A stretch of DNA of 64,000 nucleotides from Heptranchias perlo. Lineage: Eukaryota. Below the pieces are notes generated by a model. It ran no database searches and was not told the origin of the DNA. It saw nothing but the letters and a program-made list of their open reading frames with translations. Positions within the stretch are counted from its first letter, which is position 1, and every line of letters starts with the position of its first letter. Positions 1 through 64,000 of this stretch are shown here, piece after piece. The stretch lies in assembly GCF_035084215.1 (NCBI RefSeq), contig NC_090347.1, forward strand, positions 8,742,001-8,806,000. Direction: 5' to 3'. The position numbers were made by a program, and so were the translations under genes.

Positions 1-465
1 CAGTATGTTGTAGTTTACATTTGTCCGAAGTATTGCAATTTTCCTGGAATGTTTTATGTGGTTAGGTGCTTTAAAGAAAATCATGGATTTTGTGCTCATC
101 AAGCTAAGGGATGTTTGGGCTAGGGAATGAAACAGTCTCTATGTTCTCCAGCTTTATCACATCAGTGAAAACTAAATCCAGGCATATTGTTGGGATAGAG
201 GGGAGAAAATCTGAATCTAACAAAAGCTTTTTAAAACAATGCCAGAAGTTGTACAGCGTAATATTTTAAAACCAGTTTTGCATTCTAAGACTGCAAGAGT
301 TTTGAGTAAATGTCTAGTAATTTACACTGTCTAATTTGAGTAAATGTCCAGCAATTTCTAGAAATTATATGAAATTGACAAATGTAAAAAAAAAATTCAG
401 ATGGCTGGATCTTGAAATTGATTTTTCTTTTTAAAATCCATAGTGAACCCTCAATGCAAACATTA

Positions 466-650
466 AGCACTCCCAGGGCAGGTATAGCATGGGTTAGTTG
501 CAGAGTGAAGCTCCTTCAATGCTGTCCCATCAAATGCTCCCAGGCCAGGTACAGCATGGGTTAAATTCAGCACAAAATTCCCTCTACTCTTCCTAACAAT
601 GTGCCTCAGTTCCAACCTCAGATGAGCACCCCCTACTGCATCAGTGTGGC
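466..650 (-). mobile_element. LF-SINE-like 3' fragment with a duplicated ~65-nt unit
   Basis: Two copies of ctcccagg(g/c)caggta(t/c)agcatgggtta; the reverse complement resembles the LF-SINE tail (ccatgctgtacctg). Confidence 0.5.
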
Positions 651-1645
651 ATTTAGATTATATTTTTAAATGCATGTTACAAGCATTTTGTTTTCATTGG
701 TGTGATTGATCCATATACATGTGGAATCACTAAATTGTGATAAAGGACTACAGAATAAAATGCCAAGGATGAATAGAGTACATATCATAACTGCTCATTG
801 GCAAATATTCCAACATGCTACCATTTCCACAAACGGTCCTTCCTCTTCCTCCCCTCCTCAAACTGCTCTCCAGCAATACAAGCTGATGACCAGTTTCCAA
901 ATTTCTCCAAATATGCTTTCTATCCAGCTACAAGCTTTGCAAGAGCAGATATGCCCTCCAACTCTCTCCAAACCTGCCAATGGAAAAGCACTCAACTTCT
1001 GCTCAATACACAGCGACATGGCTCAAATTCGAAATTTTCAAGCATGTCCGTACCCTAAAATCTTGTGATATGCACTTTTTTCCCTTTAAAAGCTACTTTT
1101 TAAATGTTAATTTTGTCCCCTCTTCAAGGTTCGGTCTCCTGACTGGATGCTAGCTGCCATTTGTATTGTGCGAACCTAGACAGTGACCATTGGCAGGCTA
1201 TTTAAGCATGGAGGGCATTATAGCCAAGGCCAATTCTATCTTCACCTGATGTCCTCACATACACTTTTGCTGGATAGTGATCAGGTGCAGAAACCCTGAC
1301 TGATTTTTCCCTCTTTATCCTTGGGATATCAAGACCTGCTAGAGATCAGCACAAACCAGGAATTGTGCCTGTGAACTATATGATTGAGACTTGAGCTTGG
1401 TTTCAAAAATGCCAAGCCATTTCCTATTCTGTTCTATATATTTTAGCCTATCTTATGAAAGCATGGAGTCACATTTCTATTTACAAAAGGTGTCTGATTC
1501 TAGTTTCAATGAGCTCTTCCATTTTCAAATCCTCTATCATTGGAACTAATCTGTTAACTCTTTCTCTGCTTTTGATTAAAACAAATTTTCAGAATCACCA
1601 GTTTTGGCTATCCTCACCCATTTTACAAAGTTTAATTTAATCTGC

Positions 1646-1966
1646 GGACTGGATGGCTCAGCGGGCTATCACACCGTCCTTTCAATCCCGAGACCTGTGT
1701 TTGAATCCAGCTAAAACTGATGTCCCTACCATGTACAAGAGTCACAAGTGAAATAAGTTTTAGTGTCAACCTAGTTTCTATTGGGTGTGACTTCAAAACA
1801 GGTCATAAATCAACACAAATTAGAAGTTGGCTGTCTGATCCAGAGAATCAGATTGACTGATGTAGGAAATAGAATTGTCAAATCAATGTAGAGTTCTGAA
1901 GTGGTGTTTTAAAATACACTGCTGTCATATATGGAGGGATCTTTACTCTAACTGGTATGCTATAAT
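1646..1966 (+). mobile_element. LF-SINE-like ancient tRNA-derived SINE
   Basis: Starts GGACTGGATGGCTCAG, has B-box-like tttgaatccagc and gtgaaataagtt, matching the LF-SINE 5' region as I recall it. Confidence 0.5.
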
Positions 1967-3402
1967 TTATCAGAGAGATTGTATATTGACATGTTATGAG
2001 CCAAAAAGCATTCCATTCCCCAGCAACAGCACTCCGCAACAGAAGAAGCACGAAAATTCATAAATAAAAAATATAAGTTTAGAAAAGGCTTTAAAAAGTA
2101 TCTGTGAACGTACACACCATAAACCTGTCATGAAATGCAACACAACAGACACCAGATTTACTGTGCAGCTAACTATCAGAAGATGTTACAGGATAAGGAC
2201 AAGAACTACATTAATTTAGACTTTACAAAAGTACCAAAATAAATTATTTCCTCCCCATCCCCATATTTGATCCCCAATCTATGTTGCGTTAGCTCATCTC
2301 AACCAGATCGGCAAAGGGGACACAATAACTTGTCTCAGCACCTCTCGACTAGGAAGGGGACAAAACAGCACCTCCATAGTCAAACAGCCTGCTGACACTC
2401 ACTGTCTGGACTCTCACAAAGAATGGCCATTTGACTGAGGTACTGGAAAGTGGTTGGCACCCACAGAACTCTATGCAGCACAAGGCAAGTCTTCAGGAGC
2501 AAAGGGAAAACTTAATTGTGTTCAGAATGAGATTATGACGAAGGTGGTGACCATGTTTCCCACAATAATCATCCATGACAATTACAGGACTAAGATCTTA
2601 AAAGGGACAAAGGCTATGGATAATTCTTGCTTTCCCCCATCCTACCCATCAAATGTGAATGATGGTCATGGTTTTTGTATGCAGATGCTGAGTGAGCAGG
2701 AATTATGAGAATGTTAAATATTTGGGCAGGAAAGGGTAAACGACCAAATGTTTACATAATACCAAATAACCAGGCACTCAAGAAATTTGCCTGCATTAAA
2801 AATCTTAAAACATGCAGTCAAATTAATCCAGTCTCCTCAGCAGTTAAATGTACTGTATGGTGTCTCGTAGCCATACAGACCAATCGATTGGCGTCGGTTT
2901 CTCTTAGCCAGTGTCATCACTCCTGAGTGCTATCTAGCAACCTCTACCGGAAGGACATTTGTATCGATATTGAGTACAGATAGAATTAGGCTTAGCTTCA
3001 GCTATGATGGTTGCCAATGCTAAGTGCTCCCCTCCCCAACATTCATCCAGGTTACACAGGAAGAATGGCTGTTTGGGTTAGGTACCAGTGCTGTACATTT
3101 CCATGGATGTCAGCAGCCCAGTACAAATTGTTGCCTTCTGTAAAAGAGGGGTGGAGGAGAATAACTTTGTTCTCTCTCCAATCTTCTTCACAAAGCTCAC
3201 ATTACAAATATGTACATACATGCAATAAAAAGGATTGCTTTATCCTGATCTCACTGGAAATAGAAAATACTAGATAATTAGTACTAAATGCAAAATAATA
3301 ACAGAAGTACACTGACAATAGAGAATACTTAACATTCATAAAATAATCCTGACTTTGTAGCTACAAAGGCTTAAAACTGGGAATTATTTGCAGAGGCAAT
3401 CA

Positions 3403-3612
<210 letters not shown>

Positions 3613-4679
3613 TCAGGAAAAAAACTCAAGACTTGAAGGGCAAGTCGCACAAATAATAATTTAAATTCTATGATATTTTTGCTCACATATTTAACATAAA
3701 GCTGCCTAAAATTTGGTGTAGATCAAGATAACAATAGGTTTGAAAGTAATCACACTGCGAGGTGATTTGAAATAGATTATTGTTAAGACCAGAGCGAACT
3801 GAATTTCACATACATGTATTTATTTATTTTTTTAAAAAGAGATTTACCAGTAATATTCTGGTTTGATTAAGTTCATAAAATTGAATCTGAGAATATGATA
3901 CAATGTGAAAAAGTCACAAATACACACATTATTTTCACACTACTTTCCAAATCAGTGAAAAATGATCTGCAGATACCCAAGAATGAAAAATGGGCAAAAG
4001 AACAGATGCTAGTGCCCTGTAATTGGAATGTCAGCAGAAAATATCTAAAACCTTTTAACATTTAACTCAGCAGAAAAAACAACTACTGGCAGCTTATCCC
4101 AAATCTTGATGAACATGTAAGGAAAGCTGCCCCTGTAGATTGCTAGAATTTGCAATTATCTCAGTTACAGCATGAGCAGCACCAGCCTTCTCCAACTGCA
4201 TGCTCTCTATGTATAAATAATTCTATACAGTTCTTCAAATAGTGGAAAGTTAACATTCAATGGATGTATGATATTGAAGGGGTTGTTCATGGAGCAGATT
4301 CAACACTTTACATGCTCTTCACCTAATTGAGTTTGTTTTTAGGTATGACCCACTTGTAAATTCTAAAGCTGAATAAAGCAAAGAGGTATACAATGTTACC
4401 TCTTAAAAGCATACTCTAAGATTCCTCTAAAAGGGCTGGATGGGGGTTGAAGAAGAGAAAGAGGACAAGAGATACTGAATAGTCCATACAAACCAAAAAA
4501 AAGTCCCAGGTTGGAACTCTGGTCTGTACCAGTTTAATCAATTTTACCGAGGAAGAGTGGTTGAGATGCCACAGTAGGGTTCAGCATTCCTGGACTGAGG
4601 GCTGCAGGAAATTTGCCTGTTTTTAAAAAAAAGTTGCTGTACAGTGACCCCTTATGGAAAAACGTATGTGTTTGGCCTT

Positions 4680-5392
4680 GCATCCCTCACCACTCACATC
4701 CCCGTCCCACCCCACCCTTGGAAAAAACTCTCCCCTAAATCACGTACAATGGCACTTTCAAACTCCCAACTGTCTAGCCTTTGGTTGTCCGTTCGCCACA
4801 ATACTTCTGCAGCAGTCAATTTGCTCAATAGCTTGCTCACCTCCACCTTTGATGTCCTTGTCCCCAGTAAAACCTTTACTTTCTCCCACCCTGGTTATTC
4901 CCCTGGTGCAGTCCCTATCTTTGCTCCCTTAAGTCCAAGGGACACAGATTTGAATGTTTATGGCATACAACTGGATTAGTCATTTAATTGCCAATCTGGC
5001 TGACCACATCAAGGACTATTGGGTCCTGGTCTCTTCTGCCGAAACTGCTCACTACGACAGGATCATCCTGAAATGCAAAAATACCCTGACTTCTTTTCTC
5101 CACTACCAACCATCTCCTTAAACCTCTCTCCGCTCACCTCCAACAAATACCAAAAGCTCATGGACTTCTTTCTCACTAAGATTGAGAACATCAGTTCAGC
5201 TGACCCTGCTGCATTCCCCCCTTCCCCACCAAGCCAAACTTCCTCCCAGGTTCCCCAGCCCTGAACCCGCATCTTTCTCTAGTTTCTCACCTATCTTCCC
5301 TCTTGTGCTCTCTGAGCTCATCGTGTCCTTGAGACCCACTTCCTGCTCTTTCGACCCGATTCCCAATAAAGTGCTGACCACCCAACTTGACC
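4680..5392 (+). mobile_element. L2-type LINE fragment
   Basis: C-rich L2-like ORF2 remnants (MDFFLTKIENI, RPTSCSFDPIP). Confidence 0.7.
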
Positions 5393-6079
5393 GCACCTGT
5401 TGAGTGTTTCCAGAATTTCCTGTTTTTACTTAAACGATTTGTTGTACAAGCAATCCAAGACAATTTTATTAGTGAATCCAGTTTTTAATTTGCAGCATTT
5501 AAGCAAGGGAAAGGAGAGGGGCAGTGCTCATACTTATAAAATAATAATCTTTATAAATGTACTTCCATTTTCTTAAGAAAGATTGCATGTCGCTTATCAG
5601 TACCAGACAAAGCAAACAGAAGAGAGATCTAAGGTAGATACTGCACAAATGATCCTTGATGTAAACATTTCTTTATTCCACATCAATTTTTCTTATAACC
5701 ATTGTAATACCATCCTCCAACCAAAATTTTAATTCTTTTAATTCCAAATCAGAAATGATACATTGCCTTCAATGCCATGTTGGACTGTACAGGAAACCAC
5801 TCAATAAAATTTCTATGAAAAGTTCACATTAATTTTTACCATATTAAATCTATAGTAGTGTTAGTACTTTTCCACTGTTGGCAAAGCTACATACAGTGCT
5901 CTGAACTATCACGTATGTACCTGTAAATATCCCTATGGCTTTTTGTTTATGCTGAAGCCAAGTGGATCAAATAGCTATGAGATAATGATAAACAAACTAC
6001 ACCAGGAAATTAAAGTTAGCTTTTTCCTTTTAAAAAAAGGGTTAATTCACATTCAGCAACTACCTTGCATTACAGTTCA

Positions 6080-6205
<126 letters not shown>

Positions 6206-8841
6206 TTAATCACAACTGCATTGAAATACTTGTAAATGTTTTATATTTCAGTGAAGATCATTAGCAAACAGTTCTCACAACTCATTCATTTCATCATATT
6301 GAATAAATTAGTAAGTAACAACAAACAGGAAAAATGCTTCGGCTGCATCAGCTGCACCCCATATTAGAGATAGTGCAAAGCTACCCTGGTGTTATTCGTA
6401 ATATGCTTTAACCCACTGTTCGAGCAGCATGTTTTTGAGTTTCGAGGGTTGCCAGTTTGGATTTGGCCTGGTGCTTCAAGGCTCAAATCCTTTGATGTCA
6501 CTAATCTTTTCATCTTCCTTCTCCAACCCCCCTCACCAAACTAGAAAACCAAAATATTTTCAAATCCTTGAAAGTTAGAAGATGGGATAGTTTTTCAGCT
6601 TACCTCTCCAGTAAATCAACATGGGACCTTGTAACACAAATTAGCTATGAGAGAAACTTTATACTTATGAAATCATCTTGCATTTTGATTTCATTAAGTG
6701 TAGCGTAAAGCTTTGAAAGTGATGATGTGTGTTCACCTATGGGACTTGGGCTAGAATCCAACCAAAGCAGATGTGAAGACAGTTTCCTGACAAATGCAAG
6801 GGACCTAATAAGCTTTAGCAGTCTAAATCACAGTATTCAAGACCTCTGCACAATATTTTCATCAAATTTAACATTACTCTGGCAACCCTAGAAACTCAAA
6901 AATATGCTGATAGAACAGAGAGTTAAAGCATATTAGGAATAACACCAGGGCAACATTGCACTCTCTCTAATATGGGGTACAGCTGATGGAGCTGAAGCAT
7001 TCTTCCTGTTCGCCAGCATCATCAATCCCTCACACTGATGAGCAGAAATACATAAAAAAGAAAAACTGCATTGTACGGTTTCTTCCTCTACACCCTAAAT
7101 TTAATTTCACTGCCAATGTATAAAATGTTTTAAACATATTAGAACATGATTTCTACAGAAGTGTTGATGCATTTCAGTTGCGTATTCCATGGGTTTCAAT
7201 TCTTATAAGCCATAACTTAAAGTTGCGGAGCAATTTTATTCTCTACATGGATGATTTTTGAGGCTGAATTGTTTATGAACTCTTTGGTTATAGAAGTTAC
7301 TATATGATGACTTCAGCAGCAGTTGCATGCCAAAATAAAAAGCATAAACAGATTTGCATCGCTGTAATTTATTTAAGGCGACTGTGAATAAAGATCTATT
7401 CCTTGGTCCAGTATTTTATAAAATAAAGAATGTCTGATTTTCTACCAAGAAGCACATCTTGGCAGTGTGAAGTAGGGAAGCATAAAGCAAGAAGTTGGTT
7501 CCTTCACAGGTGATGGGAGATGTGGGAGAGTCAATACATTTTAAAAAGGCTCCTTAAAATTACATACATATATTTCTCATCAGTTTTCTCCCCTCTCCTG
7601 AAGGCATCAACTCCTTCCTGTGATGCTGTTCTGTGGGTATTTGCCAACCTCTGACACTATGATCAAATGGCCATTAATCATCAACAATAACTGTTGGCAG
7701 GCTATTCAACTGCATAGGGCATCACCGTGGATCCTAATCTGGGCATGACACACAGGTCTAGCAAATGTTGCTGAATAGTGATCAGGTGCAAGAAACCTGG
7801 ATGATTTTGAGCCCCGAATGCCAGGAGTACTAAGGCCTACTCCCTACTCCAGCTGAGATCAATTTAGCACAGAAAGGTAGGGTTACTTGAAACGTTAACC
7901 CTCCCTTCCTCTATCCACAGATGCTGTCTGACCTGCTGAGTGTTTCCACAATTTTCTGTTTATATTTCAGATTTTCAGCATCAGTTTTGGGTTCAGTTTT
8001 AAAGCCATTTGAATTTATAGAACTGGGATCCTCTATACAATGAACTGGGCCATCGCCTGAACCACTACTGTGAACCCATGCTCTCAGTGTCCTTCATTCA
8101 CATGATAGATGAGCAAGGGTACATTTTTACAAAATTAAATTATATTGTACGAATTCAGTAAAAAAGGGAATCTTTAGTTTGCCCTCCTTTCTTCCCCTCT
8201 CATCTTGGGTTCAGTGGTATCATACAAGACCACCACTGTATTTTGTTTAAGTACAATGCTGAACATTTATGATTACAGTTTGAAGTAGTTGCCCAATTTT
8301 AATTTGTTTGGAAGGGGCACAGAGAAAGAGCACAAATAATTTCAGTTTATATTTTTAGTACACAAACTCGAATGTTTTCTAATGTACATCTCTTTCCCCC
8401 CTTCTTTAGCAGGACAATTTAGCAAGCGCTCATTTACAGATCATACCATGATCACTGCAAAATAAGCACTTTTGAATTCTCTGAAGTTGCAATATACTGT
8501 GACTGGATCTCGTGATTCAGCGGAACAGGATGTACCATTGATCAAAGAAATGGTGGTATTTGGTGATTTCACACCATGTGCCCTCTAGTGGCTATTGGAA
8601 AAGTAGTAGAAGCAAGTTACTTGCTCAGCCACAGTGATGGGAGACCGTAGAAGCAGGAAGAAAGTGGGGTTGATTCATTCGCATTAAAATATCTGGCAAC
8701 ACACGTCACAGTCTGACACTGTTGGAGTTGTGTGGCAGACATTGTGCACTGCACTAGAATTTGAAGAGGTATGAGTTAATCTGTACTTCAATTAATGTTT
8801 GATGCTATGAAATCATATTATAGTATCATAGTACGGGTACA

Positions 8842-11714
8842 GGTACGGTAGCATAGTAGTTATGTTACTAGACTAATAATCCAGAGGCCTGAACTAGTAA
8901 TCCAGAATCATGAATTCAAATCCTGCCGCAGCAGCTGGGGAATTTAAATTCAATTAATTGAATAAAATCTGGAATAAAAAACAATGGTGACCATGAAACT
9001 ACCGGATTGTCGTAAAAACCCATCTGGTTCACAAATGTCCTTTACGGAAGGAAACCTGCTGTTTGTACGTGGTCTGGCCTATATGAGACTCCAGACCCAC
9101 AGCAATGTGGTTGATTCTTAATCGCCCTCTGAAATGGCCTAGCAAGCCACTCAGTTGTACAATCTCGCTACGAAAAGTGATAATAAGAATAAAACTGGAC
9201 ATGACAAAGGCGAAGCAAGCCCAGTTGACCCTGCAAAGTCCTCCTCACTAACATCTGGGAACTTGTGCCAAAATTGGGAGCGCTGTCCCACGGACTAGTC
9301 AAGCAACAGCCTAACAGAGCCACACTCTCACAATCATACCTTTCAGCCAACGTCCCAGACTCTTCCATCACCATCCCTGGGTATGTCCTGTCCCACCGGC
9401 AGGACAGACCCACCAGAGGTGGCGGTACAGTGATATACAGTCAGGAGGGAGTGGCCCTGGGAGTCCTCAACATCGACTCCGGACCCCATGAAATCTCATA
9501 GCATCAGGTCAAACATGGGCAAGGAAACCTCCTGCTGATTACCACCTACCGCCCTCCTTCAGCTGATGAATCAGTCCTCCTCCATGTTGAGCACCACTAG
9601 GAGGAAGCACTGAGCGTAGTTAGAACACAGAATGTACTCTGGGTGGGGGACTTCAACGTTCCTCACCAAGAGTGGCTCGGTAGCACCACTACTGACCGAG
9701 CTGGTCGAGTCCTGAAGGACATAGCTGCCGGACTGGGCCTGCGGCAGGTGGTGAGCGAACCAACACGAGGGAAAAACCTACTTGACCTCGTCCTCACCAA
9801 TCTACCTGTCGCAGATACATCTGTCCATGACAGTATTGGTAGGAGTGACCACCGCACAGTCCTTGTGGAGACAAAGTCCCATCTTCACACTGAGGACACC
9901 ATCCAACGTGTTGTGTGGCACTATCACCGTGCTAAATGGAATAGACTCAGAACAGATCTAGCAGCTCAAAACTGGGCATCCATGAGGCGCTGTGGCCCAT
10001 CAGCAGTAGCAGAACTGTATTCCAGCACAATTTGTAACCTCATGGTCCGACATCTTCAGCCAGAAATGCCGAGTAGATGATCCATCTCGGCCACTTCCCG
10101 ATATCCCCACCATCACAGAAGCCAGTCTTCAGCCAATTCGATTCACTCCACGTGATATCAAGAAACGGCTGAGTGCACTGGATACAACAAAGGCCATGGG
10201 CCCTGACAACATCCCGGCTGTAGTGCTGAAGACTTGTGCTCCAGAACTAGCCGCGCCTCTAGTCAAACTGTTCCAGTACAGCTACAGCACTGGCATCTAC
10301 CTGACAATGTGGAAAACTGTCCAGGTATGTCCTGTCCACATAAAGCAGGACAAATCCAATCCGGCCAATTACCGCCCCATCAGTCTACTCTCAATCATCA
10401 GCAAAGTGATGAAGGTGTCGTCGACAGTACTCTCAAGTGGCACTTACTCACCAATGCTCAGTTTAGGTTCCGCTAGGACCACTTAGCTCCGGACCTCATT
10501 ACAGCCTTGGTCCAAACATGGACAAAAAAGCTGAATTCCAGAGGTGAGGTGAGAGTGACTGCCCTTGACATCAAGGCAGCATTTGACAGAGTGTGGCACC
10601 AAGGAGCCCAAGTAAAATTGAAGTCATTGGGAATCAGTGGCTGGAGTCATACCTAGCACAAAGGAAGATGGTAGTGGTTGTTGGAGGCCAATCATCTCAG
10701 CCCCAGGACATTGCTGCAGGAGTTCCTCAGGGCAGTGTCCTTGGCCCAACCATCTTCAGCTGCTTCATCAATGTCCTTCCCTCCATCATAAGGTCAGAAA
10801 TGGGGATGTTCGCTGATGACTGCACAGTGTTCAGTTCCATTCGCAACCCCTCAGATAATGAAGCAGTCCATGCCCGCATGCAGCAAGTCCTGGACATCAT
10901 CCAGGCTTGGGCTGATAAGTGGCAAGTAACATTCGCGTCAGACAAGTGCCAGGCAATGACCATCTCCAACAAGACAGAGTCTAACCACCTCCCCTTGACA
11001 TTCAACGGCATTACTATCGCCGAATCCCCCACCATCAACATTCTGGGGGTCACCATTGACCAGAAACTTAACTGGACTAGCCACATAAATACTGTGGCTA
11101 TAAGAGCAGGTCAGAGGCTGGGTATTCTGTGGCGAGTGACTCACCTCCTGACTCCCCAAAGCCTTTCCACCATCGAAAAAGCACAAGTCAGGAGTGTGGT
11201 GAAATACTCTCCACTTGCCTGGATGAGTGCAGCTCCAACAACACTCAAGAAGCTTGACACCATCCAGGGCAAAGCAGTCTGCTTGATTGACACCATCCAC
11301 CACCCTAAACGTTCACTCCCTTCACCACCAACGTACCATGGCTGCAGTGTTTACCATCTACAGGATGCACTGCAGCAACTCACCAAGGCTTCTTCGAAAG
11401 CACCTCCCAAACCCGCGACCTCTACCATCTAGAAGGACAAGGGCAGCAGGCACATGGGAACAACACCACCTGCACGTTCCCCTCCAAGTCACACACCATC
11501 CCGACTTGGAAATATATCGCCGTTCCTTCATTGTCGCTGGATCAAAATCCTGGAACTCCCTTCCTAACAGCACTGTGGGAGAACCTTCACCACACTGACT
11601 GCAGCGGTTCAAGAAGGCGGCTCACCACCACCTTCTCAAAGGCAATTAGGGATGGGCAATAAATGCTGGCCTTGCCAGCGACGCCCACATCCCATGAACA
11701 AATTTTTTTTAAAA
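8842..11714 (+). mobile_element. Near-full-length degenerate non-LTR retrotransposon (CR1/L2-group APE endonuclease + RT) with a tRNA-like 5' head
   Basis: EN motifs (GDFN, LDLVLTN, SDH) and RT motifs (YRPISLL, GVPQGSVLGP, FADD) in frameshifted ORFs. 3' AATAAA followed by a GCTGGC-ctt-GCCAGC hairpin. Confidence 0.9.
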
Positions 11715-14700
11715 GTCGGTCCAGCACAGGAGGAAGCCATTTGGCCAATTGTGTCTGTGCCGGCTCTTTGAAAGAGCAATCCATTTAGTCCCATTCCTCT
11801 GCTCTTTCCCCATAGCCCTGTAATTTTTTTTCCTTCAAGTATTTATCTATTTCCCTTTTGAAAGTTACTATTGAATCTGCATCCACCACCCTTTCAGGCA
11901 GTGCATTCCAGATGATTACAACTTGCTGCGTAAAAAAATGTTTTCTCATGTCGCCTCTGGCTCTTTTGCCAATCACCTTAAATCTGTGTCCTCTGGTTGC
12001 AGAACTTTCTGCCACTGGAAACAGTTTCTCCTTATTTACTCTGTCAAAACCATGCATGATTTTGAACACCTCTTTCAAATCTCCCCTTAACCATCTGTTT
12101 TAAGGAGAACAACCCCAGCTTCTCCAGTCTCTCATCCCTTGTACCAGTCTAGTAAATCTCTTCTGCATCCTCTCTAAGGCCTGGACATCTTTCTTAAAGT
12201 GTGATGCCCAGAATTGAACAATACTCCAGCTGAGGCCTACCCAGTGTTTAATAAAGGTTAGCATAACCTCCTTGCTTTTGTACTCTATGCCTTTATTAAT
12301 TAAGCCCAGGATCCCATATGCTTTTTAAAAAAAAATAGCCTTCTCAACTTGTCCTGCCACCTTCAAAGATTTATGTATGTGCATCCCCAGGTCTCTGTTC
12401 ATGGACTCCCTTTAAAATTGTACCATTTAGTTTATATTGCCTGTCTTCATTCTTCCTACCAAAATGTATCACTTCACACTGCTCTGCGTTAAATTTCATC
12501 TGCCATGTGTCTGCCCATTTCACCAGTCTGTCTGTTACTATCCTTCACATCGTATAGTACATTTCTGAGTTTTGAGTCATCTGCAAACTTTGAAATTATA
12601 CCCTCTATACCCAACAAGAGAGAGAGTCTAACCACCTCCCCATGACATTCAATGGCATTATCATTGCCGAATCCCCCACCATCAACATCCTGGGGGTCAC
12701 CATTGACTAGAAACTTAACTGAACCAGCCACATAAATACTGCGGCGACAAGAACAGGTCAGAGGCTGGGTATTCTGCGGCAAGTGACACACCTCCTGACT
12801 CCCCAAAGCCTTTCCACCATCTACAAGGCACAAGTGAGGTGTGTGATGGAATACTCTCCACTTGCCTGGATGAGTGCAGCTCCAACAACACTCAAGAAGC
12901 TCGACACCATCCAGGACAAAGCAGCCCACTTGATTGGCACTCCACCCTAAACATTCACTCCCTTCACCACCGGCGCACCATGGCTGCAGTGTGTACCATC
13001 CACAGCAACTCAACAAGGCTTCTTCGACAGCACCTCCCAAACCCGCGACCTCTACCACCTAGAAGGACAAGGGCAGCAGGCACATGGGAACAACACCACC
13101 TGCACGTTCCCCTCCAAGTCACACACCATCCCGACTTGGAAATATATCACCATTCCTTCATCGTCGCTGGGTCAAAATCCTGGAACTCCCCACCTAACAG
13201 CACTGAGAGAGAACCTTCACCACATGGACTGCAGCGGTCAAGAAGGCTGCTCACCACCACCTTCTCGAGGGCAATTAGGGATGGGCAATAAATGCTTGCC
13301 TTGCCAGTGACGCCCACATCCCATGAGCGAATAAAAAACGTCCAGGTCATTAATATATATAATCAAAAAGAGCAGTGGTCCTAATACTGACCCCCAGGGG
13401 AACACCACTATATACTTTCCTCCAGTCTGAAAAACAAAACAACCATTCAGCACTACTCTCTGCTTTCTGTACCCCTGCCAATTTTGTATCCACGCTGCCA
13501 CAGTCCCTTTAATCCCATGGGGTTTAATTTTGCTAACAAGTCTGTAATGTGGTACTTTATCAAATGCCTTTTGAAAGTCCATGTACACAATATCAACTAC
13601 ACTACCCTCTCTGTTACTTCATCAAATAACTCAATCATGTTAGTCAAATACAATTTCCCTTTAACAAATCAGAACTGACTTTTATTTATTAGCCCTTTAC
13701 TTTTCTAAGTGCCGATTAATTTTGTCCGGATTATTGTCTCAAAGTTTCCACACCTTTGATGTTAGGCTGACTGGCCTGTAATTGCCGGGTTTATCCCTCT
13801 TCCCTTTTTTGAACAGGGATGTGACATTTGCAATCCTCCGGCACCACCCCCATATCTAAGGAGGATTGAAAGATTGCGGCCAGAGCCTCTGCAATTTCCA
13901 CCCTTGCTTCCCTCAGTAATCTAGGATGCATCCCATCTGGACTGGGTGACTTTTTGACTTTTGAGTACTGCCAATTTTTTTTTTTTCAGTACCTCCTCTT
14001 TATCTATTTTTATCCTATCCATTATTGCTACTACCTCCTCCTTTACTGCTGCAATGGCAGCATCCTCTTCTCTAGTGAAGACGGATGCGAAGTATTCACT
14101 TAGTGCCTCAGCCATGCCCCCTACCTCCACAAAATTTCCTTTTTTGTCCCTAATCAGTCCCATAAGAACATAAGAAATAGGAGCAGGAGTCCATACTTCC
14201 TTTGACCACCCTTTTACGATTTATATGTTTATAAAAGACTTTTGGGTTCCCCTTTATGTTAGCTGCTAATCTATTCTCATACTCTCTCTTTGTCCCTTTT
14301 TTAGATCTCCTCTGCACTTTCTGTATTCAGCCTGGTTCTCTACTGTATTATGAACCTTACATTCATCAGAAGCATCCTTTTTCTGTTTCATTTTAATCTC
14401 TATATTCATCTCTATAGTCATCCAGGAAGCTCTAGCTTTGCATGCCTCCCCCCCCAACCCCGATGTGTCTACTCTGTATCCAAACCAAATCCACCTTGAA
14501 GGCCTCCGATTGTTCAATTATTGTTTTGCCTACCAATTTCTGATTCCAATTTACCTGGGCAAGATCCCTTTTTAACTCACTGAAATTTGCCCTCCTCCAG
14601 TTAAGCATTTTCACATTTGATTGTTCCTTGTCCTTTTCCACAACTATTCTAAGCTTAATGATATCATGATCACTGTTCCCCAAATGCTCCCCCACTGAAA

Positions 14701-14740
14701 CACACTCCACCTGCCCCACTTCATTTCCCAGAACTAGATC
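11715..14740 (-). mobile_element. CR1-type LINE, interrupted by insertions; its extreme 3' tail is displaced to ~8812-8841
   Basis: ORF fragments YMDFQKAFDKVPH, SKFADD, TRGHRFK..WNALPERVV, EHLGNSDH. Confidence 0.88.
12613..13338 (+). mobile_element. 5'-truncated copy of the 8842-11714 LINE family, nested in CR1
   Basis: Near-identical to 10965-11700, same 3' end. Confidence 0.9.
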
Positions 14741-15559
14741 CAGCGCTGTTATAAAGCAGATCTCCTGCGATGTTGCTCATGGTGGATTGGAGGATGTACT
14801 GTTTTATGCTATGTGGATTGGTAATGTTGGGATGGTGATCCTGAGGTTTAGGAGGTGTAAGATCATTGCAAGGGGCATGAGAGGTCTCGGAGATGTGAGA
14901 TGTGTTGGGACTGGCAGTGGCCGGGTGTGGAAAATTGCAATAGGGACATACTGTGGTGTGCCACTGACAGATGTGTGGTGACAGGCCTTTCCTGGGGCAG
15001 TCAACATCAGGACATATGCTCATATGTTAGTTGCTCCAAGACCGGTGTGCCGTGGGTAGAAGTGCCACAAGTCTCAGGGGTGCAGTTGGAAAGCTGCAGA
15101 GGTAAGTAAGCAATAGCGCCAATTACCTTGGAGACTTCAGAGGCAAGTAAAATGAATAGGTAAGTTTAATCATGACCAAAAAAAGTGCAAAAATGTGGCA
15201 GACAGGAAAGTGTTACAGGATGTGCATGTATACACTAATGTATATATATAAAAATAAAAATCCTGCTGACAATACATGTTTCTCCTTCCAGTCCATATGG
15301 ATTTTCCATTGATTTTGTCATGGGTTGAATTTCAGCCATCAAATCCACATCAACAAAAATATTACACGAATCAGTTCATATCAGCGAGAAAAAGCAACTT
15401 AATTTTAATAGAATTTAAGGTTCACGATTCAGAATTTTTAAAGATTGGATTTCAAAAAGGTACATATTAGCCATTATAATTTGAAAAGTTTGGAAGAATA
15501 TATAAGATGGGGAAATTACAGTTCATCTAAGGTAGTGCTACTTTCAATTTAAATAATCA

Positions 15560-15682
<123 letters not shown>

Positions 15683-15708
15683 TCATTCCAGGTTTTCCAG
15701 AGTGATTA

Positions 15709-15879
<171 letters not shown>

Positions 15880-17649
15880 TCAATTTCGAAGCTTAGAATG
15901 GATATAACAAACAGAATCAAGCACTTATCCATGAGGCAAAAAGGTAAGCACTTGTGTTATCTCAAACTAGCTGAAATTCCTCATCTCTATGTCGGGTAAT
16001 ATTACACATGATCTTTGTGATCAGGATAGATGCCCTTGCCCAGGACCCAAAAAGAGAAGCTTTGTGTGTGTGCTGAAATTTTGTTAATGTTAGAAATCCC
16101 AAAAGCATCAGTCTCCTCTGTTATTGATAGAAGTAAACTGGAGAAAATCCGATGGTCCCCTCTAAAGGCCATCACCAGAATATGTAGCATCTAACATGAG
16201 AAGCTGATAGGAATTTCCCCAGGATCTCCACCTTAGAACTGGAAACAATCATCCTTTTAGAAAATGTAAAAATAATTAGCAATTCCACAGCCTTCACTAT
16301 TGGACACAACATCTGTTCACTCTAAATATGTACATTTATCTGATTAAACCCAGTCTGTTGAAAGTAGCTGGAGGAAAATTATAATTACCCAGGACTAACT
16401 TCTTTCACGTACCCAAATTAAAAATTTTCTACTAACTGAATTAAAATCCTTGATGGCCCAATGGATGTGTATGATGATGGACTGCACTGCTGATCACCCA
16501 GAATACATAACGAAAAAGAGGTGACCCTTTTAATGATTGAAGAGTACAATTGACTAATTTTCTGCAGTTTGTACAAACACAGTAATATATGCAAGGCTCT
16601 TGGAGCTGGACTCCACATCGTTGCTAGAAGGATTTGGGCATATACATGGTAGGGCACAAAATGTAGCTTGTGCTTTGGCTTGATACAGGTCTGTATGGTA
16701 CAAAGTTGCAACTGTTGATAATTAGAAGCAGATGGAACACTTGCAACGAGCTGTCCACGTGGACAATGGTGTTGGCATCACCTATGCATTTCTTAAAGTG
16801 AAGATAACTGGGCCAGAAGCAGGAAACTTGTTATAGCTATCACTTGCATGGTCAACTGGCATTAGCAAAATTGCTTTCTTGCAGATCTGCAACAATGCCC
16901 ATCTCTCTCCAAAATGCAAGTACATGCCTTGGTAATTTCATGGCTCAACTTCTCCTTCCACCTGGCCATCCTATTTCAACCCTTTACAATCTTCAAGGAG
17001 AGAGAGAAACAGACAGATGGACAGAGAGATAGAGACAGAGATAGACAAAGAAATAAATGAGATAGGAAGGAAAACAAAGACTGACAGGCACATGCACCCA
17101 CACCCATATTTTAATAACTTGATTTAACCTACATTACAATTCCTGACAAATCATGCATAGTTAGAGTTCCCTTTCTTTAAAAGGACTTGGTAGCTGGACA
17201 AATCAATAAACTGCATGTTAATGGAAGCTGATATTCCATCAAATATTTCCTACTGTAGTTTATTTTGCAAGTGTCTATCTTTAAACAAAAAGATTTTGAT
17301 AGAGGTGGAACTTATGAGCCTCCATTATATGCTTCCTTTCAGTACCGTCACGAGTACAACTGATTTGCCATAATTTTTGTATATTTATTGCAAAGCAAGT
17401 AGTGCAAAAACATGGAAACAGTTGATTTAAATTCAAATTTATAACAAGTCAGTTGTTTGAAGGGCAGTGTATGATGGTAACACTGTCTAGGCTCAAGCAT
17501 TCTCAACAATAAAAATGAATGTATGGATTGCAAAACTGTACGACAGAAAATTAACTGCATTAATAAGCTTTTGCTTCCTCCTCCCAGAAATTAATTATGA
17601 CTTTAAAGATAAATGAGATAGAAGTAAACACTTAACAGATAGAGACTTA

Positions 17650-17998
<349 letters not shown>

Positions 17999-20900
17999 TC
18001 AAAAAAAAGAAAAATAAGATTTACTTTAGGACACTTGCAGTGACTTAATTTAAAATTAATTTTTAAAAAGGCAAATATCCCCACATCAGATACCTTTCTT
18101 ACTTCAAAATATCCCCCCGTCTTCTAAGCAAAGCTCCCCTTTAGCGGGCTGCTCGGAGGTGCAGAAGCAGGTTGTACTGGGATAATTGTTCACTGTACTT
18201 GCAATGAACTGCAAAAAGCAGCTAAAGTGCTGTGGTAGTTCTTTGTACTTAACAAAAGGAAACTAAATGATGTGATAATCTGAGAAAACTTAAAACTGAT
18301 CATAATGAGTAATTTCAAGTTGCTAAATTTTGGAACAAAGTGTCAGCTAGCACACCAAGTGTAGACTTGATTGCAACAGTCAAAAAAAATCCAAGTGTAT
18401 CAATTTTCAGCATTAACAAAGGGATATGATCTTGGTACCAAGGTAAGACATGAGAAAATAATCTACGAATATGCTAAACAGGTTGAGTGCTTTTCCTCAT
18501 TCCTACTCTATATGACTTGCACGCAATGTCATGGCCCGTAAACTACTTTAACAAGGTTAATAGAATTTAAAAGAACCATTTTCTCCCTAAGATAGATTTA
18601 TTCTCTCCCATCCATAAAAATTGGAAATGCATCCAACACACTTAGTAGTAAATTGACAACAATTACCTAAAGTTGTGAGCTACATGTCCTTAAGAGATCA
18701 AAGTGCTAAAAGAGATTAAAACAATTTTTCAAAAATTGTACAAAATTATTTCAAGGAGATATGACATCATGGTCTTGCTCTTTGTTACTTGTGTTGATGT
18801 AAAATTTCAAGCAACTTTTTTGGATCTTAAAAAGAAATCAAACCCCATTGGGCAGCTGCAGCCCAGGAAGATTGTAGAGTATCAGAAAGATTTCTAATCA
18901 TTTTGGCATGAAGTTTTTACAAATGCGTTCTTCTTTACTGCATTCTAGTAAGCCATTTAGTAAAACTGAAATTAGAAATATTTAAATACTTGGTTTCAAA
19001 ATGGCATTGATAAGTTTTAACAAAATGAGACATTAAATTAAAATGAAAATCTGCAGCTTTAAGGTAAACCAAAAGTAAATTATCCTATAAATGTACAATA
19101 ATTATAAAGCTAGAGTTTCTACTGGTTTTTTTTACCTGCAATACAGTTAAAGCTCAAATTTGCCCCTCGCCCCACATCAATTTTGGACTGAAAGCCTCCC
19201 TGTACCATTCCCTAACCAAGAGCCTATGACGTTAAGATTAGGTACTTTTAAGCCTCTGTTTGAATCATTCTTCAATAGGCCACAAGGAGATACACGAGTG
19301 GCATAAGGCAACTTCCATGCTGATATCCTCTCCATGTGCTTTTGTTTGGTCCCTCCCCCAGGGAAATTTCTGAACTCAGCACCACATCAAATGGAGGAAA
19401 TTACTGATTAAAACCTACATCCGACCTCTCGGTAGCACATTCACACCAGGGAATCTTGAACTTCACATTATGCAGTTCATATGTTCTATATTTTTTGTTG
19501 CTAGAAAATATTTACGCAGAAAGAACAATCCACAGTCAGAATTTAGTTCATCTGCCAATGCAGATTTGAAATTAGCATTATTTTCTGAGTGTATAAATCT
19601 TTGCATGAGCAAAGAGGACAAAGTGCTGCATTTGCACAGAGCTACCCTTCAGTACAACTTGTGCAGTGCCGTATGAATGCAGATTTGGAATAGCATACAT
19701 TATAACTCATCTCAGCACAAGCTGTAAAATGCATTCAGGGCTTTAATTTTCCAAGTGCTGAGCTAAAATGTGCCTACAGTTATAACCACAAGCACATCGC
19801 AGAACATGATGATGGTCAGAGCAAACAACCCGAAAGCGCCATCTAGTGGAAATACCTAGTCACAATCAGACTGCAATCACAAACAACTTATTTGGGAATG
19901 ATCTTTTTTCCAGCAGGAACCTATATACATTTTTGAAAAACATCTCCAAGATCGCACAAGCCAAATAAAAATTTTTCGTGGTTATCTTTACATTGGAAAT
20001 TACGAATGTACTGGACAGGAAAAGACCATTATGGTCAGTCCATCAGGAGACCTAAAGTATAGAAAACTTTGTACACAATTCTTAACTCTCATCTATCTTA
20101 TTTTCAAACCTTTCTTATTTAGCAGCCCAAAAAAAACTTTTATTTGATATGAAAAACATGAAATTTAAATGAACATTAACAATATATCTGTAATAAATTA
20201 GCTGTGCAAGTTGCGTATTTATTTAGACATCACTATTCTGACAGTCATACCTACAGTTCCACACTTCCATCATCAAATGGAGCTTCATCGGGTCTAGAAA
20301 TACCAAATCCTCCCAATCCATACCTATATTTTGTCCTAACTTCCTATAGTCGAAGGTTGGGAGAGCCAATAGTAATTCATTAAAAAGCAAACTTTAAAAG
20401 AGTACTTTTTAGTCAATGATGCCAGTTACATATCGTAACCTCACGCAAAAAAAATTGCTCATTTATAACGAGTTCATTATAAATGTATACCTGTTTTTGG
20501 AGGGCTTTTTGTAAGTTCAATGAGATATAGAACATTGTTGTTTGGTCTGATAAAATTCTGAAGACAGGCGAGTACGTAATTTGTAAACATGATCTTACTG
20601 CAGCAGCACAATCTATATTTGAACCTGCTTGTGATCATTTTGTCACACCAATTGCATATCTTTTTCTTGCAATATGAAAGGCCACTTTCCCTAGTAGTAA
20701 CACACACAACTTTGATACACCTCTGGAATCCTGTGACACTGCAACTTTTCTTTGCTTCCCGCTCACTGATCAAATTTTTAAAAAAATATTTGACTGAAAG
20801 ATCCTTGTACCAATGATTAGACTTTACAGTAGTATTTAACCTGAACTGGACAGGAACATGTTATTTTGTTAGGACTGTTTTATTTTTAAGTCTGGTCATT

Positions 20901-21169
20901 TTGCTTTCTTTTTTAGAAAAGAGTATTGATCATTTTCTTACAGGTATTTTCATGGTGCTGAGATCTTTTAGCAACATTTAAGAAAGTTGCCACTGTGTTT
21001 TGATAAAGTGCTCTACTGCTTGAGTCTCAGCACGTGAATTGCTGATCATTTATATATATATATAAAAAGAAAATTCAAAAACAGAAAACAAATGAGAATC
21101 CAAAAATTATGCATATGAACAAACTGAAAGAAAACATGCAAGGGAAAAGGAGAAAAACTGAAATGATAC

Positions 21170-21214
21170 CTTGCCAAAGTTGTCTGTGTGCTCCTGGTAG
21201 TCCGAATTTTTTTC
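21170..21214 (-). CDS. PCYT2: PCYT2 exon 6 (EKNSDYQEHTDNFGK)
   Basis: 45 nt, ctgcAG acceptor and GTATC donor; aligns with the linker EMSSEYREYADSFGK. Confidence 0.92.
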
Positions 21215-21567
21215 CTGCAGAGAAGTTGGGGGAAAATAAATTGTCTTTTTCAAATGGTCACTGTATAATCTCACATGCCATTAAAGTTAATTTATAACCT
21301 TTTCATTCAATAATAGGCAACATTTTATTTGCATTTCTCTTCTCCTGAGGTTTGTACAGAATCTGAAGATATCAGACTGATTTTCCCCCTGTAGCAGCCA
21401 CTGGCTTTCGGACCATTATTCTTTTGTGTAGATTTGAAAGCAGCACTAATTTCACAAAAATCTGAGAACTGAACAGCAACAATTTAATTGAAGGAGGAAA
21501 AAATCCTTTTAGTTCTCAGCAGAAAAGTTTAAACTCCCCAATTTATAATAATGCCTCATATAAATAG

Positions 21568-21781
21568 TAAACAATTTTACAACACCAAGTTATAGTCCAG
21601 CAATTTTATTTTAAATTCACAAGCTTTCGGAGGCTTCCTCCTCCTTCACATCGTTCACCTGAGGAAGGAGGAAGCCTCCGAAAGCTTGTGAATTTAAAAT
21701 AAAATTGCTGGACTATAACTTGGTGTTTTAAAATTGTTTACAATTGTCAACCCCAGTCCATCACCGGCATCTCCACATCAT
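21568..21781 (+). mobile_element. Fold-back mini-element (Penelope-like pseudo-LTR remnant) with hammerhead motif
   Basis: ~75-bp inverted arms, tail ...ccagtccatcaccggcatctccacatcat, flanking direct repeat (tcat)ataaatag. Confidence 0.8.
21654..21692 (+). ncRNA. Minimal type I hammerhead ribozyme motif
   Basis: ttcac-CTGAGGA-a-ggagg(aag)cctcc-GAAA-gc-TT-gtgaa: stem I, core, stem II and palindromic AAGCTT stem III. Confidence 0.7.
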
Positions 21782-22925
21782 ATAAATAGGTGGGAGAACT
21801 CTTCTCTGGGCATCTCTTTTAATGAGTGATAATTTAAAAACACGAACACAAAAAAAAAGAGGAAGATACTGCTCAATCATGGACCCTACCATACACCCAA
21901 GTTTATACTTTAAACTATCCCAAGTACACAGTTAGATGTTAGAACAACTTCTCAATTGCTCAATATTTAAAGAGAGAAACTATCAGCCTCCATTTCAATA
22001 AAATGCCCAGCTGGATAGTATATGTAAAATTTGTGACAATTGAATTCACAGAACTTTGTAGTCTAAATGAAGATATTGTGAATAAAACAGATCATTAAGC
22101 TCCTACTGTTGCCAATTCCAACTTAACAAGTGCTGCTTGTAACAAACAAACAACAAAAGCATTCTACAGTTTTAACCAGCCACTAATGAGTATAACTTCC
22201 CCCTTCTGATTCCTCCTCATGAGCATAACTTTACCAATCTTCCAGACAGAGCAGTGGAGGCAAAAGCCCAGAATGATTGAAGAAACAATGGGATTCTATA
22301 AATGTGGGGACATTAGGGTCTCTTTAGATAGAGGAATTAAGATGGGTCGAATGACAGTCCTCATCTGTAATTATCTTGTGATCTCCAATTCTCCCTCCTC
22401 TCTTCAGAGACACTACTGCTCCATTCAATGTCTCCTCTTGATATGGCTCAGAATGGGAACAGGGCAAAGCAAGACTTGTATTCCCTTCCAGCCCCGTTGC
22501 TATTCCATTACACTGAACATAGAAGCACTGATGATCAACACCACCTGCTGCAGAATTCCGTTCAAGTAAGCTGGACTTTGTAATTTTTGTTAAGATGTGT
22601 AGTGCACACTGTTGACAACTGTTTTGCAGAATATTCTATTTCAAAAGGTTTTCTTCTCAATGTGAACATATGGTTTTGTTGAATGACAAGACATCAGAAT
22701 TAGACAAACCACTTTTTTTTAAATAAACAGTTGAATATCAATTTGGTACATCTTCCTATTATGATATTTTGGACCTGGCTTTCCTCGCCATGCTTGTACT
22801 AATTGTAGCAAATTGTATTCATTTTCATTATTTTAGGTTGCAACACCATCTGGCTTTTTGTATAACCTTTTATAATTCTACTTAATATTTTAATGCGAAA
22901 GAGAAAATCAATTTTCAAAGCAAAT

Positions 22926-23290
22926 AACAACTTGCATTTATATAGCACCTTTAACATAGTAAAACGTCCCAAGGCACTTCACAGGAGCATTATCAAACAA
23001 AAATTTGACACCGAGCCACATAAAAAAAATATTGGGACAGGAGATAGGTTTTAAGGAGTGTCTTAAACGAAAAGAGAGGTAGAGTTGGAGAGGTTTATGG
23101 AGGGAATTCCAGAAATTGGGGCCATGGCAACTGAAGGCATGGCACCCAATGTGGGGCGATGTGCAAGAGTCCAGAACTGGAGGAGCAAAGATATCTCGGA
23201 GGAGGTTAGAGATAGGGAAAGGCAAGACCTTGGAGAGATTTGAACAGAAGGATAAGAATTTTAAATTCGAGAGTTGCCAGTCCGGGAGCC
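22926..23290 (-). mobile_element. L2 3' fragment
   Basis: HAFSCHGPNFWNSL; tail starting caacttgcatttatatagcacc on the + strand. Confidence 0.75.
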
Positions 23291-23574
23291 AAAAAACTAA
23301 ACCTTGGCAGATATTCTGGTGTTCCCCGGTTCATCTATACAGGGAAATACAAGGCACAAAATAAGGACGACAGATTATCCCCTTCAATATTTCATCCAAA
23401 AATCAGCTGATTAAAGCAATTGATACTTTTCTGCATTCTGCTTAGTCAGTTTCAGCATGTTACGCTCCAAAACATTCTTAAAAAAAGGACCAATTCGCTT
23501 GCACAATGCCAAAATTAATAAGATGTGCCACTTGTGGGCTCAGAATCCCTCCTTTATAATAGACTGAAATATTA

Positions 23575-23688
<114 letters not shown>

Positions 23689-24033
23689 TTAAAATCAGAA
23701 AAGGCCAATGTGAATATTGTTATCCACATTTCTAATTCAATTAACCCATAAAGTGCAAGTTTTGATATGAACTGTAAGGGGTTTTCATTATAGATAGCAG
23801 TAACTTTTTCGCTGACTGTATGAGTCATGATGACATAATATTAAAAACTTTCCATTTTGATAAATTATACGATGACCTGCATGCATGCTGTATGTTAAGT
23901 TTGTGTGTCCGAGTATGTGTGTTCATATCCATATAACAGTTTACAACAAATTCACAACTCATCACAAGATAAGCCCACTTCTTCTAACAAAGTATTAAAA
24001 TATTGGAACTTAGCTTTTAAGCAGTATGGTTAC

Positions 24034-24100
24034 CTGTACCGGCCAGTTTTCTTTACTTCTTCATAAGTATCTTTTCCATCAGCAGTCAAAGTAATATCAT
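24034..24100 (-). CDS. PCYT2: PCYT2 exon 4 (DDITLTADGKDTYEEVKKTGRYR)
   Basis: 67 nt with AG/GT boundaries, in phase. Confidence 0.96.
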
Positions 24101-24308
24101 CTACAAAACAAACATCAAAGAAAAAGAAAAATCGCCATGTGACTGCAAGACAACAATGGAATCAAACATCTAAAGAACTTTGTTTGAACTATATTTTTCA
24201 TTTAAAGTCTGGGAAAATGCAACCGACTTCAAGTATACAGACGACATAAACAAGTGCATCAACATTATACAGCCTTGAGTGACAGAGAAACTGATACTTT
24301 TTGTTTCA

Positions 24309-24512
<204 letters not shown>

Positions 24513-24994
24513 TCAATTATTAGTTTTCTTAACCTTCCTTTTGATAATAAAAATGGGGGAAAAAGAAACTAATGGAATAATTACCAGGCATATTCCACTC
24601 CCAGTTACCATCATCAAATGCACATTTAATTTACTATGAAGGTCACATTTAAAGTAAAATGTAACACAGAACTGACATACTGTTCCAAATTTAAAGAATA
24701 TCAAATAAAACTATTTTAAAATAATTGAGTCATTGGTAAATTGCATTCAATACTTCTTCCATTTTGTTACAAGATACAGAATGCTGATCGATTAGAAACT
24801 AGTCAACGCAGCATAGAGTTAGAGATCAAACTCATGAATTTTCAGTGAGTAACCTACTTCATCAGATTATTAGAGGAGCTGCAGCTAGAGAACTGCTCTT
24901 GGCATGAAGAAAGCCAAATCAAGGGATGGGAGGAAAAAACACTAAATAAAATCTCTAGAAAACGCTTTTCTTTAATGTACACCATTTGAAAAAC

Positions 24995-25232
24995 AGGGCA
25001 GTTCTCTCCGATGTCCTGGCCAATATTTATCCCTCAACCACCATCACGAAAACAGATTATCTGGTCATTAGCTCATTGCTGTTTGTGGGATCTTGCTGTG
25101 CGCAGATTGGCTGCCACATTTCCTATATTACAACAGTGACTACACTGCAAAAAGTACTTAGTTGGCTATAAAGCGCCATGGGACATCCTGAGGTCATGAA
25201 AGATGTTATTTAAATGCAAGTTCTTTCTTTCT
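24995..25232 (+). mobile_element. DeuSINE-like (SacSINE/AmnSINE-type) fragment; related copies at ~26400-26640 (-), ~56775-57180 (-) and ~48010-48168 (+)
   Basis: Recalled Deu-domain-like sequence gtcctggccaatatttatccctcaacc...gattggctgcc and an L2-derived tail. Confidence 0.65.
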
Positions 25233-25803
25233 TTAGAGAGCGGGGGAAAAAAATCAGTTTGGGTTCCCATTCCTGATTGTTCCCTATGGAAGACTGCATG
25301 TGGTGCTTGGCTTCCTGTGGTCAAAAAGGCTGCTGACATTGTCCAGGCTCATTCACACATGAGGGACAACGCTGAAGGGAGGTACCAGAATTTTGGGGGG
25401 GGGGGGGGGAAGGAAAGCTGGAAGAAAACGAAAGACGACTTATAATTTCATGAAGTTTTAAGGAAACTATTTTCCTGGGGCAGCTTTCTCCAAAGGCACA
25501 TGCTACAGTACACGTTTTCAATGTTTTAATCTTAAAATTAAACGCGTAGCTGGCATGATCAACAAGGTGACCGCATTATGTGAGTCACATTATTGCAGGC
25601 AGCCTTATATACAAGGTAAAGCATTAAAAGGCAACATCAATTCACAACTTTGTCCCTTTGCAAATAAGCTTCCACTTCTCTTTTACAGAGTTGGAAAAAC
25701 TGCAATGATAATGTTCATGTACTGATTTGGTGTGCAACTTTTATTTAACAAATATTAAAAATCCCCTTTTTAAGTACAGTAATGATACTCAGTGCTATTA
25801 CTA

Positions 25804-26043
<240 letters not shown>

Positions 26044-28064
26044 TTAAAAGGGGTTGCAGGGAAATTTGATTTCATTGTTTTTTTAAAAATCACATTTTTA
26101 TATTCCCTCACTCACTAATGTTACTATAGTTCTAAACATTCTTGAAATTAAAAATATGGAACGCACATTTATCAAAACATTCATCACTGCCACTCTGATT
26201 AGGCAGCAAGAAACTTGATTTGAACCAAGAATTGCTAAACCAGTATTTCCCTCTCAAATGGAATGTTAATTATGATGCTGCACACAGGCTTATCAGTCTG
26301 AGAAGACAATGAAGAGGGAAGTGGGGAAAAGGTAAGGGGCAGAGAGGGAGCAGAGAAGGGAAGGGAAGAGAGGAAAGGGGGAAACTGGGAAGGGTCATCT
26401 GTAATGATCAGTGAAGTTCTACAGAAATCTGTTGTGTTCTTGGTGAGATAACAATCAGATAATCTGTTTTAGTGATGGTGGTTGAGGGATAAATATTGGC
26501 CAGGACGCTGGAGACAACTCCCCTACTCTTCTTTGAATAGTGCCATGGGATATTTGACGTCCACCTGAGGGGGGAAGATGGGCCCTCAGTTTAATGTCTC
26601 ATCCAAAAGACGGCACCCTCTGGCAGTACAGCACTCCCCCTGTACGCGTAGGTAGGCTGGGACCACTCGAAGCGAATGACCAAGAAAGCAAGACCAGTAG
26701 CCTGAGGGAGACACCCGCAGTCTCATTAACTCAAGGAAAGAGGAGCAGGGAAGAGGCAAGTGACCAGCATTACCGTAAAAAAACGTGATTCCCACCATTC
26801 CATGATTCCCAGAAACCAATTGGATCCCTGGAAGAGTACAACAACTCACATTTATAAAGCACCTTTAACGTGTGAAAACGTCCCAAGGCATTTAATGCAG
26901 GAATTGCACATGATTTCCATGAACAAAGCAGAAATAAGTCACATTATTCCCATGACCCAAATCAGATCATGATAAAGCAACATTGTTTCTTGGCAATGTT
27001 CCAAGCATCTAATTAGGGGAATGGGTTACATGTTTCCCAAGGACCAATCAGACCAGTAGATTGGTTCACACCACTATGCAACAAAACACACAAATTGCTA
27101 AGAGATGGCACCTTCAAGAACTCTTCACAGATATACACTATTGCTCATGGTAAAGCAGATGATATACTGTTTTATAATGACAAGAACGTTATACCATGTA
27201 ATGCAAAATGTATTTTTCTGCTAAGGCGCAGCAGTGTGTAAGGCGGCCTGACCCTTTAAGGTTACGAAGAGTAATTGCTGTCGGTAGCAACATTGGGGTC
27301 AATTAAAAGTTAATTGCTCCAAGACAGATCTCAAGGTCAATTAGAAGATATTTTCTGTTGGTGGTGAAGTTTGATTGACAGGTATCTACAAATTCCCAAC
27401 TTCTCTTCAATGTCAGACTTTTAAAAAATGACAAATATTAATGTGTAATGAAGAGTGACAGACTCATTTCAAAAAGATATTTTATGTCTGCAGCATAGTT
27501 TTGCTAACCTGACTTGATCCTTTAAGTAAGGCTATTATTCAAGTACTCAAAGGAAAAGAGATGTAGGTCAGGGCGATTATAGTTGCTTGTAAACTTCTGG
27601 GGTCAGACAGCAATTGCAGGTGCCTGTAAATTTCTGACACAGCAGACATAGATTTCTTTTATATAATCATGACTGGTAAAACTTCAAAAGATGTCAATTC
27701 ATCTAAAGTTTCTGTAAATACATTTTTTCTTAATCCAAGTCACCCTTTATTCTCGTTTGTTTTTAATGTGGACCATGAGTGGAGAACACTACCACTGGGA
27801 AAAGTTGTAATAAGTTTTCAGCAGTTTATCCTCTGCCATTGTATTTCAAATAAATAGGGCCTTTATTTCATTGTGCAAAAGATCACGTGAATTGATCATG
27901 TGCTCACAAATATTTATGGAATCTTTGGCACCAAGGCTACACTGCAATAATTAGGATTTCCTTGTTCAAGACTCTTCCCTGTTTACTTTCTCGAGAGGAG
28001 AGAGAAGTCACAATTTTATTGTAAGTCACTCCTTACAATTCATTTATACAAACATTTGATGGAT

Positions 28065-28372
28065 GGGGAATCCATAACCAGGGGTCACAGTCTCAGGATA
28101 TGGGGTATACCATTTAGAACCGAGATGAGGAGAAATTTCTTCACTCAGAGGGTGGTGAACCTGTGGAATTCTCTACCACACAAGGCTGTGGAGGCCAAGT
28201 CATTAATATATTCAAGAAGGAGATAGATATATTTCTTAATGCTAAAGGGATCAAGGGATATGGGGAAAAAGCGGGAACAGGATACTGAGTTAGACGATCA
28301 GCCATGATCATTTTGAATGGCGGAGCAGGCCCGAAGGGCCGAATGGCCTACTCTTGCTCCTATTTTCTATGA
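28065..28372 (+). mobile_element. CR1 LINE 3' end
   Basis: Typical CR1 3' coding sequence and UTR, ending gggccgaatggcctactcttgctcctattttctatg. Confidence 0.85.
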
Positions 28373-29059
28373 TTTATACATCTTTCTAGCAATATATCTT
28401 ATTTCCTCTTTGGATACTAAGCTTTCAGAAGTTTTTAATATAACAGAAAGGGTTTGTCTCATCAGTAAAGCCGAAAGACATTGCCACCATTCCACTCCAC
28501 CCCTCACAATTACATCACATTAGGGCAACAAAAAAAACACACGACTCGTGGAAAGTGCAAGTTTGGCTTCCAAGCTCAAGTTTGGCTTCCAAGCTCAGAA
28601 ATATTTAACCTACCCCAAAGCAAGCGATAACACTTATTTCTTCCATAGTTTGAAAATGTTTTAGTGACTGCAATGTTTTCTAATGAAGGGACTGGAACCA
28701 CAAGATATTAAACATCATAGATAAAATTAATGCAGAATATTACTTCAGGCTATGCCAGGATACAAGAACAAGTGCGCATCGATTAAAACAGGTGAAAGGG
28801 AAATTTAGAACTAATGCAAAGAGTGATCAACTCTTGGAATGGTCTTGGAATATATTGTCCAAATAGGAAAATGAAGACAAAATCTTAGATTCACTCATAA
28901 TTAAGTTGTGGGAAGGGATGAAGAAATGTAAGCATTTTGACTGGGCAAATTGCCACTCATCTGTATCTATCGTGATGCATAACTGAAGCATATATTCAGA
29001 GAAAACAAATAAAAAGTTTTGCTTCCAGATTTGTACCTTTTTGTACTGTATGAGCAACT

Positions 29060-30420
29060 ATACATACTTCATGAATGGTGTCAAAATAGCTGGGGATGAA
29101 ATTCATAGATCTTAGGTATTTTAGTAGACTTAGTGTTCAACATATCCAACCGCTGCAGAGCATCACTTAATAAAGCTAATAAAATGCTGAACTATGTAGC
29201 CAAAAAAGTAGAATACGAGTCAGATGAAGTCATGGTCAGGGTCTTGTGCTTTCGTCAGAGCACACTTTGAGTACTGTGCCCAGTTCTGGTCATCAAGACA
29301 CAAGGGAAATATTCAGCCCCTGGAAGCAGTTCAGGTAAGAGCCAGGGTGATCCCCAATGTCAGAGGATTGAGTTAGGAGGAGCGCTTTGTTTTTTTTAAA
29401 CCTTAAAGGAGGTAACTGTGAGGTGACTTCACAGATTGGAGGGTGGCAAATGTAACCCCACTATTTAAAAAAAAGAGGGAGAGAAAACAGGGAACTACAA
29501 ACCGGTTAGCCTAACATCAGTAGTAGGGAAAACACTAGAGTCTATTATAAAGGATGTGATAACAGGACACTTAGAAAATATCAACGGGATTAGTCAAAGT
29601 CAACATGGATTTATGAAAGGGAAATCATGTTTGATAAACCTACTGGAGTTTTTTTTGAGGATGTAACTGGTAGAATAGATAAGGGCGAACCAGTGGATAT
29701 GGTTTAGTTATATTTTCAGAAGGCCTCTGATAAAGTCCCACATAAGAGGTTAGTGTGCAAAATTAAAGCACATGGGATTGGGGATAATATACTGACGTGG
29801 ATTGAAAATTGGTTAACAGACAGGAAACAGAGAGTAGGAATAAATGGGTCTTTTTCGGGGTGGCAGGCGGTGACTAATGGGGTACCGCAGGGATCAATGC
29901 TTGGGCCCCAGCTATTCACAATATATATCAATGATTTGGATTAGGGAACCAAATGTAATATTTCCAAGTTTGCTGACGACACAAAACTAGGTGGGATCGT
30001 GAGTTGTGAGGAGGATGCAAAGAGGTTTCAAGGCGATTTAGGCAAGTTGAGTGAGTGGGCAAATACATGGCAGATGCAGTATAAGAGAGAGCATATAAGA
30101 ATATGGTATTGAGATAGAGGATCAGCCATGATTATATTGAATGGCGGAGCAGGCGCGAAGGGCCAAATGGCCTACTCCTGCTCCTATTTTCTATGTTTCT
30201 AAGCATACAAGATTGTAAACAGTACAGAAAAGATCATTTCAAAACAACTTCAAATTAAACAAAGGTTCAAACTAATAAAAGACAAATTTAAGACTGATGT
30301 CAAAGTTTTTTTGTCACAAAAGGGAGCAATTAACAAATGAGTATTATTTAAGAAACAACTGGAGACTGTGACGGGTGGGAATATATGAACAGGAAAAGAT
30401 CCACTCGTCCATCTGTTGAA
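29060..30420 (+). mobile_element. Nested CR1 fragments: a younger copy at ~29435-30200 inside an older one
   Basis: RT motifs ([18 protein letters not shown]) and a CR1 3' UTR at ~30120-30200. Confidence 0.75.
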
Positions 30421-33400
30421 TCTTTCCTGCTCAACTGGATTTATCTTGTGATCTTGGAGCAGAACCAGAGGTGGGAATCCAGACTGTGTTAGATTTAAAT
30501 TATATTGTACAGGCAGTGAAAATTTATCATTGTGTATGTTAAAGTTTTTCACTTTTACAAATAATGGCAAGGAATATGACAGTTTTTTCTCAAGCTTGAA
30601 TGCCTTCAGCAGCTGCATTGTGAAACTGAATGTACATACATTAGCAAAAGGAAAACAGACACCTTCTCGTAGAAAGGAATCAGGTTATTTCAGAAGTTTC
30701 CACGGTGACATTACTTACGATCACAACTGAAAAGCGCATAAATTAATTTTTCTTAAACTGTACTCTTCTACTCTTACGCAGATGTCTTTTTCACAAAACA
30801 CATAATAATCATGTAAATGATAAGTGCTTGAATGAGCCTAATTCTCCTCCAGAAATAACAGCACCACAAAATTCAGATATCCCCATTTAGCTGCAGATAG
30901 CATGTTCTGGGTGAAGAGATACCGTAGCCATATGCAACCCAGTCTTTACGCAAAGGTTCACATCTTATTAAAGTCCTTTCTCCATCTTTCACAAAATAAG
31001 ACTCAAATGTGCACCAGCTCACAGACTGAGGACTCACAGTCCCTCTGCTGATCATAATTCACTTTTCCACTAAAAAGAAATTTCAGAAGTAGTCCCAAGT
31101 TTATTGCCCGACATTCCCACTACCATAGCCGTGACCCCAGTAGTATATCCACCAGATTATCCAGTACTTCCTACTGTCATTTATGATGCTAGAAACATCT
31201 CTCAGTCATGAACAGTGCACTAGAAATATGAGCCTTTTTTAATCCTCCAGCATTTACCCAAAGTTCAGTGATCCTTATTTTTAGTCACACAAACACACTT
31301 CACTACTTACTGATGTGTGAATCCTCCCTATCGGAAAAAAAGAACTCCCAAGTTCCTTTTTCCTAATGTATGCAACACATTTGTGAAACGTTAACTTAAG
31401 ATAACCAAGGGTTTACTAAGTAAATGCACTACAGGTAATGATAGAGATATTTAGATAAGATGGTCTCAAGTTTTCCACCCTATCATTAAAACTGGACTCT
31501 CACCTCCTTAGATATCCTTGAAGGGCATGTGGAGTGGGGGGTGAGTGCATCCATATCTATTCAATCACAAAGGTAGATGCACCATCTCTTTTGGTAGACA
31601 GCAGAGATGGACATAAATCTAAGTGAAATTATTAGAATTGCCCCTCTTTAAAACACCATATGGTTTATGCAGAAGTTAACGTACTTCTATGCCCCACTTT
31701 CAGTGACAGTATTTTCAACAGATGCCACGTAGTAATCCAAACAAGCAGGTGCAGCAAAAGTGGAAATAAATTGTTAGCACAGATAGTACCATTACACACA
31801 GAACATAATTGATCTTATCTTAGAACTATCATCAAGCACCTCACCTTTCCAATGTGAGGGATTTATGTGCATTTTTAAGTTTGCACACACCTGTGTACTG
31901 TTTATGAATGCTGACGAAGGGAACATTTTTTCCACCTTGCAAAATGCAGTCATCCCAAGTCAGAAGAAAAACAAATCTACACTGTGTTAGTAACTTGACT
32001 CAACTCTGTGGTCAAACACAATTGCTAACTAAATTATTCTGACCTCCACAAATAATAAGCAAGAGGTGTTTATGAAGTTATGTAAATAGTATAACTTAAT
32101 CTGGAAAATTGCACACATGTTCAGTTCATAGATATTTTTCATTACCCCCCTCCTCTGACGAAAGGCATTGAATCTTTGCTGGGGTTCTGTCGGATGCCTG
32201 TCTGTACCTTGTTCAATTGGCTATTATTCATGTGTCAACAGACTATTCAACCATTGGCAGCATTGTAAATTAGCCTAATCCCGTCCTAACTGGCCATCCA
32301 CATGTGCATACTTTCCAGCAGGCCAATTTTGCTCTCCGAACCCAGGGGTACTGAAGGTAATTGCAACATTCCTATTGTCAATTAAGTACAGATCAAGGAT
32401 TGAACCTGGGACTTTCCTGGCTGTATAGCTCAGTTACTGCCTACAAAACGGTAACTACACTTTAAAAGTAACTCATTGTCCGTGAAATACTTTGGAACAG
32501 TCTCAGGACATGGGCGATGCAATATAAATAAAAATTCTCTCTTTCTTTATTCACAGGATAAACTCGCCAAGACATTGGAGGAGATTAATTTACAACTGAA
32601 ATGAAAATTTTGATTCTGTTTTCTTCCCCATAATTTCCTGTCCTGAACATATTTGTTCTCACTAAGGTATGGTTCCACAAACATAAGAAAAGGGTGAGAA
32701 AAGACCATCAGGCCCATCAAACTGGCCTCACCCAGACAACAGTGTTACAACTGTAGCCACTGCTACCCAAGCAGAGATCAACAAATTCAGAGATTGGAGG
32801 ATGGAACCTTCCTGTCTGAATGACTCAGTACCAGGCAGTAACTTTACTCATTAAACTGTTGATGTGAGGGGGCGGGGGGAGGAGTTGATTTACATTATTA
32901 ATATGGATGGCAACTTGGGTGGGTAGAAATATTTTCAATGTATGTACACTTTACTTTTCATATATCGTTGAAAATTATTCTTGGACTGCTCATTCAAGCT
33001 ACCAAACAGAATCAATTCTGATGCCCAGTTGAAATTTTCTGCATATCTGAGTGGTAATCAATGGCAACTAGCCATTGCAACACAAGGACACCTAGATATC
33101 CATATATGTCCACTTGCCTTCCATTAAAAATCAGTTCTTCAGCTTCTACACTCTTGCCCTTCAATTAGTGAAGATTTATCAAAGAAGTTATTACTTTGGG
33201 ATACATTTAAAACACCCCTCTTTAGCTACAAATAGTAAGGGAAACAATGGTCAAATTGGAGACAACCAGACTTGGACCATCAATTTTGATAATTATCATT
33301 ACGATTTCCTGAATTTGACATTTACCGGTAGGGTAGCATTACTAGAACAAAATGATCTATAATTAGAAAAAAATTAAATTAGCATTCAGTATTGTGGTCA

Positions 33401-36076
33401 TTACTTAGAATACATGCCTGACACTCAGTAATCAACTACAAGTTTAGTGCAAAATATCATGATCATTAATCTTCTTAATGGAAACATCACAACCGATCAA
33501 GAACACAAGCTGCTGTGATAACAAATGTCCACCCTGAAAGCCATTGTAAGCACAAGAACTAATTATGGCATAATAAAACTCCCATACTATTTATCATATA
33601 TATATGGTTTCTCATGGTACAGAATACAGTTGTAAACTGTTCAAACTTTGTCCTTCTTGTCAGACGTCATCTGAACCTTGTGATTAGTTTACAGCATTGG
33701 AATCACACTTGAATATCTAATATTCCAGATTGAATTGTATATTAAGAAAATTGTTTCTTTAGTTTCTTCAAAAGCAGCACTATAAATGTGAAAAAGATGT
33801 TCACTTGATTAGAATACTGAATTTACCAAACACTGTTTTCTTGGTCAAAATGTATTTTTGCACTACATTGACTAAGCTGACTTGATCTCTCTGAGAGGCA
33901 TTTAAATTAATGGTACAAGCCAAAATTCAGTTACGCTTGGGATACTTTGGAAGTTAACCTACTTAAACTACACAAACATTATACACATTCTTGTAGTTTA
34001 ACCACTAAAGTCCAATAGTTTGGTTATAAATTGTTTTAAAAAAAATTCTTCTCTCCTTAGTAGGGGAAGCATAATGTTAATATGAAGGGCCAATAATAAT
34101 AAGACACAAATTAATTTTGACTTCAATAATTTCTCCTTAAGCTCACAAAGTAAAAAAATGTTCTCCGAATGTGTTAAAAGTTTCCCTTGTCAATCCACTT
34201 CTGGTAATGCAATGCCAATTGAATGTTTGGTTAGTCATTAGCATGGAGCTCATTTTTACTTGCTCTCCTTCAAAGCTTCTCTATACAGGGTATGTAACTG
34301 TAGATGAAAGCAAAAGGCTGATGCATTGAAGTTATAAATAAACCCAAACAGGTGATTATTTTCCCCCATCCCTACCTCATCAGTTGACATACAGAACATA
34401 AGTTTAACTGAAGCAGAGAAATTGCCTGTTTTAAAATGTAATAGAGACATTTGAAGGCCGAGGACGTTGGTGTTGAAAACATTTACTGCCTGGAGATACA
34501 CGCTTTAATTATGTTGGTCAAAGGTACCACCTAGAATTTTATCAATTCTTTAATTGCTGTCAAATAGCATTCCAGAGGAATCACTTATTTACTGTGTCAA
34601 AGGAACATATTGTTACAATTCAATTTGGTAAAACACCCGTATAATACAAACATACGAATTAAGAGCAGGAGTAGGCCATTGCTCAAATCATGCCAGATCT
34701 GCTTTACAATATTACTTGTAGATTCCACTATGACTGTAAACGTGTTGCAACATGAGAGTTAACAATATTCATGGAAAGGTTAAGAATTATACACAACTGT
34801 GCACAAGACCAGAAATTTATGTCCCTGTTTGGAGCCAATAGTGTGCCTCTAGGTGTGTGTTGGGGGAGGTGGAAACAGCATGCAATACAAATGTTGGCAG
34901 GTGTTAACCCAATTTACATCATAGAGAAATGTAGACCCATTACAGCATTTCCCTACTTGCATATACCTGTCTTTCAGATTAACTGTCAGTCTCTCTAAAA
35001 TAATTAGTACTGAGAAGCATAAAATATTTTCAGTATTGCCCTCTGACATAATTTAGACACTTTTGTGATATCATGAGTTTGAAGTATCTTCCCCCACTCC
35101 AATCAAAGCACGTTTTGTTTTAGTCATAAAAATAACTTTAGTTTTAGTCTTGCATTTTTATCTCATAATTTATAGTCTTCATAAAAAGGTTAGCCCCATT
35201 TTATCGCATCTTTTGATCCCAAATTTTAGTTCTAGCCTTTTCAGGATTTTCTTTGAAAAGTTATGTTTCAAAAAATGTTGTAACTGTTGTTTCACTTTTC
35301 ACATAACCACAAAAATGTCAAGAAATAATAAACTGGTCCTTGAATGACAACCAAAACTTTACTCATCTGTTTCAATTTCTAACACATGTTTCAAAAGTTG
35401 TGGACGACTGACCAGTATTGCTTGCCTTGGAAAATTTTAGTTTCATCATTACCTTGAATTTTTTTTTTGCTTCTAAGTTTCATGAGATATGGTGTCTTGA
35501 CTTTAGTTTTACTGATTAAAAGAATTAATTTTAGTCAACAAAGACACAGCAAGGCAGATACAGTAGCTGAGACAGTAGGACCTGAAAGTGTGAAGTTACT
35601 CCCAACGTGACTGACTTCCTTTGATTTTCTACAAACCAATGATACATATGAAGACGTTAGGTTGTCAAAGTGAAGCTCTATCTGAACCAACCGTAGGCAG
35701 TACGTACTGAAGCTCATCTCAAATACAAACTGTAATTGATTTTTGGTTTACCATAGTTTGTTTAAAGTTAAAATTGAAGCCACATTTTGCTACTACATCT
35801 GCACACTTTCAACCATTTTTACTTTAATAGTAAAGGGCAAGAAACATTTTGCATGAGCATTATTTAAAACTAGAATGCCAAGTTCCCTGAATAGATCAAC
35901 TGGTTAAACCAGTGAATATGTGACCAGGTATATCCCATATTCGATCCATGGTCTGCGCTAAGCTGATCTCAGCGGGGGCAATAGTAAGGGCATTACCATT
36001 GATTCGAATATCCTGGCTTGTTTGTGGAAAAATATGCCAGAGTTCCTGCTTCTGTTTGCCATGTAGCGATCCATAC

Positions 36077-37347
36077 TTTTTTTTTATTCGTTCACGGGAT
36101 GTGGGCGTTGCTGGCAAGGCCAGCATTTATTGCCCATCCCTAATTGCCTTCGAGAAGGTGGTGGTGAGCCGCCTTCTTGAACCGCTGCAGTCCGTGTGGT
36201 GACGGTTCTCCCACAGTGCTGTTAGGAAGGGAGTTCCAGGATTTTGACCCAGCGACAATGAAGGAACGGCGATATACTTCCAAGTCGGGATGGTGTGTGA
36301 CTTGGAGGGGAATGTGCAGGTGGTGTTGTTCCCATGTGCCTGCTGCTCTTGTCCTTCTAGGTGGTAGAGGTCGCGGGTTTGGGAAGTGCTGTCGAAGAAG
36401 CCTTGGCGAGTTGCTGCAGTGCATCCTGTGGATGGTACACACTGCAGCCACAGTGCGCCGGTGGTGAAGGGAGTGAATGTTTAGGGTGGTGGATGGGGTG
36501 CCAATCAAGCGGGCTGCTTTATCTTGGATGGTGTCGAGCTTCTTGAGTGTTGTTGGAGCTGCACTCATCCAGGCAAGTGGAGAGTATTCCATCACACTCC
36601 TGACTTGTGCCTTGCAGATGGTGGAAAGGCTTTGGGGAGTCAGGAGGTGAGTCACTCGCCGCAGAATACCCAGCCTCTGACCTGCTCTCGTAGCCACAGT
36701 ATTTATATGGCTGGTCCAGTTAAGTTTCTGGTCAATGGTGCCCCCCAGGATGTTGATGGTGGGGGATTCGGTGATGGTAATGCCGTTGAATGTCAGGGGG
36801 AGGTGGTTAGACTCTCTTGTTGGAGATGGTCATTGCCTGGCACTTATCTGGTGCGAATGTTACTTGCCACTTATCAGCCCAAGCCTGGATGTTGTCCAGG
36901 TCTTGCTGCATGCGGGCTCGGACTGCTTCATTATTTGAGGGGTTGCGAATGGAACTGAACACTGTGCAGTCATCAGCGAACATCCCCATTTCTGACCTTA
37001 TGATGGAGGGAAGGTCATTGATGAAGCAGCTGAAGATGGTTGGGCTTAGGACACTGCCCTGAGGAACTCCTGCAGCAATGTCCTGGGGCCGAGATGATTG
37101 GCCTCCAACAACCACTACCATCTTCCTTTGTGCTAGGTATGACTCCAGCCACTGGAGAGTTTTCCCCCTGATTCCCATTGACTTCAATTTTACTAGGGCT
37201 CCTTGGTGCCACACTCGGTCAAATGCTGCCTTGATGTCAAAGGCAGTCACTCTCACCTCACCTCTGGAATTCAGCTCTTTTGTCCATGTTTGGACCAACG
37301 CTGTAATGAGGTCTGGAGCCGAGTGGTCCTGGCGGAACCCAAACTGA
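36077..37347 (-). mobile_element. 5'-truncated copy of the same LINE family
   Basis: RT ORFs 36807-37382 and 36140-36697; same 3' terminus with poly(A). Confidence 0.92.
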
Positions 37348-38029
37348 AAGTGTTTGTGGTTAAGTAGACTGCTGACACTCACTGCCGTCCCATGTGAAGA
37401 AGGTCCACTCCGGGGGAACTACATTTAAACAAGAAATTAACATCTGCAGGAGAGAAAGTGGAAAAATAGGTGGGATAAAGAAAAAACGTCACTAATTAAA
37501 AAGAAGTTGAGATGTTGGCCGCTGGATTTATATGCATGACCTAGCGCCTGGGTCCTCCAAATCCACCTATGAGTCAGAGATATTTAATCGACAAGTACAA
37601 CAGATGCGATTGTTCACCTAGTTTTAGTTAGTTAACAGAAGAAATAGGAATGATGGAATAGGAGAAAAAACCAACACAGAGAAGCACAAATAAATAAGCC
37701 ATCTGATTTTAGAGTTAAACACAATAAATATCCCATAAAAGATTAATTTCAAAATTAGGGTTAAATATTATAAAACCAGAAATGTCAACATCAGCATACC
37801 AGAGTGGGGAGGTGACATGTGGAGCCACTTTTCCCATTTCATGCTACCTTCTGTTCATTTGTAATTTTTTTGAACGATATAGGAGGTTAAAATAAAGTCC
37901 ATCATCCAAGGGAGACAGGGCTTTCTCTCAATCTGCCCATGTCAAGAAATATAACCACCCCAAAATCTGCTCCCCCATGGCAAATCCACCCAAGTCCCAC
38001 CTTTCCAGTGACTGCACCCTGGACAGTCT

Positions 38030-38960
38030 TTCCCCTACCCTGAATGTATCCTATGCAGTCTCCTCTTCTTCCCCCCCCCATCCCCACACTCCCGTGAACG
38101 CATCCCATAAACAGTCTACCCCCTCCCATTGAATGCATCCCGTATACAGTCTTCGCCCCCACCGTGAACGCATCCCGCATACAGTCCTCCCCAGTGAATG
38201 CATCCCATATACAGTCATCCCCCCCCACCATGAACGCATCCCGTATACAATCTCCACCCCCTCCCCCCCGACCGTGAACACATCCCGTATACAGTCTTCC
38301 CCCACCGTGAACACATCCCGTATACAATCTCCACCCCCCCCACCTTGGACGCATCCTGTATACAGTCTATACACCCCCCCCCTACCAGGAACGCATCCCG
38401 TATATGGTCTCCCCACCCCCCAGTGTGCTCATCCCATATACGGTCTCCCCCACCCCCCCCCAGTGAACTCATCCCGTATACGGTCTCCCCCACCCCCCCA
38501 AGTGAACTCATCCCGTATACGGTCTCCCCCCACCCACCCCCCCCAAGTGAACTCATCCCGTATACGGTCCCCCCCCCCAGTGAACTCATCCCGTGTACGG
38601 TCTCCCTCCCCCCCCAAGTGAACACATCCCGTATACGGTCCCCCCCCCGACAAGCGAACGCATCCCGTATATGGTCCCCCCCCCCCCAAGCGAACGCATT
38701 CCGTATACGGTCTTCCTCCACAATGAACGCATCCCGTATACAGTCTTCCCCCACAGTGAATGCATCCCATACAGTCACTCCCCCCCCACCTCACAGTGAA
38801 CACATCTCCTACAGTCCCTCCTGTGAACACATTCCGTACAGTCCCTCCTGTGAACACATTCCATACAGTCCCTCCTGTGAACACATTCCATACAGTCCCT
38901 CCTGTGAACACATTCCATACGCAGTCCCACAGCGAACACATCCCGCATAGTCTCCCCCAG
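38030..38960. repeat. C-rich minisatellite (core GTGAACNCATCCCGTATACRGTC plus a variable poly-C run, ~30-37 nt units)
   Basis: Directly visible diverged tandem array; it explains the overlapping low-complexity ORFs. Confidence 0.93.
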
Positions 38961-39445
38961 TAAGTCCATCATGTATACAGTCCATTCCTCTCCATAAACT
39001 CTCCACCTTTAGAAAAATAAAGTTCCTGAAAAGTCCCCTTAGCCCAGTGGTAGTTCATTCTGATATACAACGACTGGGATGGCTCAAAGCGGGTGCATTC
39101 AGTCTGCATCACCAATAGTTTAATGGTTACATTTCATAGAATTACATAGGATTTACAGCACAGAAAAGGGCCATTCGGCCTAACTGGTCTCTGCTGGTGC
39201 TTATGCCCATGCTCAATAGGTGCCTCCTCCCACTCTCTTCATCTAACCCGATCAGCATAACCTTCTATTCCTTTCTCCCTCATGTATTTACTTAGCTTTC
39301 CCTTAAAGGCATCTATGCTATTCGCCTCAATCACTCCATGTGGTAACGAGTTCATTCTGCACAAAACGAAAGAACCTCTGAGCACTTACAAATATTCAGC
39401 AAAATATAATGGAAACAAGGACATGATTTCCCCCCCTCTGTAGAC

Positions 39446-40445
39446 CTTAAGAGATAGGAGCAGTAGGCCATTCAGCCTGCCCGTCATTTAATGAGATCAT
39501 GGTTGATCTGATTTTTACCTCAACTCCACTTTCCCGCCCTTTCCCCATATCCTTTGGCTCACTTGCTGATCAAAAATTTGTCTAACTAAGCCTTGAATGT
39601 ATTCAATGACTCAGCCTCCACAGCTTCTTGGGGTAAAGAATTCCAAAGATTCACGACCCTCTGGGAGGAGAAATTCCTCCTCATTTCTGTCTTAAATGGG
39701 CGACCCCTTATTCTGATACTATGCCCCCCAGTTTTAGATTGCCCCATGAGGGGTAATATCCTCTCAGCATCTACCCTATCAAGTCCCCTCACAATCTTGT
39801 ATGTTTCAATAAGATCTCCTCTCATTCTTCTAAACTCCAGTGAGTATAGACCCAACCTGTTCAATCTTTCCTCAAAAGACAACCCTTCCATACCCGGAAT
39901 CAACCTAGTGAACCTTCTCTGAACTGCCTCCAATGTAAGTATATCCTTCCTTAAATAAGGGAACCAGAACTGGATGCAGTACTCCAGGTGTGGTCTCACC
40001 AGCACCCTGTACAGTTGTGGCATGACTTCCCTGCTTTTATACTCCATTCCCCCTAGAAATAAAGGCCAATATTCCGTTTGCCTTCTGGGTTACCCGCTGC
40101 ACCTGTATGTTGACTTTGTGTTTCATGTACGAGGACACCCAGATCCCTCTGCATCGCAGCATTTTGTAGTATTTCTCCGTTCAAATAACATTTTGCTTTT
40201 TTAATTTTCCTCCCATAGTGGATGACTTCACATTTTCCCACATTATATTCCATCTGCCAAATTTTTGCCCATTCGCTTAACCTGTCAATATCCCTTCGCA
40301 GATACTTTGTGTCCTCATCGCAACTTGTTTTTCCACCTATCTTTGTATCAGCAGCAAATTTGGCCACAAGACCCTCTGTTCCTTCATCCAAGTCATTGAT
40401 AAATATTGTAAATAGTTGAAGCCCCAGCACTGAGCCCTGCGGCAT
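39446..40445 (-). mobile_element. CR1 LINE 3' portion
   Basis: ORFs PQGSVLGLQLF..FAADTK and LVRPHLEYC..RRMRGDLIETYKI..WNSLP. Confidence 0.92.
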
Positions 40446-40818
40446 CAGATTCACCACAACCGATCATATTTCTGTCAGACTTTGGCTATACAGACTGGCA
40501 ATGCAAGGTATGTATTGCCGCGTTTGGTCCCCAGGATTGAGCAAACATTTAAAACCGATCGAGGAATGACAAGAGAAAACTTTTACTTTGTACCCAAATT
40601 GGTAAAGACGTGAGAGAAAATGGGACGAGGAGAAGAGGGGCAGAAGCCGAACCTTCAAAAAGGCGAGGGAGATAACCCGTTATTTATATATATATATATA
40701 TATATTTAATTAATAATAAAAAGAGAACGCAAGCTCCCTGGTCAGGACTTGGATGGAGGCCTCTCATCTCCTTCCTTATCCGAGTGACAGGACGAATATA
40801 AACCGGCTTCTCACTCAC

Positions 40819-40901
40819 CAGCCATCGCACCAGACCTTCACCATTCGCTTCCTCTTCTCGGGGGAGCCGTTGTCACGAGAGGCCACTCCGTTTTTAATCA
40901 T
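40819..40901 (-). CDS. PCYT2: PCYT2 coding exon 1 (MIKNGVASRDNGSPEKRKRMVKVWCDG-C)
   Basis: ATG at 40901. The 83-nt exon ends TG|GTGAGT. The translation resembles the vertebrate PCYT2 N-terminus (MIRNG...VRVWCDGC). Confidence 0.95.
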
Positions 40902-40949
40902 ATCGGTCACTCCTGCCAATATATTTCGATAAGATATATATATATATAA

Positions 40950-41115
40950 TAGTTCAATATTATCTCGGTGCGGTGCGTCTCTTGCTCGCTCGCGCTCTCG
41001 CCGAAAGCTCTGGAATTTACTGGAAGGCACAGCTCGCGCTTCGTTACGTCCGCCACCGGCTCGCACCACCCGCTCCCAGCCAATCGGAGCTCAGCCCGCC
41101 GCCGGAAATGACATC
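40950..41115 (-). promoter_or_regulatory. PCYT2 proximal promoter / CpG island edge
   Basis: CpG-rich. CCAAT box (agccaatcg ~41078-41086), ETS-like CCGGAAAT (41102-41109), GC-rich boxes. Confidence 0.6.
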
Positions 41116-41121
41116 GCGGAG

Positions 41122-41873
41122 AGTCGGTTGAGCGGTTCTGCATACGGCTGTGTGTGTGTTTGTGTATAGTCGTCGTACGGCGGTGAGCGGCTCAGCGTAC
41201 GGCTGTGTGTGTTTGTGTATAGTCGTCGTACGGCGGTGAGCGGCTCAGCGTACGGCTGTGTGTGTTTGTGTATAGTCGTCGTACGGCGGTGAGCGGCTCA
41301 GCGTACGGCTGTGTGTGTGTATAGTCGTCGTACGGCGGTGAGCGGCTCAGCGTACGGCTGTGTGTGTTTGTGTATAGTCGTCGTACGGCGGTGAGCGGCT
41401 CAGCGTACGGCTGTGTGTGTATAGTCGTCGTACGGCGGTGAGCGGCTCAGCGTACGGCTGTGTGTGTGTATAGTCGTCGTACGGCGGTGAGCGGCTCAGC
41501 GTACGGCTGTGTGTGTGTGTGTGTGTGTGTGTATAGTCGTCGTACGGCGGTGAGCGGCTCAGCGTACGGCTGTGTGTGTGTGTGTAGTCGTCGTACGGCG
41601 GTGAGCGGCTCAGCGTACGGCTGTGTGTGTTTGTGTATAGTCGTCGTACGGAGGTGAGCGGCTCAGCGTACGGCTGTGTGTGTAGTCGTCGTACGGCGGT
41701 GAGTGGCTCAGCGTACGGCTGTGTGTGTAGTCGTCGTACGGCGGTGAGTGGCTCAGCGTACGGCTGTGTGTGTCGTCGTCGTACGGCGGTGAGCGGCTCA
41801 GCGTACGGCTGTGTGTGTAGTCGTCGTACGGCGGTGAGCGGCTCAGCGTACGGCTATGTGTGTGTAGTCGTCG
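41122..41873. repeat. CpG-rich minisatellite: 14 copies of a 37-nt core AGTCGTCGTACGGCGGTGAGCGGCTCAGCGTACGGCT plus a variable (GT)n linker, and one degenerate leading unit
   Basis: Directly visible tandem array with a period of about 45-63 nt. Confidence 0.97.
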
Positions 41874-41999
41874 CGCACACGCGTGTCACCCAAAACAAAA
41901 ATATATATATTTTTTTTTAAAAAACACATACACAAACATACATCAAGCGAATTAGGTGGGTGTAAAAAAAAATGTCAGTGATTATAAATTAGTTGGATG

Positions 42000-42252
42000 T
42001 TGTCGCCGGTGCAGCTGATGTTTTAGTCAACAACCGGGTCCCATCACCTGCTGCCGGCGCCGTCCGTCGTGTCGTCAAAAACCGGTGACTAATGATTGAT
42101 GGCAGAACTGACCAATCAAAAGCAGGGGAAATTGATGTGCAACTGCGTCATAAAGAAATTGGACGAATAAACTGCGGGCAGGGGCGGGATTATCCCGGAA
42201 AGGGGGCGCGTTTGTGAAAGGCCAGAGAATGGAGCGAAGCGAGCGCGCCAAA
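42000..42252 (+). promoter_or_regulatory. CENPX proximal promoter
   Basis: CCAAT (gaccaatca ~42110), inverted CCAAT (attgg ~42158), GC box ggggcggg (42181), ETS-like cccggaa, and E2F consensus GCGCCAAA at 42245-42252. Confidence 0.65.
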
Positions 42253-42261
42253 TTTAAGAAA
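42229..42261 (+). CDS. CENPX: CENPX (CENP-X/MHF2/STRA13) exon 1 (MERSERAKFKK)
   Basis: ATG in a good context (gaaATGG-like: agagaATGG), GTAAGT donor; splices in frame to exon 2. Confidence 0.88.
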
Positions 42262-42479
42262 GTAAGTTTATTTAATCAGTATTTGTTAAGTAGCTGGATA
42301 TGTTGTGCTTTATTGAACCCTTAGTTCTAAAGAACTCTGTCCTAAGAACTAAATTAATTTTTATAGAAGCTAATCTGTATCAAATTCCTCCCATGTGTAG
42401 TTTTTTAAAAATCTTATCTAATCTTCACCGCCTTCATTTTCACTTTTTAAAGTCTTTGTTTTAGCTTGTGTGCAGTGAC

Positions 42480-54727: not shown

Positions 54728-56503
54728 GTGTGATACCTGTCCTCTCACATACAGTTTCTTGCAGGGGTCACCAGCTGTTGCTCAAAAGCCAGAATCTTGT
54801 CTGCTTTTCCACTACCTAATCTGGGGTTATTAAAGCTAACTGCACAGACTGCTGCAACCTAGCCTTAATTGGTCAGGTCAGATGATGGTGTGGACTAACC
54901 CACATTTGTACTGTATTATCGTGTGGACTTGGCTGTAAATAAGGCCATGTTTTTCAGGAGGCTGCTGGTCCTCAAATGCACCACTTTGACATACTGGCCC
55001 CTACTCCAGAGAGAACGACTAATTAAAAAAGTAAATCTCAGAGTCCTCATTCTGTGCATTCCAACTTTCCCATTCTCCTTCCCCATTGTATTTTAAAATG
55101 CAGCCTGGGACTTGGATTTAAAAATGATTGGAGGTCAGTACATGGGTATATAAATAGACATAATGGCCAAATCAACCTTTTTGTAGCTGTCTGATGATGT
55201 AAGCATTATCACCATGCTTAAGAGTCTCCCAATCAAACTTAGAAGAACTTCACCCAGGTAAGAGTTTCTGCTTGCTCTATATGTAGTGCACAGTCTTTCC
55301 TGGTAGGGACACACCCCAGTTACCCAAATCCAGGAAGCTTAAGCACAGGTTGGGAAGAATCAAGTCTTTAGGACCTACCAGTGTAGGTAAAAATATTGCT
55401 GGAATTTAAACCAGCTAAACTGATGCAACTTGCCATCATTGAGCAGTGATGGAAGGAAACTTGGTTTCAGTTATTTAGCAACAAAACAAACTGCTTGTTC
55501 AATAATATGTACATGTGCTTTTACACCAATATTTAAACAACAGAACTCCTTTTGCCATCCCATTCTGGTTATAGCAGACCGTATATGGCAGTTAGTCATT
55601 GCAGTTAGCTGTTTATTATTGCACCTGTTTTGGAATCACTGCTGCAGTTATTATTGTGTTGCATGCTTTAAATTCACACTTCTCAGCTATAAAATTTTAT
55701 GGATAATCAAAAAGTAAAGTGAAAGGATTGAGTGGACACTCAAAATTGAGTCACAAATACTACGTAATCCAAATACACATCACATAATGCAAACCTTTTT
55801 GGAGCTGTGCATTACAGAAAGCCTTCGGGTTATTCAAGAAGTATGCCAAGTGCAGAATTATAAATTCCTTTTAATCGCTTCATACAGCGGGTTAGATCAC
55901 TTGGTTCACTTAAGAATCTGGGGTTGAAATTAGCCTGGAGAAATTATTTAAAAGTCTCCTGGAGTCTGAATTAAAATAAGTATAACAGTCAGTTTCCAAT
56001 GAGCATCAGTCCACTGCATAAAAAACTGCCCTTGCCAATCACCTAATGTGGGGGGGGGGGGGGGGGGGAAGAGAAGAAATATTTTATTCAATAAGCATCA
56101 GGAATTTAACAATAATACTGTGAAAAATGGAGATTTACATCACTGTGGTTTGTTTGTGTGTGTGGGAAGGGCAGGGGGACTGTTGAAAATAGTTGGTGCA
56201 GTGTAAGGACATTTATATCGATGGCGCAACCTCTACAACACCTGATCAGGGAGTTCCTGATGCTACTACCAGTTGGAATGTAAAGAAGTTTCATACCCAA
56301 CATCCTCATGTTAATGTCCTGTTTTAAAAAAAAGTCCTGAATTCCAGCCAATTTCACAGAGAAATAGTTAAATTCTCTTTTCACTCACTTTTTTAAAAAA
56401 TGTATCCTCTAAAATAGTTTAATTCCTGCTGAAAATTAACAGTCTCTACTTGCATCTTGTTTGCAGTGGCACTGTTGACTTTACACAATGACAAAACTGT
56501 GTG

Positions 56504-56679
56504 ATGATGTGGAGATGCCGGTGATGGACTGGGGTTGACAATTGTAAACAATTTTACAACACCAAGTTATAGTCCAGCAATTTTATTTTAAATTCACCTG
56601 AGGAAGGAGGTAGCCTCCGAAAGCTTGTGAATTTAAAATAAAATTGCTGGACTATAACTTGGTGTTGTAAAATTGTTTA
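56504..56679 (-). mobile_element. Third fold-back mini-element; hammerhead core at the apex of a 53-bp perfect hairpin
   Basis: Arms 56545-56597 and 56627-56679. Core CTGAGGA..ggagg(tag)cctcc..GAAAgcTT at 56598-56626 on the + strand. Flanks aaaactgtgtgat / aaaactatgtgat. Confidence 0.82.
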
Positions 56680-59092
56680 AAACTATGTGATACAATAGTT
56701 TGTTTTAACAGCTTTGAGAATACAGACTGTACTAATACATCATCGCAACAATTATGCTTCATTATTTTTTTTAATATAGAGTTTGTATTACACCTAATGT
56801 CTCTCAGGATGACCCAAAGCATATCATGTACAATGAATTACTTTAAAGGTTTTGTCATACAAGCAAACACAGCAGCCATTCAACACACAGCAGTCCTACA
56901 AGCAGCAGTGATGACGATGATCAGTTAATTTATTTTGTTATTCAGAGTGTAATGTTGGCCAGAGTACCAAGAGAACTTTCTACTCCTCTTCAAGTAGTGC
57001 TATGGTATCTTCAACATTCATTTGAACAGGTTTTGGTTTCACATTTCATTCCAAAGGACAGCACCTCCTACCATCCTGTACTCCCTCGGTACCAAGGTAC
57101 TATGTTGTAGTGTCAGCCTATGTTGTGTGCTTCAGTTGTAGAGTGGGACTTAAACCACAACCTTTTGGCTCAGATAAGTACAGTATTACCAAAGCCACTG
57201 CAATATTCTGCATTACAGTATCTCTCATCCACTGCAGCAAAAACATTTCTAAAGACCTGTGGTAATGCAATTTATAGAGTAGGCTTTGATAGGAGATGTC
57301 TGGCTAACATTCGCCAAAAAGAACAATGTCCCTCTTTAAGGGAACAGTGAAATTAGATCATCTATATGTTAAAAATAGTGTGGGGCATGTACTTCTTGTC
57401 CACAAACCTTATTTCATGCTGTCACAATTATCGGTCATGCTTTTCTGTTCATATTTACCATTTACATTTTAGTATGTCAATTGTCACAGTGTAGTTGTGG
57501 GCTGTGGGCACAAGGTGGCTCTGTGGAGCAATTTCCTTAAGTCTTTCCCAACTCGCTCATCAACTGACTGTGGGCAACCCCATGGGCAATTTACCAGTTG
57601 TCTCTGAATTTCCCCAAAAACATATCCTTACAGCTTACAAGCAATAAAACAATTACACTACACTGCAACAATTTTTGACCAAAATGCTGCAATTAAATAT
57701 TAATAAAAGCAATTGTAAGGCTGTTGTAAAATTCTGTATTCTGGGAAGGAATGACTACATATAAATGTCAGTATTGCCTGCATGCAAACAAAATATCCTG
57801 CAGTGTGCAGTGTTATAAGAACGTATCAGAACTAGCTAATTTAGATTTTAAAAATACTGTTAAGTCCTGTTAACTCATGGAAGGGGGATTACATGAGCCC
57901 AGCAGTAGTCCAGCATGGAGGGCCTGGTGAGAGAGTTCAGCCTGTCTTGCTGCTTTTCCCCCCACCTGCACTTTACAGATTGTGGCAGGTGCTTTGAGCA
58001 TGCTCGCCACTTCAAAGCGCTGTGAGCAGTTGGAAGTAATTAGACCTCAGGGAAAAAGAGAGCCAGGCTGCAAGACAATGGCAAGTGCCAGGAACACAGG
58101 GGGTTTCTCCAGGCACTTTGAAGTTCATTCAGCTAGACCAAAGTGGTGTTTGGTTTAGAAGAACGTGTCAGGCATCAGTGAAAGGACCACACTAGTAGAG
58201 GGCGACGGAAGGAGTGCATTTACTAACACGGAAGAGTGTCAAACCCCCTTTAGTTAATAAGTACTTTAAGTATATACAAGGGTTTGTATTCTGTATACAA
58301 GTACAATGACCCTCTTTGTACCAGTTGATTAAAGAGCTCATAGCATATGATTTCAATGTATATTTTTATTAGGATAAGGATGAAAGTCTATTTTCAACCT
58401 TTGAACCTTCTTTGCCAAACCCCTTTTCTCCTTTCATTCTGTTCCTCTCGTCCTGTTTTTTTTAAAACAAATGCAGTTACTGACTGAAATGTCGAGTAGA
58501 GCCTGGTATCTATGGATCGAGACATCTACATACACATATCTCAACACACACAAACATCCACACATATTGTATATATTACACACACATATCTACACAGATA
58601 CATTCCTAAGAGTGCAACCAAATCGGCATCAAAGTGATATTAGGTTTAATGACAGCACAACAAAGAACTAAAAAAAATTCAGTTAACATCTTGTGGCCTC
58701 TAAGTAATGAAGCTCTGGAAAAATCAGTACAATAGTCTTCCCCCTACCTTGTGAAATACAATCAAACCATCTGCTTTAAACTAGTCATTATTCTGGTTTC
58801 TACCATTTGCACATCCCTCTTTGGTTTCCGTGTGTCCTCCAGGATAATCAGGTCTATGTCCTTTTAGAATTTATATGTAATTTAGAAATGAAATATAATT
58901 TAGTTCAGGATGCGGATTTATGCTTTTCCCTCCTTCCTGTATCCTCATTGTGTTGAAATCAGGAATCATCCCGTCCATCTCTAATTATTTTATCCCAGCA
59001 CCTCAGAATTCGGGCGCTCTTCACCTGCCTCAGTTTGCCCTTCCTCCTACAATCTACAAACTTTTAAAACCCATCCTGATCACTACTTCAAA

Positions 59093-59600
59093 AACAACTT
59101 GCATTTTATATAGTGTCTTTAAAGTAGCAAAACGTCCCACGGCGGGCTTCACGGAAGCGTAATCGGACAAACATTGACGTTGAGCCAAAGGAGACATTCG
59201 GACAGTTGCTTGGTCAAAGAGGTAGATTTTAAGCAGTGTCTTAAAGGAGGAGAGAGAGTTAGAGAAGCAGCAAGGTTTAGGGAGGGAATTCCAGAGCTTA
59301 GGGCCCAGATGGCTGAAGGTACGGCCACCAATGATGGGGTGAAGGACGTTGGGGATGCACAAGAGGCCATCAGGGGGCGGTTGTAGGTGCCGGAGGAGGT
59401 TAAAGAGATAGGGAGAGGCGAGGATGAGAATTTTAAAAATTGAGGCGCACAGGAAGCCAATGTAGGTCAGCCAGCACAGGGTGATGGGTTATGGATTAAT
59501 GGAACTTGGTGCGAGTTCGGCAGCAGTTTTGGATAAGTTTAATATTAAGGAGGGTGGAAGACGGAAGGCCGGCCAGGAGATCGTTGGAATAGTCACGTCA
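59093..59600 (-). mobile_element. L2 3' fragment
   Basis: GGRTFSHLGPKLWNSLP...FKTLLKIYLFDQ; a similar copy lies at 22926-23290. Confidence 0.8.
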
Positions 59601-62398
59601 ACGCTCATTTCTCTCTTACTGTTTTTGACCAGAATAGTGTCCTACATTTTGGGCTTTAGCCCCACACTTTGGTCAAACAATTTTTTTAAATGCCCACTAC
59701 TGTGCCACCATTTATCAGCAGGCAGGAGCCACAACTCACATGGTACTGATGGAAGCCCTGTTTGCTTTCTCCTTGCTCACCCTTCCCCAAAGCCCGCCCA
59801 TATCTGAGGCGGAATGCTGTGGCCAGTTTGAGGCAGAGGCTGAAATCTGCACCTACAGGGTGGGAACCTAATGGTCATTCAGCAGTAAACGAACAGAAAA
59901 TAATGTTATGCACTTACACATTTTAGAATTATTGCAAAGAAAATAATCTTCAGGTGAAATAGTTCTGCACCATGAACTATTATCTCCACAATTCCACGTC
60001 AGGAAAATTCCCTGGGCTAGCCCTGCACTGGGTGGAAGAAATGTGGAGTCACCCAGGCTACTTTCGTGCACTTGTTAAAGGCTAGTTATAGAGCAACAGA
60101 GGTCTGGTTACATATTACCTACTTCCCCTCTTAACCAAGAAATTGTAGGCAGTATATGGAGAGCAAAGTTAATAAAATTGGAATGAGAAAAACATGAGTT
60201 CAAGAGAAGAGGAAGAACCCTTTTCAAGGAAGATAAACAGAATGGGTGTGATAACACATTTAAACACCAAGCGGGCCACAAGCAGCCAATATGTAGTGCT
60301 TATTTACAATGGGTAAGGAGTAGGTGTTTCTTATTTGTAATTATGTTTTAAACAAATGCAATGTGGGCCCGAATGATGATAACCACTGTTCAGAGATACA
60401 GCAATTGTGTGTGGTCATTCAGTTGCTCTGCTGGCCTTTGGCCCTGACTGTCATACTGTAAAGGATGTGCCTAAAACTGAGGACTGTATTGTAACTGTTG
60501 TGAAGTTTAATATTATTGCAGTACTGGTGCGACTGTGTGTGTGTTTTTTTTTTGTTTGTCTTATAAATTAGGAATTTAGATTGGAGAACAGTGAAGGCAT
60601 AGTGAATTGTGAAAGTGAGTCCTGCAATTGAAAAGACCAGGCATAAACAGTCCAGCTATGCCCTTCAGTTGCAAAAGTCTTAGTTAAAGTAAAACAGACA
60701 GTTCCCTTAACATTATGAAAAACTGAACAGTAATTTTCTAAAATATCCTTTACGTTGATACAGAAGTTTAAATATACAATCTATCTGGCTACACCCAGCC
60801 AGAAAATACATGGCCCGCAGCATATATAATGCTCAAATTCTTGGTCTGGTCCATCAAGGCATCTCATTCCAAGTAAGCACAGCTATTATACAAGAGATGT
60901 AACCTGCATCCCCAGCAGTTAGAATTCCACAGAACTTCATCTGTTCTGGAACTGGTTCACTTCCTCCTAGCACTAAATTATCCCTCCAAAAACACAACAC
61001 ACAGGGTTTCTGTGAAAAAAAAAATGAGCAAGTAACATCATGCAAGCTAGTGACAAGTATATTGAAAACTGAAATGAGCATGAACCGTCTACAGAAAAAT
61101 ACTAAGCACTGCACAAACTTGATGCCAAACCATACATGACATTATATGGGGTTACCATAATTATGTGACTGTTGCTAAACCAGTGAGTACTTTTAGTCTT
61201 AACAATATCTTTGATAACATTACAAAAACATGGAAGACTAATCGTTGAGGATTGGATTTGGATCTTATAGCTGCACTGTATTACGTGTTGTGTTTTTTGA
61301 GGATTAGTTCAGCACGGAGAGGAAGTGAAACTGAAAAGCAAAAACCAACACTCTGAATTTTATGTTTTGTATAAAAGGTCATCATGTCCATTCTAGCCAG
61401 GATCTCCGCGATCATCGCTTGTCCCCTCCACTTAAGGAAAGGTTAGATCCTTCCCACAGGCCCCCGGAGGAAAAAGATCTCTATAAACCTCCACAACACT
61501 TTTGTTAACTTGTTCTTTACTGCAACGTTTTATGACCCATCATTATGGCTTCTAAAAAGGTTATATCTTGATCACTTGTATAAATAGTCACTTGCGAGGG
61601 TTGTGTAGGTCAGATTCTAGCCGTGAAAAAAAAATGGGGTTTAATTTGAAGAGCTGAAGTCTTATCTCAATCATTTTATCAAGCAGGTTGATGATATTTG
61701 AATGGTTTTTTAAAATAATATACTCTAGGGGAATCTGATCAAGAAGAGGCATTTTACAAAACTTCACTTTCGCCCTGGTCCTCGAGCTGGTGAAGGAAAA
61801 CATGAAAGCAGTTTTGTTCTTCATTTTTGTGCAGGATGTCGAATGAATTCATATCACAGTATCTGGTCTGTAGCTACCAGATACCACAGCATAACCAGTG
61901 ACCGCTAACAGACATACCAGCCTTTCATACTTACTGGGGTACCACATCTTCTCCACCCCGTCACCGTTTTACCCCTGCTGGAACACGGCATGGAAGAATT
62001 CCAAATAATCACAGCAACATATATTTAACAACTTTCAATCTACTTTGAAACAAAATACTTGAAAAGCAGTGACATCAAAAGATTTTTTTTTAGGAAATGT
62101 TGATCCTGACTAATACTTGATAAGTATTATTTTCTGGCATTACCGAGAAGTATGCAAATAATAAAAGCACTCCACAACCAGGACCCATCTCTGCAGAATT
62201 TCCATTCATTTTATTGTAAAACTCCTGCTAATCTAGAACAATCTTTTACACGATTAATAAATTCAGATCATTCAATAATCAAACAAAAATAAGCAAAAAA
62301 ATGCACTTTCATAGATCAAAAAAAGCAATCAATGATATTTGCTTTGCATTCTTTGAAGTTAATGTGCAGCCCCTGAACTGCTTGCATTTTTCCTCTTC

Positions 62399-62409
62399 TT
62401 AGCGCTTCC
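62399..62409 (-). CDS. ASPSCR1: Probable terminal coding exon of ASPSCR1/TUG (G-K-R-stop)
   Basis: Strong acceptor (tttgtttattcctattacAG) then GG AAG CGC TAA, with AATAAA on the minus strand at 62215-62210. Human ASPSCR1 ends ...KLPASKR and lies tail-to-tail with CENPX. The identity is inferred from synteny and only three codons. Confidence 0.5.
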
Positions 62410-62712
62410 CTGTAATAGGAATAAACAAAAGTGAGCGAACACTTGAACACTAAACTTGGTTTAAAAATCACAGCTGCTGTATTATGCAATGTGAAAAATA
62501 CTATGAGGTATGTAATTCAAACTAGTAAAAACTACAAGTTGTGATAAAGATACTCTTTAAAATGGTAGAGATGCAACAACTTTTTACCGTAATACCACTC
62601 AAACTTAATTAGATATGAGTGTAATTAGAAAAATCCTTACAGTAAATGCTATTCAACAATGTGTCTTGAGGTTGGATCTTCCTTCTAAGAGTGAATTTCT
62701 TAGAAACACCAA

Positions 62713-64000
62713 GGGCTCGAATTTAGCAGGCCTGCGGGTTCCCAGCGCGTGGTCCTCCGGGAGCGTGGTCAACATGCTCGGCGAAATTAGTGGGTTGCCC
62801 GCGCGATCGTAGCAGGCAACACACTAATAGGAATCAATTACCTGCTCCTCCGGGGTCCACGGCGCTGGCCTGCGCGTCGGTCGGGCTGCGCATGCGCAGT
62901 ACGATCTGTCAGCTGGAGGCTCTCTAGTTAAAGGGGCAGTCCTCCACTGACAGATGCTGCAACCAATGGGACAAATTGCAGCATGGAGCAGCCCAAGGGG
63001 AAGGCAGCTCCCAGTTTAATGATGCCTCACCCCAGGTATCATCAGATGGGGTGAGGAGGAGGGGGAGGACACAGATCTTCCACCCGGCGGGCGGGAGGAA
63101 GCGGCCTGCCTCTGTCACCAAGAAGGCCTGGCTCGAGGTGGCAGATGGGGTCACCTGCGCCACCAACATATGGCCCACCTGCTTACAGTGCAGGAGGCGC
63201 TGCAATGACCGCAGTAGGTCAGCCGCAGTGAGAACACGAAGTCTTTCCCCTACACACCGTCTGCCACAACACTGCCCCCACCCCACATCTCCTTCGGCAC
63301 CGCCAACACTATTCTGTAATATCACCCTTCATACCCACTCAAACCCCATCCTCATCTTACCTCCACCTACTCACCTCGCCAGTACTCATCCTGCCACTAA
63401 CACGCAACCCAATCCTCATACAATCTCATTGCTCCATCCCATACTCACCCTCTCGTGCATCTCCCTCACGGCCAGCCTCACTCAACCTGCCACCACCTGT
63501 GCTGCAGCCACAGGGCATGCATCACATATGTGCAGTAGGCAGCGTAAGGCAAACGTGTCGTGAGCATGAAGGGGGTGCACAAGGGTGTCTGAGGGTTTGT
63601 CATGGGTGTTACCTATGTTGAATTTCAGAGCAACAAACAGCACACATTATATTGACACCACCACTGCCATGTCTCCGCGAATCCTGTCCGTTGTGTCCAA
63701 TAATGCCAGCTCCTGGGTATCACTATGAGGACCCACCACTGATGCCACCCATCGTGTTACTGCAGAGTAGGTGCAGGTGTATTTGCAGGGCTCGTCCGCG
63801 CAGACGACTGAGAGACATCGGCGGTGTAGCCGGCTGCACCCTGGACGGATGTGGAGGAGAAGGTGTGGAGGGCAGTGGTGACTTTGACAGCGACAGGTAA
63901 GCAGTTGGTGCTGGGGCCAGCCAGGAGCAGCTCGGCATGAAAGAGCCTGCAGATCTCCACGACTACATGTCGAGCGAATCTGCGCCTCCCTGTGCACTGC
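62713..64000. mobile_element. Degenerate PIF/Harbinger DNA transposon, running off the window
   Basis: + strand Myb/SANT-like remnant (KKAWLEVA...QCRRRCND, ~62976-63230). Convergent - strand HARBI1-like N-terminal remnant (EICRL...LPVAVKVTTALHTFSS, ~63757-63960). Abrupt GC rise at gggctcgaatttagc. Confidence 0.75.

What the first reader, a model, noticed from the sequence alone, without database searches (positions are those of the whole stretch)
56504..56679. Hammerhead ribozyme core at the apex of a 53-bp perfect hairpin in a ~175-bp TSD-flanked mini-element
Seen: arms 56545-56597 and 56627-56679 are perfect reverse complements. They enclose only CTGAGGA-a-GGAGG(tag)CCTCC-GAAA-GC-TT, so the whole fold-back extends hammerhead stem I. 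Known: minimal type I hammerheads with a palindromic, loop-less stem III (here AAGCTT) occur in the pseudo-LTRs of Penelope-like retroelements and are thought to cleave as dimers. Inference: this is a non-coding, ribozyme-bearing, retrotransposed hairpin unit. On the tail-bearing (-) strand, the arm next to the tail begins at GUGAA, the expected 3' product of self-cleavage (GAAAGCUU/GUGAA). This could record reverse transcription of a cleaved RNA, or a template switch via stem I complementarity.
Basis: partly seen in the sequence, partly recalled or inferred. Interest (0 to 1): 0.8.

Follow-up and report, generated by a model that had tools for sequence, protein, structure and literature searches.

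The report
Fold-back stub of a Penelope retrotransposon
This is a short hairpin left behind when a very common Penelope-type jumping gene inserted two partial copies of its ribozyme-bearing end back to back; it is an ordinary by-product, not a self-copying element, though such scars hint at how these elements insert.

Summary
The hairpin, minimal hammerhead and target-site duplication are real. The element is a head-to-head, 5'-truncated insertion of the pseudo-LTR of a young Neptune-like Penelope retrotransposon: 27,181 exact copies of its ribozyme-arm 39-mer; parent is a 3,083-bp unit with a 902-aa RT + GIY-YIG ORF. The 94-nt long arm is identical to the parent and ends at its start codon. 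This exact join occurs 16 times, with different flanks, five ribozyme variants and the tail on either arm: repeated accidents, not a family. Joins at other self-complementary spots are commoner (74 at the stem III palindrome, 31 at an AATT palindrome), and arm starts show no significant excess at the cut once stem I joins are removed. So annealing via stem I is supported; a self-cleaved template is not. Best mechanism: both nicked target strands prime cDNA at the two known start sites, and the cDNAs anneal. Inverted copies plus a one-sided tail are published Penelope features; this scan noted similar stubs in another genome.

The parts
56493..56505 (+). Left target-site duplication (13 nt, last 2 nt shared with the element end)
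56504..56544 (-). Penelope 'tail': the 41 nt of the parent just upstream of and including the AT of its start codon; present on this arm only
   Evidence: parent ATG is 92 nt after the cut; 94 of 94 nt identical
56504..56597 (-). Long arm: parent pseudo-LTR from the predicted cut (+1) to +94
56593..56597 (+). 5-nt overlap at the join: both the end of the inverted long arm and the native 5' strand of hammerhead stem I
56598..56626 (+). Minimal type I hammerhead: core CUGAGGA, unpaired A, 5-bp stem II with 3-nt loop, GAAA, loop-less palindromic stem III, U17; predicted cut after 56626
   Evidence: layout as in PMC4209133
56627..56679 (+). Short arm: parent pseudo-LTR +1 to +53, ending at the proximal start site, no tail
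56679..56691 (+). Right target-site duplication (first base shared with the arm end)

Best explanation
A dead, 176-bp, head-to-head insertion of two 5'-truncated copies of the pseudo-LTR of an abundant, recently active Neptune-like Penelope element (shown; about 0.95 on its own). Mechanism (inferred): the element's protein nicks both target strands about 12 nt apart; one 3' end primes cDNA at the start codon (+94), the other at the proximal site (+53), on mostly uncut RNA of the same source. The two cDNAs have the same polarity, so they can anneal only where the RNA is self-complementary; here the long cDNA's TTCAC paired with the GTGAA copy of stem I's 5' strand at the end of the short cDNA, and fill-in fixed the hairpin. 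The ribozyme at the apex is a passenger and the start at GUGAA follows from stem I geometry.
For: Identity. Two start sites: arm ends are bimodal near +54..62 and +90..102 in 103 arms (numbering there is shifted by one). One long plus one short arm in 27 of 28 pairs of the unselected sample, 14 of 14 and 82 of 87 in two selected sets. Duplications mostly 12-14 nt (23 of 28). Join hot spots sit at self-complementary spots of the native RNA: stem III palindrome 74, AATT 31, stem I 16 (map; stem II joins listed). In 6 of 16 stem I joins, this one included, the tail is on the arm without the ribozyme, which a single self-primed cDNA cannot make. 6 of 38 pairs carry two different recurrent ribozyme variants, so a second template was used. 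In vitro, a Penelope protein nicks and extends both strands, starts at two sites flanking the tail, and prefers uncut RNA (PMC11167929).
Against: No intermediate was observed. PMC11167929 saw no difference in start site between the two strands, so the one-of-each rule is not shown biochemically. 28 of 38 pairs have the same variant on both arms (9.3 expected at random), which fits fold-back as well as shared templates. 10 of 16 stem I joins fit simple fold-back. Counts of join classes use exact patterns of 29-30 nt and were not normalised to a model of microhomology strength; the TTTAAA class was excluded by my filter and not counted. Non-inverted copies show a small, non-significant lean to the cut (6 of 28, p = 0.12).
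Confidence: 0.68

Rival explanations
1. Same parent and twin priming, but the long cDNA ran off the 5' end of a self-cleaved RNA at GUGAA and then annealed through stem I.
For: The arm starts exactly at the predicted cut. Arm starts at the cut are 23 of 98 against about 12% expected under my uniform model (p = 0.0016). A few solo copies begin at the cut with the duplication directly adjacent (L151, L153). The core is conserved.
Against: 9 of those 23 are stem I joins, which always pass my filter; without them 14 of 89 (p = 0.20). Non-inverted starts: 6 at the cut against 7, 1, 5, 5, 0, 4 at the six neighbouring positions. Only 218 filtered arms fall in the 7-nt window against at least 27,181 that read through the cut. 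The cut-ending arm is the tail arm in 6 and the short arm in 10 of 16.
Confidence: 0.14
2. A single cDNA folds back at stem I and primes on itself (or priming is on an antisense template, as PMC3846280 proposed), and the endonuclease later resolves the intermediate, leaving the tail on one side.
For: Palindromes at inverted joins and this reading are published (PMC3846280; PMC8557442). Arms usually share a variant (28 of 38). 10 of 16 stem I joins have the geometry that fold-back predicts.
Against: In this locus the loop is in sense orientation on the strand that starts with the tail, the reverse of fold-back from a tail-primed cDNA; 6 of 16 are of this type. 6 of 38 pairs have discordant recurrent variants.
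Confidence: 0.14
3. A non-autonomous hairpin retroelement (SINE- or retrozyme-like) that is transcribed and retrotransposed as a unit.
For: 16 near-identical units of about 176-183 bp with duplications.
Against: Tail on either side, five loop variants that mirror the parent's subfamilies, short-arm ends that vary from +53 to +60, all flanks different; no head-to-tail tandem; one class in a continuum of join positions.
Confidence: 0.04

Closest known systems
Canonical EN+ Penelope-like elements with inverted pseudo-LTR and one-sided tail (PMC3846280, passages; PMC8557442, passages)
   Same: Single ORF with RT and C-terminal GIY-YIG, tandem units, hammerhead in the pseudo-LTR, 5' truncation, adjacent inverted truncated copy, 30-40 nt tail at one end, palindromes at the inverted join, duplications of similar size.
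   Different: Here both copies are cut down to under 100 nt and the join falls on stem I. The parent carries a CX4CXXC linker motif, the mark of the Neptune and Nematis clades; no tree was built.
PAc, Poseidon of the green anole (PMC11167929, parts 1-2 of 4)
   Same: Two internal reverse-transcription start sites bracketing the tail; uncut RNA is the main template; both strands nicked and extended.
   Different: In PAc the ORF starts inside the ribozyme and the start sites lie about 111-118 nt into the ORF; here the cut is 92 nt upstream of the ATG and the distal site is the start codon.
Minimal hammerheads of metazoan Penelope elements (PMC4209133, parts 1-2 of 4)
   Same: Core, unpaired base before stem II, G-C closing pair, 4-5 bp stem I, loop-less palindromic stem III; pairs on opposite strands 100-700 bp apart were noted there.
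   Different: Position 17 is U in 139 of 139 copies, which lengthens the palindrome to 6 nt.
Non-LTR retrozymes (bioRxiv 10.64898/2026.07.22.740005, part 1 of 5 and passages; PMC7229834, listing only)
   Same: Non-coding, hammerhead-bearing, derived from Penelope pseudo-LTRs.
   Different: Retrozymes are head-to-tail tandems with a ribozyme in each unit; this is head-to-head with one ribozyme.
L1 twin priming (recalled, no call)
   Same: Inversion by priming from both target strands and joining by microhomology.
   Different: In L1 the two cDNAs copy successive parts of the RNA; here they copy the same part from two fixed start sites, giving a hairpin.

Membership tests
EN+ Penelope-like element (parent) | Single ORF with Penelope-type RT (DKG motif, catalytic YxDD) | tested here: met
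   902-aa ORF; Pfam RVT_1 E 5e-10; motifs read in the translation
EN+ Penelope-like element (parent) | C-terminal GIY-YIG endonuclease | tested here: met
   VVY...YIG motif in the translation; atlas cluster at 0.96 with PF01541 on 31% of members; direct Pfam scan did not report GIY-YIG
EN+ Penelope-like element (parent) | Tandem units forming pseudo-LTRs with a hammerhead | tested here: met
   3,083-bp head-to-tail units in L296; ribozyme on both sides of the ORF in L297
EN+ Penelope-like element (this insertion) | Sequence derives from the pseudo-LTR; inverted truncated copy; tail on one end; target duplication | tested here: met
Neptune clade | Zn-finger-like CX2-5CXXC linker between RT and endonuclease | tested here: met
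   CHGNLCKTC; definition from PMC8557442; shared with Nematis
Neptune clade | RT phylogeny groups with Neptune | not tested
   no reference set fetched, no tree built
Minimal type I hammerhead | Core CUGANGA and GAAA..UH conserved, N7 and loop free | tested here: met
   139 native-like copies found by a downstream anchor: each core position differs in at most 4; N7 is G 87, C 51, A 1
Minimal type I hammerhead | Stems I and II kept under change | tested here: inconclusive
   stem I pair 3 C-G 97, U-G 39; stem II pair 5 G-C 94, G-U 14, A-U 11, but A-C 14; few independent lineages
Minimal type I hammerhead | Self-cleavage as dimer | not testable with these tools
   needs an assay
Non-LTR retrozyme | Head-to-tail tandem with a ribozyme in each unit | tested here: not met
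   single ribozyme, head-to-head arms
Self-propagating hairpin SINE | Copies descend from one hairpin master | tested here: not met

The most novel reading that the evidence does not exclude
These stubs are a genome-scale record of a Penelope insertion mechanism that my literature searches did not find stated: obligate twin priming in which a dimeric protein starts one cDNA at each of the two start sites, one per target strand, sometimes on different RNAs, with the conserved hammerhead stems and palindrome serving mainly as annealing points that close the insertion, not as an active ribozyme. It would explain the tail, the inverted pseudo-LTR and why weakly active minimal hammerheads persist.
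Probability: 0.3. Interest if true: 0.6.

Novelty: new member of a known kind. Interest (0 to 1): 0.27.

Why it matters
The locus itself has no likely function. Its class matters modestly: the Penelope insertion cycle and the role of its hammerhead are open (PMC8557442, PMC11167929), and this genome holds 53,801 ribozyme motifs and many intact ORFs, enough to test start-site choice, template number and ribozyme use statistically and to supply a natural active element for biochemistry.

Tried and rejected
Rfam scan: no hammerhead family, only a sub-threshold microRNA hairpin match. PDB sequence search with the ORF: no hit. DNA search of the own genome with an ORF piece: empty because common words are skipped; the protein search worked. 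Sequencing runs: no RNA holder listed, contigs only; laying four runs showed no usable starts, ends or circular joint, so nothing is concluded on expression or cleavage. Dimer cofolding gave a swapped-stem structure, not the active fold, and is uninformative. Window ORFs of 130 aa or more looked like LINE pieces and low-complexity repeats by eye, no host exon near the locus was recognised, and they were not scanned against Pfam. My extrapolation that AATT joins number about 90 was wrong; the exact count is 31. Literature searches for twin priming or two-strand priming in Penelope found no paper holding the terms or only unrelated ones besides PMC11167929; subscription journals, Repbase and Dfam were not searchable, and no supplements were read. 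A search of earlier findings by sequence and by place gave nothing.

Full report
Observation. The left arm carries 41 further nt (56504-56544) with no partner on the right. Rfam gave only a sub-threshold microRNA match to the hairpin.

What it comes from. A 39-mer spanning the ribozyme's 3' half and the arm has 27,181 exact matches in the 3.25-Gb genome, and a degenerate ribozyme pattern has 53,801; reversed-pattern controls gave 0. Two more copies lie in the window. Upstream of intact copies lies an ORF. [quoted passage not shown] The named homologues are predicted shark proteins. The predicted cut lies 92 nt upstream of the ATG. The long arm read on the minus strand matches the parent at 94 of 94 nt and stops in the start codon. 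Native copies already have TTCAC (or TTTAC, TTTGC) before the core, so the inner 5 bp of the hairpin are the natural stem I.

Architecture of the family. In an unselected sample (70 loci from the first 9.5 Mb of C1, covering most of the 100 places listed; some are local duplicates, such as L038-L040) 103 arms were found, with 3' ends in two groups near +54..62 and +90..102. 28 head-to-head pairs within 800 bp were found; 27 have one long and one short arm, and 23 have a duplication of 12-14 nt. Two selected sets gave 14 of 14 and 82 of 87; the sets are not fully independent. This is the published Penelope pattern of an inverted truncated copy and a tail at one end (PMC3846280, 8 passages; PMC8557442, 12 passages), and the two ends match the two internal start sites found in vitro for PAc (PMC11167929, parts 1-2 of 4).

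Is the hairpin a unit of its own? The exact join occurs 16 times (14 with a shorter pattern, one of them a chance join to host DNA). All 16 have different flanks; the loop comes in five recurrent variants that mirror the parent's subfamilies; the tail is on the cut-ending arm in 6 and on the ribozyme-bearing arm in 10. These are repeated independent events.

Does the join record self-cleavage? The native RNA has few self-complementary registers of 5 nt or more near the ribozyme, stem I among them. Exact counts of join classes: stem III palindrome 74 (both arms read through the cut, so both templates were uncut there), a 4-nt AATT palindrome unrelated to the ribozyme 31, stem I 16; stem II joins are frequent among the 100 of 1,049 rows listed. 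For arms starting between 2 nt after and 4 nt before the cut, 218 pass a filter, 100 were listed and 98 were recovered after merging duplicates: 15, 21, 23, 11, 10, 10, 8, with 23 at the cut. Against a uniform expectation of 12.3% (my own estimate, assuming 60% A+T flanks) that is an excess (p = 0.0016), but 9 of the 23 are stem I joins, which always pass the filter while random flanks pass about a third of the time; without them it is 14 of 89 (p = 0.20), and among non-inverted copies 6 of 28 (p = 0.12). A few solo copies do start at the cut, so a small contribution of cleaved RNA is not excluded, but well under 1% of arms start there. This agrees with PAc, where uncut RNA is the main template.

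The ribozyme motif. Among 139 native-like copies located by a downstream anchor (380 arms seen, 193 with a recognisable motif, the rest of those dropped as junction copies), every core position differs in at most 4 copies, while N7, loop II and the fifth pair of stem II vary between subfamilies; stem I changes are mostly to G-U pairs; stem II pair 5 includes 11 A-U and 14 G-U but also 14 A-C. This fits a maintained minimal hammerhead as in PMC4209133 (parts 1-2 of 4), where monomers did not cleave and dimers did so weakly. Position 17 is always U, which from recall is the slowest cleavage site and extends the palindrome to 6 nt. Activity is untested; the available runs were contigs only.

Mechanism. 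Shown: two fixed arm ends, one of each per inverted insertion; joins at self-complementary spots; a staggered duplication. Inferred: both nicked strands prime, one at the start codon and one about 40 nt upstream, and the two same-polarity cDNAs anneal where the RNA folds on itself. Fold-back of one cDNA can explain the 10 joins with the tail on the ribozyme arm, but not this locus and 5 others, where the tail sits on the arm that lacks the ribozyme. Arms share a ribozyme variant in 28 of 38 pairs (9.3 expected at random), so they mostly come from one RNA or one source locus; 6 pairs join two different recurrent variants, which needs a second template or a second unit of a mixed tandem (some arm-difference values there are register artefacts and were not used). 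Against: PAc showed no strand difference in start site, and no intermediate has been seen.

Novelty. The parts and the layout are published for Penelope-like elements; retrozymes differ in being head-to-tail (bioRxiv 10.64898/2026.07.22.740005, part 1 of 5 and 10 passages). Searches did not find twin priming stated for Penelope, but the library lacks subscription journals and I read no supplements, where PAc's per-strand start sites may bear on the point. Verdict: a real but ordinary by-product; interest 0.27, with the statistics of the class as the part worth keeping.

Noticed in passing
window 21568-21777: Second head-to-head insertion of the same family, both arms with most of the ribozyme, 12-nt duplication at 21556-21567 and 21778-21789.
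   Followed up: partly
window 42778-43009: Head-to-head insertion of a sister subfamily (A-U fifth pair in stem II, different arm), 13-nt duplication at 42765-42777 and 43010-43022.
   Followed up: partly
L296 1342-7133; table: Tandem array of 3,083-bp units with intact 902-aa ORFs; 39 of 150 listed matches (hand count) have the full-length open frame, so the family is very young and may be active.
   Followed up: partly
L025, L030, L031, L116, L120, L261; loose ends: Several independent insertions fall at the same AT-rich site of another repeat that looks like a CR1-type LINE ORF2 (label recalled): a target hot spot.
   Followed up: no
P0003, P0006, P0009, P0011: Predicted shark host proteins (NOXP20-like, XRCC5, septin 5a, PPP1R12A-like isoforms) contain pieces of this element's C-terminal region: exonised insertions or annotation chimeras.
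   Followed up: no
L147, L155, L163, L164: Insertions made of a short arm joined to only the tail or a fragment of it in the opposite direction, as expected if the distal cDNA stopped after about 20-40 nt.
   Followed up: partly
L069, L114, L116, L124, L145, L043: Inverted pairs whose two arms carry different recurrent ribozyme variants.
   Followed up: partly
L146-L154: Among non-stem-I copies that start at the cut, the next base on the cDNA strand is often T; small sample, unexplained.
   Followed up: no
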